From: Nitrospirota bacterium
GTDB taxonomy: Bacteria; JACPQY01
Assembly: GCA_016180645.1 (NCBI GenBank)
Contig: JACPAV010000016.1
Coordinates: 1 to 64,000, forward strand
Direction: 5' to 3'
Length of the DNA: 64,000 nt
Shown: positions 1-64,000 of the stretch, piece by piece
Layout of the letters: each line of letters starts with the position of its first letter
Position numbering within the stretch: the stretch's first letter is position 1
Position numbers and translations under genes: made by a program
The notes under the pieces: generated by a model
Seen by the model: the letters and a program-made list of their open reading frames with translations, nothing else
What the model was told of the DNA's origin: nothing
Databases searched by the model: none

Positions 1-97
1 ACCGGAAAACGGCTCCTGTCTCAAAATTCACGGCGTGGAAATGGCCTTCCCTCGTGAAGTGATGTTCACACAGCATGGAAAAATGGCAAAAGTCGAG

Positions 98-502
98 CTA
101 AGCGTTGACGCTCAATTTGGACAGCACGAGGCGCATGAGGCGGGCGTATTCCCTCACTCGGCTGAAAATCTTCGCGGCCAATTCCTCCTCGTAAGCGTGA
201 GAGGTCAAGTTGCGGTCGTCCGTCATCTCGAGGAGGCAACGAACGTCCGCCTCGTTGAGTAGCCCCGCGCCCAGCAACTCCCGGAAGCAGTCCTTCGGAC
301 CATGGCCGGAGAGACCCTTCGTCTGCCGGAGATACGCCCGCACGAATTTTCACAGGGACTCGAAGGTGTATTCGAATCGTTGAATGGTTGCATCCCTGAC
401 GAGAAGAGAGAAAGGTTCGGTCAAGGCCGCTTCGAGCGTGGCGAGCGCTTTCAGGGCTTTCTCGCGCCGAAGATTCAGATTTTCCACATCAATCCTTGCC
501 AT
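98..502 (-). pseudogene. HEPN-domain toxin / nucleotidyltransferase substrate-binding protein (HI0074 family) interrupted by an in-frame TGA
   Basis: From ATG at 502 the frame reads MARIDVENLNLRREKALKALATLEAALTEPFSLLVRDATIQRFEYTFESL*KFVRAYL...DRNLTSHAYEE. The family motifs RDxxIQRFE(F/Y)TFExxWK and RxxxxH are present; TGA at 352-350 replaces the Trp. Confidence 0.85.
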
Positions 503-511
503 TCTAGCATT

Positions 512-1651
512 CTACCGGAATGATCGGCTACGGCGCGGCGGGCCTGCCATCGGGCCATGACGGGGATCTTCAGACTGCAGGAGCCTCCGGACAATTCCCG
601 TGGAAGCCGTCCCGTTCCCGTAGAGACGAGGTTGACCTTGAGGGGCAGGCATTCGGAGTGTACCAGAGCATATGCGGGTGGGATCGAAGCCGGCGAGGGT
701 GTTCCAGCCGGAGTGCACGGTTTCAGTCCATTCGGTTTCGTCCCGCAGCGTGACGCAGGGCACCGCGAGCCAATAGGCCTCCTTTTGGACGCCGCCCGAG
801 TCGGTCAGGATCACCTTTGCCCGGGATTCCAAGGACAACATCTGAAGGTAGGAGACGGGCGGAATCACATGCAAGTCCGAAAGCGATATCCGGTTCTTTC
901 TGGTGGCTTTCCGGGTCCGTGGATGGAGGGGGAACACGACCGCCAACCCCGACTTGGCAATTCGATGGAGGCCCTCCAAGATGCCACGCAATCGATCCGG
1001 ATTGTCCGTATTCTCGGCGCGATGAATTGTTGCCAGGGCGTAATCGCCGCCGGTGACGCCTATCAAGGCAGGAGTCAGCGAGACGCTTTTCAACCTGGAC
1101 CGACAGGACTCCAGAATGTCATGCATGACATCCCCGACTTCATGGACGCCTTGACTGATCCCCTCTCTCCGCAAATTCCGAACGGCCAGCCGGGAGGGAC
1201 AGAACAGGAATGTGGAGAGGTGATCGGTCAGGACGCGGTTTACCTCCTCGGGCATGGAGCGTTTGAAGGATCTCAGACCGGCTTCGACGTGTGCGATGGG
1301 CACGCCCAGCTTGGCGGCCGCCAGCGCGCCGGCCAATGTACTGTTGGTATCGCCATACACGAGGATGAGGTCGGGTCTTTCCCTCATCAGCACCGGTTCA
1401 ATTTTCAGGAGGATCTTCGCGGTTTGGTGGCCGTGCGATCCCGATCCAACGCCGAGATGATATTTCGGCCTGGGCAACCGGAGTTCCCTGAAAAAGATGG
1501 CGGACATTTCGTAATCGTAGTGTTGGCCGGTATGGATCAGGATTTCTCGGATCTTTCGCCGGCGGCTCTTGTTGTGGGCGGCGATGGCCCGCGATACGGC
1601 TGCCGCCTTGATGAAATTGGGCCGCGCCCCCACGACGGTGGCGATTTTCAA
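512..1651 (-). CDS. wecB: UDP-N-acetylglucosamine 2-epimerase (non-hydrolysing; WecB/WbpI family)
   Basis: Motifs VVGARPNFIK, HTGQHYD, GDTNSTLAGA, HVEAGLRS, TDSGGVQKEAY. Start taken as TTG 1651; the ORF is open to 1681. Confidence 0.92.
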   Translation of the reverse strand: MKIATVVGARPNFIKAAAVSRAIAAHNKSRRRKIREILIHTGQHYDYEMSAIFFRELRLPRPKYHLGVGSGSHGHQTAKILLKIEPVLMRERPDLILVYGDTNSTLAGALAAAKLGVPIAHVEAGLRSFKRSMPEEVNRVLTDHLSTFLFCPSRLAVRNLRREGISQGVHEVGDVMHDILESCRSRLKSVSLTPALIGVTGGDYALATIHRAENTDNPDRLRGILEGLHRIAKSGLAVVFPLHPRTRKATRKNRISLSDLHVIPPVSYLQMLSLESRAKVILTDSGGVQKEAYWLAVPCVTLRDETEWTETVHSGWNTLAGFDPTRICSGTLRMPAPQGQPRLYGNGTASTGIVRRLLQSEDPRHGPMAGPPRRSRSFR

Positions 1652-1671
1652 GGATCTTACTTCGTGTCGGC

Positions 1672-1699
1672 GATCAGCCATCAGCGGTCAGCGATCAGC
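1672..1699. repeat. 4x heptamer tandem repeat NNTCAGC (intergenic)
   Basis: gatcagc-catcagc-ggtcagc-gatcagc; the same unit recurs at 32044-32071 and inverted at 32174-32201. Confidence 0.8.
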
Positions 1700-1726
1700 T
1701 TCCGGACAAGGCAGGAAAGGGAGTTT

Positions 1727-2311
1727 CTACCTGTTGCCCGTGTTCGTAACCTGAAGTCCATGCTTCTTGTACACTTTCCGGCACCTTGAACATCGAGCCC
1801 GATTCCTGGCGAATCGGAGGGACTCTCCGCAGATACAGCGCCAGCCGGAGATCCGGCTTGGTATGCCTGTCATCTGGGCGTAGTCAGGCACCTCCTTCGT
1901 AACCACGGCTCCGGCACCCACGAAAGCGTAGCGGCCGATGGTTACGCCGCATAGGAGCGTCGCGTTCGCCCCGAGCGTCGCTCCCCGCTTCACGCGAGTC
2001 GCGCGGAACTCGCTTTTTCTCTCGATCTCGCTCCGCGGATTGACCACGTTCGTAAAGACCACGGAGGGGCCGCAGAAAACGAAGTCCTCCAATTCGACCC
2101 CCTCATACACGGAAACGTTGTTCTGTATCTTGACCCCGTTCCCGATCCTTACGCCTTTGCCGACGAATACATTCTGTCCGAGGATGCAGTTCTCACCGAT
2201 CCGTGCACCTTGCATCACATGGCTGAAATGCCAGATGCGCGTTCCCTTGTCTATCTCGCAGGACTGATCGATCACAGCCGAGGGATGAGCGTAGAACGCC
2301 GCCCGGCTCAT
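1727..2311 (-). CDS. wbpD: Hexapeptide-repeat N-acetyltransferase, WbpD/WlbB-like
   Basis: AHPSAVID...[10 protein letters not shown]...[12 protein letters not shown]...[17 protein letters not shown]-terminal Cys cluster; ATG 2311 overlaps the upstream stop (ATGA). Confidence 0.85.
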
Positions 2312-3303
2312 GCGGTTGCCTCTATGGGGAGACGGACCGGCTCGCCATGGGTGATGAGGGATCGCTGGGCGGCTTGAAGGACGCGCAGGACGCGAAGTCC
2401 GCTCGCGCCGTCCGTTAGCGGAGGTTTCCCCGACTCCATCGCGGAAAGGAATGCCTTGCACTCGATCCGCAACGGCTCGTCGGCCGCGAAGGGGATCTCC
2501 TCTCCCCGACCGTCCACGGGCATCGGAACGCCATCCTTCACTTCCACCCGTCGATCGTAGAGGAGAAGTTTCTTCGATTGGTCGTCGAAGCTCGCCATTC
2601 TCTGAGTGCCGATCACCACAAGCCGTTGCTCTTTGAAGGGATGAAGCCAGGACACGAAAATGTGCGCCCGGACGCCGTTGTCGAACAGAAGGTTCGTAAT
2701 CGTGACGTCGGCCACGTTGGGCTGAACGTAGTTCCCTCCGCACGCCACGACTTCAAACGGCATGGAATTCGCAATCCGGAGCGTGATCGCTATGTCGTGC
2801 GGCGCAAAACTCCACAGGATGTTCTCTTCGCGGCGAACTTTTCCGAAGCTCAGCCGGTTGGAGTAGATATACTGGATCTTGCCGAGCCGGCCGGACTCGA
2901 CCACGTTCATCAGCTCGGCGACGGCGGGATGGTATTCGAGAACATGACCGACCATGAGAATCAGGCGGCGATCACGCGCCATTTTCACGAGTTCCGCGCC
3001 CTGATCGTAGTCGAGCGCCAGCGGTTTCTCGCAGAACACATGCTTGCCCGCCATCAGCGATTGACGCGCCAATTCGAAATGGGTGGAGGCGGGGGTCGCG
3101 ATCACGATCCCGTCCACCTTTGAGACCCATGCCTGGGCCGGATCGGAGGCCAAGTCGATCCGTGGCGCCATCTTCCCGGCATTTTCGCGGGCCTCCTCTG
3201 AGGGATCGCATACCATCGCCAGCACGCCGAGTTCGGCGAAATTGCGAACGAGATTGCGCCCCCAGTATCCGGAGCCCAAAACCGCAACTTTCATAGGCGA
3301 CAT
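2308..3303 (-). CDS. Gfo/Idh/MocA-family oxidoreductase (probable nucleotide-sugar 3-dehydrogenase)
   Basis: [46 protein letters not shown]; adjacent to wbpD-like and wecB-like genes. Confidence 0.88.
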
Positions 3304-3419
3304 GGCGAACGATTGGCCCGGAGGATACCACGGTCGATCCGGGAAGGACAGTCAGCTCCTGGATCGTCCAATAATTGGACTATTTTCGCTCCCCTCGTAG
3401 ATCTCCGAGGGGGATGTTC

Positions 3420-3761
3420 TCAGGCAGGCTTGCGTTCGAGGACTTCGACGCGGCGCTTGAGGTCCTGGAACTCTTGGCCGGCAACGGCGGCGATCCGGCG
3501 AACGGCTTCCTCGATGTGGTCGAGGCGCACGCCGTGCTGCTTGAGTTCCGTGGACATGCCCGCCATTTCAAGTCGCATGGCCTCCTGCTCCCTGCGCATG
3601 GCTATCTGCTCCTGGCGAACGCCATCCAGTCCCTCGCGAACGGTGTCCAATCCCTCCCGTACGGAAGCCAGACCCTTTTCCATGCCGTCCAACTTCCCAA
3701 CGATCTGCCGCAGGTAGTCGTTTGCCAAGTCCATTCCGTTTCCCTTCTTCGCCACGGGCAT
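3420..3761 (-). CDS. Small coiled-coil hypothetical protein with heptad repeats
   Basis: 113-aa ORF with a GAGGAGG SD upstream; repeats VREGLDT-VREGLDG-VRQEQIA-MRREQEA. Confidence 0.7.
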   Translation of the reverse strand: MPVAKKGNGMDLANDYLRQIVGKLDGMEKGLASVREGLDTVREGLDGVRQEQIAMRREQEAMRLEMAGMSTELKQHGVRLDHIEEAVRRIAAVAGQEFQDLKRRVEVLERKPA

Positions 3762-3776
3762 ATTCTACCTCCTCAT

Positions 3777-6700
3777 TCAGGGCAAGTTCAACACGGCAGT
3801 CGGTATTAGCTTGTTCACGGTGGTGGTATCGCCGAGCTGGTAGCTTGCATTCGCGCCCCAGCATTTGACGGCGCCATCCGAGATCAACGCGCAAGTGTGG
3901 CCCCCCCCCGCGCCAACGTCCTCGCCGCCGGCGATGGCAATCACATTCGTGAGGCTGGAGACGGTCACTGGAATTGTGCTGCTGGCGGTCGAGCCATCAC
4001 CAAGCTCGCCTTTCACGTTCTTCCCCCAGCATTTCACCGTGCCGTCATCGATGAGGGTGCAGGTATGAGCGCCGCCCGCGGCAAGGTAGACCGCCCCGCT
4101 GGTCAGCGACGTCACCGCCACCGCGAAGTTCCGGTCGGTCGTCGTCCCGTCGCCCACCTGCCCGCCGTCGTTCTTTCCCCAGCACTTGACCGTGTCGTTG
4201 ATCATCCTCGCGCAAGTGTGGGACCCGCCTGAGGCGATCTGATACACCAGATTCACGGTGAGCGAACTGACGGCTACGGGGACGCTCCGATTGGTGTTCG
4301 TTCCATCGCCGAGTTGGCCGTTGGCGTTGAGTCCCCAACACACCACCGCCTTCCCCGCGCTCGCATTGAAAGCGCAGGCGTGATCGCCCCCCAGACTCAG
4401 GGCCACCACGTTGGTCAACGTAGTGACCGCGACCGGTGCGTACCGATCCACCGTCGATCCATCGCCCACCTGGCCGGCGTCATTCTTCCCCCAGCACTTG
4501 ACGAAGCCATCGACGGTTATGGCGCAGGAGTGGTTGAGGCCCGCCCCGACATTGAGGGCGTTCGAAAGCGACGTTACGGCCGTGGGGAAGGACCGGTTCA
4601 CCACCGTTCCGTCGCCGATCTGGCCGCTCCCATTGAGTCCCCAGCATTTCACATTGCCGCCTGCCACGAGGGCGCAGGCATGCGACCCACCCGCGGCCAA
4701 GGCCATCACGCCCGTCAGCGATGTGACAGGCACGACGGCAGCCCGATTCATTGTGGTCCCATCGCCCAGTTGCCCACTCGCGTTCGCGCCCCAGCACCGG
4801 GCGGTCCTGTCCGACACCAGCCCGCACGTAAAGGCCCCACCAGCGACCAGCCCCTCATGAAACGGGAGGGCCGATGGGCCTGCGCCCCGGTTGCGGTCTA
4901 TCCGAGGCACGATCATCCCCGGCGCCCCGATCGTGAAACTAGTAGTGACCGGCACGTACCGGTCGACCGTCGTTCCGTCTCCGAGCTGGCCGGAGTCGTT
5001 CAGTCCCCAGCACCGGACGGACCCATCGGCCACGATGGCGCAGCCATTGCTGTGGCCTGTCGTGATCTGGAGGGCCCCCGTCAACGACGTCACGACCACG
5101 GGTGTCCACCGGTCCAGCGTCGTCCCATCACCGAGCTTCCCATTCGCATTTTGTCCCCAGCATGCCGCGCGCCCGTCCGCCAAAAGCGCACAGTTCGCCG
5201 ACTGGAGGCCGTCCACGGCGAGCGCCCCCGTAAGGGAGCTCACGACCACAGGCGTATGTTTCTCCACGGTTGTTCCATCCCCGAGGGCCCCCCCCACGTT
5301 GCGGCCCCAGCACTTCACGAGGCCGTCCGGGGTCACCGCACAGGATTCACTTTCCACCCCGATGTCGCGGGCGTAGACCGGGCCGCTCACCACCACCGGC
5401 GCCAGGGCATTGTTCGTCGTTCCGTCCCCGACCGCGCCAAAGGCGTTGTACCCCCAGCACTTCACCTTGTGGTCGCCCCCGTCCATGCCACACATCGGTC
5501 CAGTCGGTCCCGGCCCGCTGCCCGCATCGATCATTCCGGAGGAAAGGCCGCCTATCCCAACCGGGCTCCAGAAGCCTGTGTTGGTATCCCCATGGCCGAC
5601 GTTGCCGTCGACATTGTATCCACCGCAATAGTAGCCGTGGCCTCCCCCGTTGGATTCCTTGCCGACGAAACAGCTTGTGTACCCGGCCGACACCGCCGTC
5701 GCCGCGATGAAGGTGACCGCCGAAGGCGTACTCTTGGTCACCGTCGTTCCGTCTCCGAGCTGGCCGTAGTCGTTGGCCCCCCAACACCTGACGGCACCGC
5801 TCCCCAGCACGGCACAATTCGACCACCGAGCCGAATCCAGCATTCCCACGCTTGTGAGTGTCGATACCTGGACGGGACTCGTCCGACCGGTAGTCGTCCC
5901 GTCCCCGAGCTGGCCTGACGTACCCATTCCCACGCACCGAACCGTCCCATCCGCGAGGAGGAAACAGGTGTGGTGCCAGCCTGTCGCCACCGAGACCACG
6001 TTGTACGTCCACGTGATGGCGCTTTTCTCCACGGTTGCCGTGCTCACGTGGCCGACCTGATCCTTTGCACGGGCGACGAAGTAGTAGCGGGTTCCTTTCG
6101 TGAGACTGCTGACGCTGTAGCTCGTCGCGCCCGCCGTTGACGTGTACGTCGCCGCAAACGATGAAACGCATCCTTGGTACGTCGTGGACTGGCAGATTTC
6201 GTAGACCAAGTCCCCTGCCGCCGTTACGTTGTTCGCGTCGGTCCCGGCCGGCCATGCCAAGTTGATCTGCGTGGTTGAAATAGTCGTGGCAGAGGTGAGA
6301 CCGTCAAACGACGGTGCCGCCGCGTCGCACTTGCGGGAGATTTGCTCACCCGTCCCGACGTTCCCCGCGTTGTCGGTACCCCGCACGTTGACGAGAAGGT
6401 TGCCATTGTCCGTGCAGGCCGCGCTCGTAGTGCTGCAATTCACACCGGTCAATGTGGCATTGGCCCAATTCAGACCGCCGTCCTTGGAGTACTGGCAGGA
6501 GGCGCCCCCGGATCCAGACCCGTCGCTGAGGGTTGCCGTGATGTCGAACGTCTCATCGACGCATGTCGAGGCTCCGCACGTCACGGTCGCGTTCGCCGTG
6601 GCCACCGCCGTCACCGAGGGAACTGCCGTGTCCAGGATGATCGCCGCGCTCACCGGGCCGGCGTTGATGTTGCCGGCGGCGTCCTTGACCCAGGCGTAGA

Positions 6701-8687
6701 GGGTTTTCGTTGCGTCGACGGTGGAGAGTGTCGCCGATACCGGTTCGCTTCCCCACCCGGCGTCGCTTTCGGCAGGCGCGGTGGGCTGGCCTTCCCTCAC
6801 GATCCACTTCGAGGCATCCGCATCGTTCGTAACACTCACATTGATCCCCACGGCGTTGCTTGCCGTGCACGCCGGGCAGTCTGCATCGCTCAGCGTCAGC
6901 GCCGGGTTCGCCGGGGCCACCGTGTCCAGCGTAATCGAGGCGCTCGCGGCCGCGCTCACGTTGTGCGCGGCGTCCTTCAGGTAGAGCTTCACCGTCTTCG
7001 ATCCGTCCGTGGTGGAGAGGGTGAAGCTGGCGGGCTTCGTGGCCGCCCATCCCGATGCCGTCGGCGCCGGCGCCGATCCTTCCGTCAGGAACCAGGCCGC
7101 TGCGCCCGTGTCGTTCCCTGGCGTCACGGAAACGGAGGTCGAATTCGTGTGGGTGGCCGAATCGCTGGTTGAATCCTTCAGGGCCAACGTGGGGGCGGCC
7201 GGAGCCGTCTTGTCATTCGTGAGCGAGAGTACTGTGCTCTGGTTCCCCGCCAGGTCGATTTGGACGACATATATCAGGTCGGACGAGTCGCCCTTGTTGT
7301 CGCCGATCCCGACGGGTCCGAAAGACCCGTCGGCGTTACTCGTGACACGTGACACGTTGCTCGTAAGAAGACCGTCCACATAGACTTCAACGGTTGCCTT
7401 GCCTTCAACGGCGCCGGCCGATCCCGAAATCTGGTCTTCCGTACCCGGGGCGTTCTGCGCCACGGCCACCTTCGCGGCATCCGGTTTCGCGGGCAGGGTC
7501 GTGTCGGTCTTGAACACGCCCACAGCAGGATCAGACTGCTCGTTCCCCGCCTCGTCCACGGCGCTCACCTTGAGCGTGTGGTCACCGTCGCCGAGTCCGC
7601 TCATCTCGTGCGAGGCGCTGCAACCCGCGAGAACGGATCCATCCAGAGAGCAGAGAAACGCGCAATTCGCCTCCGAGCAAGAGAGTGTAGCGGTCACGCT
7701 CGTGGCGCCGGCGGGAGTGACCGGTAGTCCCGAAATGGAGGCCGCCGGTGAGATGGTGTCTACGGTCCACGTGTGGCCGGCCGGCGTCGCGTCGGGCGTG
7801 CCTGTAGCCGACACGGCGCGCACTTTGAACGTGTGGCGGCCTTCGCTCAGGGCCGAGTAGGACTGCGGAGACGCGCACGGGGCAAACTCCGTCCCATCCA
7901 ACGAGCACTCGAACTTGATCCCGGAGTCCGTTGCAAACTTGAAGGAGACGGAATTCACCTTCGAAAACGCCCCCGGCTTGGCGGTGAGCGTGGTGCTCGG
8001 CTCGCCCGTTGCCGTGGCGGCCGGTGTGGTCGATCCGGGCTGAACCGTCGTCGTCGCACTCTGCGGGTCCGCGCCCGCCGTGGTCGTCTTGCCCGACTCA
8101 ATCGCCTGCGTGAAACTCTGCGTGAGTGAATCGGTCGCCTCCTGCACTGCCGCAGCCGTCGGCGCGTCGGAAGCGTTGTTGGGATTCGTCTGTAGCTGGA
8201 CCTCCAACCAGTTCGGCACACCATCCGAATCGGAATCCGGGGTGACGACACCCCCCTCCGCAATGGCAACCGTGGGCTTTTGGCCGGAGAAGTCGACCGA
8301 GGCCTGTACCGATACGTAAATGACGCTGCCGGACGCATCGGTGATCACGATCGCGAGGATACCCGTCAAGGCGGCGTCCTGCCTTCTGGCCGGCGCTCCT
8401 CGAACCCCCGCCAACGCTTGGGTTGGGACCTCCACGATCAATCTTGCCGCGTCAGCGTCTCGGTCTTCCTCGATCCTCAGCCGGAGTTTCTCAGCCACCA
8501 CGGCATTGTTGTAGACCACCGTGGCGACGCCGTCGGTCGATTGAACCAGTCCGGCTACAGCCTTGCTGGTCGGGATTTCGACCCTGACGGTGTCGGCCTC
8601 ACCGCCTCCACCGGAACAGCCTACCAATAGGAATGTCGCGGCCACTGCGGCCACCAGAACCCACATAATCATGTCAGATGTTTTCAT
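3777..8687 (-). CDS. Large surface lipoprotein with Ig-like/FN3 domains and C-terminal RCC1/BLIP-II-type repeats
   Basis: SD AAGGAGG; lipobox LVGC; DSDGVPNWLE Ca-binding-like repeat; FECSLDG...DT and DxAGN Ig-like modules; FN3-like (TRYYFVARAKD); about 14 repeats of G(x)V(K/R)CWGxNxxGQLGDGT. Confidence 0.88.
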   Translation of the reverse strand: MKTSDMIMWVLVAAVAATFLLVGCSGGGGEADTVRVEIPTSKAVAGLVQSTDGVATVVYNNAVVAEKLRLRIEEDRDADAARLIVEVPTQALAGVRGAPARRQDAALTGILAIVITDASGSVIYVSVQASVDFSGQKPTVAIAEGGVVTPDSDSDGVPNWLEVQLQTNPNNASDAPTAAAVQEATDSLTQSFTQAIESGKTTTAGADPQSATTTVQPGSTTPAATATGEPSTTLTAKPGAFSKVNSVSFKFATDSGIKFECSLDGTEFAPCASPQSYSALSEGRHTFKVRAVSATGTPDATPAGHTWTVDTISPAASISGLPVTPAGATSVTATLSCSEANCAFLCSLDGSVLAGCSASHEMSGLGDGDHTLKVSAVDEAGNEQSDPAVGVFKTDTTLPAKPDAAKVAVAQNAPGTEDQISGSAGAVEGKATVEVYVDGLLTSNVSRVTSNADGSFGPVGIGDNKGDSSDLIYVVQIDLAGNQSTVLSLTNDKTAPAAPTLALKDSTSDSATHTNSTSVSVTPGNDTGAAAWFLTEGSAPAPTASGWAATKPASFTLSTTDGSKTVKLYLKDAAHNVSAAASASITLDTVAPANPALTLSDADCPACTASNAVGINVSVTNDADASKWIVREGQPTAPAESDAGWGSEPVSATLSTVDATKTLYAWVKDAAGNINAGPVSAAIILDTAVPSVTAVATANATVTCGASTCVDETFDITATLSDGSGSGGASCQYSKDGGLNWANATLTGVNCSTTSAACTDNGNLLVNVRGTDNAGNVGTGEQISRKCDAAAPSFDGLTSATTISTTQINLAWPAGTDANNVTAAGDLVYEICQSTTYQGCVSSFAATYTSTAGATSYSVSSLTKGTRYYFVARAKDQVGHVSTATVEKSAITWTYNVVSVATGWHHTCFLLADGTVRCVGMGTSGQLGDGTTTGRTSPVQVSTLTSVGMLDSARWSNCAVLGSGAVRCWGANDYGQLGDGTTVTKSTPSAVTFIAATAVSAGYTSCFVGKESNGGGHGYYCGGYNVDGNVGHGDTNTGFWSPVGIGGLSSGMIDAGSGPGPTGPMCGMDGGDHKVKCWGYNAFGAVGDGTTNNALAPVVVSGPVYARDIGVESESCAVTPDGLVKCWGRNVGGALGDGTTVEKHTPVVVSSLTGALAVDGLQSANCALLADGRAACWGQNANGKLGDGTTLDRWTPVVVTSLTGALQITTGHSNGCAIVADGSVRCWGLNDSGQLGDGTTVDRYVPVTTSFTIGAPGMIVPRIDRNRGAGPSALPFHEGLVAGGAFTCGLVSDRTARCWGANASGQLGDGTTMNRAAVVPVTSLTGVMALAAGGSHACALVAGGNVKCWGLNGSGQIGDGTVVNRSFPTAVTSLSNALNVGAGLNHSCAITVDGFVKCWGKNDAGQVGDGSTVDRYAPVAVTTLTNVVALSLGGDHACAFNASAGKAVVCWGLNANGQLGDGTNTNRSVPVAVSSLTVNLVYQIASGGSHTCARMINDTVKCWGKNDGGQVGDGTTTDRNFAVAVTSLTSGAVYLAAGGAHTCTLIDDGTVKCWGKNVKGELGDGSTASSTIPVTVSSLTNVIAIAGGEDVGAGGGHTCALISDGAVKCWGANASYQLGDTTTVNKLIPTAVLNLP

Positions 8688-8741
8688 TGCTCCCTCCTTC
8701 TCAATTTTCCCGAATGGAGAAAAAGAATGATCGTGATTGTT

Positions 8742-8884
8742 CCCCCCATCCTCACCTTCCCCCTCAGCCTACTCCGCCGTAGCAGCTCCGGCTGCGAAGG
8801 CCGGAAGGGGGGGAGGGACAGCAAAGAGCGCGCCTCGCCCTTTTCCCCCTCCCCCTTGACGGGGGAGGGTCAGGGTGGGGGTGA
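8742..8884. repeat. REP-like inverted doublet with a nested second palindrome
   Basis: ccccccatcctcaccttccccct...agggggggaggg and ccctcccccttgacgggggagggtcagggtggggg in inverted arrangement; the first unit is interrupted by gcctactccgccgtagcagctccggctgcgaaggc. Confidence 0.65.
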
Positions 8885-9259
8885 AGGCCTACGAATGATT
8901 CCTCGCCTTCGTCGATTCTCGCGGGAAGCCCGTGTGAGGACTCGCAACGTCGGTCGTTTGAAAAACAGGCACGATGAGATGTACAACCCGACTGGGGTGC
9001 GCTTTTCAGGGTTCCCACCATCGATGAGCTGCGAGCTCCCCTTCCCGCTTTCCCGTCTCCCTACCCCGCCGCGCCGCATCCTCCTGCGCCTCTCGGCGGT
9101 TCCTCGCTCTCGTCCTTCCTGGTCAAGTCATGTTACGGAAGCACGACCGTTGGTGTCAAGCCTCGGGATTTCGGAATTCCGCCCACTAGGACATGGCGTG
9201 TCGCTTGCAGTTGGACACGGTTGGTGTACCTTTCCGATGTTCCACGTCGAAGAAATCAC

Positions 9260-9331
9260 GCCGGGGTAGCTCAACGGCAGAGCGGCGCATTCGTAATGCG
9301 TAGGTTGGGGGTTCAAGTCCCTTCCCCGGCT
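9260..9331 (+). tRNA. tRNA-Thr (anticodon CGU); integration site; CCA not encoded
   Basis: Acceptor GCCGGGG/CCCCGGC, anticodon arm gcgca-TTCGTAA-tgcgt, T loop GTTCAAGTC. Confidence 0.95.
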
Positions 9332-9332
9332 C
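9286..9332 (+). repeat. att core, left copy (47 bp, 3' half of tRNA-Thr)
   Basis: Identical to 15143-15189. Confidence 0.95.
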
Positions 9333-9381
9333 AATGATTTCGGTGAGTTAGGCCGGGATCGTGAAAAGGCCGGTAGCCCGA

Positions 9382-9430
9382 TGTGGCTACAGTGTGGCTA
9401 CGACCGGCGAAATTGGGGGCTTGTGGCTAC
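9382..9430 (+). repeat. Putative integrase arm-type sites, 3x TGTGGCTAC
   Basis: Copies at 9382-9390, 9393-9401 and 9422-9430; the 22-mer tgtggctacagtgtggctacga recurs at 14998-15019. Confidence 0.75.
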
Positions 9431-10527
9431 CCGGCTTGGGCCGGTGCATGGGCCAGAGCAGCCCCCGACTCACCCCGCCAATAGGCATTGAGGATGCCCC
9501 CGGCCCGTTTCAAGTTCCACGGCGACAGGTGGGCGTACCGGAGCGTCATCTTGATGTCCTTGTGACCGAGCAGTTCCTTGATCGTGAGGATGTCCACCCC
9601 GTTGATCGCCAGCCAAGAGGCGTAGGTGTGGCGCAGATCGTGAAAGCGGAAGCCCTCAAGTCCGGCCCGTTTCAGGGCGGACGCCCATGACAACTTGAAG
9701 TTGTCTAATTCCTTTCCCTCCGGGTTGAAGAACACCAAGTCGGACTTGATGTGATGGGGCTTCTTGGAAAGACATTCCCGTGCTTCATCCGTCATGGGGA
9801 CAATGCGAACGGTGTTGTTCTTTGTCGCCACGATCTTGATGGCGCGATTGTCGAAGTCCACTTGTTCCCACCTCATCGAGAGAACTTCCCCCCGGCGCCC
9901 CCCCGTGTGAAGCGCCGTCAACACGATGGGGAACAGGTGGGGGGATGGACTCGCGGAACATTCCGCAAGCAACTTGCGGGCTTCCTCAAGCTTGAGATAC
10001 TGGAGCCGTCCGGGAGCGCCTTTCAAGGGTTTGATCTTGTGTGCCGTGTTCTGTTCCAACTCGCCCCATTCGACAGCCTTGGTGAACATGTGTTTCAGCA
10101 CCGCGAGTTCCCGGTTGACCGTATCCCGCTTGACCGATCCGCCCTTTCTCGATGAATCGTCCAGACGCCGCGTGATGTAGGCTTCAATGTCCTTCCGCGT
10201 AATGTCGGATAGCAATTTCTTCCCGAAGAACCCCCTGAAGTGGTTGTCGTCCAGGATGCCCTTGTCCCGCTCGTGGCTCTTGGCGGCCTTGTGGGGCCGG
10301 GACCACGTTTCAAGGTAGCGGTCGGCAAACTCGGAGAATGACACACCGGCGGACCTGGGGGTGAGGAACGCGAAGTCCCCCGCCGCGATCTTGGCCTTGA
10401 TCGCCGCTTCCGCCTTGCACGCCTCTTTGAACGACGTTCCAGCGGGAGAGCGGTAGCGCCGAAGGTTCTCGCCGCTCCCGTACCACACCTGCACCCAGTA
10501 CGTTTCACCGCGTTTGTAGACGCTCAT
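9427..10527 (-). CDS. int: Tyrosine recombinase / phage integrase
   Basis: MSVYKRGETYW arm domain, TVNRELAVLKHMF, catalytic R (TGGRRGE), K (TKNN), HDLRH, LLGH, RYAH; ATG overlaps the upstream stop. Confidence 0.95.
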   Translation of the reverse strand: MSVYKRGETYWVQVWYGSGENLRRYRSPAGTSFKEACKAEAAIKAKIAAGDFAFLTPRSAGVSFSEFADRYLETWSRPHKAAKSHERDKGILDDNHFRGFFGKKLLSDITRKDIEAYITRRLDDSSRKGGSVKRDTVNRELAVLKHMFTKAVEWGELEQNTAHKIKPLKGAPGRLQYLKLEEARKLLAECSASPSPHLFPIVLTALHTGGRRGEVLSMRWEQVDFDNRAIKIVATKNNTVRIVPMTDEARECLSKKPHHIKSDLVFFNPEGKELDNFKLSWASALKRAGLEGFRFHDLRHTYASWLAINGVDILTIKELLGHKDIKMTLRYAHLSPWNLKRAGGILNAYWRGESGAALAHAPAQAG

Positions 10528-10709
10528 ACCTTCCCCCTTTTCTTCTTCGGAATCGCTTGTCCGCACAGTGGACAGACCTTGACGAACGCCTGCACCGCCC
10601 GCCGGATCACTTCCGCCTGACTCACCCCCAGCCGCTTCGCCGTGGCCTTCACCTGGGCGAGTTCTTCACCACGGATCGGGAACGATGTCAATGTCATGTT
10701 CCTAAGCAT
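10524..10709 (-). CDS. Small ribbon-helix-helix (CopG-like) regulator with a CPxCG motif
   Basis: AKRLGVSQAEVIRRAV fits the RHH pattern; VCPLCGQ follows; own promoter; coupled to int by ATGA. Confidence 0.75.
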   Translation of the reverse strand: MLRNMTLTSFPIRGEELAQVKATAKRLGVSQAEVIRRAVQAFVKVCPLCGQAIPKKKRGKV

Positions 10710-10715
10710 GGTGCA

Positions 10716-10744
10716 ACTATATAACTAGTACGCTAACCTGTCAA
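10716..10744 (-). promoter_or_regulatory. sigma70 promoter for the RHH-int operon (leaderless)
   Basis: TTGACA-17 nt-TATAGT-6 nt-ATG(10709). Confidence 0.8.
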
Positions 10745-11202
10745 GCCCCCCCCTTGGGCTTCCACGCCATGAACGCCCTTCCCGACTCCTCCACGCGGGG
10801 GGCGTATCGCTCCAACCACGCGGAAAGCCATGCGACCCGACGACCCGGACGGCCAGGACGGGAAAGACGCCGATAAAGTTCCTCCGCGTAACGCTTGCTT
10901 CGACGGTGCCACCCGAAGTTGCTCCCGATCCCACCCACGGGCCGGTACGTCGTCCACTGGCTCATGTACGTGAACCCTGCGCATCGAAGGCACCGCCAAC
11001 CCTCTTCGGTCTCGTACAGCGTCCGGCGCCGCTTGGAACAGTCAAGACAGACGAACAGGCGCATGGGGCGACCCCACACGCGGGGAACGGTGGTGGTCGT
11101 GACGCCCTGGGGCTGAACCCGTCCCGCGATCACGTCGCGTACCCGCAGGGTGGGAACACCGGCGATTTCCACCATCCTCGCGTATCGTGAAGGGGTTGGC
11201 AT
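10741..11202 (-). CDS. Hypothetical Zn-finger protein of the integrated element
   Basis: FVCLDCSKRRRTLY...WRCLRCAGFTYMSQ, two CxxC pairs. Confidence 0.65.
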   Translation of the reverse strand: MPTPSRYARMVEIAGVPTLRVRDVIAGRVQPQGVTTTTVPRVWGRPMRLFVCLDCSKRRRTLYETEEGWRCLRCAGFTYMSQWTTYRPVGGIGSNFGWHRRSKRYAEELYRRLSRPGRPGRRVAWLSAWLERYAPRVEESGRAFMAWKPKGGA

Positions 11203-11219
11203 CCGAAATAGTTGGGGAA

Positions 11220-11720
11220 TTAGGCTCGCCCTTTCGCCTGTGTCTTGGGATCACGTGAACGGGCAAGGGCTAGAAGCGGGGATAGGAGCATCGTCCACAC
11301 GTCCACGGATCGCAACCGACCGCAATTGACCAGAAGGTGAAAATCCTTCGGTAGCACACCGCGCCTGCACAGGTCCGTCACGGCCTTCCACAAAGCCCGC
11401 TCCGACGCCTCCTTCGCTTTCTCAATCCGCATTTCAAATTGCTTCCGCTTCTGGCGCTCCTTGAGCTTGGCCGCCTGGATCTCTGGATCGTGACGGGGGC
11501 AGAAAGGATTGCTCTGGATGGGGACGTAGCGACATCCCTCGGCTTCACAGGTCCGGCTCGGATCGCGCTGGGGTTTCCCCTTGTGTGAAAGGCACCGGGT
11601 CCCACCCTGCCGGGCGAAGTAGTCGCACCGTCCGGCGTAGGGCCTCATGTAGTCGCACCGCCTCTCCGGGTCCGCCCATGGGGGGACGAAACTGGGTTTG
11701 TTCCACACGTCATCCGACAT
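11220..11720 (-). CDS. Hypothetical protein with two C-C-CxxH Zn-finger-like units and a coiled coil
   Basis: Strong SD GAGGAGGT; RCDY..RCDY..RCLSH and TCEAEGC..FCPRH. Confidence 0.7.
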   Translation of the reverse strand: MSDDVWNKPSFVPPWADPERRCDYMRPYAGRCDYFARQGGTRCLSHKGKPQRDPSRTCEAEGCRYVPIQSNPFCPRHDPEIQAAKLKERQKRKQFEMRIEKAKEASERALWKAVTDLCRRGVLPKDFHLLVNCGRLRSVDVWTMLLSPLLALARSRDPKTQAKGRA

Positions 11721-11827
11721 GGATCACCTCCTCACCCCGGAATCCCAAACGCCTGGCACTCCAACCGTCGGCCCTTCGCGCAGCTCATGGGTTGCCCGTT
11801 CTTTGGGGGCGTGGTACGAGTGCCGTC

Positions 11828-12022
11828 ATGGGTCGAAAGCGTTTGGGAAAGGTCGTTGAGGTTCTCACGCAGCTTGGACTTGCCGCAGTCATCGGCGGGT
11901 TTGCCGATGCCGTGGTTGATGGTACCCGGAAGACCGTTGACTTGTATGGAATCGGCACGGGGATCGTTCTCTTGGTGCTCGCCATTTGGTTGACGGGGTA
12001 CACCAACGGGGATAAACTGTAG
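11828..12022 (+). CDS. Small two-TM membrane protein (64 aa)
   Basis: MGRKRLGKVVEVLTQLGLAAVIGGFADAVVDGTRKTVDLYGIGTGIVLLVLAIWLTGYTNGDKL; fills a gap on the strand opposite to the element backbone. Confidence 0.6.
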   Translation: MGRKRLGKVVEVLTQLGLAAVIGGFADAVVDGTRKTVDLYGIGTGIVLLVLAIWLTGYTNGDKL

Positions 12023-12025
12023 CCC

Positions 12026-12133
12026 ATGGATGCAGGGACGTTTCTCTTCTTGGCCTTCACCACCGTTCTCCTGTTTGGCGTGGGCATTTCAATTTACGCC
12101 TACATGGGCATCCGCAAGAGCCGCCCGGCCTGA
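12026..12133 (+). CDS. Small single-TM protein (35 aa; below the ORF-track cutoff)
   Basis: MDAGTFLFLAFTTVLLFGVGISIYAYMGIRKSRPA; starts 3 nt after the previous stop; hydrophobic helix plus basic tail. Confidence 0.55.
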   Translation: MDAGTFLFLAFTTVLLFGVGISIYAYMGIRKSRPA

Positions 12134-12150
12134 CTAATTCTCGGTTACCG

Positions 12151-12576
12151 TCACTGCATCTCCGGCGATAGAAACATTTTCTTGAACTCCGCCAGCCGCT
12201 CCAATTGATCCCGCGTGGCGTCCTTGAAGAATTCCGCGTCGTCCGTCGCCAGGTAGAAGATCGGCGAACCACCGGGGCGAACCAATCCGCACCATAGCGC
12301 CGTCGCCCGATCCAAGGTCACCCACATATCCCCGACGATCCCCGACACCCACCGGACGGCCAGCGTCCGCCCAGCCTTGTCGTTGATCCGTTCCCGGATG
12401 ATGGACGCGGAAGGCTCAACTTCGCGGGGCACTTCCTGTGCCTTCTCACCCGCCCGCTCCCGAAGATACCGCCGGGCCTCTTCGATGGGGTCAACAGGGG
12501 ATGTGTCCCCGTACACCGTACACTCAAACGATGTACTTTCAAGGGCTTGACTGTACGGTGTACGGTGCATCGTCAT
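12151..12576 (-). CDS. Hypothetical protein of the integrated element
   Basis: ATG 12576 overlaps the stop of the DUF3987-like gene (ATGA); no recognisable motif. Confidence 0.6.
   Translation of the reverse strand: MTMHRTPYSQALESTSFECTVYGDTSPVDPIEEARRYLRERAGEKAQEVPREVEPSASIIRERINDKAGRTLAVRWVSGIVGDMWVTLDRATALWCGLVRPGGSPIFYLATDDAEFFKDATRDQLERLAEFKKMFLSPEMQ
12509..12565. repeat. 14-bp perfect inverted repeat made of heptamer iterons; candidate element origin
   Basis: ccgtacaccgtaca (12509-12522) / tgtacggtgtacgg (12552-12565), 29-bp spacer. Confidence 0.7.
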
Positions 12577-13904
12577 ACCAAAACCGCCCATACCTCACGG
12601 CTTCCATCCGGGGTTTCTTGCCTGACTCGTCCCCCTTCATTCAGGTTCCACCACGCTCGATTGAATTCACCGGCATCCCGACAGCCCCCATTGAGGGAAT
12701 TCTGGAGTTGGCGTTTTTTCACTCGCCCCCCGTAGCCCCGCAACCGCTCGATGATCTTCGTTTCGACGCGACCGACGGCAGACGCCGTGATGTTTCCGAA
12801 AATGTGCAAGGCCGCTCCCTCAAGGTACGACCCAAATAGAATCGCCCTTGACAAGGCATCCCTTGTCATCGTCCGCGACCGCTCCAAGCCGGACAGAATG
12901 ACGCCAATTTTGAGGGTATGCTCGTCCACACGGCCCGTGATTTCCGTCGTCCGGTCGTCCTGCTTCCGCCTCGCCGCATCGGTCTGCTTGTAGTAACGCT
13001 CGTACATGCCCTTGGCGTCGGCGTTCCAACCTATCGCTCCGGGGTTCTGCGCCCAGTAGGCGGCCACTTCTTTCAGCGAAGCTGCCAGGCGCGACCATCG
13101 GCCTTGATCGACGGGCGGGGGGAATGGAATTGCAGACTTCCCTTCGCCGTAGACGGTGCAGATGCGATTGACAAATCCTCCCGCGATATGCCCGCTGGTG
13201 ATCTCACCCTCCAGCCAACCGGAAGGCGAATTTCCGATCATCGACAAAAACGGCTCATGAATTTCAGTGGTGCGCTTGGTCTCCTTGCCCGGTTCACGTC
13301 GATTGATCGCGTCGTAGTCGGGGCAGTAATAGAGGCTCCCCAATTTCGGAATGAGGTCCCCCGTAGATTGCCGTTTACCGATGGAGAACAGGGCGCGAAA
13401 TTCATCAAACACGATGAGTGCCCGCGTCCTGGGTTGGACGGCCAGCACATCGTAAACGCTTTCTGTCGAAACGACTCCGGGAAGAGTCACTACTTCCGGG
13501 GCCACGTCGCGCAGAAGTCGGCGAGCCAGCCGGACCGCGGTCGTTTTTTTCGTTGTGGCCGTTTGTCCGATCAGGAGTCCGTAGAGGTTTGGATAAATCG
13601 GCTCTGGGGTCTGCACCCAAATATTGCGACCTAGCGTGAGACCGGCAACCGTGAGAAAATTCAGGACATGGTAGGAGTCCGGGGCCTGGGTGACAGGTCC
13701 GACTGCCTCAAGGTACTCGCCCAAAAGCCCCCCGTGCAGGATTTCAGACGGGAACTCACCCGCTCGCCTCGTTTTCTCGATTTTCTGCCGGATCTGCAAG
13801 GCTTCAGTAAGCAGTCCCCGCGCTTCGTCGCTGGTCGGGTCGAGCGTCGCGTGCGCGTCCCGGATCTCCGCAAATCGCTCCTCGGCTATTTCCGTCGGCG
13901 TCAC
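12573..13904 (-). CDS. DUF3987/YfjI-like P-loop replication protein
   Basis: YPNLYGLLIGQTATTKKTT (variant Walker A), STESV, LIVFDEF (Walker B), PFLSMIG, GGFVNRI; winged-helix-like C-terminus. Confidence 0.75.
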   Translation of the reverse strand: MTPTEIAEERFAEIRDAHATLDPTSDEARGLLTEALQIRQKIEKTRRAGEFPSEILHGGLLGEYLEAVGPVTQAPDSYHVLNFLTVAGLTLGRNIWVQTPEPIYPNLYGLLIGQTATTKKTTAVRLARRLLRDVAPEVVTLPGVVSTESVYDVLAVQPRTRALIVFDEFRALFSIGKRQSTGDLIPKLGSLYYCPDYDAINRREPGKETKRTTEIHEPFLSMIGNSPSGWLEGEITSGHIAGGFVNRICTVYGEGKSAIPFPPPVDQGRWSRLAASLKEVAAYWAQNPGAIGWNADAKGMYERYYKQTDAARRKQDDRTTEITGRVDEHTLKIGVILSGLERSRTMTRDALSRAILFGSYLEGAALHIFGNITASAVGRVETKIIERLRGYGGRVKKRQLQNSLNGGCRDAGEFNRAWWNLNEGGRVRQETPDGSREVWAVLV

Positions 13905-14101
13905 GTCCCGGCCCTACCCTCTCGTTCCGCGAGCCACGCGGCCACCGTCTGGCGGCGCCAGCGTCTAAGTTTGCCGATCCGGATGCCAGGCGGCAAATCC
14001 CCGCCACGGCAGAGCCGCGTAAAAACGGCCTGAGCACTCAGCTTGAGGAGGCGACCTAGATCCTTCACATCGAGCAGGATGTCGTTGTCTTGTACGTTCA
14101 T
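13901..14101 (-). CDS. AlpA/excisionase-like helix-turn-helix protein
   Basis: LLDVKDLGRLLKLSAQAVF...GDLPPGIRIGKLRRWRRQTVAAWL. Confidence 0.85.
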   Translation of the reverse strand: MNVQDNDILLDVKDLGRLLKLSAQAVFTRLCRGGDLPPGIRIGKLRRWRRQTVAAWLAEREGRAGT

Positions 14102-14200
14102 GCACTGATTTTCGCACGACGACGAAAACACCTGGGGGGGAAACCCCTTCAGAATTGAGAGAGTTTTCCCCCCACGGGGTCCGGCGACTACGGAGCGCTA

Positions 14201-14839
14201 CTACGCCGGAATCGGTCGTTTCCGGGGGAGGCCTGCGGCGGCCCGAGCGGCCGCATCGGGAGAAAGAGGCGGATTTCTCTTGAGTAGTTTCCTGTAATCG
14301 CGGATTAAGCCTTTTGTGGCTCCCTTCTTGAAAGGGAGATTCGGGAAGCAAGACCTTGCAAGGCTCTCGACATCCGCGTACCTCGGTTTTTTGGTGTGCA
14401 TCTCAAACGCCTCACAAACATACGAGAGTACAGCCCCGGTGATCTTGGCGGGTCGCCCGCCCTTGGGCCTCTCCCCGGCCACCCACCCAAGAGGCATAAC
14501 CTCCTCTTGCGCATACTGGATGGCCGCCTTTACCAGTCGGTCTCTGAATTCCGGCATGTACCTCGCTGGAACCCTCTTGAAGTGCCTGTCGTGGAGGATA
14601 CGATCCGCCTCCTTGCACATCCTCTGATAGTCGTTCAGATGCTTCGGCCCCTCTTTCCGTTCTTTGAGAGCGATTGGAATTTCCTTGTAGAGCAATGCGA
14701 ACCGACGCTTCAAGTCGCGGACGAGCGCCCTTGCGGTTCCACCCTTCACATCCATATCGCCTACCACAGTGCCGATCACCCGGTTCATCTCTTGCCTTGT
14801 TACGTGCCCGGTGGAGACGGTTGAACCGGCGTCGCTCAC
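14201..14839 (-). CDS. Hypothetical basic protein of the integrated element
   Basis: 212-aa ORF on the backbone strand; GGRPA motif; no family recognised. Confidence 0.6.
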   Translation of the reverse strand: MSDAGSTVSTGHVTRQEMNRVIGTVVGDMDVKGGTARALVRDLKRRFALLYKEIPIALKERKEGPKHLNDYQRMCKEADRILHDRHFKRVPARYMPEFRDRLVKAAIQYAQEEVMPLGWVAGERPKGGRPAKITGAVLSYVCEAFEMHTKKPRYADVESLARSCFPNLPFKKGATKGLIRDYRKLLKRNPPLSPDAAARAAAGLPRKRPIPA

Positions 14840-14997
14840 GGAATGCCCCGCCGTGGGCTTCTGCGTGGCCGTAGGCGCGTTCTCTTTCGTCCGGGTAGGT
14901 TCGGGTCCGGCCCCTCCCTGCCTTGGCCGAAATTCGGGGGAAGTTCTCGCGCGGGTGGGGAGGGACGGAAACCAGGGGGGCGTGTCGGTTTCTTCCG

Positions 14998-15019
14998 TGT
15001 GGCTACAGTGTGGCTACGA
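14998..15019 (+). repeat. Putative integrase arm-type sites, 2x TGTGGCTAC
   Basis: Identical 22-mer to 9382-9403. Confidence 0.75.
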
Positions 15020-15142
15020 TGGCCTTTCCTTGGCTTTCGCATGTTGTCACCATCTTACCGCGTGATCGACGTAACCTCAAGTGGCAACGGGGAAACCACG
15101 ATCAACGTGGACTTACAGGAAACGATGACAATATGTCATTAT

Positions 15143-15189
15143 CGCATTCGTAATGCGTAGGTTGGGGGTTCAAGTCCCTTCCCCGGCTC
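15143..15189 (+). repeat. att core, right copy (47 bp; displaced tRNA-Thr 3' half)
   Basis: Identical to 9286-9332; no tRNA 5' half upstream. Confidence 0.95.
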
Positions 15190-15211
15190 CGCCCGCGCTT
15201 TGCCGAGCGGC

Positions 15212-16600
15212 CTAGAACGGGCTCTGCATGTCCGACTTGTTTTCGAAGCGGTTGAACTCAGGGAAGAAGGTCAGTTCAATGGTTTTGGTCGGGCCGTTGC
15301 GATTCTTGCCGATGATGGCCTCCGCCGTGCGATCCTCCTGATCCGCCTTCCGGTTGTAGAAGGCATCTCGATAGAGGAACAGGATCAGGTCCGCGTCCTG
15401 CTCGATGGCACCGCTTTCCCGGAGGTCCGCCAGATGCGGCCGTTTGTCGTCGCGCGACTCCACCTGTCGGTTGAGCTGTGAAACCGCGATACACGGAACT
15501 TCAAGCTCCTTCGCAAGACCCTTCAGCGAACGGGAGATCTCCGCGATCTCGCGTTCCCGGTCGGTGGATCGATAGCGACCGCCATCCTGCCCGCCGCCGA
15601 GGAGCTGCAAATAGTCGATGATGATCAGCCCCAACCGGTTCTCGGTCTTGAGCCGGCGGGATCGCGACCGAATTTCCCGCACGGTCATCGCGCCCGAATC
15701 CTCGATCTCCATGGGACATTCGGAAACCGGACTGGCCACGCGCACCAGCTTCTCCCACGTGTCCGGCGGAAACACCGCGCGCCGAAGTTCCATCGAGTCC
15801 ACCCGCGCCTCCGAGGAAAACATCCTCATCACAAGAAGCTCAGCCGACATTTCCAGGGTGAAGATGATCACGGGAACCCGCTCGCGGATCGACGCGTGGG
15901 CGGCCACGTTGAGGCAGAAACTCGTTTTTCCCATGCCCGGTCGGCCGGCCACGATGATCAAGTCCCCTTTCTGGAAACCGTGCGTAATCTTGTCCAGGTC
16001 GTGGAATCCGGTCCGCACACCCATCACGCGGGTGGGATCCTCCGAGACATACTCCAGTTTCTTGATGTAGTCTTTCACCAGCGTCTTGATGGGTTTGGAG
16101 GAGGTCCGGAAATATCGTTGTGTCACCTCGAAGAGCCGGCGCTCCGCTTCGTCCGCAAATTTCTCCGCGTCCTCTACTCGACCGTTGGCGTTCTGGAGAA
16201 TCCCCTGCGTCACTTCGACGACTTTTCGCAGCATCGCCTTTTCGCGCACGATCCGGGCGTATTCCTCGACGTTGGCCGATGCCGGCACGAGGTCCTCCAG
16301 CTCGGCGATGTAGGACATGCCCCCGACTTCTTCCAGGATCCCCTTTCGTTTGAGCGCGTCGCTGAGCGTGAAATGGTCGATGTCCCGAAGCTTGTCGGAC
16401 ATCTCCAGCATCGTCTGGAAGATATGGAGGTGGGCCTGCGAGTAGAAATCGTCCGCGCGGAGAATCTCCTGAACTTTCAGGAGGTGATCGCGGTTGCGGA
16501 GAACGGATCCCAGGACAAGCGCCTCCGCCTCCCTGTCCTGCGGGATCGCCGGGGCATGCGGCGTAGAGACCCCATGGCGATTCGCCTCGCCGTCCCCCAT
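15212..16600 (-). CDS. dnaB: Replicative DNA helicase
   Basis: PQDREAEALVLG, AGRPGMGKT, IIIDYLQL, SQLNRQVESR, DLRESGAIEQDAD, KNRNGPT; start approximate. Confidence 0.97.
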   Translation of the reverse strand: MGDGEANRHGVSTPHAPAIPQDREAEALVLGSVLRNRDHLLKVQEILRADDFYSQAHLHIFQTMLEMSDKLRDIDHFTLSDALKRKGILEEVGGMSYIAELEDLVPASANVEEYARIVREKAMLRKVVEVTQGILQNANGRVEDAEKFADEAERRLFEVTQRYFRTSSKPIKTLVKDYIKKLEYVSEDPTRVMGVRTGFHDLDKITHGFQKGDLIIVAGRPGMGKTSFCLNVAAHASIRERVPVIIFTLEMSAELLVMRMFSSEARVDSMELRRAVFPPDTWEKLVRVASPVSECPMEIEDSGAMTVREIRSRSRRLKTENRLGLIIIDYLQLLGGGQDGGRYRSTDREREIAEISRSLKGLAKELEVPCIAVSQLNRQVESRDDKRPHLADLRESGAIEQDADLILFLYRDAFYNRKADQEDRTAEAIIGKNRNGPTKTIELTFFPEFNRFENKSDMQSPF

Positions 16601-16605
16601 GCTTA

Positions 16606-16696
16606 GGACGGCATGGGGCCATGAGATGTCGCCGCAGCCAGGATGGCGCGGCATGAGCATGGCCCCGAGCGGAGCGAGGGGGGGGTGATGCCGTCC
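16606..16696. repeat. Intergenic nested palindrome with an AGGAT-loop hairpin
   Basis: ggacggcat..ggggccatg ... catggcccc..atgccgtcc enclosing gccgc-a-gcc-AGGAT-ggc-gcggc. Confidence 0.55.
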
Positions 16697-16714
16697 ATGG
16701 AGTGCGAGCCGGGT

Positions 16715-17158
16715 CTACTCGGCGACGACCCAGAACTTCAGCTTTGCCGTGACGTCCGTATGGAGCCGGACATCCGCGGAATACGCCCCAACGCTCTTTG
16801 CGGGCTCCCCGAGAAGAATCGCCTTTCGATCAACGGTTATGCCCGTTTTCTGAAGGGCTTCCTCAAGATCTTTGGATGTGATCGAGCCGAACAGTTTGCC
16901 CTGATCGCCCACCTTCACCTTGAGTTGGATTTCGGCCTGCTCGATCTGCTTGGCCAATTCCTGGACATCGCGCAGCATGCGCTTGGCCTTGGCCTCGGCA
17001 GTCTTCCGAAGGTGCTCCACCTGGCGGACGCTTCGCGTCGTGGCCAACACGGCCAATCCGCGCGGCAGGAGGAAATTGCGCGCGAACCCCATTCGCACTT
17101 TTACGATTTCGCCCGCGCGACCGACCTTTTCAACGTCCTTCTGGAGAATGACTTCCAT
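16715..17158 (-). CDS. rplI: 50S ribosomal protein L9
   Basis: MEVILQKDVEKVGRAGEIVKVRMGFARNFLLPRG...KLFGSIT. Confidence 0.97.
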   Translation of the reverse strand: MEVILQKDVEKVGRAGEIVKVRMGFARNFLLPRGLAVLATTRSVRQVEHLRKTAEAKAKRMLRDVQELAKQIEQAEIQLKVKVGDQGKLFGSITSKDLEEALQKTGITVDRKAILLGEPAKSVGAYSADVRLHTDVTAKLKFWVVAE

Positions 17159-17167
17159 CTTGTACCC

Positions 17168-18208
17168 CTATTCAGTCCCGGGTTCTTCCGCCCGTTCCAA
17201 GCGCCGGAAATCGAACCATTGATCGAACAAGCCGACCAAAGCGACAGCCAGCGCCAAAACGTATTGGAACAGGATCAACAGGTATCCGAAGAATCGCAGA
17301 GCCCAGGGTATCTGCTTCTTCGCGAAATAGAATGTCACAACCGCCAGCCCTTGCGCAAAGAAAACCGCGCCTCCAAGGAGAATGCCGTTCCAGGCCGCGG
17401 TTTGAACGTCGTTTCGTTCCGAGAGAGTCAGCAGGCCGCAGGCGATGAAAATCCACACCAATGCCACGGGGGCTTTCCAGCCCGAAGGGGAGGCCGCGGC
17501 GAAATACGCCGCCTTGGGGAAGAGCAGCCGGCACGCGGCGAGATTCAACCAGACCGTCGCTGCCAAATTCATCACCAGGAGAGAGGGCCATACCCGTGCC
17601 GCGGTTCCCATCACCCAGTCGCGATGCGCCGCAAGCCACGGACTCCCCGACTGCGCGGCCTCGGGCAAGTTCAGGTCCGGCCGGAGATACGCCTCCAACC
17701 CTCGCATCAGATCGCCGGCGAGGGGGACCGCCCATTTCATGCCCACGATGCCTCGCAACGCAGCCCACGATAGGCCAAGCGCCAGCGCGGTGCCCAAGGC
17801 GGAGAGCGCCACCAACTTTGGCACTTCCATCTTCCGGGCGATTCCGAAGGCCGCCAAGAGGGCCACAAGTCCAAACAGACCGGCATAGGAGAGCGCCTCC
17901 GTCCATCCCCCCAGAATCGCCAGAACTCCGGAGACGGCGGCGACCACCACCGGAGCCAAGGACGACGGCGCGCCCTGGAGCATCATCACCACGATGGGGA
18001 AAGGAGAGAAGCAGGCCAGAGCCACACTCAGCGGGAAAGAGGTTCGAGGCAGGAGGTAGGCCGTGAGGAGCGTCAGCATCGCCGCCATGAACCCGGAGGC
18101 CAGATGAAACGGAAGGCCTCGGCGTGGAAGGGTTCGCGCCGATTCCATGGGACCGGGCGGATGCGCCTGCGGCGGCGCTCCGGCGGGATCGCTATCCGAA
18201 GAGGACAT
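17168..18208 (-). CDS. DUF2232 (YybS-like) membrane protein
   Basis: Multi-TM; QGLAVVTFY, LVGLFDQWFDFRR; conserved position between rpsR and rplI; start may be 18148. Confidence 0.85.
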   Translation of the reverse strand: MSSSDSDPAGAPPQAHPPGPMESARTLPRRGLPFHLASGFMAAMLTLLTAYLLPRTSFPLSVALACFSPFPIVVMMLQGAPSSLAPVVVAAVSGVLAILGGWTEALSYAGLFGLVALLAAFGIARKMEVPKLVALSALGTALALGLSWAALRGIVGMKWAVPLAGDLMRGLEAYLRPDLNLPEAAQSGSPWLAAHRDWVMGTAARVWPSLLVMNLAATVWLNLAACRLLFPKAAYFAAASPSGWKAPVALVWIFIACGLLTLSERNDVQTAAWNGILLGGAVFFAQGLAVVTFYFAKKQIPWALRFFGYLLILFQYVLALAVALVGLFDQWFDFRRLERAEEPGTE

Positions 18209-18437
18209 CCGGCGGGAGCTTCTTGCTGACGGTGTACGGAATCAAGGCCATCTTGCGCGCGCGTTTGACCGCTTCCTTCACCTTGCGCTGGTGCCAGGCG
18301 CATACTCGCGATTGCCGCGCGGAGTTGAGCTTGAATCTCTCCGTCACAAAATGCCGGAGCAGGGCTACATTCTTCCAGTCAATTTCCAATTGGAGGTCGG
18401 AACAGAACCGGCACCGGCGGATGTGCTTCCGGGGCAT
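18192..18437 (-). CDS. rpsR: 30S ribosomal protein S18 (Zn-binding C+ type)
   Basis: CRFC, IDWKNVALLRHFVTER, CAWHQRKVKEAVKRARKMALIPY; alternative TTG start at 18452. Confidence 0.93.
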   Translation of the reverse strand: MPRKHIRRCRFCSDLQLEIDWKNVALLRHFVTERFKLNSARQSRVCAWHQRKVKEAVKRARKMALIPYTVSKKLPPDVLFG

Positions 18438-18448
18438 GCCTCGTGGTT

Positions 18449-18895
18449 TCAAAACGGTATGTCCTCCTCGGCAGGCGGGGCCTGCTCTTCAACTGGCGCC
18501 GGAGCGGTTGGAGCCGTTTCCAACCCCTCCCCGCCCGTGTCGATGGTTGTTTCGCCCTCGGCCCGGCCCTTGGCCGGCCCCATGAATTGGACGCGGTCGG
18601 CAACCACTTCGACCTTGGATCGCTTCTGGCCGTCCTTCTCCCACCGACGCTGCCGCAACCGACCTTCCACCAGGACGCTTCTTCCCTTGGTCAGGTAGTC
18701 CGCGCAGTTCTCGGCCTGTTTGCCGAAGACGACAACATCGAAAAAACTGGCTTCGTCCATAAACTGATCGTTCTTCTTGGTGCGATGATTCACTGCCACG
18801 CCCAAGGTGGCCACCGCCAATCCGCTGGGCGTGAACCGCAATTCGGGGGACCGGGTCAAGTTTCCGATGAGAATGACCTTGCTGTAGCTGGCCAC
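18449..18895 (-). CDS. ssb: Single-stranded DNA-binding protein
   Basis: KVILIGNLTRSPELRFTPSG; C-terminal EEDIPF. Confidence 0.97.
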   Translation of the reverse strand: MASYSKVILIGNLTRSPELRFTPSGLAVATLGVAVNHRTKKNDQFMDEASFFDVVVFGKQAENCADYLTKGRSVLVEGRLRQRRWEKDGQKRSKVEVVADRVQFMGPAKGRAEGETTIDTGGEGLETAPTAPAPVEEQAPPAEEDIPF

Positions 18896-18898
18896 GGC

Positions 18899-19288
18899 CT
18901 ACGCCGGTTGAGGCTGGGAACGCTCTCCGGACGGGGCCGGGGCTGAGGGAGACCGTCTGAGACTGCCCGCCTGCTGCTTCGCCTTCCACTTTTTTTCGTC
19001 CAGGCGGATGGTCATGAACCTAAGAATGCCTTCAAAAAGCCGCAGTTCCTTGCGCACGTTCGCCAGGTCGATGGTTTCCATTTCGTGCGTGAGGAGGAGG
19101 TAGTAGCCTTTCTCCTTGTTCCGGATCGGATAGGCCAACTCGCGCAGGCCCCATCTGTCCTCCCGGACGATTCGGCCGCCCTCCACGCGCGTGAGCGCCT
19201 TGGAAATCCGTTGAGTCAATTGCTCCAGGGCGGACTCCGCCAAGCCGGGCTCAAAAATCAACATGGTTTCGTACAAACCTGCGCTCAC
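18899..19288 (-). CDS. rpsF: 30S ribosomal protein S6
   Basis: YETMLIFEP, WGLRELAYPIRNKEKGYY, ILRFM. Confidence 0.95.
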   Translation of the reverse strand: MSAGLYETMLIFEPGLAESALEQLTQRISKALTRVEGGRIVREDRWGLRELAYPIRNKEKGYYLLLTHEMETIDLANVRKELRLFEGILRFMTIRLDEKKWKAKQQAGSLRRSPSAPAPSGERSQPQPA

Positions 19289-19297
19289 GATCCCACA

Positions 19298-19326
19298 CGT
19301 GTAGCAGCTTCACTTCCGAGTGTCAA
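19298..19326 (-). promoter_or_regulatory. sigma70 promoter of the rpsF operon
   Basis: TTGACA-17 nt-TACACG, 9 nt before the GTG start. Confidence 0.6.
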
Positions 19327-19352
19327 GCCGGGGTTTTCGGCCGGGCCCCGAC

Positions 19353-20165
19353 TCAGGCAACGGGAACTTTCTTGCGTTCCCTTCCTTCTTTTGGCGGCGC
19401 GGGCTTCTGGTATTCGCCCCGTTCGAAATAGGATTTCAACCGGCCTCGGAGTTTGAAGAGGGCCGCTGTGCGGATCTGAGAGACCCGGCTCTCGGTCACT
19501 CCGAGCACCTCTCCCACCTCTTTCATGTTCAGATCTTCATAATAGTAGAGGGTGAGGACCATCCGCTCCTGCTTCGGTAGGTTCTCGATGGCTTCTCCCA
19601 GGAGGTCGCGGACTTCGGTCATGTGGAGTTCCGCAAGAGGGTCATTGACGGTCGGGTCCATCAGGGTCTCGAGGATGTCGCGATCGTCATCGGAGGCGGC
19701 CCGCAACGCCTGCAATTCTTCCAGGCTGATCAGGGAGACCCCCTGCGTGCGGCCGAGCATTTCGTAGAAATCCTCGAGGCTCATCTGGAGTTCTTTTGCC
19801 ACTTCCTCGTCCTCCGGCTGCCGGCCGAGCCGGTTCTCAAGCTCCGTGTAGACGTCTTCGAGTGCGCGAATGTCCTGTCGCATCGGCCGGCTGAGCCAGT
19901 CCTGCGAACGAAGCTCATCCAGAATCGCGCCACGCACGCGGAGGGCCGCGTAGTTCCGGAAGGGAACGCCTTTGGTCTGGTCGAACTTGTCCACCGCATC
20001 GATGAGTCCGAGCACTCCGGCGCTGGTCAGGTCGTCGGCGGAGACGTGCTGGGGGAGACGGGCCTTGAATCGGGCGACTTCATGCCGCACCAGCGGGAGG
20101 TGCTCATCGACGATTTTCTTCTTTTCGTCGGGGCTCTGTTGGGCGTAGGCTCGAGACGTGGTCAT
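19353..20165 (-). CDS. fliA: Flagellar sigma factor sigma28 (FliA/WhiG)
   Basis: GVLGLIDAVDKFD, RVRGAILDELRSQDW, LYYYEDLNMKEVGEVLGVTESRVSQI. Confidence 0.96.
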   Translation of the reverse strand: MTTSRAYAQQSPDEKKKIVDEHLPLVRHEVARFKARLPQHVSADDLTSAGVLGLIDAVDKFDQTKGVPFRNYAALRVRGAILDELRSQDWLSRPMRQDIRALEDVYTELENRLGRQPEDEEVAKELQMSLEDFYEMLGRTQGVSLISLEELQALRAASDDDRDILETLMDPTVNDPLAELHMTEVRDLLGEAIENLPKQERMVLTLYYYEDLNMKEVGEVLGVTESRVSQIRTAALFKLRGRLKSYFERGEYQKPAPPKEGRERKKVPVA

Positions 20166-20204
20166 CGGCCGCTCAGCGCGGGAGCGTCCCGCCGGAAGGC
20201 GGGG

Positions 20205-21467
20205 CTACCGCCTCCCTTTGATGATCAGTTCCGCCAGCCGGTCCGAGGAGGCGACCTCGATGTCCTCCGGAACGCGCTGTCCCACGGTCAGGTACGCGAT
20301 GGGTTTCTTCGCGTACATCAGCACGTTGAAGATGTGCCCGAACGACGAGCATTCGTCCGCCTTCGTGAAGATGATCCGGTCGAATCGCACCTGGTCGAAC
20401 CGGCGGAGGATATCGAGCAGGTCCCGGTCGCGCGTCGGGCATGAAAGAACGAGATAATTCTCCGTATCCGGGCACACGGCCAGGAATTCGGACAGCCGCT
20501 TCATTTGGATCTCGTTGAACTGAGGCGTGCCCACTGTATCCAGGAAGATCACGTCATATCCGGAAAAGCTGTTCAGAAGCACGCGAAGCTCGTTCGGCTC
20601 GTACACCAGCTCGGCCGGTATCGGAATCTGGCTCACGGCCGAGATTGCTTTCGAGAAGAAGCGGACCTGCTCGAAGGCGCCCTTGCGCTCATCGATGGTG
20701 ATCATGGCGACCTTCTTCTTCTGGTGGATGGAAAATTCCGCGGCCAATTTCGCCACGGTGGTGGTCTTTCCCACGCCGGTGACGCCGACGATGGCGACGA
20801 TCTTGGTGCGCCCCTCCTCGAGGAAGATCGGGCCGGACGCCTGGATGAGATGGGCGAGCACCTTCTGAATGTAACCCTCGAGATAGGGGGCGTCGGATAG
20901 TTTGGCCGAAGGCACCTTCGAGTGGATTTCTTCAATGAGCTTGTTGGCCAGGCGCTCTTCGATTCCGCGCTCGATGAGCCGTTCGCACCATTCCATCAGG
21001 CGCGGCGGCAACTGAGGAACGCGGAGATTCTTCTGGTCTTTGATCAACGCCCGCAACATGGCCTTCACTTCGCCCACCTCCTCGGATCGTGGGGTGCCGG
21101 AATCCTGCCGGGAATGAAGCACCTTCTCGACCAAATCCTTGATCTCCTGAAGCCCATCCTGGATCGGTTGGATCAATTCCATGCTCTGGGCCACGGCATT
21201 GAGACGGTCCATCCCTTTCCATGGGGCGGGGTTTGGACCCGGAATGCCATCGCCGTCGATCTCTTCTTCCACGAGGCCCGGGGCGCCCGCCACGGCATCG
21301 TCGATTCCCGCGGTGATTTCCACAAAGGATCGACCCAGGATTCCAAAGGTCCCCTTCCCGCGCTTGACCGTGCGCATGCCGAGGATGACCGCGTCGCGGC
21401 CGAACTCCTCCCTCAGTTTCTTGATCGCGTCTTCCGTGTCGGGTCCGACGAACGTCTTGATTCTCAT
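20205..21467 (-). CDS. flhF: Flagellar SRP-family GTPase FlhF (divergent motifs)
   Basis: MRIKTF..AIKKLREEFGRDAVIL, GVTGVGKTTTVAKLAA, TKADE, GQRVPEDI. Confidence 0.93.
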   Translation of the reverse strand: MRIKTFVGPDTEDAIKKLREEFGRDAVILGMRTVKRGKGTFGILGRSFVEITAGIDDAVAGAPGLVEEEIDGDGIPGPNPAPWKGMDRLNAVAQSMELIQPIQDGLQEIKDLVEKVLHSRQDSGTPRSEEVGEVKAMLRALIKDQKNLRVPQLPPRLMEWCERLIERGIEERLANKLIEEIHSKVPSAKLSDAPYLEGYIQKVLAHLIQASGPIFLEEGRTKIVAIVGVTGVGKTTTVAKLAAEFSIHQKKKVAMITIDERKGAFEQVRFFSKAISAVSQIPIPAELVYEPNELRVLLNSFSGYDVIFLDTVGTPQFNEIQMKRLSEFLAVCPDTENYLVLSCPTRDRDLLDILRRFDQVRFDRIIFTKADECSSFGHIFNVLMYAKKPIAYLTVGQRVPEDIEVASSDRLAELIIKGRR

Positions 21468-23593
21468 GATGGAGCCCGCAGATCCGTCTTCTGAAGATCA
21501 TCCATCCGGATGGTGACAAGGTTCTCCAGTTTCACCTTGGGTTCGATTTCGCCGTAGGACAGCACCACGAGGTGGGGCATGAAGGGCTCCGTCAAATTCT
21601 TGAGATGGCGGCGGATGAGAGGGGCGACGAGTAGGACGGGGTGATATTCCGTCGACATGAGCTTCTCGACTTGTTTCTGCAGAACCAGGAGCAGCTTCTG
21701 CGCCACCTGCGGCTCGATGCTCATGGTCGACTGACCTTCCGCCCGCTGAATCGTGGCCGTCAGGTACTCCTCCAACTTCGGTTCCAGCGTGATCACTTTC
21801 AAGACCCCCTTCGTGGCAAACTGTTTGGAGATGACTCGTTTGAGCGCCTGCCGGACCCCTTCCGTGAGAGCGTATGGATCTTTGACGTTCGGATGGTCCC
21901 CCAGCGTTTCGATCACGGTCAGCAGGTCGCGAATGGAAATCTGTTCCCGAACGAGGTTCTGGAGGACTTTGTGGACATCGCCCAACGTTACCACCTTCGG
22001 GACAACCTCTTCAACCACCTTCGGGAACTTCTGCGCCAGATTGTCGAGCAGATTCTGGACTTCCTGGCGTCCCAATAGTTCATGCGCGTGCGCGCGAATG
22101 ACCTCGGTGAGGTGCGTGGCCACCACCGTCGGCACATCGACCACCATGTAGCCGGCCATGATGGCCTTTTCCTTTTGGTTCTCGTTGATCCAGTAGGCCG
22201 TCATGCCGAAGGCCGGATCCTTGGTCTTCGTGCCTTCGATCTCCCCTTTTACGCCCGGAGGCGCCATGGCCAGGAACGATTTGAGCTGGACCTGATCCCG
22301 CGCCACTTCGATTCCCTTCACCAAAATGGTGTATTCGTGCGGCTTGAGCTGGAGATTGTCGCGGATGTGCACCGGCGGGACGACGATGCCCATCTCAAGC
22401 GCGAATTGCCGTCGAATGCCCTTGATCCGGTCGAGCAACTCACCGTTCTGACCGGCATCCACGAGTGGGATGAGGCCGTATCCGACTTCGAGCTCGATCA
22501 TGTCGAGGGCCAGCAGTTTTTCGACTTTTTCCGGCCCTTCCGGCCTCGCGGCCTTTTTCTTCTCGTCGGCCTCCTTTGACAGAGTTCGACGATCCGTTTG
22601 GAAGGTGATGTAGGCCGAGAGGCCGGTCAGGGCACCCATGAGCACGAACGGAATGGTCGGCAGGCCGGGGATCGCCCCCGCAGTGAACAGAAACCCGGCG
22701 GCGATGCTGAGGGCGCGGGGATAGCTGAACATCTGTTTCGCGAGTTCCCCCGCCAGGTCCCTGGCCCCGACGGTTCGGGAGACGATCAAGCCGGACCCCA
22801 CGGAGATGAGGAACGAGGGAATGATGGCCACCAGCCCGTCCCCCACCGTCAGGATCGTGTAGGTCTGGAGGGCGAGCATGATGTCCATCCCCTTCATGAC
22901 GACCCCGATGATGAGGCCCGCGATGAGGTTCACCACGGTGATGATGGCTCCGGCCACCGCATCACCCCGGACAAACTTGCTGGCGCCGTCCATGGCGCCG
23001 TAGAAATCCGCTTCTTGCTGGATTTCCTTCCGCCGATCCTTGGCTTCCTGTTCGTTGATGAGTCCCGCGTTCAAGTCCGCGTCGATGGCCATCTGCTTGC
23101 CGGGCATGCTGTCCAAAGTGAATCGCGCGGCGACCTCCGCGATACGGCCCGAGCCCTTCGTGATGACCGCGAAGTTGATGACGTTGAGAATGATGAAGAT
23201 GACGATGCCGACGATGTAACTGCCCCCCACCACGTACTGGCCGAAGGCCATGATGACGGTCCCGGCCGCATCGAGTCCTTGATCGCCGTAAAGAAGGATT
23301 CGCCGCGTGGAGGCCACGTTCAGGGAGAGCCTGAACAGCGTCGTCATCAGGAGGAGCGTCGGGAAAACGGAGAACTCGAGCGGCTTGAACGTGTACATCG
23401 TCACGAGGAGGATCAGGAGGGCCGTGGTGATGTTGATCGTGAGGAGCACGTCCAGCACCGGAGCCGGGAGGGGAATCATGAGAACGCTGATGCTGCCGAC
23501 CACGAAGAGGGACAGGATGATGTCGGAATTCCGGGTGATCCACTTCGGAGTCATGATCCCGGGAAGGGACGGTGCGGGAACGGGGGTTGCCAT
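21464..23593 (-). CDS. flhA: Flagellar export gate protein FlhA
   Basis: LFRLSLNVASTR, VITKGSGRIAEVAARFTLDSMPGKQMAIDADL. Confidence 0.98.
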   Translation of the reverse strand: MATPVPAPSLPGIMTPKWITRNSDIILSLFVVGSISVLMIPLPAPVLDVLLTINITTALLILLVTMYTFKPLEFSVFPTLLLMTTLFRLSLNVASTRRILLYGDQGLDAAGTVIMAFGQYVVGGSYIVGIVIFIILNVINFAVITKGSGRIAEVAARFTLDSMPGKQMAIDADLNAGLINEQEAKDRRKEIQQEADFYGAMDGASKFVRGDAVAGAIITVVNLIAGLIIGVVMKGMDIMLALQTYTILTVGDGLVAIIPSFLISVGSGLIVSRTVGARDLAGELAKQMFSYPRALSIAAGFLFTAGAIPGLPTIPFVLMGALTGLSAYITFQTDRRTLSKEADEKKKAARPEGPEKVEKLLALDMIELEVGYGLIPLVDAGQNGELLDRIKGIRRQFALEMGIVVPPVHIRDNLQLKPHEYTILVKGIEVARDQVQLKSFLAMAPPGVKGEIEGTKTKDPAFGMTAYWINENQKEKAIMAGYMVVDVPTVVATHLTEVIRAHAHELLGRQEVQNLLDNLAQKFPKVVEEVVPKVVTLGDVHKVLQNLVREQISIRDLLTVIETLGDHPNVKDPYALTEGVRQALKRVISKQFATKGVLKVITLEPKLEEYLTATIQRAEGQSTMSIEPQVAQKLLLVLQKQVEKLMSTEYHPVLLVAPLIRRHLKNLTEPFMPHLVVLSYGEIEPKVKLENLVTIRMDDLQKTDLRAPS

Positions 23594-23654
23594 TCCTTAC
23601 GCCGCCCCTCTCCGTTCTACTTCGGGGACAGCGAAATGAAAAACCATGAACATC

Positions 23655-24725
23655 TTACGCCGCCTTGTTTTTCATCCGGTAGATGTGCGCCAGAACTTGC
23701 GCCACGGCGGCAAAGACTTCCACGGGGATCTGGCCGCCGATATCCACCCGATCGTACAGTTCACGGGCGAGGTATTGGTCCACCCAGATGGGAACCCCGT
23801 TGGCCTTCGCGAGGTCCCGGATGCGCTCGGCGATCAGTCGCGCGCCCTTGGCCACGACCACCGGGGCCGTCATGGAACCTGAGTCATACTTGATGGCCAC
23901 CGCGAGAAAAATCGGATTCGTAATCACGACGTCGGCCTTGGGAACTTCCTGCATCATTCGTTTCATGGCCGCCTCGCGCTGTTTCTGACGCATCTTCGAT
24001 TTGACCTGCGGGTCACCTTCCCTCTGCTTGAATTCGTCCTTGACCTCCTCCTTGGTCATCTTGAGGCTCTGCTCGTGCTCCCATTTCTGGTAGGCGTAGT
24101 CCAGGATGGCGATCACGACCATGATCAGACCGATGTAGATGAACAACTTGGTGGCCACCTTCAAGATGTAGGCCGCGATCGCGGGAACGGACATGTCCGT
24201 GATGTAAGGAATGAGCTTCAGTTCCTTCTTCACCACCAGGTACGCGACGGCGCCGACGACGACCAGTTTCACCGAGGATTTCGCCAATTCCACAAATCCA
24301 TTCAGGGAGATGAGACGTTGGAGTCCCATCAGCGGATTGAGCTTCGCGAGGTTGGGCGTAAGCGACTCCGTGCTGAAGATGAAGCCTACCTGGGCGATGT
24401 TGCCGAGGACGCCGGCGATCAAGAGAACGATCAGGATGGGGGCGATGATCTTGGCGGAGATGGTCGCGATGCCGATGGCGTACGAGTAGAAACCTTGAAG
24501 GGTGAAATCCGGCTGGTGGAGGTGACTGAAGGTCTGCCCCATGAAGGCGCCCAATCCCTCGAACATCTTGGAGCCGAACCAATACAGCGCCAGAAGACTG
24601 GCGAAGAGTACAACGACATTGGAGATTTCCTTGCTCCGGGCCACCTGGCCCTGGCTCTGCGCCTCCGAGCGGCGTTTGGCGGTAGGGGCCTCCGTCTTGG
24701 ATGGATCTCGACCGAAAATCGGCAT
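23655..24725 (-). CDS. flhB: Flagellar export switch protein FlhB
   Basis: KTEAPTAKRR, LKMTKEEVKDEFKQREGDPQVK, ADVVITNPIF (NPTH variant). Confidence 0.97.
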   Translation of the reverse strand: MPIFGRDPSKTEAPTAKRRSEAQSQGQVARSKEISNVVVLFASLLALYWFGSKMFEGLGAFMGQTFSHLHQPDFTLQGFYSYAIGIATISAKIIAPILIVLLIAGVLGNIAQVGFIFSTESLTPNLAKLNPLMGLQRLISLNGFVELAKSSVKLVVVGAVAYLVVKKELKLIPYITDMSVPAIAAYILKVATKLFIYIGLIMVVIAILDYAYQKWEHEQSLKMTKEEVKDEFKQREGDPQVKSKMRQKQREAAMKRMMQEVPKADVVITNPIFLAVAIKYDSGSMTAPVVVAKGARLIAERIRDLAKANGVPIWVDQYLARELYDRVDIGGQIPVEVFAAVAQVLAHIYRMKNKAA

Positions 24726-24728
24726 CGG

Positions 24729-25511
24729 TTATTGCCCCATCAGCCGGAAGGCCATCGCCAAATTCCGTTCGATCGACGGCATGTTTTTCAAGATCATGAA
24801 GCTCACCACCGGAATCATCGCGCCGAGAGCGATGACACCCATCATCAGCTTGACGGGAATACCGACCATCAGGATGTTCATTTGCGGCACGGTGCGCGCC
24901 ACCAACGCCATGGCCACCTCTACCATCAGCAGAATTCCCATGACGGGCGCCGCAAGCTTGACTCCCAACACAAACAGATCGCCCGCCAGCGAAAACAGAT
25001 AGGAGATGATGCGCCCGCTGAAATGGGCGCTCATGAGCGGCACCAGGGTGAAACTTTTCGCAACGGTCCGAATGATCATGTGGTGACCGTCCACCAACAG
25101 GAACAACATGAAGGCAATGAGAATCTTGACCTGCGCCAGAATCGTGATTTGCCGCTCGCCCTGAGGATCCAAGATGTTGGCCATGCCGAACCCGATCTGG
25201 ACGCCCAGCCATTCGCCCGCCATTTCGACGGAGGCAAAGAAGAACTCGATGACCATGCCGACGGTCACGCCCACCAACAACTCCGAGCCCAGCCCGAGGA
25301 GGAGGTCGATCGGTCCCCCCAGAGGACGGATGCTCTCGGGATCGACCGTCGGAAAGATGAGAAAAGAGAGCACCAAGGACAGTCCGGTTTTTGCCAGGAG
25401 CGGAAGATTCCGGGCCCCCAGGATGGGCGCCACGAACATAATGCCGCTGATCCGGAACACCACCAGGGCAAACCGTTCAACCTGGGAGAGATCGACCGTG
25501 ATCAGATCCAT
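24729..25511 (-). CDS. fliR: Flagellar export protein FliR
   Basis: AGEWLGVQIGFGMA, DGHH, ARTVPQMNILMVGIP. Confidence 0.96.
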   Translation of the reverse strand: MDLITVDLSQVERFALVVFRISGIMFVAPILGARNLPLLAKTGLSLVLSFLIFPTVDPESIRPLGGPIDLLLGLGSELLVGVTVGMVIEFFFASVEMAGEWLGVQIGFGMANILDPQGERQITILAQVKILIAFMLFLLVDGHHMIIRTVAKSFTLVPLMSAHFSGRIISYLFSLAGDLFVLGVKLAAPVMGILLMVEVAMALVARTVPQMNILMVGIPVKLMMGVIALGAMIPVVSFMILKNMPSIERNLAMAFRLMGQ

Positions 25512-25517
25512 GTCCGC

Positions 25518-25790
25518 CTACTGCGCCAACATCAGCGGATACGTGCTCAGCATCTGCACCATGAAGTCCAGAAGCATTTGGAGCATCCACGGACCGAATA
25601 CGATGAGTGCGATGCCGGTGAGGGCGATTTTCGGCACAAACGTCAACGTCATTTCCTGGAGCTGGGTGACGGCCTGGAAAAGGCTGATGAGCACCCCCGC
25701 GATCATGGCCACGGCCAGGGCGGGCGCCGCGACCAGAAAGGTCATCTCCATCGTGCGCCGGGCGATGGTCATGACGAATTCCTGGGTCAC
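25518..25790 (-). CDS. fliQ: Flagellar export protein FliQ
   Basis: GVLISLFQAVTQLQEMTLTFVPKI; GTG start with a GGAGG SD. Confidence 0.96.
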   Translation of the reverse strand: MTQEFVMTIARRTMEMTFLVAAPALAVAMIAGVLISLFQAVTQLQEMTLTFVPKIALTGIALIVFGPWMLQMLLDFMVQMLSTYPLMLAQ

Positions 25791-25836
25791 CCGCCACCTC
25801 CGGTGCATTTCCAATTTGAAATGTGAAATTTCAGAG

Positions 25837-26589
25837 TCACATCCGGAAACCTTTCACGAGGGACGTGATGACGAGATGCCACCCGTCCACCAAGACGAAC
25901 AGCATGAGCTTGAACGGGAGAGAAATCAGAACGGGCGGAAGGAACAGCATGCCCATGGAAAGCAGGATGCTGGACACGACCATGTCGATCACGATGAACG
26001 GCATGTAGATGAGGAATCCGATCTGAAACGCGGTCTTGACCTCGCTGATGATGAAGGCCGGGATCAGGATACGGTTGGGGACATCGTCCTTGGTGTGCGG
26101 CCGTTCGAGGTTCGCCACCGAAACGAAAAGCCCGATGTCCTTCTCCCGCGTCTGCTTGAACATGAAATTCCGGAGAGGCCCCATGGTTTCGTCATAGGCC
26201 TCCTTGAGCGAGATCTCCTTCTTCATGTACGGCTGGAGGGCTTTCTCATTGATTTCGTCCCACACGGGCCCCATCGTAAAAAAAGTCAGGAACATGGCCA
26301 GGCCGGCGAGGACCTGGTTCGGCGGCATCTGCTGCGTTCCCAGAGCCTGCCGCATGAAAAGCAGCACCACCATGATGCGGGTGAAGGAGGTCATCATGGC
26401 CAGAATGGACGGAGCGAGGCTGAGCACCGTCATCAACAGGACGATCTGGAGCGTCATGGCGACATCCTGCGGATTTTGCGCCGCATCCAGACCGAACGTG
26501 ATTTTGGGGATGGGAACGTTTTGCGCCCATGCGGCTCCGGGCAGGAGCAGCATCAGGAGCAACCCCGATCTCAGTGCGTTCCTTCGCAT
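25837..26589 (-). CDS. fliP: Flagellar export protein FliP
   Basis: MMTSFTRI, LGTQQMPPNQVL, PAFIISEVKTAFQIGF, ISLPFKLMLFVLVDGW. Confidence 0.97.
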   Translation of the reverse strand: MRRNALRSGLLLMLLLPGAAWAQNVPIPKITFGLDAAQNPQDVAMTLQIVLLMTVLSLAPSILAMMTSFTRIMVVLLFMRQALGTQQMPPNQVLAGLAMFLTFFTMGPVWDEINEKALQPYMKKEISLKEAYDETMGPLRNFMFKQTREKDIGLFVSVANLERPHTKDDVPNRILIPAFIISEVKTAFQIGFLIYMPFIVIDMVVSSILLSMGMLFLPPVLISLPFKLMLFVLVDGWHLVITSLVKGFRM

Positions 26590-26668
26590 GATGACCCTAC
26601 CTCCGGTCCCGCCACCCCTCTCTACCCCTCGTGTCTTCGCTGGGGGCCGGGACGTTTCTCCGATTGGC

Positions 26669-27391
26669 CTACGCTTGTCTCTTGAGCCTCTGAATTTCCT
26701 CCAGCATGGTTTTCTTCCAGGCGGCCAGCGGCATCCCGCCGCCTTCTCCACGCTTCGGAGACGGTGACCCCACAGACCATCGGGACTCTGCGCCGCCTCC
26801 CATCGCCCGCCGTTCGGTCGGCTTCGCCGCCGCAGGCGCCTCTTCTTCAATCGCCACCGGTCGCGCCTCACGGCGATGCTCGTTCACGCGGGAAAGAAAT
26901 TGCACGCCCGACCCGACGGTCGCCAGCAGGAACTTGTCGCCGAAGGCCTCCACCACCATCAGATTCTTTCGCGGGCCGAGGAACAGGGTATCGACCACCC
27001 GTATGAACTTACCCCGCGACCCCACGGCCGTTCCCTTCAGGATGTATCTCTTCGCGAAAAACGCCAGTCCGAAGATCAGCGCAAGGACAAAGCCGACGGC
27101 GGTTACGGTGCGCAGGGCGCTCCTGAGGAGGCCCCCATCCTCCGCCATGGGAAAAGCGGACGATTCAAACCTCGGATTGATCCCCAAGGCCTCCCCCGTG
27201 TCGGCCGGCGCCGCTGCGGGTTCCGCCTGCGGCGCGGCGACAGGGTGGCCGCTCGAATCGCCTTCTCCGAAACGGAACGAAGGGGACGGCGTCGGACTTC
27301 CGAAGAAATCGGAGTCGGCTTCCTGCGCCCACGCGGGCGTCGCCGCCAACACCAAGACCAAGATCCACCCTTTGACCCCCATGTTCGTCAT
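26669..27391 (-). CDS. fliO: Flagellar biogenesis protein FliO
   Basis: Signal peptide, one TM, IRVVDTLFLGPRKNLMVVEAFGDKFLL; lies between fliN and fliP. Confidence 0.85.
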   Translation of the reverse strand: MTNMGVKGWILVLVLAATPAWAQEADSDFFGSPTPSPSFRFGEGDSSGHPVAAPQAEPAAAPADTGEALGINPRFESSAFPMAEDGGLLRSALRTVTAVGFVLALIFGLAFFAKRYILKGTAVGSRGKFIRVVDTLFLGPRKNLMVVEAFGDKFLLATVGSGVQFLSRVNEHRREARPVAIEEEAPAAAKPTERRAMGGGAESRWSVGSPSPKRGEGGGMPLAAWKKTMLEEIQRLKRQA

Positions 27392-27404
27392 CCCCTTTCG
27401 CGTC

Positions 27405-27953
27405 CTAGACCAGTTTCTTCACCCTCTCCGCTTGAGAAATAATATCGGTCAACCGAACTCCGAACTTCTCGTTCACCACCACCACCTCGCCCCTCGCCAC
27501 CAGGGTTCCATTCACCATGACTTCCACCGGTTCCCCGGCCAGTTTCTGAAGTTCAACGATGGACCCCAGGCCCAGCCGGAGGAAATCCTGTACCATGACC
27601 CGCGCCTTCCCCAATTCGGCCGTAACCTCCAGCGGAATATCCAGGATAATTTCCAGGTTCCGGGGCTCCCCCAGCCCGCCACCGGAGGCCTCGATCGTGG
27701 CGAACGTTTTGGCCTGGACCTGCCGGTCCGAGACCGGCGCGGCCCCCGCAGGTTTGGCCTCCGATCCCGACACTTCCTGCATCATCGAGTCCCATCCCGC
27801 GTCCATCTTCACATCACCCGGGGGCGCGGCCGCCGCGGCACCCTCCGCGGGCGCCGCAGCGCCTCCGCCTTCGGGCTTGGCTTCCTCCCCTCCGGTGGAC
27901 CAGAAATCGTCCAGCGACGGGATTTCGCCTTCCTTGGTTGGATCATCCGCCAT
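27405..27953 (-). CDS. fliN: Flagellar motor switch protein FliN
   Basis: ILDIPLEVTAELG, LAGEPVEVMVNGTLVARGEVVVVNEKFGVR. Confidence 0.96.
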   Translation of the reverse strand: MADDPTKEGEIPSLDDFWSTGGEEAKPEGGGAAAPAEGAAAAAPPGDVKMDAGWDSMMQEVSGSEAKPAGAAPVSDRQVQAKTFATIEASGGGLGEPRNLEIILDIPLEVTAELGKARVMVQDFLRLGLGSIVELQKLAGEPVEVMVNGTLVARGEVVVVNEKFGVRLTDIISQAERVKKLV

Positions 27954-28974
27954 TGGTCTTCTTCTCCTCTTCGAGTAGCTTGGATACCTTGACTGCCAGG
28001 TTGCCCCGGAAAACGCCCGGTACGCCCCTCATTTTCGGAACCCCGCCCACCAAGATGGTCAGCTCTTCGTTGTGCAGTCGGTCCAGCTCAACGATGTCTC
28101 CCACCTTGAGGCTGAGAAGTTCCCGGGCCGTCGTGTGCGCGTGGCCCAGCTCCACGCGAACGTCCACCGCCACGTGTTGCATTTCCTTCTGCATGGCCGG
28201 CTTCCACCTGTCGTCCGATCCCTCCTCCTCGGCCATTTGGATTTTCAACCGGTCGCGGATGGGATCGAATAACGATTGCGGGAAACAGAAAAACATCTTG
28301 CCGGAATGCTGGTCCAAATCCATGACGTTTTGGATGACGAAAACCGGCTCATTGTCGTGGCAAATCTTGGCAAACTGTGGATTCATCTCACTGCGCTGAT
28401 AATGCGCCTTCACTTTCGATACATCGCTGAAGCTCCGTTCGAGATCCTCCAGGAGCATGAAAACCACGCGCTGGATGATCCGGCTCTCGATCGTTGTGAA
28501 TTCCCGGCCCTCGATCTTCATCGAGGGTTTTCCAGAGCCGCCGAAAAAGATATCCACCAGGGCGAAGACGAGATTGGTTTCCAGGACGACAAGACCGTTA
28601 CCCTTGAGCGGATCGAGCCGAAAGACATGGATGCTGGAGGGAAGCGGCAACTTGGACATGAATTCGCCGAAATTGCCCACCTTGAGGGAACTGACGTTGA
28701 TGTCCGCCACCGCCCTGAGCGAATTCGAGAGGGTGGTGCGAAAGGCCCGTGAAAACCGTTCCATGGCACGCTCCATGCCGGGGAACTTCCCCACCACGGA
28801 ACGCTCATGATGCGTGAAATCGTAATTCTGGGCGTCCGGCCCCGCCGCCGCCGCCGGTCGCCCCGCCTTGGGCTTGGTCTCCTTCTTCGTCTCCAACATG
28901 TCGCCGATCTCACCGGACGAAATTCCCTTGAGGAGGGAATCGATCTCGTCCTGGGTGAGCAGCTTATCGGTCAT
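27943..28974 (-). CDS. fliM: Flagellar motor switch protein FliM
   Basis: LLTQDEIDSLL, YDF, FFGGSG, EGREFTTIE, RSEMNPQF. Confidence 0.96.
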   Translation of the reverse strand: MTDKLLTQDEIDSLLKGISSGEIGDMLETKKETKPKAGRPAAAAGPDAQNYDFTHHERSVVGKFPGMERAMERFSRAFRTTLSNSLRAVADINVSSLKVGNFGEFMSKLPLPSSIHVFRLDPLKGNGLVVLETNLVFALVDIFFGGSGKPSMKIEGREFTTIESRIIQRVVFMLLEDLERSFSDVSKVKAHYQRSEMNPQFAKICHDNEPVFVIQNVMDLDQHSGKMFFCFPQSLFDPIRDRLKIQMAEEEGSDDRWKPAMQKEMQHVAVDVRVELGHAHTTARELLSLKVGDIVELDRLHNEELTILVGGVPKMRGVPGVFRGNLAVKVSKLLEEEKKTNGG

Positions 28975-28982
28975 GTCCTCTC

Positions 28983-29483
28983 CTACTGGATGGCCAGTTC
29001 CGGCACGTATACATGCCGCACGGTTTTCTCTCCGGTGAGCACCGAATTGATCTGGTGCAGGATCTCCTCCGCAAACAGGCTCATCCCCGTGGGCGTGTTG
29101 AGCTCCGCGGCCTTCTTGCTGCGGAGCGTGAGCTGAATGATCTGCTTGATCTGGGGCAGGCGTTTCTCGAGTTCCGGCTGCAACAGGCCATCGCTCATTT
29201 CAAGTTCGAGCGTCAGCTTCACGAAGCGATCACCGGATTCGTCGCCCAGGTTCGCGATGATGTTCTCCAGCTTGAAAGTCGGCCCGATCTCCTGGATGAC
29301 ATCTTCGGGGTTCGCCTTCTGGCTGAGCATTTTCTTGTAGGCGAAAAATCCGCCACCCACCACCACCGCAAGCCCCACCACCGCCGAAACGGCGATGATG
29401 ACGATCTTGCGGATTTTCGCGCCGACGCCCGGCCCTGCCGCCGCCGCCGCTTCTGCTTCCGCCTGGGGTTCCTCATCCGCCAT
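28983..29483 (-). CDS. fliL: Flagellar basal-body protein FliL
   Basis: N-terminal TM, IIANLGD..RFVKLTLELE; directly upstream of fliM. Confidence 0.9.
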   Translation of the reverse strand: MADEEPQAEAEAAAAAGPGVGAKIRKIVIIAVSAVVGLAVVVGGGFFAYKKMLSQKANPEDVIQEIGPTFKLENIIANLGDESGDRFVKLTLELEMSDGLLQPELEKRLPQIKQIIQLTLRSKKAAELNTPTGMSLFAEEILHQINSVLTGEKTVRHVYVPELAIQ

Positions 29484-29503
29484 TCGTCATACCTACCTTT
29501 CCA

Positions 29504-30232
29504 CTACCGAGGAGCCTGCGGCTCCCTCAGAAGAATTTCCACCCGCCGGTTCATCCGGCGATTCTCATCCGAAACATTCGGAACGCGAGGCCGCGATTCG
29601 CCGTAACCGACGGCGCCCATCCGGCTCGGATCGATCCCCGAAAACTTTTCCAAAATGCCCGCGACGCGGGTCGCCCGCCGGGCCGAGAGATCCCAATTGT
29701 CCCGGATCGAATCGGTGTGAATGGGGCGGTCGTCCGTATGAGCCTCGACAAAAACCTCGTAGGGGGAGTCCTTGATGATGTCTCCGAGCCTGCCCAGGAA
29801 GGCCAATCCTTCGCCTCCCGGATTCATCCCGGCGGCATCGAACAGAATCTCGCTTTTCAAGCGCAACAGGATGCCCCCGGGGCCCGATTCCACATCCACA
29901 AATTCCCCCAGGTCCGTTTTCTTCACCGCCTCATCGATCTTCCTCTGATATTCATGCGCACGGAACGCCGGAAAGTCAAACGCGCCCGTCTTGGTGATCC
30001 CATCAACCTTGGCAGGGGCCGGCTCCACGGACCACGTGCCGATCTGAATGCCGAACGCCCGTTCGAGTGAAATCATCGCCTTGCTCGTCCTCTCCCGATC
30101 GATCGTCGAGAGCGAGAGAAGGAGCACGAAAAACGTGAGGAGGAGGCTGTTGAGATCGCCGAAGGTGAGCAGCCAGCCCGGAGTCTCCATGTTCTTCCTC
30201 TTGGGCAATGGCTTGGGTTCGCGTTTGGCCAT
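29504..30232 (-). CDS. motB: Flagellar stator protein MotB/PomB paralogue 2
   Basis: WLLTFGDLNSLLLTFFVLL, HTD, NWDLSARRA, NRRVEI. Confidence 0.92.
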   Translation of the reverse strand: MAKREPKPLPKRKNMETPGWLLTFGDLNSLLLTFFVLLLSLSTIDRERTSKAMISLERAFGIQIGTWSVEPAPAKVDGITKTGAFDFPAFRAHEYQRKIDEAVKKTDLGEFVDVESGPGGILLRLKSEILFDAAGMNPGGEGLAFLGRLGDIIKDSPYEVFVEAHTDDRPIHTDSIRDNWDLSARRATRVAGILEKFSGIDPSRMGAVGYGESRPRVPNVSDENRRMNRRVEILLREPQAPR

Positions 30233-30233
30233 G

Positions 30234-31019
30234 TCAGTTCTTGGATGTGGGCAGCGGCAGGCTCGATCCCGGCGCCCAGCGTTGTTCCGGTGGGAGGATC
30301 ACGGGCTGCGGTTCGATGAAATTGAGCTCCACCCGGCGGTTCTTGGCGCGATTCTCCGCCGTATCGTTCGGAGCGACAGGACGGTGAGACCCGTATCCGA
30401 CAGCCGACAAACGGCTCATGTCGATTTCGCCCAATTTCTGAACCGCGGTCAGGACCGTCACGGCTCGCAAGGCCGACAATTCCCAGTTGGAGCCGACCGT
30501 ATCCGATCTGAAGGGAACGTTGTCCGAATGGCCCTCGACGCGGAGGAACACGTTGGAATCGCGCAGAAGGGGCGCCAGTTCCGACAGGAAGGCGATTCCG
30601 GAAGGCTGAAGATCCACCGAGCCGCCGGGGAAGAGCAGATTTTCCGCAAGACGCAGCTTGAACCCCTCGGGGGTCTTCTCGAATTGGGCGTAAGGCCCGA
30701 AGGCCTTGGTGTGAACGCGATCCTCCACCTTGCGCTGGAACTCCTGCCTCTTGTGGACCGGCATGTCCACCACACCCGAGGCCTTGTGAAGGGGCATCCG
30801 GCTCTTCGTCATGTCCGCCGATTTCGAGCGGGACGGCCCGAAGGCGTTGTTCATGGAGCTGATGACGTCTTTCATCTTAGGCTGGTTGGGAACGGAGAGC
30901 GAAATCAGGAGCACGAAGAACGTGAGGAGAAGGCTGTTGAGATCGCCGAAGGTAAGAAGCCAGCCGGGCGTCTCGATGGCGCCCCGCTTCTCGAGCTCCT
31001 TGTGCTTGGCCCGGGCCAC
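30234..31019 (-). CDS. motB: Flagellar stator protein MotB/PomB paralogue 1
   Basis: WLLTFGDLNSLLLTFFVLL, VEGHSDN, SNWELSALRA, NRAKNRRVEL. Confidence 0.92.
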   Translation of the reverse strand: MARAKHKELEKRGAIETPGWLLTFGDLNSLLLTFFVLLISLSVPNQPKMKDVISSMNNAFGPSRSKSADMTKSRMPLHKASGVVDMPVHKRQEFQRKVEDRVHTKAFGPYAQFEKTPEGFKLRLAENLLFPGGSVDLQPSGIAFLSELAPLLRDSNVFLRVEGHSDNVPFRSDTVGSNWELSALRAVTVLTAVQKLGEIDMSRLSAVGYGSHRPVAPNDTAENRAKNRRVELNFIEPQPVILPPEQRWAPGSSLPLPTSKN

Positions 31020-31070
31020 TCAGGCCCCCCGCGTCGGTCTCGATGATGCGCTCTCCTTTGCGGACATCGC

Positions 31071-31841
31071 TCACTTCCCTGCAAACGATGATTTTCGTTC
31101 CTTCGGGGGAAGGAACGTCAACAGTTTTTGCTCCACCACGCGCGGGTTGTCGCCCGAGCTGATCGACAGGATGCCCTGAACGATAAGGCGTTTCGTCATG
31201 ACTTCCCCATCCGACCGGTTCGCCAGTTTTCCCGCAACGGGGAGGCAGATCAGATTGGCCACGATCGCTCCATAGAAGGTGGTGATGAGCGCGGTCGCCA
31301 TGCCGGGACCGATCGCCGAGGGATCGTTCAGGCTTTTGAGCATCTGCACAAGACCGATCAGGGTTCCGATCATACCGAACGCCGGCGCGTAGTAGCCGAT
31401 CTTGTTGAATATGTCGACGCCGGACTGGTGGCGCATGTGCATGTGTTCAATGTCCGACTCCAGAATGTCCGCAATGGCCTCCAGATCGTATCCATCCACC
31501 GCCAGCTGAACGCCCGTGGCCAGAAACTTGTCGTTCGTCTGTTCCACCACCGCCTCCAATGCGAGGATGCCTTCTCGTTTGGCTTTCTGGGCCATATCCA
31601 CAAACTGCGGAATCAGCACGGCGGACGACGCCGGCTGGCTCCGAATCGTGTTCACGGCAACTTTCATGATCCCCACCACCTCGCCGACGGTAAAATTGAT
31701 CAGGGTGGATCCGGTTGCGCCGCCGAGTGTGATGAACACGCTCGGCAAATCATAGAAAGTCGAGAGAGGACTCCCGAGCAAGATTCCGAAGAGAATCATC
31801 CCAGCGCCCGCGGCGGCGCCCAATAAGGTTGCTATGTCCAT
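31071..31841 (-). CDS. motA: Flagellar stator protein MotA/PomA
   Basis: AKREGILALE, APAFGMIGTLIGLVQML, ALITTFYG. Confidence 0.95.
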   Translation of the reverse strand: MDIATLLGAAAGAGMILFGILLGSPLSTFYDLPSVFITLGGATGSTLINFTVGEVVGIMKVAVNTIRSQPASSAVLIPQFVDMAQKAKREGILALEAVVEQTNDKFLATGVQLAVDGYDLEAIADILESDIEHMHMRHQSGVDIFNKIGYYAPAFGMIGTLIGLVQMLKSLNDPSAIGPGMATALITTFYGAIVANLICLPVAGKLANRSDGEVMTKRLIVQGILSISSGDNPRVVEQKLLTFLPPKERKSSFAGK

Positions 31842-31876
31842 CCTTAGACTACTCCTCTGCTAAGCACCGAGTGACA

Positions 31877-31905
31877 AGATTACCGCACTGAAGATATGTT
31901 GTCAA
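31877..31905 (-). promoter_or_regulatory. sigma70-type promoter of the mot/fli operon, below an AT-rich upstream region
   Basis: TTGACA-17 nt-TAATCT on the minus strand; GAGGAG SD before motA. Confidence 0.65.
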
Positions 31906-32043
31906 ACAAAATAGTTACAAAATTTTTCAAAGTAATTCAGTTACATTCATTATATAGTGCAAATTTGACAAACATTTTCACTTTAATACTACTTCGGCGC
32001 GGAAATGTGAAGTCAATTGTGAGTTTCAGTCGGCAAGCATTCA

Positions 32044-32201
32044 ATTCAGCTCTCAGCGGTCAGCCTTCAGACACAGACGCGTAACGCAAGATGCAGGCAG
32101 GATCGATCGGCGCCACGCGAGCGTCTTTCATTACGGCCCACGCCACGCGTCTTGCGTCGCTTTTTGATCCGAGGCTGACGGCTGATAGCTGACCGCTGAA
32201 C
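32044..32201. repeat. Inverted pair of 4x heptamer arrays (NNTCAGC / GCTGANN) forming a long imperfect hairpin
   Basis: attcagc-tctcagc-ggtcagc-cttcaga ... gctgacg-gctgata-gctgacc-gctgaac. Confidence 0.7.
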
Positions 32202-32209
32202 GCTTTCAT

Positions 32210-32237
32210 TTGACTTTTCCCCTTTCGCCACTACAAT
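32210..32237 (+). promoter_or_regulatory. sigma70 promoter of rpsU-dnaG-rpoD
   Basis: TTGACT-16 nt-TACAAT. Confidence 0.7.
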
Positions 32238-32254
32238 GCGACCTCCACATCACA

Positions 32255-32446
32255 ATGCCGGGTATCAAGGTTCAACAAGGCGAGCCGCTCGAAGTCGCGC
32301 TGAAACGATTCAAGCGCCAGATCGAGCGCGCCGAGGTCTTGTCTGAAATCAAGCGGAGGGAGCATTACGACAAGCCCAGCGTCCGTCGAAAAAAGAAGAG
32401 CATCGCCGCACGCAAGAAGAGACATCGTCGGCGTCACCGCTCCTGA
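32255..32446 (+). CDS. rpsU: 30S ribosomal protein S21
   Basis: [48 protein letters not shown]. Confidence 0.96.
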
Positions 32447-32515
32447 GCGCCCGCCCACCCTGCGTCCCGGCCCGACGAGGAGAAGGGTTCCTGTTCAAGG
32501 CCGGCTTTAGACCCC

Positions 32516-34495
32516 TTGGACCAGCAGCGAATTCTCGACCAGATTCTCAACCGACTCTCGCTTCCCGACCTCGTCCAGAAATACACGCCCCTCAAGCTCT
32601 CCGGTAGACAGCATTCGGGGCTCTGCCCCTTCCACTCGGAGAAGACACCCTCGTTCAGCGTCAGCGCCGAAAAAGGGCTTTACCACTGCTTCGGCTGCGG
32701 TGCCGGCGGTAATTTGTTCACCTTTTACATGCAGATGGAGCGGGTCACATTCCCCGAGGCCGTCAAAGAGCTCGCGAGGCGGGCGGGCGTGGAGATTCCA
32801 TCCTCTCCCCAGGACGCCCGACGCGAAAGTCGGCGGGACGCGATGCGTCGGGCTCTGGGCGAGGCCCTGGCGTTCTTTCGGGAGAAGCTGTCCGACTCGC
32901 GGGAGGGATCGGCCACCCTCTCCTACCTGCGCGACCGCGGCCTGACGGAGGAAACCATCAACCGCTTCGAGGTCGGCTGGGCGCCGGCGGAGTGGGAATC
33001 GCTGGCCCAACATCTGCGGCGGAAGAAAATCGATCTCACACTGGCCGAAGCCTGCGGCCTCGTGCGAAAAAAAGCCTCCGGCCATTACGATTATTTCCGG
33101 GCTCGGATCATCTTCCCCATCCGGGATGCGCAAGGGCGACTCTCCGGCTTCGGCGGCCGGGTCCTTCCCGAAGCTCACGCCTCTCGCCCCTCGACCCCCA
33201 CGACGGGGGAAGTGCCGCGGGAGGGCACCCTGAAGGAATCGATGGAATCGGGCAGGGTACTTCGCAGCCTCCCGGAGCGGCCGCCTCCCACCTCCCGGGC
33301 GGAGCCCAAGTATCTCAACTCGCCGGACAGCGAGGTGTTCCGCAAGGGCGAAATCCTCTTTGGCCTCCAGGCGGGGCGGGATTCGATCCTCAAGCAGGGT
33401 GAAGTCACCCTCGTAGAAGGGTACATGGACGCCATCAGCCTCCATCAAGCCGGTCTATCGAACACGGTGGCTCCACTCGGCACGGCGCTCACAACGATCC
33501 ACATCCGGCTCCTCAAGCGTTTCTCACCCGCCTTTCGCATCCTCTTCGACCCCGACGAGGCCGGCGTCAAGGCGGCCCTCCGCTCACTCCCCCTGCTGTT
33601 GGCGGAAGGCATCCTCGCACGAGCCGTGCGACTGCCCGCGGGTCTGGACCCGGACGCCTTCGTTCGGGAGCGTGGCGCGGATGCCCTCCGAGCCCTATTC
33701 GCCTCGGATCAGGATCTCTTCGAAATGGCCATCGACGTGGTCCTCAAGGCCACTCCCCCAACCACGCCCCAGGGCAAGAAAGCGGCCGCGGACCGCCTCC
33801 TCGCCCTTCTTCGACCGGTAACAGATTCCATCATTCTCGACACTTATGTGCGGATGATCTCCCCCCGACTTGGGATTCGCGAGGATGCGCTTTGGCGTTC
33901 TCTCCCCCCGGCGGTTCAAGCGGGCACGGATCCTCGGCCCTCCCCCGTTCCACCCCGATCCATGCCGGGCGCCGGCCGTCTCGCCTCCCTTCGCGAAAAG
34001 CAGCGCGACCTCATGGAAAAGACCGCCCTCCAAGCCGCACTCGACGATCCCCGCCTCTGGTCCGTTCTCTTTCACGCCGGCCTTTTTTTCAAGGATCCGT
34101 GGCGCGCCAAGCTGATCGACACCGCCCATCGCCGGTTCGAAGGTCGGTCCCCGAGCCCCGAGGCGTTCGCAACGCTCTTCACCGAGAAGGACGATTGCGA
34201 GAATTTCAGCCGGCTCGCCTTGGAGCGACCTTCAGCGGTCACGGCATCGCCGGACGAGCGCCTGCACAACGCCCTCAACGGACTCTTTGACCTTGCCAAA
34301 AAGGAGAAATTGGTTTATGTAAGGAACCTTATTCAGAAAGCCGGCAAGCACAACGACGATGCAGAAATGAAGCGGCTATTGCTCGCGAAGAAGCGCGTCG
34401 AAAATTCGCAGCTCGAATGGCCGCTGGATCGAACGCCGGATCTTTTCGCGGAAAAGGAACCCGAGCCGTTGGACGGCCTTTCCGGGCGAGCATGA
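32516..34495 (+). CDS. dnaG: DNA primase, carrying a 30-codon repeat insertion
   Basis: [31 protein letters not shown]...PKYLNSP, VEGYMD, FDPDEAG, DPD. Confidence 0.97.
33192..33281 (+). repeat. 90-nt structured repeat, copy 1 (in frame within dnaG)
   Basis: 84/90 identical to the reverse complement of 44220-44309. Confidence 0.92.
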
Positions 34496-36294
34496 CCATG
34501 GCAAAGAAAAAGAAAAAGGAAACACCGGCCAAGCCGAACGAGCAGAAGAACAAGAACGCCATGAAGGCGGTGATCCAGCGCGCCCGCGAAAAGGGCGGCT
34601 ACATCACCGTGGACGAACTCATGGACTTCCTACCCATCGAAGATTTCACCACCGACCAATTGGACGACATCATCAGCGAACTCAGCGACAAAGGGCTCGA
34701 ATTGGTGGATCCCCTGTCCCACCCGGCCGCTCCCAAGCCGCCCGTCGAAGGCGCTCCCGAAGGCCCCACCACCGCCCAACCGGCGGAAGACTACGACGAC
34801 CTCGTTCGGAACGATCCCGTCCGCATGTACCTCAAAGAAATGGGCGCCATCCCGCTCCTGACGCGCGAAGGGGAAATCGAAATCGCAAAAAAGATCGAAC
34901 GGGGCGAGGATGAGGTCCTCCGAGCCGTCATCGAATGCCCCATCACCTGCGAGGAATTCATCCGCATCGGACGGAAGCTCAAGGAGGGGAAGCTCAAGCT
35001 CCGGGATGTGATCAAGGACATCGACGACGAGGATCAGGAGATCGACGAGAAGGTGTACATGAAGCGGATCCTCCGGTGCACCGGAAAGATCGAGAACATT
35101 TACAAGACCAACAAGAAGGGGTACGACCGGCTGAGGAGACGCGGGCTCTCGGAGCGCACCCGCTCGAGACTGAAGTCCAAGGTCGACGCCAACAATGACA
35201 AGATCGTCCACCTGCTCAAGGAGATCCATCTGAACTGGAAGCAGGTGGGCCGGATCACCCAACAGCTCAAGGATCTCGTCGGACGGATCGACAAGGGCAA
35301 GGAAGAGCTCCAAGTCATGGAGAAAACCAAGAACATCCCCATCGACCAACTGGCCAAACAGCTCCGAAAAATCCGGCGGCTGCCCAAGAAAAGCCAGTTG
35401 GACAAACTGGGGGACCTTGGGCTTTACAGCATGGACGCGCTGATCGAATTGGAGAACCAGATCCATCGGGCACGCCGGCGGATCAAGCGCGTGGAAGCCG
35501 AGACGGAACTTTCGGCCGGACAGCTCGAACAAACCATCAACCGGATTGCGGATGGGGAGCACCGGGCGCGCACGGCCAAGAAGGATCTCATCCAGGCCAA
35601 CCTTCGCCTCGTGGTCAGCATCGCCAAGAAATACACCAACCGCGGACTTTCCTTCCTGGACCTCATCCAGGAAGGCAACATCGGCTTGATGAAAGCGGTG
35701 GAGAAGTTCGACTACCGGAAGGGATACAAGTTCAGCACCTATGCCACGTGGTGGATCCGGCAATCGATCACCCGCGCCATCGCCGATCAGGCCCGCACCA
35801 TCCGCATTCCCGTGCACATGATCGAGACCCTGAACAAGCTCATTCGGGTCTCCCGCCAGCTCGTTCAGGAAAAGGGTCGCGAACCGACACCGGACGAGAT
35901 CGCGGAGAAGATGGACATGCCGGAAGACAAGGTGCGGAAGATCCTGAAGATCGCCAAGGAACCCGTCTCGCTTGAAACCCCGATCGGCGACGAGGAGGAT
36001 ACGCACCTCGGAGATTTCATCGAGGACCCCAAGATTCTCAGCCCGGAGCAGGCCTCGGAAAAGCGGGACATGCACGATCAGATTCAGCGGGCGCTCGGGC
36101 AGCTCACCCCGCGCGAGGAGCGTGTGCTCCGTCTGCGCTTCGGCCTGGGGGTGGACTCGGACCACACGCTCGAAGAAGTGGGGCGGGACTTCCAGGTGAC
36201 CCGCGAGCGCATCCGCCAGATCGAAGCGAAGGCCCTCCGCAAACTTCGCCATCCCACCCGGAGCCGAAAATTGAAAACCTTCAGCCAGGAATGA
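34492..36294 (+). CDS. rpoD: RNA polymerase primary sigma factor sigma70
   Basis: [73 protein letters not shown] overlap with dnaG. Confidence 0.98.
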
Positions 36295-36308
36295 GCGCGA
36301 ATCCAGAG

Positions 36309-36380
36309 GGTCCCGTAGCTCAACGGTTAAAGCGGCCGCCTTATAAGCGGCTGATCCTGGTTCGACTCCAGGCGGGACCA
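36309..36380 (+). tRNA. tRNA-Ile with anticodon UAU; CCA not encoded
   Basis: Acceptor GGTCCCG/CGGGACC+A73, anticodon arm GCCGC-CTTATAA-GCGGC, T arm CCTGG-TTCGACT-CCAGG. Confidence 0.93.
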
Positions 36381-36420
36381 CGTGACATGCGGTCCATCCT
36401 GGACCGCTTCCTTTCGTGGC

Positions 36421-36513
36421 CCCATGGCCTTCCTGGCATGGGACCAGCCATGGAGGGTGCGGTACTTGGCGCAATACGGCAGGCAGGAAGCCTGCCCTTC
36501 CAACGCCAAGTGC
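36421..36513. repeat. Intergenic palindromes with AGGAA-loop hairpins
   Basis: cccatg-gcc-TTCCT-ggc-atggg; gtacttggcg..GGCAGGC-AGGAA-GCCTGCC..cgccaagtgc. Confidence 0.55.
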
Positions 36514-36538
36514 CAGCCTTGGACACCACATCCCCCGC

Positions 36539-37291
36539 ATGAAGAACATCCGCGCCCAGATCGAAATCCTCCTTCAGCTTCAGGAAGTGGACGTCAGGAT
36601 CCAGCAAATGCGCGATGCAAAAGAACGGATCCCCCGCGAGCTCGATATCAACCGGAGCGAGCTGGAGCTCTGTTCCCAGACCACCGAAGACGCCAGGCAG
36701 GCTCTTGCGAAACACGAGGCGGAACAGAAAGCCATCGAGCACGAGATCCAGCTTGAGAAGGAACAGATTCAACGCTACGAAGAGCGCGTCAGCCAGATCA
36801 AGACGAACAAGGAATATCAGGCCATGCTGAAGGAGATCTCGGTCGCGAAAAAAATGAAAGAGGAAAGCGAGGATGAACTTCTGAAAACCATGATGCTCCT
36901 CGATGAAAGCCGTCGCCTGGTGACCCAAAGACAGGGCGAGTCGGCCGGAAAAGAAAAGGAGTTCAAAGAGAAGGAAGCGGAACTTCTGCGAAAGCTGGCC
37001 GAAGTGGACAAGGATATCAATGGCGTCGTGGACGGTCGGAACCGGCTGGCCGCCCAGGTCGATCGATCGCTCCTTCAGAAGTACGACATGATCCGGCAGA
37101 AACGGGAAGGCATCGCGGTCTCAAAAGCAGCCAACGAACTCTGCCTCGCCTGTCATCGGAACATCCCCCCCCAGCTCTACAACGAGATTCTGAAGGACGA
37201 CACGCTGATCGCGTGTCCCAACTGCCAGCGGATCCTGTATTACGAAGGGCCCTCTGAGGCGGCCCCATCCAAAGCGGCCTCACAGGCTTAA
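36539..37291 (+). CDS. Coiled-coil protein with a C-terminal C4 zinc ribbon (DUF164/HP0958-like)
   Basis: LLQLQEVD, KTNKEYQAMLKEI, CLACHRNIPPQ...CPNCQRILY. Confidence 0.92.
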   Translation: MKNIRAQIEILLQLQEVDVRIQQMRDAKERIPRELDINRSELELCSQTTEDARQALAKHEAEQKAIEHEIQLEKEQIQRYEERVSQIKTNKEYQAMLKEISVAKKMKEESEDELLKTMMLLDESRRLVTQRQGESAGKEKEFKEKEAELLRKLAEVDKDINGVVDGRNRLAAQVDRSLLQKYDMIRQKREGIAVSKAANELCLACHRNIPPQLYNEILKDDTLIACPNCQRILYYEGPSEAAPSKAASQA

Positions 37292-37759
37292 GTGGCCGAC
37301 CTCCCCACATCCGCCGCCCCACCCGCGCCCGACCTGATCATCTACGTGGACGGGGCATCGCGGGGCAACCCTGGACCCGCCGGGGGGGGGGCCGTCCTCA
37401 AGGACGCCGCCGGAAAAACGACGCAGGAAATTGTCCTCCCGTTGGGGAAAACCACCAACAACGTGGCCGAGTACAGCGCGCTGATTGCCGCCCTTGAACA
37501 GGCCCAAATTCGAAAGGCCAAGCGGATCAAGGTCTTCTCGGATTCGCTTCTCATGGTGAACCAGGTCACGGGCATCTATCGCGTACGGCACCCTCGAATC
37601 CTCCCACTCTGGGACAAGATCCAATCGCTCCTTCGCCCTTTCGAGTGGGAAATCGTACACATCCCCCGGAAGGCGAATCAAGAGGCGGATCGCCTCGCCA
37701 ACATGGCCGCCGCCCGCAGCGAAGCGGGCGAAAAGCCTTCCACCCCCGTCCCGGCGTAG
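37292..37759 (+). CDS. rnhA: Ribonuclease HI family protein
   Basis: IYVDGASRGNPGPAGGG, TNNVAEYSALI, SDSLLMVNQV, HIPRKANQEADRLAN. Confidence 0.93.
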   Translation: MADLPTSAAPPAPDLIIYVDGASRGNPGPAGGGAVLKDAAGKTTQEIVLPLGKTTNNVAEYSALIAALEQAQIRKAKRIKVFSDSLLMVNQVTGIYRVRHPRILPLWDKIQSLLRPFEWEIVHIPRKANQEADRLANMAAARSEAGEKPSTPVPA

Positions 37760-37812
37760 CGCAAGAAAACGGCGGGGACCCCCCGCCTCTCAGCGGAGAG
37801 CCCCCAATCCTT

Positions 37813-38433
37813 CGGGCAACCTGTAAGCCGGATTCTGTCGGCAGGAGCCGACACCCTGAGCAAGCCATGGATGGCGTGTCGAAGGGTCTGCATCCTGCCC
37901 GGTGATCATTCCTCTAATGCGTCCTACCCGCCCCGCCTCTCCCCGCCAGCCGGCGGGAAAACTTGAGCGGGCCGCTCTTCCCCCCCACCCCTTCTGAAAT
38001 CTGAGATTAAGAATCTCAAATTCCCCAAGGGGTGGGGGGAGCGGGGCATGCTTGGACTTGCTCCGGGCGGAGTTTACCGCGTTTCACGTCACCCCGCCCT
38101 TTCCTAGAACAGCCTGCACGCTTGTGCGGCCGCCACTTCCTGTGTCCCAAACGTCTTCCTGACCTCAATCCTTAGCCCGCACGCTGATTCCAAGAAAGGG
38201 CGGGGCTACTCGTCTCTGTGGCACTATTCGTCGAGCCGATCCCGCTCCTAAGCGGGGAGCCCGCCTCCGTTTGACACGGAGCACCCTGCCCTGCGGAGTC
38301 CGGACTTTCCTCCCCCCCCGAATCGTGAACCCGTGACCCGGTGAGCCCGAGGTTCCGACCACCGACTGCGGCCGGCTTTCGGGGTCACGGCTCACGGGGC
38401 CACGATCGGGGAGAGCGATCACCCAGTTACCCG
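37813..38433 (-). ncRNA. rnpB: RNase P RNA, unusually long (~620 nt)
   Basis: P1 CGGGTAAC/GTTGCCCG, P2 GGTGATC/GATCACC, GAGGAAAGTCCGG, AGTGCCACAGAGA, GGTAAACTCC..GGAGCAAG, ACAGAATCCGGCTTA; extended -10 TGCTACACT just upstream. Confidence 0.93.
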
Positions 38434-38455
38434 CCTCAAGTGTAGCACGCTTTCA

Positions 38456-38484
38456 TTGACTTTCGATGGGGCCGCCGATAGCAT
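38456..38484 (+). promoter_or_regulatory. sigma70 promoter of accBC (leaderless), divergent from rnpB
   Basis: TTGACT-17 nt-TAGCAT-6 nt-ATG(38491). Confidence 0.7.
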
Positions 38485-38490
38485 CGCCGA

Positions 38491-39021
38491 ATGCCCAAAT
38501 CCCGGGACCCGGCCTCAACCAAGCCTCGGAGAATTCGCTTCGCTTCCGCTTCAACGGATCCCCTGATCGACACCATTCAGAAACTGACCCGGCTGATGGA
38601 AGGTACAGATCTGGTGGAATTGGATGTCCGCCGGGGCGAGCTCCGCATCCGGATCCGAAAGGCGGGGGCGGCCCAAGCCGTGGTCGTGCAGGCTCCGGCG
38701 ACACCTCTTGCGTCGACCGTTCCCTCCGCCGGGCCCGCCGCGACATCCCCCCTTCCCGCCCGCCTTGAGATCGAACCCGGCCAGATTCTCGTCACCTCGC
38801 CGTTCGTCGGGACTTTCTATCGCGCCCCCTCCCCCAACGCCAAACCCTTTGTGGAGGCGGGAGAGAAGATCAAAAAGGGGCAGACGCTCTGCATCGTTGA
38901 GGCGATGAAACTCATGAACGAGGTGGAGGCCGAAGTAGACGGAGAGATCGTCTCGATCTTGAGAGAAAACGGTGCCACCGTCGAATTCGGGGAGCCCCTC
39001 ATGATCATCAAGCGGGGCTGA
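38491..39021 (+). CDS. accB: Acetyl-CoA carboxylase biotin carboxyl carrier protein
   Basis: SPFVGTFYRAPSP, CIVEAMKLMNEVEA. Confidence 0.96.
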   Translation: MPKSRDPASTKPRRIRFASASTDPLIDTIQKLTRLMEGTDLVELDVRRGELRIRIRKAGAAQAVVVQAPATPLASTVPSAGPAATSPLPARLEIEPGQILVTSPFVGTFYRAPSPNAKPFVEAGEKIKKGQTLCIVEAMKLMNEVEAEVDGEIVSILRENGATVEFGEPLMIIKRG

Positions 39022-39071
39022 CCCAACGCCTGGTCATCTGCCCCAACGGCGGGTAGCCTGCCTCATCCAGA

Positions 39072-40418
39072 ATGTTTGAGAAAGTCCTGATCGCCAACCG
39101 GGGTGAAATTGCGTTGCGAGTGCTCCGCGCCTGCCGCGAGCTTCGCGTGAAGACCGTGATGGTCTACTCGGAAGCCGACCGGGACTCCGTTCCGGTTCTT
39201 CTGGCTGATGAAAAAGTCTGCATCGGCCCCCCGGACCCGCCCCACTCCTATCTCTCGGCACTTCCGATTCTTGCCGCGTGCCAGATTAAAAAGGCGAACG
39301 CGGTACATCCCGGCTACGGATTCCTGGCAGAGAACAGCGCGTTTGCAGAAGTCTGTGAAAGTTACGGAATCACATTCATCGGTCCCTCTCCGGAGACCAT
39401 GTCCATGCTGGGCGACAAGATCCAGGCCAAGAAGGCCGCCGCGAGGGCCGGCGTTCCCACCGTGCCGGGCACGGACGGGAAACTGGTGGATGACCAGGAA
39501 GCCCTCCGATGGGCCGGCCGGGTCGGCTACCCCGTGATCCTGAAGGCCAAGGCCGGAGGGGGGGGCCGGGGGATGGCCATCATCCGCTCGCCGGAAGCCC
39601 TGGCAACCTCCTTCGCCAAGGCGCACCAGGAGGCCCAAAACGCGTTCGGCGACGGCGACCTCTATCTGGAGAAATATCTGGAGCGACCCCGGCACATCGA
39701 AGTCCAGATTCTCGGGACGGGGAGCGCAGGGATCCTCCATCTCTTCGAGCGCGATTGCTCGCTCCAGCGCCGCCACCAGAAGGTCATCGAAGAAGCCCCT
39801 TCTCCCAGTCTTTCGCCGGAGTTGAAGAACCAGATCACGCAGGCCGCGGTCGCCGTGGCCCGCGAGGCCAAGTACGTCAATGCCGGAACGGTGGAGTTCC
39901 TGGTGGACGCCTCAGGCCGATTCTATTTCATTGAGGCCAATACGCGGCTCCAAGTGGAGCATCCGGTGACAGAAAGCATCACGGGGAGGGACCTCGTGCA
40001 GGCGCAGATCCGCATCGCCGCGCGCGAGCGCGTGGGGTTCGGCCAGAACGACTTGAAGGTGGATGGACACAGCATCGAATGCCGGATCAACGCCGAGGAC
40101 CCCGTGACCTTTGCGCCCTGCCCGGGAACGATCGCGTACCTCCATCTCCCCGGAGGCCCCCACGTGCGTGTGGACACCGCTGTCACCGCCAACACGGTTA
40201 TTTGGCCTCACTACGACCCGCTCGTCGCCAAGATCATCACGCACGCGCCCACGCGCCCGGAGGCCATCAACATCATGAAACGGGCGTTGTCCGAAACCGT
40301 GATCGTCGGGATCAAGACCAATATCCCCTTCCTGCTCGAACTCCTGGACACGCGCGAGTTCCGCTCCGGAGAGTTCGACACCACCTTCATCGACCAACTC
40401 CGCGCCCGCCGCGGCTGA
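39072..40418 (+). CDS. accC: Acetyl-CoA carboxylase biotin carboxylase
   Basis: KVLIANRGEIALR, HPGYGFLAEN, GGGGRGM, ERDCSLQRRHQK, RLQVEHPVTE. Confidence 0.97.
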   Translation: MFEKVLIANRGEIALRVLRACRELRVKTVMVYSEADRDSVPVLLADEKVCIGPPDPPHSYLSALPILAACQIKKANAVHPGYGFLAENSAFAEVCESYGITFIGPSPETMSMLGDKIQAKKAAARAGVPTVPGTDGKLVDDQEALRWAGRVGYPVILKAKAGGGGRGMAIIRSPEALATSFAKAHQEAQNAFGDGDLYLEKYLERPRHIEVQILGTGSAGILHLFERDCSLQRRHQKVIEEAPSPSLSPELKNQITQAAVAVAREAKYVNAGTVEFLVDASGRFYFIEANTRLQVEHPVTESITGRDLVQAQIRIAARERVGFGQNDLKVDGHSIECRINAEDPVTFAPCPGTIAYLHLPGGPHVRVDTAVTANTVIWPHYDPLVAKIITHAPTRPEAINIMKRALSETVIVGIKTNIPFLLELLDTREFRSGEFDTTFIDQLRARRG

Positions 40419-40477
40419 GCGGCTTCCGTTTCAGAAACGGGAAGATCCGGAGGTGTGTGCGTCGTGGACCTTGCGAC

Positions 40478-40942
40478 CTATGGTTTCACGCGAGTTCGTG
40501 GGATCGACTCGTTGAGGATACGCTGAAACTCCATCGGTGATACGATGGGAATGCCCTCAACCTGCTTCAAAGTCAGTAGGTCCTTCTTATCACCCGTCAC
40601 AAGGTAGTCTGCTCTTCCCGCCACCGCCGCTTCCAAGATACGGTTGTCGGAATCTTTTCTCCTGACAAGACTCAGGCGGATGAGAGGGGCGACCAACTCG
40701 AAGCGCGCCCGGAGTCGATTCAGCCTGATTTCGACGTTCTGCCTGGGGATAAGAAATTTCTCCAACCAAACGCGGCGCAACTCCTCCAAAACGGATTCAC
40801 TCAGTACAAGGGTGAAGGCGCGTCTTCTCGCGGCCCGATAAAGGCGGTAGGGAATCCCTTTTCGATTCAGAAACGCAGAGATCAGAACGTTTGTGTCAAG
40901 GACGGCCCGGAGCCGTCCTGAAGGATCATTCTCGGATGGAAT
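40478..40942 (-). CDS. PIN-domain toxin (putative TA toxin) with no canonical in-frame start codon
   Basis: Frame reads LRAVLDTNVLISAFL...LEEL...DSDNRILEAAVAGRADYLVTGDKKDLL; only ATT (40942) is available as a start upstream of the DTN motif. Confidence 0.8.
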   Translation of the reverse strand: MPSENDPSGRLRAVLDTNVLISAFLNRKGIPYRLYRAARRRAFTLVLSESVLEELRRVWLEKFLIPRQNVEIRLNRLRARFELVAPLIRLSLVRRKDSDNRILEAAVAGRADYLVTGDKKDLLTLKQVEGIPIVSPMEFQRILNESIPRTRVKP

Positions 40943-41174
40943 CGATCAACCTTTCAATGTCTCCCTCAGTGCGGATTCGAAGTCTCCGCGCGCCATGCCG
41001 GGCGAGCCGGATGAATTCGGCTTCCTCCTTCTCTTCCAAATATCCCTCTACGTAGCGCCGGATGGCCTCAGAAACGAGGGCTCCGGCGGGCTTGCCCTTT
41101 TCCTCCGCAATCTTGGACAGGAGAGCTTGAAAACGCCTCTGGACAATGACCTTCATCTCTCTCCTTGCTTTCAT
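40926..41174 (-). CDS. Putative antitoxin (RHH/CopG-like)
   Basis: LSKIAEEKGKPAGALVSEAIRRYV...IRTEGDIERLIDSIRE; directly upstream of the PIN gene. Confidence 0.78.
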   Translation of the reverse strand: MKARREMKVIVQRRFQALLSKIAEEKGKPAGALVSEAIRRYVEGYLEEKEEAEFIRLARHGARRLRIRTEGDIERLIDSIRE

Positions 41175-41313
41175 AAACACACTCTATCCTACTCCCAGAA
41201 CGGCGGCAACATCGCCACCCGGGACAGAAGCACTACGCTACGCCGTCGGCTCGCACTTTCTGCGCTATCGCGGGCATCCATGCCCGCCTGAGAGGTTGAA
41301 AGTGCGATCCGCG

Positions 41314-43770
<2,457 letters not shown>

Positions 43771-43783
43771 GATCTAGTCCCGC

Positions 43784-44707
43784 TCAGTTCCTTTCGCCCA
43801 GGAAAGCGGACAATTGCCGGTTGAAATCATCCGGGTATTCCAGCATGGGACAGTGCCCGCAGGAAGGGAAAACGGTCAGGCGGGCATGGGGAAGCTCTTT
43901 CTGAAAAACGTGTGCGTTCTCAATCGGGAGCAGCGCGTCGTGATCCCCCCATGCGATCCAGGTTCGAGCTTCGATCTGACGAAGGCGCGCCCGAACGGGC
44001 GTCAAGAGCGCATTTTGGGCCGAGGACATGAAAGCATGGGCCCGGTTTCCGAAATCCGAACCGAAGAACTCCTGGAGGGCGTGCCGGACCATCTTCTCCA
44101 GGACCGGCGGCTCGGTGTAGAAGATGAGCCTCCGAATATAGTCGCGTACAACCTGCTCCCGCTTCTTGGAATCCTTCTCCACGCCCGAGGCCACGGCGAA
44201 GACCTGCGCGAGAAAGTCCGCCGCTCCGGGAGGCTGCGAAGTACCCTGCCCGATTCCATAGATTCCTTCAGGGTGCCCTCTCGCGGCACTTCCTCCCTCC
44301 TGGAGGTCGCCAAACAGAAGCTTCTCCGGGAAGATGTTGACCCCGGCCGCATCGACCAGCGTGAGACTGGAGATCCTCAGAGGATGGGCCAGGGCAAAAG
44401 CTTCGGAAATCATCCCTCCCATCGAATTGCCCACAAGGTGGACCCGCTCGATGCCCAACTTCTCCAGCAGCCCTTTCACCGTCGCGACAAAGAAATCCAT
44501 GGAATATTCCCGGCGGGGCTTTTCAGAATGGCCGAAGCCCGGCAAATCGAGCGCCACCACGCGGCGGCCGCGCGCGAAATAGGGGACATTCAGTTCCCAG
44601 TTCTCCTTGTAGCCGCCGAGACCGTGGACAAAGAGGACGGGTTCCCCCTGGCCCTCATCCAGGTAGCAGATATCGGCTCCATCGAGTCGAATGTGTTTTT
44701 CTTCCAC
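43784..44707 (-). CDS. Alpha/beta-fold hydrolase, carrying a 30-codon repeat insertion
   Basis: FVHGLGG, DLPGFGHS, GNSMGG nucleophile elbow, WGDHD, CGHCPMLE. Confidence 0.92.
   Translation of the reverse strand: MEEKHIRLDGADICYLDEGQGEPVLFVHGLGGYKENWELNVPYFARGRRVVALDLPGFGHSEKPRREYSMDFFVATVKGLLEKLGIERVHLVGNSMGGMISEAFALAHPLRISSLTLVDAAGVNIFPEKLLFGDLQEGGSAARGHPEGIYGIGQGTSQPPGAADFLAQVFAVASGVEKDSKKREQVVRDYIRRLIFYTEPPVLEKMVRHALQEFFGSDFGNRAHAFMSSAQNALLTPVRARLRQIEARTWIAWGDHDALLPIENAHVFQKELPHARLTVFPSCGHCPMLEYPDDFNRQLSAFLGERN
44220..44309 (-). repeat. 90-nt structured repeat, copy 2 (in frame within the hydrolase gene)
   Basis: 84/90 identical to 33192-33281. Confidence 0.92.
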
Positions 44708-44740
44708 GGCAAGTGTCCTAGCAGAAAACGGCCTGCAATC

Positions 44741-46201
44741 CTATTGCAACCGGATCCGGCCGACCCACTCGATCAGCGGGCGCCAGTAGAGGCCGAGGGC
44801 CAGGGTCAGGCCGGCGAGCGCCCAGAGGGAACCTTTTTGAACCGGCGAAATCGCCACCTCCACCGGCTCCTTGGGTTGGACGAGAAACATCATCTTGACG
44901 ATCCGCGCATAGTACACCAACGAGAGCACCGTGTTGAGCGCCCCGAGAACGGCGAGCAGGTAGTACCCTTGATGGATCACCGCGGCAAACAGGTACACCT
45001 TCCCGATGAAGCCGCTTGTCGGCGGCAGGCCGGTGAGCGCAAATAGAAAGATCACGAAGCCGACCGCAAGGAGACTTCCCGAGGGCACCCAGCCAAGCCC
45101 CTCCAGCGCTTTCAGCGTCATGTCGCCCCGCGCATTCCCCACAACGATCACCACGAGAAAGGCGCCGACATTCATGATGAGGTAAACGACGAGGTAGAAG
45201 AGGATCGCCGTCACTCCCTCTTGGCTCGCCGCCGCCAATCCCATGAGCATGTAGCCCGCGTGCGCAATGCTCGAATAAGCGAGGAGACGCTTGAGGTCGG
45301 TCTGCTGAATCGCAAGCAGGTTTCCCACCGTCATCGTAGCGACGGACAGGACGGCCATGAGCGCGCGCCAATCGGTCACCCCCGCCGCTTCGGAACCGAC
45401 GGGAAAGGCCGTAAGGACAAACCGGACCAGCACAGCGAAGCCCGCCGCCTTCGGTCCGACCGAAAAAAGCGCCGTGATCGGCGTGGGTGCCCCTTCGTAA
45501 ACGTCCGGCGACCACATATGAAAAGGCACGGCGGCAATTTTGAAGCCCATTCCCGCCACGATCAGGCCCAGGGCCGCCATCAAGGGGAGCGTCGGGATGG
45601 GTCCGGAGCCCAGGGCCGCGGACAATTCGGGGAGTTTGAGCGTGCCCGTGAGCGCGAACAGGTAGGAGAACCCAAGAATCATCGTGCCGGAGGCGGCCGC
45701 GCCGTAGAGAGCGTACTTGAGAGCCGCTTCGGCGGACCAGCGATTTTTCCTCAGGAAGCCGGTCAGGATGTAGGACGTCAAGCTGATGAACTCGAAGGCG
45801 AGGTAGATCGAAACGAGGTGAACACTCGCCGGGAGAACGCACAGGGCGAGGGCCAGGGCCAGGAGGAGAGAGTAGTATTCGGCGCGGGCGACAGATTCCA
45901 TCTCGCGGCAATGGACGGACAAGAGGACCGTCAATCCCACGGCCAGAATGCCAACGACCTTGAAGAAGAGCGTGAAACTGTCCATTCGCAAATGGCCTTC
46001 AAACAGATCCATGGGGATTCCCGAATTCCACTGTCTCAAGACGAGAATAAAGGCAGTGGCGAGGGCCGCCAGCGCAACCCCCGGCGCGAGCGCGGTGCGT
46101 TTCGATCCCAGACCGAGGAAAAACGAGAGCAGGGCGGCCGTTCCAAGAATGAGTTCGGGACCCAGTTGCCTGAGGCTCTGAACGTTGTCGAGAGTGGTCA
46201 C
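44741..46201 (-). CDS. nuoN: NADH-quinone oxidoreductase subunit N
   Basis: EAALKY, FKIAAVPFHMWSPDVYEGAPTPITA, KRLLAYSSIAHAGY, GLPPTSGFIGK; start taken as GTG 46201. Confidence 0.94.
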   Translation of the reverse strand: MTTLDNVQSLRQLGPELILGTAALLSFFLGLGSKRTALAPGVALAALATAFILVLRQWNSGIPMDLFEGHLRMDSFTLFFKVVGILAVGLTVLLSVHCREMESVARAEYYSLLLALALALCVLPASVHLVSIYLAFEFISLTSYILTGFLRKNRWSAEAALKYALYGAAASGTMILGFSYLFALTGTLKLPELSAALGSGPIPTLPLMAALGLIVAGMGFKIAAVPFHMWSPDVYEGAPTPITALFSVGPKAAGFAVLVRFVLTAFPVGSEAAGVTDWRALMAVLSVATMTVGNLLAIQQTDLKRLLAYSSIAHAGYMLMGLAAASQEGVTAILFYLVVYLIMNVGAFLVVIVVGNARGDMTLKALEGLGWVPSGSLLAVGFVIFLFALTGLPPTSGFIGKVYLFAAVIHQGYYLLAVLGALNTVLSLVYYARIVKMMFLVQPKEPVEVAISPVQKGSLWALAGLTLALGLYWRPLIEWVGRIRLQ

Positions 46202-46336
46202 TTTTTCGATCCGCCGGGGTGTCCATACCAAGTTGCACCCCATTTCGCAACGGAGAAGAGGCGAAATGTTTCTTTTTGGATCTCCCCGGGAATTCCCATG
46301 CTGGATTTTCACGGTTTGCCCCGCTACTATGAACGG

Positions 46337-47899
46337 GTGACGGACTTGCTGAAGCCGGGGAACACGCCCGATGCAAAGGCCCCATCGCAAAACCCATCGT
46401 CGTCCCCGCAGCCCGGCGGAGGGGGCGCGGCCCCTGAGGTCAACCTTTCAACCCAAGTGGATGAGGCGTTTGGTCTCGATCCGATCACCGTCACCGTCTC
46501 CACCGACGACATCGAGGCGTACATCTCCATCAAGAAGGATCCGGACTTGATGAAGGACCTCTCAAAGGACGACGTCCTCGACAAGCTGAAGGAGGCTCGC
46601 GTCGCCCATGGAATCGACCAGACCGTTCTGGAAGAGGTGGTCAAGCTCGCCCGCGAGGGTCAGGAGGTCAACAACCGCCTGATCGCCAAGGGGGAATTGC
46701 CTGAAGACGGCAAGGACGCCCTGGTCAACATGGAGATGGATTTCGATCCGGTCGCCGGCATCGTCAACGATGAATCGGGGAAAATCGATTTCCGCGAACG
46801 GAACCTCGTCAAGTCGGTGGGACAGGGATTCGTCATCGCCACCAAGACCATGCCGACGGCCGGGAAAGACGGCCGAAGCGTGACGGGTTCGGTGCTCAAG
46901 GCCCGCAAAGGCCAGGATAAGAAATTCACCGCCGGGAAGAACATCGAGGTCCTGGAAGAAAACGGCGTATTCAAATACGTCTCGCTCGTCAACGGCCGGC
47001 CGGTCAATCTCGGCAATCTGATCGAAGTTCAGCCCGCCGTGCAGATCAAGGGCGACCTCGACTATTCCGTAGGCAACATCCGAGCGAAGGGGCCGGTCAT
47101 CATCGAAGGCCGCGTGGCTGCAGGATTTACGATTGAGGCGGAAGGAGACGTGGAGGTCGGCGACTTCGTCGAAGCCTCCACCATCAAGGCCAAAGGGAGC
47201 ATTATCCTGAAGGGTGGAATCAAGGGTGCCGGGAAAGGCTACATCTACTCAGAGGCGAATGTGATCGCCAAGTACATCGAAAGGTCCAAGGTCGAAGCCA
47301 AGGGAGACGTGCTGGTGGCCAACGACATTCTGGACAGCCATGTCCTCTGCGGCGGTTCCGTCAAGGTCGTCACCGGAAAAGGGTCGATCATGGGCGGATT
47401 CATTTCGGCCACCAAGGGGGTGGTCGCGAAGCGGATCGGATCGGGCCAGATGACCAGCGTGACCACCGTCATCGAGGCGGGGATCGACTATTTCGTGGAA
47501 CGCGGAATCGCGGAGTTGGAACGCGTCATCGAACAGCTCCAAGTCAAGGTCGACGCCGTGGAGGCCCGCTTCGCCAAGGATCTTCTGTCCCAGGGCGATG
47601 CGGCCGTGAGCAAATTCACCGGATACCAGCAACGCCTCTTTCTGAAAGCGGCGAAAACGTGGAAGGACCTGCTGGCCGAAAAACAGAAACACATCGACAA
47701 GCGTGTGGCCCTCATGGGCAACCGGGACACCGTGATTTCGGCGACCGTGGACGTCCTCGAAGAGATCGAGCCGAGGGTCGAGCTCCGCCTCGGTCATGCC
47801 AAGCTCGTCACCGACGATGCGCTCAGACAAGTGAAATTTGTTGAAGATCCCAAGAAGCATGTCATTATATCCCGGTTCAGAGGAACCGTAACCGCGTGA
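46337..47899 (+). CDS. FapA / DUF342 family protein, paralogue 1
   Basis: GKIDFRE, GKDGRSVTG, IKGDLDYSVGNI, GFTIEAEGDVEV, KGSIMGG; start GTG 46337 (ATG 46298 possible). Confidence 0.88.
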   Translation: MTDLLKPGNTPDAKAPSQNPSSSPQPGGGGAAPEVNLSTQVDEAFGLDPITVTVSTDDIEAYISIKKDPDLMKDLSKDDVLDKLKEARVAHGIDQTVLEEVVKLAREGQEVNNRLIAKGELPEDGKDALVNMEMDFDPVAGIVNDESGKIDFRERNLVKSVGQGFVIATKTMPTAGKDGRSVTGSVLKARKGQDKKFTAGKNIEVLEENGVFKYVSLVNGRPVNLGNLIEVQPAVQIKGDLDYSVGNIRAKGPVIIEGRVAAGFTIEAEGDVEVGDFVEASTIKAKGSIILKGGIKGAGKGYIYSEANVIAKYIERSKVEAKGDVLVANDILDSHVLCGGSVKVVTGKGSIMGGFISATKGVVAKRIGSGQMTSVTTVIEAGIDYFVERGIAELERVIEQLQVKVDAVEARFAKDLLSQGDAAVSKFTGYQQRLFLKAAKTWKDLLAEKQKHIDKRVALMGNRDTVISATVDVLEEIEPRVELRLGHAKLVTDDALRQVKFVEDPKKHVIISRFRGTVTA

Positions 47900-49386
47900 A
47901 ACGACTTATCGCACTCGCAACGCTCCTGGCCTTCGGCGCTGCTCCCGCCCGCTCCCGGGCGGACACGATGAGCGTCTTCGGCGTCGGTTCGCGGGCCATC
48001 GGCCTCGGCGGGGCCTACACGGCGCTGAGCGATGACTTTTCCGGAGTCTACTACAATCCCGGCGCACTGACCCAGATCGAGAAGGCCCACGTTGGACTGA
48101 GCTACTACAGTTCCACGCCCAACCTGAAATTCAATTCGCGGGAGATCGAATACAAGCAGCGACCGGAGGGCTTTCTCCTCGGCGGGACTCAGACGTTTGT
48201 GCAACAGCAGCGATTCCGGTTGGCGTTCGGCTTCCTCGTCAATCTGCCCACCTCCGGAATCATTCTCGTCAAGATGCCGCAGCGCACAGAGGAACATTAT
48301 CCCCGCTACTTGAACATCAACCGGATCTTCGCCGGACTTGCCCTGGCCGGGAAGGTGGGAAAGTTCTTCAGCGTGGGCGTGGCCGTGCACCAGTTTGCCA
48401 AGTTCGGGGGACCGATCGCCGCGACGGTTCCCATCCAGTCCGGCACACGCGATCCCAACAGCCCGCACTACAATCGCGTAGCCGACGACAATTTTCAGAT
48501 CGATCTCAACTACTCCATCGCCCCGGCTCTCGGCATCCAACTGTATCCTTCGAAGCACTGGCGGCTCGGAATCGCCTGGCGGGATGAGATCTATCTGGGC
48601 ATCGACAGCCCCGTAAAGACGGACATCGGAATTCCGCTCACGTCGGCCTTGAAGCCACCGGAGGGCGAGGAATCGGCCATTCCATCCTCCCTTCTGAGCG
48701 GCCTCCCCTCAACGTTGGAAGTCAATCTCCCGGTGAAAGGGAAAACATTCTACGAACCTGAACAGCTCGCCGCGGGATTCGCCTTCCAAACCACCCAGGT
48801 ACTGGTAGCCGGCGACGTAACCTACTACCAATACAAGGCCTACCCGCCGACCATTCTCGTTCTTGGGCAGCCGGAATTACCACCCGGCCCGGGAATCGAT
48901 CTCCTCAAAGTCATCGATCCCTACGTGGCCGGACCCCCGATCGAGTTTCATTTCAAGAATACCTTGGTGCCCCGCGTCGGTTTCGAGTATCGGCCCGCCC
49001 CGGCGTGGGCCTTGCGAACGGGGTACTCCTTCGAGCCTTCACCGGCCCCCAAACAGTCGGGTGAGACGAACGTGCTCTGGCCGGATGAGCATGTCATGGC
49101 CATCGGTCTGGGGGTACATGTCCTCGACCTGTTCGCGCCGGACCAGAAACTGCGCCTTGATCTCCACGGACAACTCCGGGTGCTTCCCGCATGGAGGAAT
49201 AACAAGAGCCGGTCGGAACTCATCGCCAGCTCGATGGGACTCAAAGGCATGAGCGCCGCCGATTTGGAAAAGGAAGAGAACCAGGACGACATCGAAAAGG
49301 CCCTCGAGAATAATCCGGGCTACCCCTCGTTCACAGCGAAGGGGATCATCCTGGCCTCGGGTCTGACGATTTCCTTCTTCTACTAA
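47896..49386 (+). CDS. FadL/OmpP1/TodX-family outer-membrane transporter
   Basis: Signal peptide; GSRAIGLGGAYTALSDDFSGVYYNPGAL; LRTGYSFEPSP; aromatic C-terminus. Confidence 0.85.
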   Translation: MKRLIALATLLAFGAAPARSRADTMSVFGVGSRAIGLGGAYTALSDDFSGVYYNPGALTQIEKAHVGLSYYSSTPNLKFNSREIEYKQRPEGFLLGGTQTFVQQQRFRLAFGFLVNLPTSGIILVKMPQRTEEHYPRYLNINRIFAGLALAGKVGKFFSVGVAVHQFAKFGGPIAATVPIQSGTRDPNSPHYNRVADDNFQIDLNYSIAPALGIQLYPSKHWRLGIAWRDEIYLGIDSPVKTDIGIPLTSALKPPEGEESAIPSSLLSGLPSTLEVNLPVKGKTFYEPEQLAAGFAFQTTQVLVAGDVTYYQYKAYPPTILVLGQPELPPGPGIDLLKVIDPYVAGPPIEFHFKNTLVPRVGFEYRPAPAWALRTGYSFEPSPAPKQSGETNVLWPDEHVMAIGLGVHVLDLFAPDQKLRLDLHGQLRVLPAWRNNKSRSELIASSMGLKGMSAADLEKEENQDDIEKALENNPGYPSFTAKGIILASGLTISFFY

Positions 49387-49392
49387 GCCACG

Positions 49393-51033
49393 ATGCCGGA
49401 TACCCCCGATCAGGGTCTCGATTTCATCCTGGGTGAGGGGGAGACGTACTCGGCGGCCGTCAAGGCCGGTCTCAAGCAGATCAACCTCCCCCGCGATCAG
49501 GTCGACATCCAACTCGTTGCCGAGCCGCACGGAGCGGGTGAGAAGTTCGTCGTCAAGGTCGCGCCAAAATCCACCCGGACGGCCGCGCCCGAGACCGAGA
49601 AAGCCGCGACGCCTGCCGCCGCTCCGCGATCTTCGGAACCCATCGCGTTGAACGTGAGCGACGACGGTTATCAGGCCTACCTCTCGTTTTCTCCGCAGGC
49701 GGCCGCAGGCAAGCTGGGCCGCGATCAGGTCGCCGCTGCCTTGAAGGCAAGAAGCGTGACCTTCGGGATCGACCAGAAAGCCCTCCAGGACGCAATTTCA
49801 AGAATCGAGCAGGGCGTCGGATTCGAGGGCCTCCTCCTGGCCGTCGGCCAGAGGGCCAAAGCGGGGCGGGACGCCGAGATCGAATTCAAAATCGACATTT
49901 CGGCCTCCTCCGCGGGCCGAGTGAATGAGAAGACCGGAAACATCGATTTCAAGGAGAGAGATTTTCTGAAGAGCGTGCGCGGGGGGGACCTTCTCGCTAT
50001 TCGCCGGCCGCCTGTTCAGGCCGTGGACGGGCGGAAGGTCAACGGCGAGGCCGTCAAGATGGAAAAAGCGAAGGACTCGAAACTCGTTGCCGGCAAGGGC
50101 GTGGTGGTGAGTCCGAAGGATGATGGGACCGTGGAGTACCGAGCCAAGGAGGACGGAACGCCAACGCACCACGCCGATCGGATCGAGGTGACCCAGACCG
50201 CGGTCATCGAGGGGGACGTCAACTACAGCACGGGCAACATCCGCTCCAAGGGTTCGGTCCACGTTCGCGGAAGTGTCAGCGCCGGATTCGAAGTTCATGC
50301 GGAGGGCGACATCCTGGTCGAGGGAACCGTAGAGGGGGGAAAGATTCACGCAGGCGGCAACGTCGTTCTTAAGAGCGGGGTCAAGGGGGGAGACAAGGGT
50401 GAAATCATCGCCGAGGGAGACGTATCCGCCATGTACGTCGAGCGGGCCCGCGTGGAATCCCGGGGAAACGTGGAGGTCAAGAACGTTATCCTTGAGTCCA
50501 AGATCGTGGCCGGAGGGTGGGTCCGGGCGATCGGAGGGAAGGGCGAAATCATGGGCGGTTTGATCCAGGCGGTCCAAGGCATCGAGGCCAAGAAGATCGG
50601 GAGCGATTTCTCATCTTCCACGGCCATTGAGGTGGGGCGGGATTTTTTTCTTGAACGGGATCTCCAGGAAAAACAGGCCCAGATGAACTCCATCAAGGCC
50701 CAACTCGAGCGCATCCAATCCAGCATGCCCCTTCCCATCCTCCAGTCGGGCGATCTGTCCAAGGTGCCCGAGGCCAAGCGCCCCGCCATTCAGAAGATTA
50801 TCGAGGCCTGGAGGAACTTGAAGGAAACGGAACGCCCCCTCGCGGAGGCGCTCGCGGAGCTGGACAGCAAGAAAGTCGACACCTCGAAGTGCAGCGTGCT
50901 CGTTCGTGAGATGCTCTATCCCCGCGTCACCGTCACCATCGGAACGACCAAGCAGATCACCGACCGCGAAAGCCGAAACGTGCGCCTGATGGAGGATCGC
51001 GCGAAGAAAGAGATCAAGTACATGACGCGCTGA
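49393..51033 (+). CDS. FapA / DUF342 family protein, paralogue 2, with a Jag_N-like N-terminus
   Basis: EGETYSAAVKAGLKQINLPRDQVDIQLV; GNIDFKE; IEGDVNYSTGNI; GFEVHAEGDI; YPRVTVTIG. Confidence 0.88.
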   Translation: MPDTPDQGLDFILGEGETYSAAVKAGLKQINLPRDQVDIQLVAEPHGAGEKFVVKVAPKSTRTAAPETEKAATPAAAPRSSEPIALNVSDDGYQAYLSFSPQAAAGKLGRDQVAAALKARSVTFGIDQKALQDAISRIEQGVGFEGLLLAVGQRAKAGRDAEIEFKIDISASSAGRVNEKTGNIDFKERDFLKSVRGGDLLAIRRPPVQAVDGRKVNGEAVKMEKAKDSKLVAGKGVVVSPKDDGTVEYRAKEDGTPTHHADRIEVTQTAVIEGDVNYSTGNIRSKGSVHVRGSVSAGFEVHAEGDILVEGTVEGGKIHAGGNVVLKSGVKGGDKGEIIAEGDVSAMYVERARVESRGNVEVKNVILESKIVAGGWVRAIGGKGEIMGGLIQAVQGIEAKKIGSDFSSSTAIEVGRDFFLERDLQEKQAQMNSIKAQLERIQSSMPLPILQSGDLSKVPEAKRPAIQKIIEAWRNLKETERPLAEALAELDSKKVDTSKCSVLVREMLYPRVTVTIGTTKQITDRESRNVRLMEDRAKKEIKYMTR

Positions 51034-51048
51034 CGCGAGTCGGCGATC

Positions 51049-51987
51049 ATGTCCCCCCTGCCCCGCTCCCCTCTCCGCGACCGAATCAAAGCACGCGCCC
51101 AGGAACTCGGATTCGACCTCGTGGGGATCGCCCGCGCCGATGCGTTGACGCCCGAGGCCGATCGGCTTCGCGCCTGGCTCGAGGCCGGCCGTCAGGGGCA
51201 GATGACTTGGTTGGACCGAACGGCGGAGAAACGCGGCGATCCGGCACGGGTCCTCCCCCGCGCCCGTTCCATCATCAGCCTCGCCATGAACTATTCTCAT
51301 CCCGATGCCTGCACGGGGGCCTACCACATCTCAAAGTATGCCCAAGGGACGGACTATCATCGCGTGCTGGGCCCCAAGATTGACGATCTGTGCGCCTGGC
51401 TCCGCGAGCAGGAACCCCAATCCACCTCGCTCGGCTACGTCGATACCGGCCCTGTGTTGGAAAAGGCGTGGGCGCAGCGGGCAGGGCTTGGATGGATCGG
51501 CAAGCATTCGAACTTGATCAACCCCGAGATCGGCTCCTGGATTCTGTTGGGGGCGGTGCTAACCACCATCGACTTGGACCCCGATCCACCCGGGGAAGAC
51601 GCCTGTGGGCACTGCACGCTGTGCATCGACGCCTGCCCCACCGGGGCCATCGTCGAGCCGTACGTGGTCGACTCCAATCGCTGCATCTCCTATCTCACCA
51701 TCGAGCACCGGGGCGAGATCGAGGCGGGGCTCCGGGAAAAGATGGGGACTCACATCTTCGGGTGCGACATCTGCCAGGATGTATGCCCGTGGAACACTCG
51801 GGCGCCCCGTGGCCGGGAATCCGCCTTTTCGGACGCGCCGATGGAATGGAGCGACGTTGCTCTGGAGAACCTTGACGAGGCAGGTTTCTCCAAGATCTTC
51901 CGGACCAGTGCGGTTAAACGGCCGAAATGGGAGGGATTCAGGCGGAATCTGGACATTGCCCGGCGGAGCCTCAAGGCCGCAGGCTAA
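51049..51987 (+). CDS. queG: Epoxyqueuosine reductase
   Basis: ISKYAQGTDYH, VDTGPVLEKAWAQRAGLGWIGKH, CGHCTLCIDACPTGAI, RCISYLTIE, FGCDICQDVCPWN. Confidence 0.96.
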   Translation: MSPLPRSPLRDRIKARAQELGFDLVGIARADALTPEADRLRAWLEAGRQGQMTWLDRTAEKRGDPARVLPRARSIISLAMNYSHPDACTGAYHISKYAQGTDYHRVLGPKIDDLCAWLREQEPQSTSLGYVDTGPVLEKAWAQRAGLGWIGKHSNLINPEIGSWILLGAVLTTIDLDPDPPGEDACGHCTLCIDACPTGAIVEPYVVDSNRCISYLTIEHRGEIEAGLREKMGTHIFGCDICQDVCPWNTRAPRGRESAFSDAPMEWSDVALENLDEAGFSKIFRTSAVKRPKWEGFRRNLDIARRSLKAAG

Positions 51988-52053
51988 AGCCTGCGCCTAC
52001 CCTTGGCTTCCCTCGATGCTAACTGTTTTGGTAGCCGCGGGCTTCAGCCCGCG
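51978..52053. repeat. GTAG-type REP doublet between convergent genes (possible terminator)
   Basis: CGCAGGC-TAAA-GCCTGCG-cCTAC ... GTAGc-CGCGGGC-TTCA-GCCCGCG. Confidence 0.75.
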
Positions 52054-52061
52054 CCGCGCCG

Positions 52062-54236
52062 CTACTCCAGCGTGATGTCGGCCTCCCTGACCCATCCGGT
52101 CTTCCCGCTGGGGAGGCGGATCGATATCCAATCCCCGTCCCGCGCCACAAAGCGAAACCGCCGTCCCTTTTTCGCACGCGCCACGGCCTTGCCCTCCTTC
52201 GCGTCATAGACCAGGGCAAACGGCTCTTTCGCCGTGGTGACCCAGGACGGCGCCGCCGCCGGCTTCGGGAGCTGAACGGGGAGCTTGACGTTTCCACTCA
52301 GAATGATGAATTCCACCCGGCGGTTCTGCGCCCGCCCCCGCTCGGTGGTGTTGTCGGCAATGGGAAACTGAGGCCCCAGTCCCACCGCCACAAGCCGGTC
52401 CGCAGCCACGCCCTTTCCGATGAGGTACCGCATCACCGACTCCGCGCGCGCCTGAGAAAGTTTCATGTTGATTTGGAACCCGCCCACATTGTCCGTGTGC
52501 CCTTCGACCCGGACCTTGAACTCCTTTCGATCGACAAGAATCTGCGAGACATCGTCGAGCACGGGGAAAGAGATCGGCTTGATGATGTTTCTGCCCGTTT
52601 CGAAGTGAATCGTCTGGAGAATTTCGATCTTGTTCTCGGTGACTTTTGCGAGTTTCGGCTCGGGCTTGGGCTGGAGGACGAAATTGAATTCGAAGGATTC
52701 GCCCGCCTTCAGCGCCGCGGCCTGATCCGTCGAAGGGAGAAAGCCGGGGGCCTGCGCGTGGACCTTGAATTCCCCTTCCGGCAAAGAGGCGGAGTACACG
52801 CCCGTTGCGGGGTCCGTGGAGAAGGTCGACGGCACCTTTTCCTTTGCCTTCAAAAAATGGACCACGCCCTGGACGGGGTGGCCCGTCGGATCGGTCAATC
52901 GACCGGTGACCGTGGCGATGGTAAAGACTTTCTTGAGTTCGACTTGGACTTCGGTGTTCTGATTGGCCTTCACCTCGGCATCCAAGCTCACATTTTCGTA
53001 TCCGGGATGGGAAACCACGAGCGTGTACGGCCCCGGCTTGAGCTTCTCGATCTCGAACTCTCCAGAGTCACGGTTCGAGGCGATATTGGCCATGTCGCGC
53101 CCCGGAAAGGAGAGGACCGCGAAACCCACGGCCTCCTTGGAAGCGGCATCGACGACCTTTCCAAGAATGCGGCCGACGGGTGCTCTCCGAATCAGTTTCG
53201 GAATCTTGGGCGTGAAGCTGTAGCTGACGGCCACATTCAGCCGGATAGGAGGCACGATGTCCTCGAGCAGCGCCTTGGATGCGTTGGCGCTCGAGCTCGG
53301 AAATCGATCGCTCAGATAGCCGAGGTCCACCGCGACTTCGGCAGCGGCGCGTTTCGTGAAATACCCCCGGACCCCCGGTGTGATCGTCCAGGGATTCTCG
53401 CGGAAGTTCCGAATCGGGACGGCCGCGCCGGAACTGTCGATCCCGCTGCCATCCGCGTCGATCAAGCCGTAGATCTCCAAGTAGGGCACCACCCGTGGCA
53501 GGGGTGCGGCCAAAGCGGCCCCAAAGATGACGCTGTCCTCGCCCGTCACGCCCTGTGCGAATCTCCGCGATCGGTCCGGTATCGGCGACTTGGGATCGAA
53601 GATCTTCATGGAATTATCCATCCCATAACCGAGGTTCAAGTGGAATTGCACGGGGGCGTACTTGAGGAGATCCACGGTGGTAAGGAGACGGACCGACGGG
53701 CTGATCGAATCGGCCTGCATTCCGACGTCGCCGAGGGCGCTGTAGAGTTTCCCAAAGGTGCTCACTCCCAGGTGGAGGAACTCCGGCAGCCACGGTCTCG
53801 GCAGAACGTATTTCACTCCCCCTTCGATGTCCCCCACGGCCGCCGAAGGGCGATGGGTGTCGGCGCTGATGTCATCCACCACGTGGTACGCCCCGATGTA
53901 GGAAAACGAAAACTCGAATCCATCCGCGGGATCGAACGGTTTCTTCACGAAGTCGGGCGAAAAGGTGGCGGAGAACGTCCCGTCGATTCTCTCATGACCT
54001 TCCGAAGTGCTGAAGAAGGTGTTGCGACCGCAGAGACCGGGGCACCTGAAGTATCCCATGCTTCCCCGGTTGGTCAGCGTGCCATCGGGAGTTTTGGTGG
54101 CCGTCAGCACACGCAGCAGCCCCGCCTGGCCCGCGATCCCGGTCGAGTAAACCGTGTAGTCCTCCGCCGTCTTGCCGAACGCGCGCGGGGCGAGGAGGAT
54201 GAGACAAGCCACATAGACTGCTAGACGTGCCGTCAC
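52062..54236 (-). CDS. OmpA-family outer-membrane protein (beta-barrel-like N-terminus, two carboxypeptidase-regulatory-like domains, OmpA domain, SH3-like tail)
   Basis: IHFETG, VEGHTDN, LSQARAESV, GRAQNRRVEF; C-terminal DGDWISIRLPSGKTGWV; GTG start 7 nt after TATAAT gives a signal peptide. Confidence 0.88.
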   Translation of the reverse strand: MTARLAVYVACLILLAPRAFGKTAEDYTVYSTGIAGQAGLLRVLTATKTPDGTLTNRGSMGYFRCPGLCGRNTFFSTSEGHERIDGTFSATFSPDFVKKPFDPADGFEFSFSYIGAYHVVDDISADTHRPSAAVGDIEGGVKYVLPRPWLPEFLHLGVSTFGKLYSALGDVGMQADSISPSVRLLTTVDLLKYAPVQFHLNLGYGMDNSMKIFDPKSPIPDRSRRFAQGVTGEDSVIFGAALAAPLPRVVPYLEIYGLIDADGSGIDSSGAAVPIRNFRENPWTITPGVRGYFTKRAAAEVAVDLGYLSDRFPSSSANASKALLEDIVPPIRLNVAVSYSFTPKIPKLIRRAPVGRILGKVVDAASKEAVGFAVLSFPGRDMANIASNRDSGEFEIEKLKPGPYTLVVSHPGYENVSLDAEVKANQNTEVQVELKKVFTIATVTGRLTDPTGHPVQGVVHFLKAKEKVPSTFSTDPATGVYSASLPEGEFKVHAQAPGFLPSTDQAAALKAGESFEFNFVLQPKPEPKLAKVTENKIEILQTIHFETGRNIIKPISFPVLDDVSQILVDRKEFKVRVEGHTDNVGGFQINMKLSQARAESVMRYLIGKGVAADRLVAVGLGPQFPIADNTTERGRAQNRRVEFIILSGNVKLPVQLPKPAAAPSWVTTAKEPFALVYDAKEGKAVARAKKGRRFRFVARDGDWISIRLPSGKTGWVREADITLE

Positions 54237-54305
54237 CTTCAACATTATAGAGTGCTCACTGTTCCCAAACAAACGGAGCGCCCCGTTGACGCGGAGCCGG
54301 CCGCC

Positions 54306-55997
54306 CTATCCCCGCGCTGGAGAGGGTTGGGGCCTTGCCCTCAGAAGCACGAGGGCGGATTCGAGGACGAGCTGGAGAGCGAGAGCCGTCAACAGGATCG
54401 CCACGATCCCATTGACGAAACCCGCCGAAAACGAAGGGGGTTCCTGGAGAGCGGCCTGGATCTGGATCACGAGCGACGAAAGGGTAACCACCATGACAAA
54501 TAGCATGGGGAGCACGGTGAACCAGACCCGTTTCCCGCTCCGCTTCAGCCACACCGTAATGCCCAGCAGGGTGAGTGCCGCCAGGAGTTGGTTCGACGTT
54601 CCGAAAAGCGTCCAATACATCATATAGGAAGGTTTCTGTCCCGGGAGCGGCGGCGCCTGGATCGCGATGAACAGGAACGGCACCGTCAAGGTGAGAAGCG
54701 TGGCCACGGCCGAGGACACGGCCCCGCGGCTCCCGAACAACTCCTGGAGGATCAGTCGGCCGAGCCGGGTGCTCACGTCGAGTGTGTCAAAGACGAAGGT
54801 CGAAAAAGCCATCGCGCCAAACGTCATGGCGAACCGGAGACTCCCCTCCCCCGTAATGACGGTCATGAACCTTCCGATGCCCTCTCCGTAGATCTTTCCC
54901 GGGCCTGGAAGCGCTTCCCCGGCGCCGCGGATCATCACCGTGGCAAGCGCAATCACGGCCACGAATCCCTCCAAGAGCATGCCTCCGTACCCCACCGGCT
55001 TGCAGTGCGACTCGCGGGCGATCTGCTTCGACGTTGTGCCCGAGCACACGAGTCCGTGGAATCCGCTGCATGCCCCGCACGCGATCGTCACGAACAGGAA
55101 CGGAAACAAGGCATCGGTCATCTTGGCGCCCGTCCACTGCTTGAACGCCGGCTGCTGTATTTCGTGGCCGCCGAAAAACACGCCGATCACACCGACCGCC
55201 AGCGCCAGGTAGAGAATGAATCCGCCCAGGTAGCCCCGCGGCTGGAGGAGGAGCCAAACCGGAATGATGGAAGCGACGAAGCAGTACGCGAGAATCGTCA
55301 CCCCCCACGTTTTCTGGGTGAAGATCAGGAGCGTGGAAAGTTTTGTGCCCAGAAACACCACGCCCAGAGTGGCCGGTACGAAGATCAGCGTGAGGAGCCA
55401 GAGCGGCGGATTCCATTTCCGTTGAATGAGTCCCATGACGATGGAAATCACGAGGTACATCGAGGCGGCAGCCGCCACCGCTCCCCCAGGGTTGAAGGCC
55501 GTGGTGCCCTCCAGTTCCTCCGTCTGCCCGACGAACGTGGAGGCCGTCACGTCCGCAAACGCGACAATCACGTACACGAGGGCGATCCAGATGAAGACCA
55601 TGATCGCGAGCCATGCGCGTTTGCCGAGGTTCTGACGGACGATTTCCGCAATCGACTTGGCCCCATGGCGCACACTGGCCACCAGGGCTGAGAAATCGTG
55701 AACCGCGCCGATGAAGATGACTCCGACGCCGATCCAGAGGATGCACGGCAGCCATCCGAAGGTGATGCAAGCCGCGATCGGCCCGACGATGGGCCCCGCC
55801 GCCGCGATCGCACTAAAATGCTGGCCCAGGAGATAGAAGGGCTTCGTCGGAACGAAATCCACGCCGTCGTTGATCTCCTCGGCGGGTGTTTTCGAAGCAT
55901 CGCTCAGCGCGTACTGCCGCGAGATGATTCGACCGTACAGCGTGTAGCCGACGATCAGAAGCGCCAGCATCACGACGGCAAACAGCGGAAGCGACAT
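54306..55997 (-). CDS. cstA: Carbon starvation protein A (peptide/pyruvate transporter family)
   Basis: DGVDFVPT, GQHFSAIAAAGPIVGP, PVWLLLQPRGYL, FVTIACGACSGFH, WTLFGTSNQLLA. Confidence 0.95.
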   Translation of the reverse strand: MSLPLFAVVMLALLIVGYTLYGRIISRQYALSDASKTPAEEINDGVDFVPTKPFYLLGQHFSAIAAAGPIVGPIAACITFGWLPCILWIGVGVIFIGAVHDFSALVASVRHGAKSIAEIVRQNLGKRAWLAIMVFIWIALVYVIVAFADVTASTFVGQTEELEGTTAFNPGGAVAAAASMYLVISIVMGLIQRKWNPPLWLLTLIFVPATLGVVFLGTKLSTLLIFTQKTWGVTILAYCFVASIIPVWLLLQPRGYLGGFILYLALAVGVIGVFFGGHEIQQPAFKQWTGAKMTDALFPFLFVTIACGACSGFHGLVCSGTTSKQIARESHCKPVGYGGMLLEGFVAVIALATVMIRGAGEALPGPGKIYGEGIGRFMTVITGEGSLRFAMTFGAMAFSTFVFDTLDVSTRLGRLILQELFGSRGAVSSAVATLLTLTVPFLFIAIQAPPLPGQKPSYMMYWTLFGTSNQLLAALTLLGITVWLKRSGKRVWFTVLPMLFVMVVTLSSLVIQIQAALQEPPSFSAGFVNGIVAILLTALALQLVLESALVLLRARPQPSPARG

Positions 55998-56004
55998 GGC
56001 GCTG

Positions 56005-56033
56005 AGAATGTCGGCCTACTGACGGAAAGTCAA
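56005..56033 (-). promoter_or_regulatory. sigma70 promoter of cstA (leaderless)
   Basis: TTGACT-17 nt-CATTCT-7 nt-ATG(55997). Confidence 0.6.
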
Positions 56034-56034
56034 G

Positions 56035-59000
56035 CTACGGGCAGGTGGCGGGGGCGAGGGAGTACCAGCCGCCACTGTCTGTGCCGATGGTGATTCTCTG
56101 ATTCCCGCCGATGGTCATGCGGGAAGGCTGCGACGAAATCGGGTTACCGAGGTCCCAGCTCTTGCAGACCTGGCCAAGGGCTGAACCCGCGCCGATGTCC
56201 ACCGCATAGAACTTGCCGTTGTTCGACCCGAAGTAGGCGATGTTGTTGTAAAGGAGCGGCGTGGATTTGACGGCGTTGTCCGCCCCACCGGAAGACTGAG
56301 GCGCGCTGGGGTTGGTGGCGTTCAGGTTTCTTCCCCCGCCGGAGATCACCGCGCCCGTGCTGAACGTGTATCCGTACAAGATTCCGTTGTTGGCGCCGAA
56401 GTAGATATTGCCGCCGATCCGCCCGACGCTCGATTCCACTCCACTGTTCGCCCCGTCCGCGTAGTTGACGGGGAAATTGGCGGAGGAATTCAGCGTCGCC
56501 ACATCGATCGAGTACAATCTCGAATCTGTCGGCGCATCGTCGCCTGAGGCGAAGAAGAACTCCACCAGACCCGCATTGGCCACCATGGCTCCATTGACCA
56601 CGCTGTTGTTGGCGGCCCCACGGCCCCCCGGGCCGGCGTCGTGGTAGCCGCTGATCGTCGCTGTTCCGGAGTACGGGCAAGTCGAGACACCGCATCCGGT
56701 TCCTTCATCCAGCGTTCCGCCGCCGTTGCTGATGCGGAGGACGCCCTCGCTGTCGGTCCCGATCCAAATCTTGTTGTTGAGCAGTGTGGGCGTGGAGGCC
56801 GTCGTCCACGATCCCCCGATGCAATCGTAATAGCGAAGCTGGCAGCCCCCGCAGATGTTGTAGCCGAACACGGCGGGCTTCACGCCGCTGTCCGTGTTGA
56901 ACGTGCCGGCGAAGAAGAACGTCCCGCCGCTTCCGGTCGGATCGTCGGCCGCGCACGACGGCGACGTCCATCCGGAGGGTATCCCACCCGACAGGCCGGT
57001 GGTAATGGAGTTGCCGACCGCCACCGGGAACCCGGTGGCCAGAGTGAGTGTGCCTCCGCTCCAAAGGAACCTGTAGAGGTTGCCCGAATTCGTCCCGATC
57101 CAGATTTGGGCTCCGCCGAAGGCCGAGCTGTTGAAGACATATGGCGCGGTGGTGATGTCACCGCTGACCTGTTGCTCGCTCGTCTTGGTTCCGTTCGCAT
57201 CCATCGCGACGATCCAGTCGCTCCCGACGCCGCGATCATCCGCCACGATGATCCCAAGGAGATTCCCGCTGGAGTCCAGGATGGGCGCCGGGAAACCTCG
57301 TGTCTTCCCCGCCACGTCATTGGAGATCGTCTCCAGCCAGTTCACGCATGCCTTCGGGTCGCCCGACGGGCAATCGTTGATCTCCCGCTCGAAATTCTCG
57401 CCCCAACCGGCTCCCGGCACCGCAGCCTTGGCCACTTGCAGCTTGGCGATCGTGCCGGCCGCGCCGCTGTTGGTCAGCGAGATGTTGTACGGAGTTCCCG
57501 ACGCGTTCGCCGCGTCGAACGACAGCCCCATGAGGTTCTTGGTGAAATTGCCCGAACGGGTGATGCTCATATGTGCGCACGGGCAGCTTGACGCCTGCGC
57601 GTTTTGGAAGGCGACATTCTCCAGGGCCGTGATCGAGGCGGCGGAGGACACTTCGAATCCCTGCGCATCTCCGCATTCGAAGGTCAGACCCGTGACGTTC
57701 ACCGTCCCGCTCACCTGGAAATCGAAGCGATCTCCGAGGGCCGGGCAGCCGGACGTGACGCTGGTAACCTTTGCCGTGGCGGACGTTGCGCGGAAAGTCC
57801 CCGCCACGTTCGCCTTCGCCCCTCCGGCCAGTTTCAAGGTTCCATTGTTCCCCAGATTGAAGCTCCCGGCGGCCTGGACGTCGAGATCGTTGGCGGAGGA
57901 GGTATTGTTCACCGTGACGGTGGCCGCGGGCGCGAGCGCCACGGAGGAACCGGTCACGACTACAGGAAGGCTGAACGTTTCCGTGTTTAGAAGCGCAGAG
58001 CCGGTGAATTCGACGGTTCCCGCCGTCTGATTGAACGCGCCGGACCTGGACCACACGCCCCCGACCTTCAGTCGGCCGCTCGCGTGGTTGAGCGTGTAGG
58101 CGCCCCCCGTGTTGATGGTGACATTCCCCGCCGCATCGAGCGTCGTCGCCGTGAGTTGTTCGAGCAGTCCGCCGCTGTTGATCACGATGTTGTTCGCGGA
58201 GGCCGAAGCGTTCACGTCAGGATCGTAGGGACCGCCTCCGCCGCATGCCGTGGCCCCAATATCCGGAATGGTCACGTTGGTCAGCGCCTCCGGCACAGCG
58301 CCTGTGTCCCAATTACCCGCGTCGGACCAGTTGCAGGAGACGCTGCCGGTCCACTGCGCATTGGAAGACCAATTGATCGTGCCCACTGAATCTTCGTCCC
58401 AGGTCTCCCCTCCCCCCGCCCCACCATAGTTCGAGAAGGTGAGCGCCGCACCGACAACCGTGGACACGTTGTACCCGCTCCCCGTCGTCGGGCACGTTCC
58501 CGGAATCGGATATCCCTTGAATGAGCAATCGAACGTGTTGCTGTCGAACGCGTAGTTGGCCGTAGGTTTCAGCACGCGCAGGTGGCGCGGGTCGGTCCCG
58601 TTGACGAATTTGAAGTCCGCCCTGTTCATTCGCGTAAACGTGGCCAGGTTGGCGCCCAGGGTCAATCCGCTCGCGTTGGCACACCGGAAATCCAGGCCGT
58701 CCACGTCCAGCGTCCCACCCGTGCTTCCGGCCGCGAAACCGAAGGTCGCCCCGCAGGCCGAAGACGGTGGTCCGGTATCGCTGGTCGAGGTGATCCGCGG
58801 CTTCTGGGACGCGCTGACGATGGTTGTGGCAAGCGTTCCGTTGACCGTAATCGTCTTCCCATTCGCCATCCGCAGGATGGGCTTGGCGGAGGAGGTCCCA
58901 TCCATTTTGAGCGTGCCCGCCGAGTTCACCGTGACGTCGCCCGATGCCGTGAGGACAGACGTTCCCATGTTCAGAGTTCCCGATACGGTCGTGGTTCCGG

Positions 59001-62000
59001 CAATCTCGTGTCCGGGAGAAGGGGTGCATGCCGTGCCGAGGTTGAACGTCCCGGCGCCCACGGAAAGCGCTCCGTTCACGTGGAGACATGCGTTTGCGGT
59101 CGCTGTGCCGCTTCCGCTCACGGTCAGGTTGAAGAAGTTGTTCGCGGCCGCGTGCGAGAGGGTCTGCGAGGAGCCGTCGAAGATGATCGTACCCGTGGTC
59201 GGCGCGAAGGCGCCCGCCGCGTCGGTCCAGTTCCCGGCCACCGTGTGAGTCAGGGCTGTGCCGGCGCCGAACGTTCCGGAAGCGAGGGTGAAGTTCCCGT
59301 TGATGTCCAGCGTGGCGCCCGCGGTGGCCATCGCCGTCGATTTGGTGATCGTGAGATGGTAGTAGGTGGCCCCCGGGATCACCACGCCCACGGCCGTATC
59401 GAAATTGAAAGTCCCCGTTCCGGCACTGAGGGTTCCCCAGATCGGCGTCGTGGCGCTGCCGTAGAAGACGGTCCCGGTGTTTCCGTTGAGAGACCCACCC
59501 GTGCCGTCGAGCGCCCCATTCTGGTCGAGGGTCCCCGTATTCACGTTGATCGTCGCATTGTTGTCGAACAGTCCCGCCACAACGAGGGTGCTGGAGGAAA
59601 GATTGATCGTTCCGTTGTTGGTCACACCGCCCGAGACCGTGTGCGACAGTCCGGCCCCGAGGTCCACCGTACCCGACGTCACGGTAAGATTGTTGTCCAG
59701 GGTGAAGGACGCGCCCAAGGTGGCCGTTTGTGCTCCCTTGCTCACTTTCAGATCGTAGAATTCGGGGCTCGGACCGGGATCGACGATGGTTTGTCCTGCG
59801 CCGGTCGAATCGAAGTCAATGGTTCCCGTCCCCCGGTTGAATGTGCCCCAAATGATGTTGGCGCCGTTGCCGTAGCGCAGCGTCCCCGAATTGCCGTTGA
59901 GCGTGCCCCCTGTTCCATCGAACGCGCCGTTCTGGTCGAGGATGCCGGAGTTCAAGTTCAGGATCGCGTTGTTGTCGAACAACCCGCCGACCGTCAACGT
60001 GCTGCTCGACAGGTTCGTGGTGGCGTTGTTCGTCCACGCCCCGCCGGCGCTGTGAGAAAGACCGGATCCCAGGTCGAGCGTGCCTCCGCTCACGGTCACC
60101 GCGCCGTTGATGGAAAGATTCGAGAGCGCGGTCAGCGTCACGGCCGCCGTCGGCGCATACGTCACATTGTAGAAATTCTGTCCCGAGGTGATCTTGACGG
60201 ATTGGCTTGCGGCGCCGTCAAAAATGAACGTTCCGGCCGCCGGCGCGAACGATCCGCCTGCGCTCGAATCCCAGTTTCCGGCTTCGTTGTGCGCGAACGT
60301 GGAGGGATCGAATGTCCCCGCCAGAAGCGCAAGATTGCCGTTGATGTCGAGTGTCCCTCCGGCCGTGGCCGCGCTTCCTCCCGACTTGTTGATTTTGAGG
60401 TTGTAGTACGTAAGGGTGGGAATCGTTTGGGCTCCCGCGCCGTTCCATTCGATCGTTCCGTTCGGCGCGGTCACGGTTCCCGTGGCGACGGTCAGCGCTC
60501 CGCCGATCTTCAAGACGCCCGATTCACCCAGGAAATCGACGATCCCGCCGCCGGTCAGATCCACGTTTCCTTCGGCCGTGACGGTGGTCCCGGTCTTCAG
60601 CTTGAGCGCGGCCTGATTGCTGGAGATCCGGATCGGTCCTTGGACCACGACGCTTCCGCTTTGGAGCTGGAAACTCCCGCTCTGGATCAGCAGCTCGTTC
60701 TGGATCGTCAGCGTGGAGGTGGATGTGAGCAAGATGTTGATGTCGAGCCCGCCCGATCCTTTGTTCACGACGATGCGGTACAGAGAGCCGCCGCTGGATT
60801 GGACCGATTTGGAAATCTCCCCTTCGAACTTGAGTGTGCCCGTGTCCGCGTTCAACGTGCCGTCGTTCTGGAAATCGCCCGAGACGGAGAGATCCTTGTT
60901 GGACAGGCTGATTTGCGCCCCTTGATTGATGGTCATGGTGATCACCGCGGCATTGACATCCAGAACCGGATAGGGAGTAAAGTTCTGAATGACCACGTCC
61001 TGGCTCGATGTGGGGGGAGCGCCGGTGGACCAGTTGGCGCCGAGGCTCCACTGGTTCGTGCCTCCCCCCGCCGTCCACTTGGCCGCGTCGATCCAACTCA
61101 CCGTTACGTTCGACGCATCCCAGTCATACGCCTCCCCCGTGGCGACGGGGGCGCAGCCGGCCCCCGTCGCATTCGAGATGAGAATGGTTACGGCCGCGCC
61201 CGCATCCGCGGTGACGACGTTTCCGGTTGCGGCGCCCGGCGTTCCGGAGCCCTGGTAGGACGTGTCACAGAAGAGGTTCGGGAACTGGAAGGTGGTCGGG
61301 GTCGCAATTCCGGCGGTCAACTGCATGTTGAGCGCAATCCCTCCGGATCCGCCGTTGTTGCTCAGCGAGCGGAACTCCATGTTCCCGATGTAGAGAATGT
61401 CCGTGCCGGAATTCAGACGGAAGCCGTTGGCATCCGCCGATTCGAACACGAAGCCGTGGACGTCCACTTTCGACCCGGAGTTTGCCGTCAATGAATAGAA
61501 GTTCGTGCCGACGGCGCCGGACGTGGTCATCCTCGGCTTGACGGCGGTCCCGCCCGTCCACGAGGTGGCGAATTTCCCGTTCGCGCCGTTGATCGTCACC
61601 GACTTCGCGCTACCCATCTTGAGGACGCTGCTGTCCTCCATCTTCAGCGTCCCTCCGGCGTTTACGGTCAGGTTGTCGCCGACCGTCAGTGTCGAACTGA
61701 GGAGGTTCAGCGTGCCCGACACGCTCGTCGTTCCGGCAACCGAATGGATGAGCGAGCTTCCAAGAGTGAACACGCCTGTGGTTACAGCCAGATTGCCGCT
61801 CACGCCAATGCCGGTGGACGCCGTCACCGTCCCCGTGCCGGCGACCGCAAGATGGTAGAAGGTTTGGCCCGCCGCCAGGGCGATCGCTTGAGACGTTCCA
61901 TCCAGCGTGACGGTTCCCGCCGCCGGAGCGAACGTTCCGCCCGCGGTGGAGCTCCAGTTTCCGTAAAGCGTATGGGAGAACGTGGAGGGCTCGAATGTGC

Positions 62001-63999
62001 CGGACGTCAGCGTGAAGTTCCCGTTGATATCCAGCCCGCCGCCGGCCGTGACCGAACCTCCACTCTTGGACACCGCAAGGTCGAAATACGTGTCCGCCGG
62101 AACGGTTGCGCTGGAAGCGCCGTCGAATTCGACCGTTCCGCTCGCTTCGTTCAGCGTTCCCCACACGGGCGTCGCGCCGCTGCCGTACCGGAGGCGACCC
62201 GTGTTGAGATTGAGAGTGCCGCCCGTCCCATCGAAAGCCCCGTTCTGGTCCACGGTGCCGGGCCCTACGTTCAGCGTGGCATTGTTGTCGAAGAGGCCGT
62301 TCGCGGTGAGAAGAGTACCGGAGAGATCCATCGTGACCGTCGCGTTGTTCGTCAGAGTCCCGCCTACGGTCATGTTTCGCGCGGAGGCGTCGTCCAGATT
62401 AAGCGTGCCCGACGTGACGGTCAGATTTCCATTCAGAGTCAGGTTGCCGGTGACGGTCTTCGTCGAGCCGGAAAGAGTCATCGAGTTGTACTGGTTCCAT
62501 GTCGCATCCGTCAGCGCGGGGATGTTCTGGGCGGTGGACCCGTCGAACTGGATCGTGCCGGTGTTGAGCGGAGCGGCCGCGTCACGCAGTTGAAGCCCCG
62601 CGGCGGAGAGCGTGTCGCCCACCTTGAGGAGACCCGTTCCGGACCATTCGATCCCCAGCGTGGAGCCGGAGCCCGGTGTCACGTGGCGATCCACATCCAG
62701 CGCGCCCGTGCTGATCGTGGCCGCGCCGTTTTGAGACGCGTCGTTCACCACGTCCTTGGCCACGGCCACCGTGTAGCCGCCGATCGCAAACGTCCCCGCG
62801 GCCAGTTTCAGGTTGTTCGAGATGCCGAGATTGGACCCCGCCGACTTGGCGCCCGACGCGTCCACGGTCAGATTGTAGAAATCGCCCGAGCCGGAGGACG
62901 TCACGGTCGCGGCGCCACCTGCCAAGGCGACGGTGGTGTTGCCGATGACAAAATTGCCGGAATCGGACCAGTTGCCCGAGACGCTGAGGGTCGGGGCTCC
63001 GGTCGCGCCGGCGTCGAGCGTGCCGTTGGCGCCGATCGTCACCGTTCCGCTCACGGATACGTCCGGATCGGCCGGACCATTCGAGACGATGAGGAAGCTG
63101 GCCGCGGTCCCCCCGGTGCCCAAGCTCAGGGACCCGGCGGTGAGGGACGACGTTTTCAAATCGACCATGCCTCCATTCAGGGTCATGGAGCCGGACACGG
63201 AGTGCGAAAGCACCGACCCTCCGTCCAGGTTCAGCGTGCCGGCCTGGACGGTGAGTCCGCCCGAGACCGTCAGCGCGCCCAAGGCGGTAACGCTTCCTCC
63301 TACGCCGTTGTTGACGGTGAGATTGTAGAAATTGGATGGGGTGGCGACATTCTGAGGCGCCGTGCCGCCGAAGGTCACCGTGCCGGTCCGTTCGGTGAAA
63401 CTTCCGGTGCGCGTCCAATGCCCCTTGACTTCAAGATTGTACGAGGAGGCCGACGCATCGAGCGTGGCGCCGGAGGCGATCTCGACGTTGTTTCCGACCG
63501 CATTGGAGCCGGTCTGGTGGCATCCGAGGGAGTAGGTCGCCGCGGAGCTGAATTTCAGGTTGTAGTAAGGTTCGCAGGGAATCGTCTGACTGGTTCCATT
63601 GAAGTGGAAGGTTCCGGTGCCGGTGACGTTTGCGGCAGCAGGCTGATTGTCGGTCACGGCTCCAGACGTCTGGAAAGTTCCGGTTCCCAGATTCAGCACC
63701 GAGCCTGAACTGAGCACGACGCTTCCGGACCCCGCATAGGTTGTGGAGCCGAGGTTCAGCGTCCCGCCGATCGTGGTCGTTCCGGCCGCGGTCAGGTTCA
63801 CGGACGGCAGCGTAATGCTGTTGGACCCGATGGTGAGATGGTTGATCGTGAACGATCCGGACCCGCCGATGGTTTGCGAGGCCGCCGAGGATGGGCTCAT
63901 GGAGAGCGTGCCGGAACCTGCACTGAGCGCGCCGTCGTTGGTCAGATTTCCAAGCAGGGTCAAGGATGATGTCCCCACCGCGAGGGTCGCGGACGATTC
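56035..63999 (-). CDS. Giant (>2650 aa) G/S/T/N-rich beta-strand-repeat surface protein with a C-terminal PQQ/BamB-like propeller; 5' end lies outside the window
   Basis: Frame is open to the window edge; repeats FYNLTV, GLFDNNATLN..DQNGAFDGTGGTLN (x3), WxxxxNWxxGxxP; C-terminal KSTPLLYNNIAYFGSNNGKFYAVD. Confidence 0.85.
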   Translation of the reverse strand, partial: ESSATLAVGTSSLTLLGNLTNDGALSAGSGTLSMSPSSAASQTIGGSGSFTINHLTIGSNSITLPSVNLTAAGTTTIGGTLNLGSTTYAGSGSVVLSSGSVLNLGTGTFQTSGAVTDNQPAAANVTGTGTFHFNGTSQTIPCEPYYNLKFSSAATYSLGCHQTGSNAVGNNVEIASGATLDASASSYNLEVKGHWTRTGSFTERTGTVTFGGTAPQNVATPSNFYNLTVNNGVGGSVTALGALTVSGGLTVQAGTLNLDGGSVLSHSVSGSMTLNGGMVDLKTSSLTAGSLSLGTGGTAASFLIVSNGPADPDVSVSGTVTIGANGTLDAGATGAPTLSVSGNWSDSGNFVIGNTTVALAGGAATVTSSGSGDFYNLTVDASGAKSAGSNLGISNNLKLAAGTFAIGGYTVAVAKDVVNDASQNGAATISTGALDVDRHVTPGSGSTLGIEWSGTGLLKVGDTLSAAGLQLRDAAAPLNTGTIQFDGSTAQNIPALTDATWNQYNSMTLSGSTKTVTGNLTLNGNLTVTSGTLNLDDASARNMTVGGTLTNNATVTMDLSGTLLTANGLFDNNATLNVGPGTVDQNGAFDGTGGTLNLNTGRLRYGSGATPVWGTLNEASGTVEFDGASSATVPADTYFDLAVSKSGGSVTAGGGLDINGNFTLTSGTFEPSTFSHTLYGNWSSTAGGTFAPAAGTVTLDGTSQAIALAAGQTFYHLAVAGTGTVTASTGIGVSGNLAVTTGVFTLGSSLIHSVAGTTSVSGTLNLLSSTLTVGDNLTVNAGGTLKMEDSSVLKMGSAKSVTINGANGKFATSWTGGTAVKPRMTTSGAVGTNFYSLTANSGSKVDVHGFVFESADANGFRLNSGTDILYIGNMEFRSLSNNGGSGGIALNMQLTAGIATPTTFQFPNLFCDTSYQGSGTPGAATGNVVTADAGAAVTILISNATGAGCAPVATGEAYDWDASNVTVSWIDAAKWTAGGGTNQWSLGANWSTGAPPTSSQDVVIQNFTPYPVLDVNAAVITMTINQGAQISLSNKDLSVSGDFQNDGTLNADTGTLKFEGEISKSVQSSGGSLYRIVVNKGSGGLDINILLTSTSTLTIQNELLIQSGSFQLQSGSVVVQGPIRISSNQAALKLKTGTTVTAEGNVDLTGGGIVDFLGESGVLKIGGALTVATGTVTAPNGTIEWNGAGAQTIPTLTYYNLKINKSGGSAATAGGTLDINGNLALLAGTFDPSTFAHNEAGNWDSSAGGSFAPAAGTFIFDGAASQSVKITSGQNFYNVTYAPTAAVTLTALSNLSINGAVTVSGGTLDLGSGLSHSAGGAWTNNATTNLSSSTLTVGGLFDNNAILNLNSGILDQNGAFDGTGGTLNGNSGTLRYGNGANIIWGTFNRGTGTIDFDSTGAGQTIVDPGPSPEFYDLKVSKGAQTATLGASFTLDNNLTVTSGTVDLGAGLSHTVSGGVTNNGTINLSSSTLVVAGLFDNNATINVNTGTLDQNGALDGTGGSLNGNTGTVFYGSATTPIWGTLSAGTGTFNFDTAVGVVIPGATYYHLTITKSTAMATAGATLDINGNFTLASGTFGAGTALTHTVAGNWTDAAGAFAPTTGTIIFDGSSQTLSHAAANNFFNLTVSGSGTATANACLHVNGALSVGAGTFNLGTACTPSPGHEIAGTTTVSGTLNMGTSVLTASGDVTVNSAGTLKMDGTSSAKPILRMANGKTITVNGTLATTIVSASQKPRITSTSDTGPPSSACGATFGFAAGSTGGTLDVDGLDFRCANASGLTLGANLATFTRMNRADFKFVNGTDPRHLRVLKPTANYAFDSNTFDCSFKGYPIPGTCPTTGSGYNVSTVVGAALTFSNYGGAGGGETWDEDSVGTINWSSNAQWTGSVSCNWSDAGNWDTGAVPEALTNVTIPDIGATACGGGGPYDPDVNASASANNIVINSGGLLEQLTATTLDAAGNVTINTGGAYTLNHASGRLKVGGVWSRSGAFNQTAGTVEFTGSALLNTETFSLPVVVTGSSVALAPAATVTVNNTSSANDLDVQAAGSFNLGNNGTLKLAGGAKANVAGTFRATSATAKVTSVTSGCPALGDRFDFQVSGTVNVTGLTFECGDAQGFEVSSAASITALENVAFQNAQASSCPCAHMSITRSGNFTKNLMGLSFDAANASGTPYNISLTNSGAAGTIAKLQVAKAAVPGAGWGENFEREINDCPSGDPKACVNWLETISNDVAGKTRGFPAPILDSSGNLLGIIVADDRGVGSDWIVAMDANGTKTSEQQVSGDITTAPYVFNSSAFGGAQIWIGTNSGNLYRFLWSGGTLTLATGFPVAVGNSITTGLSGGIPSGWTSPSCAADDPTGSGGTFFFAGTFNTDSGVKPAVFGYNICGGCQLRYYDCIGGSWTTASTPTLLNNKIWIGTDSEGVLRISNGGGTLDEGTGCGVSTCPYSGTATISGYHDAGPGGRGAANNSVVNGAMVANAGLVEFFFASGDDAPTDSRLYSIDVATLNSSANFPVNYADGANSGVESSVGRIGGNIYFGANNGILYGYTFSTGAVISGGGRNLNATNPSAPQSSGGADNAVKSTPLLYNNIAYFGSNNGKFYAVDIGAGSALGQVCKSWDLGNPISSQPSRMTIGGNQRITIGTDSGGWYSLAPATCP

Positions 64000-64000
64000 A

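Follow-up and report, generated by a model that had tools for sequence, protein, structure and literature searches.

How a 90-nt sequence able to fold into hairpins came to lie in frame inside two unrelated genes, one of them encoding DNA primase, and whether it is translated there, are the questions raised by this locus. In the window, by which we mean the whole 64,000-nt stretch of DNA that was analysed, the sequence occurs at 33192-33281 (+) and at 44220-44309 (-). The two copies align without gaps at 84/90 identity, and a 50-nt core pattern matched the window at these two places only, with 0 matches in 100 shuffles. Copy 1 lies within dnaG (32516..34495, +), assigned from its translation, which matched solved primases (2au3, E 1.9e-70) and gave one genomic match; dnaG is the sole primase gene of the MAG under study. 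Copy 2 lies within an alpha/beta hydrolase gene (43784..44707, -) with matches to the Pfam families Abhydrolase_1 (E 2.7e-36) and Abhydrolase_6. Both copies are sense-oriented and in frame within long open reading frames, accounting for 30 residues of DnaG in phase 2 and 30 residues of the hydrolase in phase 1, and the third sense phase contains a TGA stop in both. Copy 1 folds into hairpin 1 (33195-33209, +) and an extended hairpin 2 (33214-33281, +). The original prediction, made from the sequence of the window, had reported this identity, placement and third-frame TGA, and the gapless alignment and the reading frames bore it out; the peptides that it quoted are those encoded in the frames in use, and the hairpins and the compensatory change that it described (CCCCC/GGGGG versus CCTCC/GGAGG) are real. 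Its statements that even an essential gene, here a single-copy one, tolerates the element and that two phases are used also held.

The underlying repeat is a REP-like one of 51 nt without a gene of its own, from which the 90-nt sequence derives as a long and less common form. A covariance model detected 33 copies on 21 of the 65 contigs of the MAG, which is 97% complete and belongs to a free-living, uncultivated groundwater lineage. Amongst these were 28 short copies (the 51-nt form) and 5 long copies (the 90-nt form), the latter including the two window copies (57.1 and 58.0 bits for copies 1 and 2), so that the 90-mer is not the basic unit that it had been taken for. Copy-level counts below refer to the 33 model matches, and locus-level counts to 31 or 30 loci. 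The 51-nt unit consists of a CGA lead, a first hairpin (stem of 5 bp, loop of 5 nt), a 4-nt linker, and a larger hairpin whose stem of 5 + 4 bp includes an internal loop; in the long form, the tip of this second hairpin is extended by 39 nt. The 25 aligned short copies begin with CGAC, finish with GCGGC and lack a GTAG tag. Pairing was kept in 97.4% of 350 cells, versus 37-55% with slid partners, and double changes at 5 of 14 pairs (22 cells) provided covariation that backs the fold, for which the short form gave a z-score of -3.9. In the minimum-energy fold the two hairpins are independent and the ends (CGACC... and ...GCGGC) are unpaired with each other, so there are no terminal inverted repeats. 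Altogether, the 33 copies and their covarying stems substantiate the earlier claim of a dispersed, structure-conserved element, and the refuting outcome named in the original prediction, that no further copies exist, did not occur. The wobble pairs on the sense strand (6 G-T versus 3 A-C mismatches) were considered as an indicator of which strand folds, and are too few to decide it.

The GTDB phylum of the MAG comprises two species genomes in all, and the second, the sister genome G001, holds 1 copy; in a scan of genome contigs beyond the MAG, the G001 record alone matched. Diverged, mostly intergenic relatives were found on 20 metagenome contigs, in clusters between genes and in both orientations (12 sense versus 11 antisense in a crude test), and even these keep the unpaired loop and linker bases. 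A metagenome pattern combining hairpin 1 with the start of hairpin 2 returned 0 contigs. At the gathering score, Rfam identified two tRNAs in the window and no family for the unit, and at E up to 1 it returned nothing relevant on contig L090, which carries several units. At the protein level, the peptide of the DnaG insert region had no match among proteins of 362-1154 aa, and a 49-residue peptide combining the short and long forms identified one 80-aa ORF with a tandem short-form peptide amongst 1.84 billion representatives searched.

Evidence for mobility was provided by empty sites. Alignment with the DnaG orthologues of the other 30 genomes that were searched skips the insert in every case. 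In G001, all four orthologous sites examined are empty, the proteins being without 17 aa (MurD), 30 aa (SucD), 32 aa (DnaG) and 29 aa (hydrolase), each exactly at the element; the hydrolase orthologue is 68-74% identical, with residues 133-163 missing. The possibility raised in the original prediction, that orthologues carry the same peptide ancestrally, is thus answered by its absence from them. A coding segment is duplicated in G001, and one of its units contains the single copy of the element while the other is an empty site. This copy is 49/51 identical to copies of the MAG, while DnaG identity between the genomes is 47-60%. An insert-free form of dnaG was also detected in Logan contigs (k=31), which came from four runs of one common study (X1-X4, of which X1 and X2 are possibly the source samples). 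In this form, position 33165 is joined to 33302 via 10 other letters (X3, depth 20.1; X4, depth 3.23). Missing from it, together with the element, are a left heptamer-like flank of degenerate CTCACGC / CTCTCGC / CCCTCG units (33166..33191, +) and a right C-rich heptamer-like flank (33282..33301, +), giving a net dnaG insertion of 126 nt, that is, the 90-nt element and about 36 nt of heptamer-like flank. After removal of the element, the period-7 score across the dnaG junction was 0.60.

The copies of the MAG are located mainly in genes. Twenty of the 33 lie inside sense-strand genes (61% intragenic) and one inside an antisense gene, whereas the GTAG-REPs of the same MAG lie inside genes in 10 of 135 cases (Fisher 2e-11, run on 21/33 with the antisense copy included). 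These classical REPs, which keep to the spaces between genes, thus serve as an internal control in the same genome. The hosts include the single-copy genes dnaG, murD and sucD and that of a class II ribonucleotide reductase (RNR), and in-frame placement was seen in DnaG, the hydrolase, SucD, MurD, a DUF1329 protein, a thiolase-like protein, RNR and others. The hosts are unrelated, and copies are found in 5' leaders, within domains and in C-terminal tails alike.

We consider it probable that these observations reflect a 51-nt REP-like repeat with a long variant which inserts into genes in a frame-keeping manner, is translated as loops and is mobilised in trans. The unit spreads as a block of precisely 51 or 90 nt that lands directly 5' to a CG(A)(C)-like motif; genic copies would keep the frame and be read as hydrophilic, disordered surface loops of 17 or 30 residues. 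That copies persist in essential genes present only once (dnaG, murD, sucD and class II RNR) would then be due to the frame being kept and the loops tolerated, and insertions that break a protein would be lost, leaving mostly sense copies. The mobiliser would act in trans, and the likeliest candidate, put forward tentatively, is a single-strand HUH/Y1 (RAYT or IS200-like) transposase.

The target site is well defined. What is inserted measures exactly 51 or 90 nt and ends where a CG(A)(C)-like target site begins, the base right after the element being C at 27 of 31 loci and the next one G at 22. These sites often fall inside TCACG-type heptamer or octamer arrays, and removal of the element restores a period of 7 or 8 at 10/31 loci, compared with a random rate of 77/20000. 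The first three bases of the element are repeated after it at 11/31 loci, and CG at about 20, with the left copy far better conserved than the right; the murD copy has a 6-nt direct repeat at its flanks. The target often resembles the element's own 5' end, which accounts for the head-to-tail pairs that were observed. Replication-strand bias was ruled out as a determinant of orientation, since GC skew, which is coherent along large contigs, was positive on the element strand at 16 and negative at 15 of the 31 copies scored.

The enzyme was sought amongst seven PF01797 (Y1 transposase) ORFs of the MAG, located on contigs C48 (two), C46, C36, C25 (two) and C52. None of the seven is flanked by the element and none of the 33 model matches lies on a Y1-bearing contig, so the linked TnpA/RAYT gene that the original prediction had proposed to look for does not adjoin any copy. 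Four of the Y1 genes have different repeats at their flanks and the one on C52 has none, and the classical GTAG-REP family, distinct from the 51-nt unit, surrounds a 156-aa Y1 gene. When the 20 metagenome contigs and the G001 locus were searched by tblastn with the seven Y1 proteins, no Y1 homologue emerged, and PF04480 (DUF559) had no match in the 97%-complete MAG. Pattern searches revealed no autonomous parent or full-length IS with the same ends, an absence that the 97% completeness leaves unproven; hairpin-2 and long-insert (39-43 nt) patterns matched nothing beyond the known copies, and hairpin 1 gave 7 weak matches with 1-2 mismatches.

The lack of a linked enzyme in the MAG would also fit spread without any dedicated transposase, through template switching or one-ended, homology-driven repair at CGACC-like sites, with the heptamer arrays acting as fragile, slippage-prone DNA. 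The empty sites in G001 (CGACCCT in sucD, CGACCT in the hydrolase gene) do resemble the element's 5' end, the head-to-tail pairs are in line with such a process, and the rare 5' variants TGA and CAA reappear in the right flank at 3 loci. CGTC-type REPs are likewise described as being without a dedicated transposase (PMC3733652). The left junction, however, lacks microhomology, and the bases of the loop and linker, though unpaired, are conserved even in the diverged relatives, which suggests recognition by a protein. We regard transposase-free spread as unlikely.

Trans mobilisation followed by loss of damaging insertions has to accommodate the orientation of the copies, which follows that of the genes. 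The element is in the sense orientation at 27 of 30 loci, and at coding loci the ratio is 19:1, which is above the 50-65% sense that an uneven occurrence of the target motif on the two strands could yield (p 0.002). Because 19:1 exceeds the target asymmetry and the three antisense frames of the consensus are also open, selection alone is not proven to be the cause of this bias. A mechanism of insertion oriented by transcription and not by replication can be considered, in which a single-strand-specific enzyme would act on the exposed strand of transcribed genes, the unit, with its 3n length and its stop-free, hydrophilic sense frames, would be adapted to coding DNA, and the TCACG-type heptamer arrays would either be where it lands or arise from the same machinery. 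We hold this to be improbable; if true, it would represent an undescribed kind of mobile element specialised for coding sequences. The phases of the copies were also examined as possible proof of peptide-level selection. The 20 coding sense copies are distributed 1/12/7, which differs from a uniform spread (p 0.011), but CGA motifs in genes of the MAG are themselves phased 0.117/0.595/0.288 (fit p 0.60), and this distribution accounts fully for the bias.

The same orientation bias, together with the conservation of structure and loop bases, could indicate that the element is retained for a function, either as a sense-strand mRNA motif (stability, processing or protein binding) or as a useful linker peptide. 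The excess of G-T over A-C (6:3) points the same way in a count too small to carry weight. A retained function is difficult to reconcile with unrelated hosts and scattered positions, with the absence of the element from 4/4 tested G001 orthologues, with the coexisting insert-free dnaG, or with the mixed orientation of the relatives, and we consider it quite doubtful.

As to the fate of genic copies at expression, the preferred reading of translation as loops is favoured by their lengths and frames. Coding copies are all 51, 60 or 90 nt long and both 52-nt copies are non-coding; copies with lengths other than 3n thus number 0/21 in coding and 2/12 in non-coding DNA, which is consistent with frame-keeping but not significant (p 0.125). 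Each of the two unit lengths is divisible by three, and no stop occurs in the sense frames that are used. Inserts coincide with gaps in alignments to solved structures. In an AlphaFold2 model of DnaG (mean pLDDT 86.3), residues 223-260, which correspond to the insert, are the sole internal segment with pLDDT under 50, the last five residues being the only others, and the model suggests that the insert is a disordered loop. Read-through translation of the insert is the best reading, as judged from sequence. The original prediction had left the choice between a translated loop and removal or bypass at the RNA level; of these, the loop is favoured, and removal or bypass is disfavoured by the 3n lengths and stop-free frames.

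In programmed bypass, as in phage T4 gene 60 and the yeast mitochondrial 'byps', take-off and landing codons are matched and the insert is not bound to 3n and is usually closed. A ribosomal hop of this kind, or excision, would leave the proteins in their ancestral form, and the stable hairpin that begins at the insert's 5' end, the short direct repeats at some flanks (such as that of murD), which could be take-off and landing codons, and the essential nature of the host genes would suit it. Unlike bypass inserts, however, genic copies are all 3n in length and open, neither of which bypass needs, non-3n copies are confined to non-coding DNA, and flanks match at just 11/31 loci. Removal or skipping of the element is, in our judgement, very improbable.

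The integrity of the two loci was assessed with the Logan contigs. The 5' junctions were crossed with at least 31 letters on each side in X1, X2 and X3 for dnaG and in X1 and X3 for the hydrolase gene, and the 3' junctions were reached with just 27-30 letters. Loose contig ends of other copies start exactly at 33192 and at 33227, the point where short and long forms diverge, and also occur at 44309. In favour of a repeat collapsed or misjoined into genes during assembly are the short 3' overlaps and the fact that none of the k=31 contigs covers a copy from end to end, although the latter is to be expected when a repeat exceeds k in length. Against it, both unique flanks of each copy are linked to the element by contigs from three to four runs, contrary to the junction failure that the original prediction had envisaged, and on either side of every genic copy the reading frame is that of a protein supported by homology. 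Such an artefact is hardly credible.

Comparison with known systems places the family close to several of them. The orientation of IS200/IS605-derived miniature elements (PATE-like) is tied to the replication strand. The unit shares with PATE-like elements a hairpin near each end, the lack of inverted termini and of a clear target duplication, and insertion beside a short motif matching one end of the element, but differs in having neither a replication-strand bias nor a cognate TnpA with the same ends amongst those found. It differs from a MITE in the absence of terminal inverted repeats and of any full-length IS with the same ends in the MAG (97% complete). With REP/REPIN repeats and their RAYT it has in common hairpins, no terminal inverted repeats, covarying stems and, in its relatives on other contigs, intergenic clusters in both orientations, but it has no GTAG tag, flanks no Y1 gene and is mainly genic. 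BoxC / PIT / TMECO repeats are described with a triplex pattern, CCCTCNCCC N3-6 GGGNGAGGG N3 GGGNGAGGG, of three blocks of 9 nt each and a second loop of 3 nt, and the TMECO copies of E. coli are all reported to lie between genes (Holder et al. 2015, PMC4666352). The unit is similarly an orphan repeat with a C-block, a loop, a G-block and a further G-rich block; its blocks, however, are 5 nt, its second spacer is 9 nt and the third G-run is paired in hairpin 2, which departs from that pattern.

GTAG/CGTC-tagged REPs are characterised as short, GC-rich, mainly extragenic stem-loops with G-T pairs in their stems, the CGTC-tagged ones having a CGTC tag, an 8-9-bp stem and a 4-5-nt loop (Table 1), with intragenic units occurring (Di Nocera et al. 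2013, PMC3733652). Like the CGTC REPs, the present family includes intragenic units and no dedicated transposase was found for it; unlike GTAG/CGTC REPs, it starts with CGAC, forms two different hairpins in place of one 8-9-bp stem and occurs mostly as single units, not head-to-head dimers. Palindromic repeats that lie in frame within genes, among them genes for replication and repair, are described in PMC3733652 and PMC10969869, and the earlier view of an undescribed system is therefore not supported. Its comparison with Rickettsia palindromic elements (RPE) was apt, as these too insert in frame into unrelated genes. RPE are summarised as elements of about 100-150 bp, restricted to Rickettsia, with no known transposase (Ogata et al. 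2000, 2002, via PMC10969869), and the same source presents their insertions as thought compatible with protein folds. Both families are palindromic, have no gene of their own and lie to a large share in frame in unrelated genes, read as peptide, here presumably so. The present unit differs from RPE of obligate intracellular Rickettsia in its length of 51 or 90 nt, its free-living groundwater host and its nesting in heptamer arrays.

The family is thus a new one of a known kind, that of Rickettsia palindromic elements and intragenic REPs. Selfish DNA within proteins, seen in Rickettsia and a few REP-rich bacteria, accordingly extends to a free-living, uncultivated groundwater lineage. The case is a clean one, with a 17-codon unit and its 30-codon derivative, exact empty sites and an insert-free dnaG in the same aquifer samples, and it provides a defined target rule (5' of CGA(C), heptamer arrays) and a gene-following, not replication-following, orientation, for both of which the seven Y1 transposases of the MAG could be examined. 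For annotation, such inserts account for odd loops in essential proteins and for a sub-threshold RNase P RNA.

In a gapless alignment the two copies of the repeat in this window, at 33192-33281 (+) and 44220-44309 (-), agree at 84 of 90 positions, as the original prediction had stated, and a pattern for the 50-nt core matched the window only at these two places and never in 100 dinucleotide shuffles. Their hosts had also been named correctly, the first copy lying in a 659-codon ORF with similarity to DNA primases of solved structure (2au3, E 1.9e-70) and the second in an alpha/beta hydrolase, and the predicted element peptides and the difference in reading phase between dnaG and the hydrolase both held. 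Searching the Nitrospirota MAG in which the window is contig C11 (G000; 4.72 Mb in 65 contigs, 60.8% G+C) by BLAST, nhmmer and a covariance model trained on 25 short copies, a check proposed at the outset, did reveal more copies, and the three methods agreed on 33 on 21 contigs. Five are of the long, 90-nt form (those in dnaG and the hydrolase, plus three on contigs C10, C6 and C8), 25 are of a clean short form of 51 nt, with two exceptions at 52 nt, and three are aberrant short copies (one of 60 nt, one weak and one degenerate).

The unit is laid out as a 5-bp hairpin, a 4-nt linker and a second hairpin (5+4 bp) interrupted by an internal loop. The long form differs from the short by 39 additional nt at the tip of this second hairpin. 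Base pairing was found in 97.4% of 350 alignment cells, compared with 37-55% when the partners were slid; two-sided changes occurred in 5 of the 14 pairs (22 cells), and the covariation score was reached by none of 500 shuffles. The folding energy was unusual for the short form (z of -3.9); that of the two window copies stood out less (-2.3 and -1.6). Rfam held no family matching the unit.

Genes in G000 were called with a simple codon-usage caller trained on 745 long ORFs and cross-checked with Pfam. Twenty copies (19 loci) lie within sense-strand genes, one lies within an antisense gene with no Pfam match, eight adjoin or overlap the ends of sense genes, three (two loci) are intergenic and antisense relative to their neighbours, and one has no nearby gene. 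Homology-supported protein was present on both sides of the element in DnaG, the hydrolase, SucD (within the CoA-binding domain), MurD (within the C-terminal domain), a DUF1329 protein and a class II RNR (in the stretch separating TSCPD from the C-terminal cysteine motif), among others; in a thiolase-like protein, Pfam support was downstream only and the upstream side showed same-frame coding potential. With the antisense copy counted, 21 of 33 copies are genic, against 10 of 135 GTAG-REPs (a classical REP family) of the same genome (Fisher p 2e-11), and the low share of GTAG-REPs in called genes indicates that the caller was not simply swallowing repeats. Separately, the frame that contains FtsZ (G000:C60:58396; 12133-14055 of stretch L037) continues without a stop for about 235 codons ahead of the tubulin domain, with a short-form element at its start that overlaps the end of the upstream gene; these codons represent a long extension of the N-terminus or else an open leader.

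Judged by comparison with orthologues, the element copies are insertions and not ancestral loops. The alignment suggested for finding empty sites did find them: in G001, the sister genome in the GTDB phylum, DnaG and the hydrolase carry no insert residues, and the residues absent exactly at the element number 17 in MurD, 30 in SucD, 32 in DnaG and 29 in the hydrolase. The extra residues are likewise gaps against the solved structures 2au3 (DnaG), 6mgg (SucD) and 3lk7 (MurD, a clean gap of 16-17 residues), and DnaG orthologues from all 30 other genomes searched aligned in two blocks flanking residues 220-260. The copy in G001 is in frame, in phase 1 and sense inside a giant surface protein, where it interrupts one unit of a duplicated segment while the second unit is uninterrupted; comparing the two units gives a 51-nt insertion with CGA on either side. 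In the same ORF (contig C40 of G001, about 1487-1625 of stretch L057), a GTAG-type REP-like sequence forms part of the coding sequence and encodes VGADSDPS twice, one of these units being the landing site of that genome's sole 51-nt element.

An insert-free form of dnaG was observed in Logan contigs, assembled from sequencing runs of one study, in which 33165 is joined to 33302 via ten other letters (depth 20.1 in run X3 and 3.23 in X4, with reads placed at 90% likeness and the side lengths of the joint not listed). Translated by hand, it reads FGGRVL-GEG-EPKYLN, the canonical short primase loop, and the net difference of 126 nt corresponds to the 90-nt element and 36 nt of heptamer-like flank. 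A near relative, and not the same population, may be the source of this form. The DnaG loop from GFGGR to PKYLN spans 4-7 residues in 12 distant relatives and about 15 in the element-free DnaG of G001 (alignment A5, columns 230-280), and it may be a recurrent insertion hot spot of the lineage.

Conservation is high at the 5' end of the element, where 24 of 33 copies have CGA, and at 27 of 31 loci the first base 3' of the element is C, with G next at 22. The empty G001 sites read CGACCCT in sucD and CGACCT in the hydrolase; the target thus resembles the element's own 5' end, which accounts for the two head-to-tail pairs in G000. With the element removed, 10 of 31 loci regained a tandem array of period 7 or 8, in most cases built on a TCACG core, against 77 of 20000 random positions (p 3e-17). 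The 20 sense copies within coding sequence are distributed over the three phases as 1, 12 and 7, which fits the phases of CGA in G000 genes (0.117, 0.595 and 0.288; p 0.60) and departs from uniform (p 0.011), so that the phase bias is a signature of the target rule and not evidence of peptide selection.

Period-7 arrays, typically about 30 nt long and counted from 3 copies and an 80% match upwards, are grossly over-represented in G000: there are 205 of them, compared with 29 at period 6 and 7 at period 9; window examples are 1670-1699 and the element flanks 33166-33191 and 33282-33301. Their motif families are many and dispersed (TCACGAC-like, ATTTGAG, GGTTCCT, CTCATCA, AGTGGTC, GCTGACC), about half of the arrays lie within called genes, and the preferred strand relative to genes varies from family to family, for which stop avoidance is a partial explanation. 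The arrays resemble cyanobacterial STRR repeats, and a literature search found no description of such heptamer arrays outside cyanobacteria. The window also holds a bacterial RNase P RNA gene at 37901-38363 (-), which was missed at the default threshold because its 68.3 bits fall below the Rfam gathering score of 100. It contains large insertions: the P3 loop holds three octamer units resembling TCACGGG (about 38320-38345), and the P12 region has an insert of about 94 nt. In contigs of other organisms 38097-38200 is replaced by 36 letters at high depth.

We infer that the in-gene copies are putatively translated as part of their host proteins. The lengths of 51 and 90 nt and their 39-nt difference are all multiples of three, all 21 genic copies measure 51, 60 or 90 nt, and both 52-nt copies lie outside coding sequence (p 0.125, short of significance). 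The TGA-carrying phase, present in four of the five long copies, is unused by those copies, and the hosts are single-copy genes. An AlphaFold2 model of DnaG (residues 2-475, 14-sequence alignment) had a mean pLDDT of 86.3, with insert residues 223-260 as the sole internal segment below 50 and the last five residues as the only other.

The element is sense to its host or neighbouring gene at 27 of 30 loci (p 8e-6), comprising 19 of 20 coding loci and 8 of 10 non-coding loci (p 0.11). The availability of targets does not account for this orientation, as the target motif is itself sense-biased to only 50-65%. Nor does replication: GC skew is coherent on large contigs, where 57% of genes are co-oriented with it, and the skew along the element strand was positive for 16 and negative for 15 of the 31 copies scored, which together with the sense bias indicates that orientation follows genes. 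Two explanations are left, selection acting against antisense copies and a step of insertion that is linked to transcription.

A linked TnpA or RAYT gene, which the original prediction had suggested looking for, was not found: G000 has seven ORFs of the Y1/HUH single-strand transposase class, none flanked by the unit and four flanked by repeats of their own, and no mobilising enzyme for the unit, isolated hairpin hinting at an autonomous parent or DUF559 gene was found in this 97% complete MAG. By analogy with IS200/IS605 and RAYT systems, HUH single-strand transposition would fit the hairpins, the strand specificity of the sequence, the lack of inverted termini and the insertion beside a short motif identical to one end of the element; the missing replication bias counts against it. 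Among the Y1 genes, a 156-aa transposase gene sits amid GTAG-tagged REPs in a REPtron (G000:C25:34800-35900), and at least 135 GTAG-REPs occur genome-wide, 91% of them outside genes; a second, 157-aa Y1 gene on C25 and 310-360-aa Y1 genes on C48, C46 and C36 are each flanked by a different repeat.

Beyond G000, the GTDB phylum comprises only one other species genome, G001, which has exactly one copy; this is 49/51 identical to G000 copies, yet the DnaG proteins are 47-60% identical. When 185,579 species genomes were scanned with a pattern, the G001 record alone matched. Twenty metagenome contigs matched a looser hairpin-2 pattern, and a model search found diverged 51-nt units to be abundant on them, with the layout and the loop and linker bases kept and different hairpin-1 stems. 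On one of these contigs (L090) the units form three clusters between ORFs, in both orientations, resembling classical REP clusters. By a crude frame test, the 23 strongest metagenome copies were 12 sense and 11 antisense, and the shorter open side was at most 106 codons in 22 of them.

The repeat had been put forward as a candidate for an undescribed system, and its kind is already in print. Rickettsia palindromic elements are in-frame inserts in many genes according to a review (PMC10969869), and Di Nocera et al. 2013 (PMC3733652) describe intragenic REPs with GTAG and CGTC tags, of which many lie in replication and repair genes and encode 20-30 residues, and state that a transposase is lacking for the CGTC REPs. 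The unit departs from the tag and stem that define both REP classes, and from the TMECO/BoxC pattern (PMC4666352). Altogether, the family is real and has good support as a coding-tolerant palindromic repeat, new but of the same kind as Rickettsia palindromic elements and intragenic REPs. The element class itself is ordinary; noteworthy in this family are units of 17 and 30 codons, a target rule that includes nesting in heptamer arrays, and a strand bias that follows the genes.

What the first reader, a model, noticed from the sequence alone, without database searches (positions are those of the whole stretch)
36309..36380. tRNA-Ile with a UAU anticodon downstream of rpoD
Seen: an intact cloverleaf with anticodon loop CT-TAT-AA (TAT at 36342-36344) and discriminator A. 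Established: almost all bacteria read AUA with tRNA-Ile2(CAU) modified to lysidine by TilS; UAU tRNAs are rare (e.g. Mycoplasma mobile, which lacks tilS) because U34 risks reading AUG. A CAU tRNA commonly follows rpoD in proteobacteria. Inference: a C34-to-U change in the tRNA-Ile2 gene, predicting loss of tilS and an alternative way to separate AUA from AUG.
Basis: partly seen in the sequence, partly recalled or inferred. Interest (0 to 1): 0.78.

Follow-up and report, generated by a model that had tools for sequence, protein, structure and literature searches.

The report
Lysidine-free AUA-reading isoleucine tRNA
This is a real isoleucine tRNA gene that reads the rare AUA codon directly, in a large free-living groundwater bacterium whose small deep lineage appears to have lost the near-universal enzyme TilS that other bacteria need for this codon.

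Summary
Window 36309-36380 (+) is an intact tRNA-Ile with anticodon UAU (ARAGORN; Rfam 68.3 bits), 14 nt after rpoD. Contigs from 4 metagenome runs in 3 studies show no difference there.

The genome (97% complete) and the only other genome of its phylum (84% complete) have no TilS, no TiaS and no third CAU tRNA. Each has one initiator, one elongator Met, one Ile(GAU) and this Ile(UAU). TilS was found in 394 of 401 sampled genomes.

A CAU tRNA follows rpoD in 37 of 80 proteobacterial loci and 9 of 28 other-phylum loci, so this gene sits where tRNA-Ile2 normally lies. AUA is in use (about 2 per 1000 codons) and behaves as isoleucine.

Unlike Mycoplasma mobile, the type-1 IleRS keeps the tryptophan that contacts the wobble base. 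How the tRNA is charged and how AUG is rejected remain open.

Two mobile-element-linked tRNA arrays carry further UAU copies.

The kind is known (M. mobile, Bifidobacterium, Neorickettsia). This scan noted it before in CPR genomes. Here it is a new member, in a non-reduced 4.7 Mb genome.

The parts
36309..36380 (+). tRNA-Ile(UAU) gene, 72 nt up to discriminator A; no encoded CCA
   Evidence: ARAGORN; Rfam RF00005 at 68.3 bits; fold z = -4.29; 93% identical orthologue in G001
36342..36344 (+). anticodon TAT (U34 A35 U36) within loop C-T-TAT-A-A
   Evidence: sequence; ARAGORN anticodon at position 34; no variant in contigs of 4 runs
34417..36294 (+). rpoD (primary sigma-70 factor), 625 aa; stop codon 14 nt before the tRNA
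   Evidence: translation; Pfam Sigma70 r1.1, r1.2, r2, r3, r4; 78% identical orthologue in G001 lies 235 nt upstream of its tRNA(UAU)
32516..34495 (+). dnaG primase upstream of rpoD (start codon uncertain)
   Evidence: Pfam Zn_ribbon_DnaG, DNAG_N, Toprim and DnaB_bind
36389..36407 (+). G+C-rich hairpin (8 pairs) with T-rich tail, 8 nt after the tRNA; a likely terminator of an rpoD-tRNA transcript
   Evidence: consensus scan. In total 5 terminator-like sites were found against 4.7 expected, so the scan alone is weak. No promoter-like site was found in 34000-36800.
36416..37291 (+). CT398-like coiled-coil / C4 zinc-ribbon protein. The ORF runs from GTG 36416; the probable start is ATG 36539, by likeness to the G001 protein. 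Same order in G001.
   Evidence: Pfam PF24481 and PF02591; G001 neighbour
37292..37759 (+). RNase H-like protein; same order in G001
   Evidence: Pfam PF13456 and PF00075; G001 neighbour

Best explanation
The gene encodes the cell's own reader of the isoleucine codon AUA: a tRNA-Ile whose UAU anticodon pairs with AUA directly. It occupies the conserved slot just after rpoD, where other bacteria keep tRNA-Ile2(CAU). It is probably co-transcribed with rpoD and cut out of that transcript. In this lineage it has replaced the TilS/lysidine system: there is no TilS, no TiaS and no CAU-type tRNA-Ile2, so AUA codons (about 2 per 1000, including codons in gyrA and ileS) depend on it. Shown here: the gene, its conservation and position, the absence of TilS and Ile2(CAU) from both genomes of the phylum, and the use of AUA as isoleucine. 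Inferred: the tRNA is charged by the type-1 IleRS through the general isoleucine identity elements it shares with tRNA-Ile(GAU). Also inferred: U34 is unmodified, so it reads AUA well and AUG only weakly, as measured in Bacillus subtilis and Mycoplasma mobile, with competition from tRNA-Met keeping Ile-for-Met errors tolerable.
For: The tRNA is real. The base call is supported.

TilS is absent. The only PP-loop hit in G000 scores 39.8 bits against a cut-off of 93.6 and is TtuA-like. G001 has none. The phylum holds only these 2 genomes. TilS is over the cut-off in 39 of 39 other-phylum genomes and is found in 394 of 401 genomes at least 90% complete. TiaS is found in 0 of 2.

tRNA sets. G000 has 48 tRNAs outside the arrays: 2 CAU, 1 GAU, 1 UAU. 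G001 has 42 tRNAs: 2 CAU, 1 GAU, 1 UAU. The CAU tRNAs are an initiator (C1 mismatch) and an elongator with G4-C69 and G29-C41, which is not Ile-like. The Rfam scan adds no further CAU tRNA.

Position. A CAU tRNA lies directly after rpoD on the same strand in 37 of 80 proteobacterial loci and 9 of 28 other-phylum loci. No other anticodon was seen there. G001 keeps the order rpoD, tRNA(UAU), zinc-ribbon gene, RNase H.

AUA is used as Ile. There are 2551 ATA codons, 4.1% of Ile codons, in 1537 of 3169 crude gene calls. ileS has 3 ATA and gyrA has 1. Of 57 ATA sites aligned to G001, 32 face Ile and 2 face Met. This matches ATC (1309 of 2202 face Ile), whereas ATG faces Met at 721 of 1273 sites.

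Literature. Unmodified U34 in a UAU anticodon reads AUA strongly and AUG weakly (PMC3919564, passages read; PMC3575796, discussion section and passages read).
Against: Both assemblies are drafts (97% and 84% complete), so absence of TilS is 'not found', not proven.

IleRS is type 1 and keeps the Trp equivalent to E. coli W905 (CVRCW in G000, CPRCW in G001), as do all 21 other IleRS1 C-termini aligned. E. coli IleRS with this Trp charges a UAU tRNA about 360-fold worse than the lysidine form (table in PMC3575796). Simple charging of an unmodified UAU tRNA is therefore not assured.

Profiles built from rpoD-linked CAU tRNAs score the genome's Lys(CUU) and Ile(GAU) tRNAs above this tRNA. The anticodon stem matches the genome's own tRNA-Ile(GAU) in 4 of 5 pairs. 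Descent from Ile2 is therefore supported by position only.

MnmG and MnmA are present, so a U34 modification cannot be excluded.

No expression or modification data exist.
Confidence: 0.8

Rival explanations
1. U34 of this tRNA is modified, by a known U34 pathway or by an undescribed enzyme. The modified base, not plain U, would then be what the Trp-retaining IleRS recognises and what blocks pairing with AUG. This would be a functional analogue of lysidine built on uridine.
For: IleRS keeps the wobble-stacking Trp in both genomes. In the published set this Trp goes with TilS-bearing species, and E. coli IleRS with it charges UAU poorly (PMC3575796). MnmA is present in both genomes and MnmG in G000. 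[quoted passage not shown]
Against: In both bacteria where it was measured (M. mobile, and the B. subtilis suppressor strain) U34 of the UAU tRNA is unmodified. The archaeal mutant with a modified U34 read AUG and AUU as well. No candidate enzyme was found: the only TilS-like PP-loop protein is TtuA-like and is not found in G001.
Confidence: 0.25
2. The tRNA descends from a duplicate of tRNA-Ile1(GAU) by a G34-to-U change, as in the laboratory B. subtilis tilS-deletion suppressor. It would not descend from tRNA-Ile2(CAU) by C34-to-U.
For: The anticodon stem (GCCGC/GCGGC) matches the genome's own tRNA-Ile(GAU) (TCCGC/GCGGG) in 4 of 5 pairs, and the acceptor stem matches in 6 of 7. Profiles of rpoD-linked CAU tRNAs do not rank this tRNA above the GAU tRNA. 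There is a B. subtilis precedent.
Against: The gene sits exactly where a CAU tRNA follows rpoD in 37 of 80 proteobacterial and 9 of 28 other-phylum loci, with no other anticodon seen there. The shared stems are also expected from shared IleRS identity elements. The D loop, variable region and T arm differ from the GAU tRNA.
Confidence: 0.2
3. TilS and tRNA-Ile2(CAU) exist but lie in unassembled parts of both draft genomes. The UAU tRNA would then be a redundant extra reader, as in Lactobacillus casei or Cyanothece.
For: G000 has 65 contigs and is 97% complete; G001 has about 90 contigs and is 84% complete. Redundant UAU plus TilS is known (PMC3575796).
Against: Two genes (tilS and the CAU tRNA) would have to be missed in two independent assemblies. 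The slot where tRNA-Ile2 normally lies is occupied by the UAU gene in both. TilS was found in 391 of 401 genomes above the cut-off with the same search.
Confidence: 0.03
4. T36342 is an assembly or sequencing error in a normal CAU tRNA-Ile2 gene.
For: None found.
Against: The same base is present in contigs from 4 runs of 3 studies, in G001, and in two further UAU genes of the same genome.
Confidence: 0.01

Closest known systems
Mycoplasma mobile tRNA-Ile2(UAU) system (Taniguchi et al. 2013, PMC3575796)
   Same: Gene-encoded UAU anticodon, no tilS, no CAU-type tRNA-Ile2, bacterial type-1 IleRS with a zinc-binding C-terminal domain.
   Different: M. mobile IleRS has Arg865 in place of the wobble-stacking Trp (Lys or Leu in two haemoplasmas). 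Here the Trp is kept in both genomes. M. mobile is a reduced-genome parasite. This is a 4.7 Mb genome with 61% G+C, found in groundwater metagenomes.
Bifidobacterium and Neorickettsia species lacking tilS (PMC3575796, discussion)
   Same: No tilS, together with a tRNA-Ile(TAT) gene.
   Different: Those species use the eukaryote-like IleRS2. This lineage uses IleRS1 (TIGR00392 at 899 bits; zinc-binding CxxC...CxxC tail).
Bacillus subtilis tilS-deletion suppressor strain (Kohrer et al. 2014, PMC3919564)
   Same: AUA is read by a tRNA-Ile with UAU. The work shows that unmodified U34 binds AUA strongly and AUG weakly, with misreading near 1 in 1000.
   Different: It is a laboratory mutant derived from tRNA-Ile1(GAU), and B. 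subtilis IleRS has Arg at the wobble-contact site. Here the state is natural, fixed in a lineage, and sits at the Ile2 slot.
Bacteria with both tilS and tRNA-Ile(TAT): Cyanothece PCC 7424, Ferrimonas balearica, Lactobacillus casei/plantarum (PMC3575796, discussion)
   Same: Cyanothece and Ferrimonas combine a TAT gene with a Trp-retaining IleRS1, as here.
   Different: They keep TilS, so the UAU tRNA is redundant and may be poorly charged. Here no TilS was found.
CPR/Patescibacteria tRNA-Ile(UAU) noted earlier by this scan (e1-852601, e1-878453, e1-1567614)
   Same: UAU tRNA at a fixed chromosomal slot in lineages where TilS looks absent.
   Different: Those are ultra-small genomes with a different slot (ftsH in one note). 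Later checks marked part of two of those reports as fallen. I did not re-test them.

Membership tests
tRNA (Rfam RF00005), isotype Ile | Cloverleaf matching the tRNA covariance model | tested here: met
   68.3 bits against gathering score 29, full length; ARAGORN
tRNA (Rfam RF00005), isotype Ile | Anticodon N-A-U, with A37 and A38, discriminator A73, C4-G69, U12-A23 and C29-G41. This list of E. coli IleRS identity elements is recalled, not taken from a call. | tested here: met
   Read from the sequence and the ARAGORN drawing: all of these are present. The core elongator CAU tRNA has G4-C69 and G29-C41 instead.
TilS-independent AUA decoding by tRNA-Ile(UAU) | Gene-encoded UAU anticodon on an Ile-type tRNA | tested here: met
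TilS-independent AUA decoding by tRNA-Ile(UAU) | No tilS in the genome | tested here: met
   TIGR02432 and PF01171 find only a TtuA-like protein below the cut-off in G000 and nothing in G001. Both are draft genomes, so this means 'not found'.
TilS-independent AUA decoding by tRNA-Ile(UAU) | No CAU-type tRNA-Ile2 | tested here: met
   G000 core and G001 each have 2 CAU tRNAs, an initiator and an elongator. tRNAscan-SE isotype models were not available.
TilS-independent AUA decoding by tRNA-Ile(UAU) | AUA still used and read as Ile | tested here: met
   1.96 per 1000 codons; 32 of 57 aligned ATA sites face Ile and 2 face Met. This is indirect (codon alignment), not proteomic.
M. mobile-type solution specifically | IleRS1 wobble-contact Trp (E. 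coli W905) replaced by Arg or Lys | tested here: not met
   Trp is kept: CVRCW in G000 and CPRCW in G001
M. mobile-type solution specifically | U34 unmodified; the ribosome rejects AUG | not testable with these tools
   Needs tRNA mass spectrometry and A-site binding assays
Bifidobacterium/Neorickettsia-type solution | Eukaryote-like IleRS2 | tested here: not met
   The single IleRS is type 1 with a zinc-binding tail, 45% identical to E. coli IleRS. The other TIGR00392 hits are below the cut-off (the next-best scores 261.4 bits and covers only part of the model) and look like related synthetases; they were not checked further.
Canonical lysidine system | TilS plus tRNA-Ile2(CAU) | tested here: not met
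Archaeal agmatidine system | TiaS | tested here: not met
   PF08489 found in 0 of 2 genomes; the control rings in 4 archaea

The most novel reading that the evidence does not exclude
A whole deep-branching, free-living bacterial lineage reads AUA without lysidine while keeping the IleRS tryptophan that normally goes with lysidine. Its tRNA-Ile(UAU) would then either carry an undescribed wobble-uridine modification, serving both as IleRS identity element and as a block against AUG, or be recognised by a new mode of IleRS1-anticodon contact.
Probability: 0.25. Interest if true: 0.75.

Novelty: new member of a known kind. Interest (0 to 1): 0.5.

Why it matters
TilS is treated as essential and nearly universal in bacteria, and is discussed as a bacteria-specific drug target. 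A 2026 paper still describes natural UAU tRNAs as 'rare cases' (PMC13752280). The published exceptions are mostly reduced parasites, or bacteria with the eukaryote-like IleRS2.

This case shows the same rewiring fixed in a metabolically rich 4.7 Mb genome and in its only known phylum-mate, at the very chromosomal slot where tRNA-Ile2 normally lies. That makes the evolutionary path (anticodon change, then loss of tilS) unusually easy to read.

It also breaks the published link between loss of tilS and replacement of the IleRS wobble-contact tryptophan. This gives a concrete, testable question about how IleRS1 accepts U34 and how AUG is rejected.

Tried and rejected
1. Sequence-based assignment of the tRNA to the Ile2 lineage failed. 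nhmmer profiles built from 21 distinct proteobacterial rpoD-linked CAU tRNAs, and from 9 cross-phylum ones, ranked the genome's own Lys(CUU) and Ile(GAU) (and once Thr or Asn) above the UAU tRNA. The test is uninformative across phyla.

2. The search for related loci with RpoD in genome contigs returned only distant (proteobacterial) loci. They were useful for the synteny count but not for finding relatives.

3. Two pattern scans of metagenome contigs, for the anticodon arm plus T arm and for the 5' half, with Y at position 34 to catch a CAU ancestor, gave 0 matches each. No additional relatives or C34 forms were found there.

4. No RNA holder is listed among the sequencing runs, so nothing can be said on expression.

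5. I looked for a lineage-specific change next to the IleRS Trp. Position +1 is Arg in G000 and G001, but it is also Arg or Lys in several TilS-bearing genomes. Position +2 is Trp, but so it is in two others. I read no signature into it.

6. Relaxed ARAGORN (threshold 90%) gave 5 extra 'CAT' and 1 extra 'TAT' candidates. None is among the 99 Rfam tRNA matches, so I treated them as false positives.

7. I considered the TtuA-like PP-loop protein (C57) as a hidden TilS substitute. I rejected it because it scores as TtuA (264 bits) and has no counterpart found in G001.

8. One call failed on an off-by-one coordinate and was repeated correctly.

9. Supplementary Table S1 and Figure S6 of PMC3575796 (the species list and IleRS alignment) could not be seen. 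They may hold a TilS-less species with a Trp-retaining IleRS1, which I cannot exclude.

Full report
**Observation**

The window holds two tRNA genes. One is tRNA-Ile with anticodon TAT at 36309-36381 (+) (ARAGORN). Rfam RF00005 matches 36309-36380 at 68.3 bits, full length.

The sequence gives an anticodon loop C-U-UAU-A-A, with TAT at 36342-36344. The discriminator is A at 36380, and no CCA is encoded. The RNA folds far better than shuffles (z = -4.29; 0 of 200 fold as well).

The gene starts 14 nt after the stop codon of a 625-aa primary sigma factor with Pfam regions 1.1 to 4. That gene follows dnaG, and gyrA lies 5 kb further on. This is core chromosome on a 132 kb contig.

A hairpin with a T-rich tail follows the tRNA by 8 nt. 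No promoter-like site lies between rpoD and the tRNA (these are consensus matches only). The tRNA is therefore probably cut out of an rpoD transcript. This is an inference.

**Base call**

Contigs from four groundwater-metagenome runs in three studies cover 36308-36381 without a single difference.

One contig, from a second study, joins a diverged rpoD end (23 differences in 170 nt) to an identical tRNA, with 130 extra nucleotides between them. A further relative therefore has the same arrangement. These are contigs, so minor variants could be hidden.

**The rest of the genome**

The assembly has 4.72 Mb in 65 contigs, 61% G+C, 97% completeness and 2.6% contamination.

ARAGORN finds 104 tRNAs. 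Of these, 56 sit in two dense arrays at contig ends (C21 with 30, C29 with 26). The other 48 form an ordinary single-copy set.

Outside the arrays there are two CAU tRNAs:
- One has the C1 mismatch of an initiator.
- The other has G4-C69 and G29-C41, so it is elongator-Met-like.

There is also one Ile(GAU) and this Ile(UAU). The UAU tRNA carries C4-G69, U12-A23, C29-G41, A37, A38 and A73. These are the E. coli IleRS identity elements as I recall them; the list comes from no call.

An Rfam scan of the whole genome gives 99 tRNA matches, of 150 candidates scored out of 189. The ones ARAGORN missed are array members with Thr, Thr, Leu, Arg, Ala and Asp-like anticodons, plus two without a clear cloverleaf. 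None contains a CAU loop. Extra 'CAT' calls at a relaxed ARAGORN threshold are not among the Rfam matches.

**TilS**

TIGR02432 (searched to E = 1) and PF01171 find a single PP-loop protein, at 39.8 bits against a cut-off of 93.6. It scores 264 bits as TtuA, the tRNA U54 2-thiolase, and only 41 bits as TilS. TiaS is absent; the control rings in four archaea.

**Relatives**

The reference collection places only one other genome (G001; another genus, same family; 84% complete) in the same phylum.

G001 has:
- the same tRNA at 93% identity, with an identical anticodon arm and TAT;
- that tRNA 235 nt after its rpoD (78% identical protein), followed by the same zinc-ribbon and RNase H genes;
- no TilS hit;
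- 42 tRNAs: exactly two CAU (orthologues of the initiator and the elongator), one GAU and one UAU, with no arrays.

All 39 genomes of other phyla in the first sample have TilS above the cut-off.

In a wider sample of 401 genomes at least 90% complete, 394 have TilS at E <= 1e-15. The seven without it are:
- this genome;
- three very small genomes (0.5 to 0.9 Mb);
- three genomes whose family-mates do have TilS, which are probably assembly gaps.

**Positional orthology**

A CAU tRNA lies directly downstream of rpoD, on the same strand, in two samples:
- 37 of 80 proteobacterial rpoD loci. Several loci end just after rpoD, so this is a lower bound.
- 9 of 28 rpoD loci from other-phylum genomes.

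No tRNA with any other anticodon was found beside rpoD in either sample.

In a DNA search of 41 genomes with the window's tRNA, 8 genomes matched, G000 included. The 7 loci from other phyla hold CAU tRNAs in 5 cases and Arg or Asn tRNAs in the other 2.

The UAU gene thus sits in the slot of tRNA-Ile2.

Sequence alone does not settle the origin. Profiles of the rpoD-linked CAU tRNAs score the genome's Lys(CUU) and Ile(GAU) tRNAs higher than the UAU tRNA. The UAU tRNA's anticodon stem matches the genome's own GAU tRNA in 4 of 5 pairs. Descent from Ile1, as in the B. subtilis suppressor, stays a minority possibility.

**Is AUA used, and as what?**

With a crude self-trained gene caller, ATA makes up 2551 codons. 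That is 1.96 per 1000 codons and 4.1% of Ile codons, and 1537 of 3169 calls have at least one ATA. On the 537 longest ORFs ATA is 4.5% of Ile codons. The caller mis-called at least dnaG, so these figures are approximate.

ileS has 3 ATA codons and gyrA has 1.

I aligned G000 proteins to 237 kb of G001. This gave 138 alignments of at least 50% identity and 100 aa, kept out of 343 hits.
- The 57 ATA sites face Ile 32 times (26 of these are ATC or ATT), Leu 7, Val 6 and Met 2.
- This profile matches ATC (1309 of 2202 face Ile) and ATT (394 of 674).
- ATG faces Met at 721 of 1273 sites.

AUA therefore means isoleucine and is needed.

**Charging**

The single IleRS over the family cut-off (899 bits) is type 1. 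It is 45% identical to E. coli IleRS and has the C-terminal zinc-binding tail.

In M. mobile the Trp that stacks on the wobble base (E. coli W905) is replaced by Arg865, and W905R makes E. coli IleRS accept UAU. Two haemoplasmas have Lys or Leu at this site. Bifidobacterium and Neorickettsia use IleRS2 (PMC3575796).

Here the Trp is kept in both genomes (CVRCW and CPRCW). The same is true of all 21 other IleRS1 C-termini that could be aligned, out of 24 other-phylum loci. The neighbouring residues show nothing unique. The known protein signature of the M. mobile solution is therefore absent.

Three possibilities remain:
- the tRNA body, which is very Ile1-like, carries enough identity for the modest demand of a 2-per-1000 codon;
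- the enzyme has an unrecognised adaptation;
- U34 is modified.

MnmA is present in both genomes and MnmG in G000. In both measured bacterial cases, however, U34 of the UAU tRNA is left unmodified.

**Discrimination against AUG**

This cannot be tested here.

Published measurements show that unmodified U34 in a UAU anticodon binds AUA strongly and AUG weakly on B. subtilis ribosomes, with misreading near 1 in 1000 and normal growth (PMC3919564). The M. mobile ribosome rejects AUG altogether, while the E. coli ribosome does not (PMC3575796).

The most likely mechanism here is the same: intrinsic A-preference of plain U34, plus competition by tRNA-Met. I hold this at moderate confidence.

**Comparison and novelty**

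TilS-independent AUA decoding by tRNA-Ile(UAU) is a known kind. In 2013, nine species in three clades were listed (PMC3575796; the supplementary list could not be seen). A 2026 paper still calls natural UAU tRNAs 'rare cases' (PMC13752280). A 2025 TilS survey paper has no passage on lineages without TilS (PMC12514573; term search only).

My searches found no paper naming a Nitrospirota-like or other large-genome lineage of this kind.

This scan's earlier notes report the same trait in CPR/Patescibacteria. Later checks marked part of two of those reports as fallen, and I did not re-test them. Other notes call this genome an uncultured Nitrospirota bacterium (unchecked).

I file this as a new member of a known kind. 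It has one departure, the Trp-retaining IleRS1 without TilS, that could make it a new variant if biochemistry confirms it.

**The arrays**

Both arrays carry their own tRNA-Ile(UAU), 71% and 62% identical to the core gene and 76% identical to each other. They also carry initiator-like and elongator-like CAU tRNAs, but again no Ile-like CAU tRNA.

Array tRNAs resemble each other (mean 77% over 18 shared anticodons) more than they resemble the core set (67%).

The arrays adjoin mobile-element genes:
- On C21: a helicase, a T4-type RNA ligase, a tyrosine integrase and an HTH-Fic pair.
- On C29: Tn3-type transposase fragments.

They look like acquired elements. Whether their UAU copies are expressed is unknown.

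Noticed in passing
G000 contig C21:21594-25649 and contig C29:62346-67783 (outside the window; loci L154, L155): Two dense tRNA arrays at contig ends: 30 and 26 ARAGORN calls, plus several more by Rfam. They share gene order at one end (Met, Cys, Asn, Trp, Ile-UAU, Ser-GCU). They are 77% alike to each other and only 67% alike to the core tRNAs. Each has its own tRNA-Ile(UAU) and Ile(GAU). G001 has no such array in its assembled part. In the passages of the survey PMC4758250 that I read (term search), tRNA arrays are described as limited to few phyla.
   Followed up: partly
L154:6454-13468 (G000 C21:14453-21467): Next to the C21 array lie a ResIII/DEAD helicase, a T4-type RNA ligase (PF09511), a tyrosine integrase and an HTH plus Fic/DOC pair. 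An RNA ligase beside a tRNA array suggests a tRNA repair or replacement module against anticodon nucleases, carried on a mobile element. The C29 array is flanked by Tn3-type transposase DDE fragments.
   Followed up: partly
G000 C21:23835-23910 (-) and C21:24546-24638 (-): Array members called 'tRNA-Stop(tta)' and a 93-nt 'tRNA-Asn(att)'. The first has a good cloverleaf but C at position 33 instead of the universal U. It may be a UAA suppressor, a mis-registered loop or a pseudogene.
   Followed up: partly
L001:1354-2517 (G000 C57:100107-101270, +): The only PP-loop ATPase of the TilS/TtcA family in the genome is a TtuA-like protein (NF049949 at 264 bits, below its cut-off of 450). It has an N-terminal CxxC zinc finger and a C-terminal extension of about 90 aa rich in Pro, Gly and Ser. 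No counterpart was found in G001.
   Followed up: partly
genomes G067, G217, G355 (0.5-0.9 Mb) and G127, G131, G261: Six other genomes of the 401 sampled lack a TilS hit. Three are very small genomes and may be further natural TilS-less lineages. The other three have family-mates with TilS and may be assembly gaps.
   Followed up: no
window 36264-36308, as seen in run X5: A relative in a second study's groundwater metagenome has the identical tRNA, but with 130 extra nucleotides between rpoD and the tRNA. G001 has a 235-nt spacer. The 14-nt spacing in this genome is therefore the short extreme.
   Followed up: no
G000 contig C34:7147-7493 (-): A tmRNA with tag peptide AETTALPLAA (ARAGORN). A tRNA-Sec(UCA) is also present in the core tRNA set.
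   Followed up: no

What the first reader, a model, noticed from the sequence alone, without database searches (positions are those of the whole stretch)
37813..38433. RNase P RNA appears to lack P13, P14 and P18
Seen on the minus strand: after P12 the sequence runs GACGTGAAAC-GC-GGTAAACTCC, leaving no room for P13/P14. After P15 it runs GGGTAGGAC-GCATT-AGAGGAATGATCACC, leaving no room for P18. Established: bacterial type A RNAs have these helices and their tertiary contacts; Chlorobium lacks P18, type C lacks P13/P14, and archaeal type A lacks all three. Inference: a bacterial RNA with an archaeal-like reduced core, which may depend more on protein or on new stabilising contacts.
Basis: partly seen in the sequence, partly recalled or inferred. 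Interest (0 to 1): 0.72.

Follow-up and report, generated by a model that had tools for sequence, protein, structure and literature searches.

The report
Remodelled bacterial RNase P RNA gene
This is the gene for the RNA subunit of the tRNA-trimming enzyme RNase P in a rare groundwater bacterium; it has lost three bracing helices but gained large extra hairpins, a variation already known from other bacteria.

Summary
Window 38433-37813 (minus strand) encodes a 621-nt RNase P RNA. It scores 85.2 bits against bacterial class A (below Rfam's cut-off of 100) and only 28.1 bits against the archaeal model. In the structural alignment, P13/P14 (43 consensus positions) shrink to 1 nt and P18 (23 positions) is deleted.

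The only other genome of this two-species phylum (G001) has the same two deletions, and its P12 is only 22 nt. So P13/P14 are not hidden in G000's long P12.

"Archaeal-like" is only superficially right:
- J2/3 is the bacterial 1 nt.
- A normal 121-aa RnpA is encoded.
- No archaeal RNase P proteins and no HARP-family (PIN_5) protein were found.
- The RNA is enlarged, not reduced: long P3, P12, P16.1, P17.1 and P19.

The nearest sampled families by RpoB have canonical type A RNAs, so the loss is derived and lineage-specific.

It is not unprecedented. Loss of P13/P14 plus P18 is reported for CPR bacteria. I also saw it in 5 of 10 low-scoring RNAs of one small-genome phylum.

Verdict: a real, probably functional rnpB; a new variant of a known kind; moderate interest.

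The parts
37813..38433 (-). rnpB, RNase P RNA, 621 nt (RNA position n = 38434 - window coordinate)
   Evidence: RF00010 85.2 bits, E 4.5e-26. It is the only RF00010 match in the genome. Folds. 8 compensatory and 0 broken pairs of 49 against G001.
38425..38433 (-). P1, 5' strand (pairs with 37813-37821)
   Evidence: Centroid and constrained folds. 2 double and 3 single changes against G001 in 9 pairs.
38417..38423 (-). P2, 5' strand (pairs with 37901-37907); J2/3 is the single G at 38416
   Evidence: One U-A to C-G compensatory change against G001.
38312..38415 (-). P3, 104-nt hairpin whose arms are built of CGTGANCC octamer units
   Evidence: Fold -71 kcal/mol. It belongs to a dispersed repeat family of the genome. 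G001's P3 is 96 nt with the same units.
38299..38311 (-). CR-I / P4 5' strand
   Evidence: Matches the RF00010 consensus at high posterior probability.
38232..38298 (-). P5 and P7 5' strands, J5/7 (holds GGGC for P6), P8 (17 nt), P9 (32 nt)
38207..38227 (-). P10/P11 5' strand and J11/12 (CR-II)
38091..38206 (-). P12, 116 nt, closed by a long stem; the expansion is specific to G000
   Evidence: G001's P12 is 22 nt. Contigs of related organisms replace this stretch by 14-36 nt (tables 5 and 5c).
38079..38090 (-). J12/11: the junction where P13/P14 would be; 12 nt with no helix
   Evidence: 43 consensus positions replaced by 1 nt. All 12 junction letters are identical in G001.
38061..38078 (-). 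P11/P10, P7 and P5 3' strands
37921..38057 (-). P15-P16-P17 module with two extra hairpins: P16.1 (38040-37981) and P17.1 (37961-37938). P17 is 37977-37965 with loop GGCCC. J16/15 GGGTA is 37929-37925.
   Evidence: Constrained folds of both genera. P16 has 3 and P17 has 2 double compensatory changes.
37908..37920 (-). J15/2: the junction where P18 would be; 13 nt with no helix
   Evidence: 23 consensus positions deleted. Same length in G001. Other P18-less RNAs have the same kind of junction.
37840..37899 (-). P19, 60-nt hairpin
   Evidence: G001's P19 is 26 nt.
37822..37839 (-). CR-V / P4 3' strand
37761..37787 (-). Terminator-like hairpin plus T-run, about 25 nt past the mature 3' end
   Evidence: consensus scan only.

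Best explanation
This is the single, functional rnpB gene of the organism. It encodes a bacterial RNase P RNA descended from type A.

It keeps the whole catalytic and substrate-binding core:
- P1-P5, including the P4 strands (CR-I and CR-V)
- P7-P12, with CR-II and CR-III
- P15-P17, with the GGU of L15 that binds the tRNA CCA end
- a P17 loop able to form P6

It has lost the three peripheral bracing helices P13, P14 and P18.

It has also gained about 250 nt of lineage-specific helices. These are a 104-nt P3 made of a genome-wide hairpin repeat, a 116-nt P12, P16.1, P17.1 and a 60-nt P19.

It most likely works as an ordinary two-part bacterial holoenzyme with the 121-aa RnpA, cleaving 5' leaders from pre-tRNAs.

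Shown: identity, architecture, conservation with compensatory changes in the sister genus, presence of rnpA, and failure to find alternative RNase P proteins.

Inferred: activity, the mature ends, and that GC-rich extended helices plus RnpA suffice for folding without the lost struts.
For: - Identity: RF00010 match, E 4.5e-26, over the full model. It is the only match in a 97% complete genome. The same search also rings in two named control genomes, Bacillus subtilis and Lactococcus lactis, whose RNase P RNAs are type B by my recall, so a second RNA of that type should have been seen.
- Stability: z -6.72 against shuffles.
- Sister genus: G001 has the same two deletions. Of 49 homologous pairs in 9 helices, 35 are unchanged, 6 changed on one side, 8 changed on both sides, and 0 are broken.
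- G001's P12 is 22 nt, so P13/P14 are not hidden inside P12.
- Proteins: rnpA at 83.2 bits, 121 aa, followed by a yidD-like ORF (identified by eye from its translation). PIN_5/HARP, Pop5, Rpp30, Rpp29 and Rpr2 give 0 matches, while the controls ring in archaea.
- Assembly: independent public runs hold the sequence. A 495-nt contig of run X4 is identical over 37815-38309.
- Expression hint: a 181-nt contig of a metatranscriptome (X8) from another study carries both junctions, with a shortened P16.1 apex.
- Derived state: all 12 RNAs fetched from the families nearest by RpoB score 253-324 bits. The 6 whose alignments were shown have P13/P14 and P18.
Against: - The score is below Rfam's curated cut-off (85.2 < 100).
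- No direct evidence of transcription ends or of activity. The RNA-library contig is at depth 3.2, and DNA can be present in such libraries.
- Covariation rests on two sequences only.
- L9 is a GNRA loop in G001 but not in G000, so even the L9-P1 contact is not clearly conserved.
- A protein-only RNase P of an undescribed family cannot be excluded by family searches.
Confidence: 0.88

Rival explanations
1. The lost struts are functionally replaced by the new RNA helices. P16.1, P17.1, P19, the long P3 and the P8 or P12 extensions would make new long-range contacts that hold the catalytic and specificity domains together. That would make this a distinct structural class rather than a simple deletion form.
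For: P3 extension, P16.1, P17.1 and P19 are present in both genera. P16 and P17 show compensatory changes. Passages of PMC12974513 argue that deletions in bacterial RNase P RNAs tend to coincide with compensating expansion segments.
Against: No conserved GNRA loop or receptor is shared by the two genera in the new helices; the loops differ. The largest expansions are not shared: P12 is long only in G000 and P8 only in G001. A related contig shortens P16.1 by 41 nt. RNAs of 241-319 nt lacking the same helices exist without such expansions.
Confidence: 0.25
2. Extra, lineage-specific protein(s) compensate, as in archaea. One candidate would be a factor that recognises the octamer-repeat hairpin that forms P3.
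For: P3 carries the same CGTGANCC repeat units in both genera, and the motif is dispersed in both genomes (72 and 11 pattern matches against 0 in the controls). This would fit a shared binding factor.
Against: No archaeal RNase P protein family was found. The dispersed copies mostly lie just after ORF ends, as expected of REP-like or terminator hairpins rather than RNP sites. In several copies the variable letter of the unit faces a mismatch. No candidate protein was identified.
Confidence: 0.08
3. The gene is a decaying remnant, and tRNA 5' maturation is done by a protein-only enzyme.
For: Score below the Rfam cut-off; loss of three helices.
Against: All core elements are intact. 0 broken pairs of 49 against a genus whose neighbouring proteins are only 58-70% identical. 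rnpA is retained. No PIN_5/HARP match.
Confidence: 0.03
4. The odd architecture is an assembly artefact of a metagenome-assembled genome.
For: The genome is in 65 contigs from a metagenome.
Against: Three runs hold 0.99-1.00 of the sampled words, and a fourth holds 0.84 with a 495-nt contig identical over 37815-38309. An independently assembled genus has the same deletions.
Confidence: 0.02

Closest known systems
Bacterial RNase P RNA class A (Rfam RF00010)
   Same: Best-scoring family. Same core: P1-P5, P7-P12, P15-P17 with the L15 GGU, a P6-capable L17, a 1-nt J2/3, an optional P19, and partnership with RnpA.
   Different: No P13/P14 and no P18. Score below the gathering cut-off. 621 nt against a 367-position consensus. 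Extra P16.1 and P17.1. P3 is about 100 nt.
Reduced RNase P RNAs of CPR / small-genome bacteria (Lui et al. 2021, PMC8172020; here G070's phylum and G015)
   Same: Same combined absence of P13/P14 and P18, the same type of P18-less junction, and the same need to lower Infernal thresholds. PMC8172020 passages and the legend of its S6 Fig were read. Alignments are: 5 of 10 low-scoring RNAs of that phylum, plus G070 and G015.
   Different: Those organisms have 0.5-2 Mb genomes. This genome is 4.7 Mb, with an RpoB of a different architecture. The RNA keeps P12, P15-P17 and the GGU motif, which many CPR RNAs lack according to that paper.
Type C RNase P RNA of Chloroflexota
   Same: No P13/P14. Nearly the same J11/12 and J12/11 sequences. 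A hairpin between P16 and P17, and P19 present.
   Different: Type C keeps P18 (4 of 4 alignments). RpoB of Chloroflexota-labelled genomes aligns in three pieces, while G000's aligns in one piece with other families. The resemblance is therefore probably convergent.
Archaeal type A RNase P RNA (RF00373)
   Same: Lacks P13/P14 and P18 (PMC4919922 and PMC2615603, passages).
   Different: Only 28.1 bits against a cut-off of 84. Bacterial 1-nt J2/3. No Pop5, Rpp30, Rpp29 or Rpp21 genes. Bacterial RnpA present.
P18-less type A RNAs (Hydrogenothermaceae and Desulfurobacteriaceae; Chlorobium by recall)
   Same: P18 is absent while the rest is type A (PMC4227106 passages). In my sample this holds for G021 and G006 by alignment and for several more by motif spacing.
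   Different: Those RNAs keep P13/P14.

Membership tests
Bacterial RNase P RNA class A (RF00010) | Score at or above Rfam's gathering cut-off (100 bits) | tested here: not met
   85.2 bits. Not listed at the gathering threshold. G001 scores 56.7 bits.
Bacterial RNase P RNA class A (RF00010) | P4 strands with conserved regions CR-I and CR-V | tested here: met
   Both strands match the consensus at high posterior probability. Sequences are listed.
Bacterial RNase P RNA class A (RF00010) | P1-P2-P3 with a one-nucleotide J2/3 | tested here: met
   Folds. Compensatory changes in P1 and P2.
Bacterial RNase P RNA class A (RF00010) | S-domain P7-P12 with CR-II and CR-III | tested here: met
Bacterial RNase P RNA class A (RF00010) | P13/P14 | tested here: not met
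   43 consensus positions replaced by 1 nt. The same holds in G001, whose P12 is 22 nt.
Bacterial RNase P RNA class A (RF00010) | P15-P16-P17 with the L15 GGU and an L17 able to form P6 | tested here: met
   GGGTA in J16/15. The L17 loop GGCCC faces GGGC in J5/7 in both genera. The P6 pairing itself is inferred and invariant.
Bacterial RNase P RNA class A (RF00010) | P18 | tested here: not met
   23 consensus positions deleted. J15/2 is 13 nt in both genera.
Bacterial RNase P RNA class A (RF00010) | Catalysis of pre-tRNA 5' cleavage with RnpA | not testable with these tools
   rnpA is present. Activity was not assayed.
Type C RNase P RNA (Chloroflexota) | P13/P14 absent but P18 kept | tested here: not met
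   P18 is present in 4 of 4 type C alignments and absent here.
Type C RNase P RNA (Chloroflexota) | Organism belongs to Chloroflexota | tested here: not met
   The GTDB phylum holds only G000 and G001. RpoB architecture differs from Chloroflexota-labelled genomes.
Archaeal RNase P RNA (RF00373) | Score at or above the gathering cut-off (84 bits) | tested here: not met
   28.1 bits, partial (model positions 21-244).
Archaeal RNase P RNA (RF00373) | Partnership with Pop5, Rpp30, Rpp29 and Rpp21 | tested here: not met
   0 matches for each of the four families in a 97% complete genome. The controls ring in archaea.
Reduced RNase P RNAs of small-genome (CPR-type) bacteria | P13/P14 and P18 both absent in an otherwise type-A-like RNA | tested here: met
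   compared and with PMC8172020.
Reduced RNase P RNAs of small-genome (CPR-type) bacteria | Host lineage with a small genome | tested here: not met
   4.7 Mb genome. Separate phylum. RpoB aligns in one piece, unlike G070 and G015.

The most novel reading that the evidence does not exclude
A large-genome groundwater phylum has independently shed the whole second layer of type A helices (P13/P14/P18). It has rebuilt the periphery from lineage-specific expansion segments, one of which (P3) is recruited from a dispersed genomic hairpin repeat. These expansions, or a factor that binds the repeat hairpin, would act as new struts. That would make this a fourth bacterial structural class of RNase P RNA and a natural test of 'RNA expansions versus proteins' as compensation for lost tertiary contacts.
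Probability: 0.2. Interest if true: 0.6.

Novelty: new variant of a known kind. Interest (0 to 1): 0.36.

Why it matters
- Annotation: the gene falls below Rfam's cut-off. Standard pipelines will therefore report this phylum as lacking RNase P RNA, although a good candidate is present.
- Biology: it shows that losing P13/P14 and P18 together is not confined to tiny-genome symbionts or to archaea with five proteins. It also occurs in a 4.7-Mb bacterium that has only RnpA.
- Evolution: here the loss comes with large RNA expansions that differ even between two sister genera. That makes a convenient pair of natural variants for asking what the bracing helices are needed for.
- Limits: it does not overturn anything, since each individual loss and their combination are already on record.

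Tried and rejected
- A lineage-specific junction pattern found nothing in metagenome contigs.
It therefore says nothing about this lineage.
- The search for related loci with the neighbouring CT398-like protein (alignment A2) gave 80 loci, but the best identity was 38%. No lineage relatives were obtained for covariation.
- My motif-spacing regex for the two junctions works on canonical RNAs but is unreliable on divergent ones. It gave several false short distances, such as GTGACA at distance 9-10. I therefore count only cases seen in Infernal alignments.
- Only 46 of the 147 RNAs found were inspected at all (28 loci plus 18 fetched). Twelve more were checked. The frequency of the double loss among bacteria is therefore not measured.
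- Read laying: most cover on 38260-38334 and 38035-38109 comes from the universal core of other organisms. Stretches without cover mean nothing. The X4, X5 and X8 contigs that replace P12 with short hairpins may be Chloroflexota-type RNAs, so I do not count them as lineage members. The exceptions are X8 record 25, and the X4 contig whose 22 inserted letters equal G001's P12.
- G019, close by RpoB, gave no RNase P RNA match above 13.7 bits. With 340 contigs this may be an assembly gap, and I did not follow it up.
- MAFFT misaligned P7-P12 of the two genera. I compared helices by anchors instead.
- Haas & Brown 1998 (PMC147833) and Marszalkowski et al. 2006 (PMC1624910) are not held. What I say of Chlorobium and of the original type C description is recalled.
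- PMC1874661 held nothing relevant.
- Supplements are closed, so the structure drawings of PMC8172020 (S5-S7 Figs) were not seen. Only their legends were read.
- Literature searches for this architecture outside CPR found none. The library lacks most subscription journals.

Full report
**What is there**

Rfam's gathering threshold reports only two tRNAs in the window. With permissive filters, the stretch 37808-38350 on the minus strand matches RNaseP_bact_a (RF00010) over the full model. The score is 85.2 bits, E 4.5e-26, below the curated cut-off of 100. It is the only such match in the 4.7-Mb, 97% complete genome. The same search also rings in the named control genomes Bacillus subtilis and Lactococcus lactis, whose RNase P RNAs are type B by my recall, so a second RNA of that type should have been seen. 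The archaeal model RF00373 gives only 28.1 bits, on part of the region.

The single-strand fold is much more stable than shuffles (z -6.72). Its centroid shows what the Rfam alignment misses. The true P1 pairs 38433-38425 with 37821-37813. P2 pairs 38423-38417 with 37907-37901. They enclose a P3 hairpin of about 100 nt.

**The observation**

In the Infernal alignment, the 43 consensus positions of P13/P14 are replaced by one nucleotide. P12 is followed directly by GACGTGAAACGC and then by the 3' strands of P11/P10. The 23 consensus positions of P18 are deleted. P15 is followed by GCATTAGAGGAAT and then by the 3' strand of P2. Both quoted stretches are in the sequence as read. A constrained fold places every other helix (coordinates checked).

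Could P13/P14 hide in the 116-nt P12? No, for two reasons:
- P12 is closed by a long stem, so everything inside it is an extension of P12.
- The sister genus has a P12 of only 22 nt followed by the identical junction.

**The lineage**

The genome's phylum in GTDB 232 holds two species, G000 and G001. G001's RNA (L030 1418-1918, 501 nt, 56.7 bits) has the same two deletions.

I compared nine helices of equal length between the two genera. Of 49 pairs, 35 are unchanged, 6 changed on one side, 8 changed on both sides, and none is broken. The neighbouring proteins are only 58% and 70% identical. This is the pattern of an RNA under structural selection, not of a remnant.

Both RNAs share a long P3, two extra hairpins flanking P17 (here called P16.1 and P17.1), and a P19. 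P17 keeps the loop GGCCC opposite GGGC in J5/7, so P6 can form. This is inferred, because both sides are invariant.

The largest expansions are not shared. P12 is long only in G000, and P8 is long (85 nt) only in G001.

**Independent occurrence and a hint of expression**

Four groundwater runs of one study hold 0.84 to 1.00 of the sampled words. Three of them may be the source of the assembly.
- A 495-nt contig of run X4 is identical over 37815-38309.
- Another X4 contig carries, in place of G000's P12, 22 letters that equal G001's P12.
- A 181-nt contig from a sediment metatranscriptome of a different study (X8, record 25) covers 38087-38031 and 37989-37878. That span includes both junctions. 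It has a few substitutions, one base fewer in J15/2, and the 41-nt apex of P16.1 replaced by 7 letters. This looks like a third member with the same architecture, found in an RNA library. At depth 3.2, and given that DNA can be present in such libraries, it is only a hint of transcription.

**Is it 'archaeal-like'?**

Only in the list of missing helices.
- J2/3 is a single G. Passages of PMC2615603 show that shortening the archaeal 3-nt J2/3 to the bacterial 1 nt is what makes an archaeal C-domain work with the bacterial protein.
- The genome encodes a normal RnpA of 121 aa, followed by a yidD-like ORF that I identified by eye from its translation.
- Pop5, Rpp30, Rpp29 and Rpp21 families give no match, while the controls ring in four archaea.
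- The PIN_5 family gives no match. By my recollection, PIN_5 is the family of the HARP protein-only enzymes.
- The RNA is enlarged rather than reduced.

**Where does the architecture come from?**

The junction sequences resemble those of Chloroflexota type C RNAs. However, type C RNAs keep P18 (4 of 4 alignments).

RpoB argues against common descent.
- An 800-residue stretch of G000's RpoB aligns in one piece at 53-62% identity with about 30 sampled families.
- It aligns in pieces in two Chloroflexota-labelled genomes.
- It also aligns in pieces in all the sampled genomes whose RNAs lack P13/P14: G108, G139, G074, G070 and G015.
- All 12 RNase P RNAs fetched from the RpoB-nearest families score 253-324 bits. 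The six whose alignments were printed have P13/P14 and P18.

So the double loss is a derived trait of this small phylum and is probably convergent with type C. This rests on one protein's similarity and indel pattern, not on a tree.

**Is it new?**

Not as a kind.
- Lui et al. (PMC8172020; passages and figure legends read) report that many CPR RNase P RNAs lack P13, P14, P16 and P17. They describe one lacking P12, P13, P14 and P18 and call all but the P12 loss 'not unusual'. They too had to lower Infernal thresholds.
- In a sample of one genome from each of 150 families, the window's RNA ranks near the bottom by score. Among the 46 RNAs I inspected, two others lack both elements: G015 (241 nt, also without P8/P9) and G070 (319 nt, 0.8-Mb genome).
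- In G070's phylum (genomes of 0.5-2 Mb), 12 of 60 RNAs fall below the cut-off and lengths reach 647 nt. Of the 10 low-scoring RNAs whose alignments I read, 5 lack both P13/P14 and P18.
- P18 alone is missing in Hydrogenothermaceae and Desulfurobacteriaceae (PMC4227106) and in several sampled families.
- What is particular here is the host: a 4.7-Mb genome in a phylum of its own, among neighbours with canonical RNAs. The amount of added RNA is also unusual.

**The P3 expansion**

Its arms consist of CGTGANCC units, and BLAST of the expansions against the genome picked this up. The pattern GTGANCCNGTGANCC occurs 38+34 times in G000 and 5+6 times in G001, against 0 in the reversed-sequence controls. 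Fourteen inverted pairs form hairpins, and one of them is P3. Thirteen of the 14 lie outside ORFs with strong GC3 bias, and several start a few bases after an ORF's end.

P3 of both genera thus looks like a copy of a REP-like or terminator-like hairpin family. P3 is peripheral in the bacterial enzyme, so a tolerated insertion is the simplest reading. A shared binding factor is the bolder one.

**Mechanism**

Most likely this is an ordinary bacterial RNase P. The RNA carries the active site (P4, J3/4, J18/2-equivalent). L15 pairs with the tRNA CCA end. The P9-P11 region with CR-II/CR-III reads the T-arm. RnpA binds the leader and the P2-P3-J2/3 face.

The missing struts normally brace the flat two-layer fold through L18-P8, L14-P8 and L13-P12 (PMC8457005 and PMC12974513, passages). 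How the fold is held without them is not shown. The options are:
- GC-rich extended helices plus RnpA
- new RNA-RNA contacts
- an unknown protein

**Context**

The gene order is:
- rpoD (34417-36294)
- tRNA-Ile(UAU) (36309-36381)
- a CT398-like zinc-ribbon protein (36416-37291)
- RNase H (37292-37759)
- rnpB on the opposite strand
- accB (38491-39021)
- accC (39072-40418)

A terminator-like hairpin follows rnpB.

**Verdict**

This is a real and probably functional rnpB. It is a new variant of a known kind, of moderate interest, mainly for annotation and as a natural variant for structure-function work.

Noticed in passing
window 38312-38415; also G000 contigs C3, C10, C17, C23, C30, C31, C32, C41, C52, C60; G001 C56:146508-146522: A dispersed family of hairpins whose arms are tandem CGTGANCC octamers. 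The pattern occurs 72 times in G000 and 11 times in G001, against 0 in the controls. Most copies lie just after ORF ends. P3 of rnpB in both genera is a member. In several copies the variable letter of the unit faces a mismatch in the hairpin.
   Followed up: partly
window 36309-36381: A tRNA-Ile gene with anticodon UAU (ARAGORN), right after rpoD and before the CT398-like gene. A near-identical tRNA sits at the matching place in G001 (L030 3247-3318). By my recollection this anticodon is uncommon in bacteria, which mostly read AUA with a modified CAU tRNA.
   Followed up: no
window 36416-38433; loci L172-L251: 49 of 80 metagenome loci holding a CT398-like homologue (27-39% identity) carry RNase P RNA core motifs a few hundred to about 1800 bases downstream on the same strand. 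This gene order is therefore widespread. In G000 and G001 rnpB is inverted relative to these neighbours.
   Followed up: partly
L028 1501-1741 (G015): A 241-nt RNase P RNA (126 bits) lacking P8/P9 (30 consensus positions) as well as P13/P14 and P18, in a 1.9-Mb genome. It is one of the smallest bacterial forms I saw.
   Followed up: no
G019 (L302, L303): This genome is among the closest to G000 by RpoB (60% identity) and is 96% complete in 340 contigs. It has no RF00010 match better than 13.7 bits. That is either an assembly gap or a still more divergent RNA.
   Followed up: partly
L045 and L080: These contigs are labelled Saccharimonadales and Patescibacteria but carry 70% GC, Chloroflexota-like type C RNase P RNAs. 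Mis-binning is possible.
   Followed up: no
window 38456-38484 (+): A sigma-70-like promoter (TTGACT, 17-nt spacer, TAGCAT) faces accB. It lies in a block that is conserved between G000 and G001, in the spacer that also has to hold the rnpB promoter.
   Followed up: no
G186, G158, G203 (L299, L300, L297): RNase P RNAs of 605-647 nt occur in the small-genome phylum of G070. Great length alone is therefore not special to the window's RNA.
   Followed up: no
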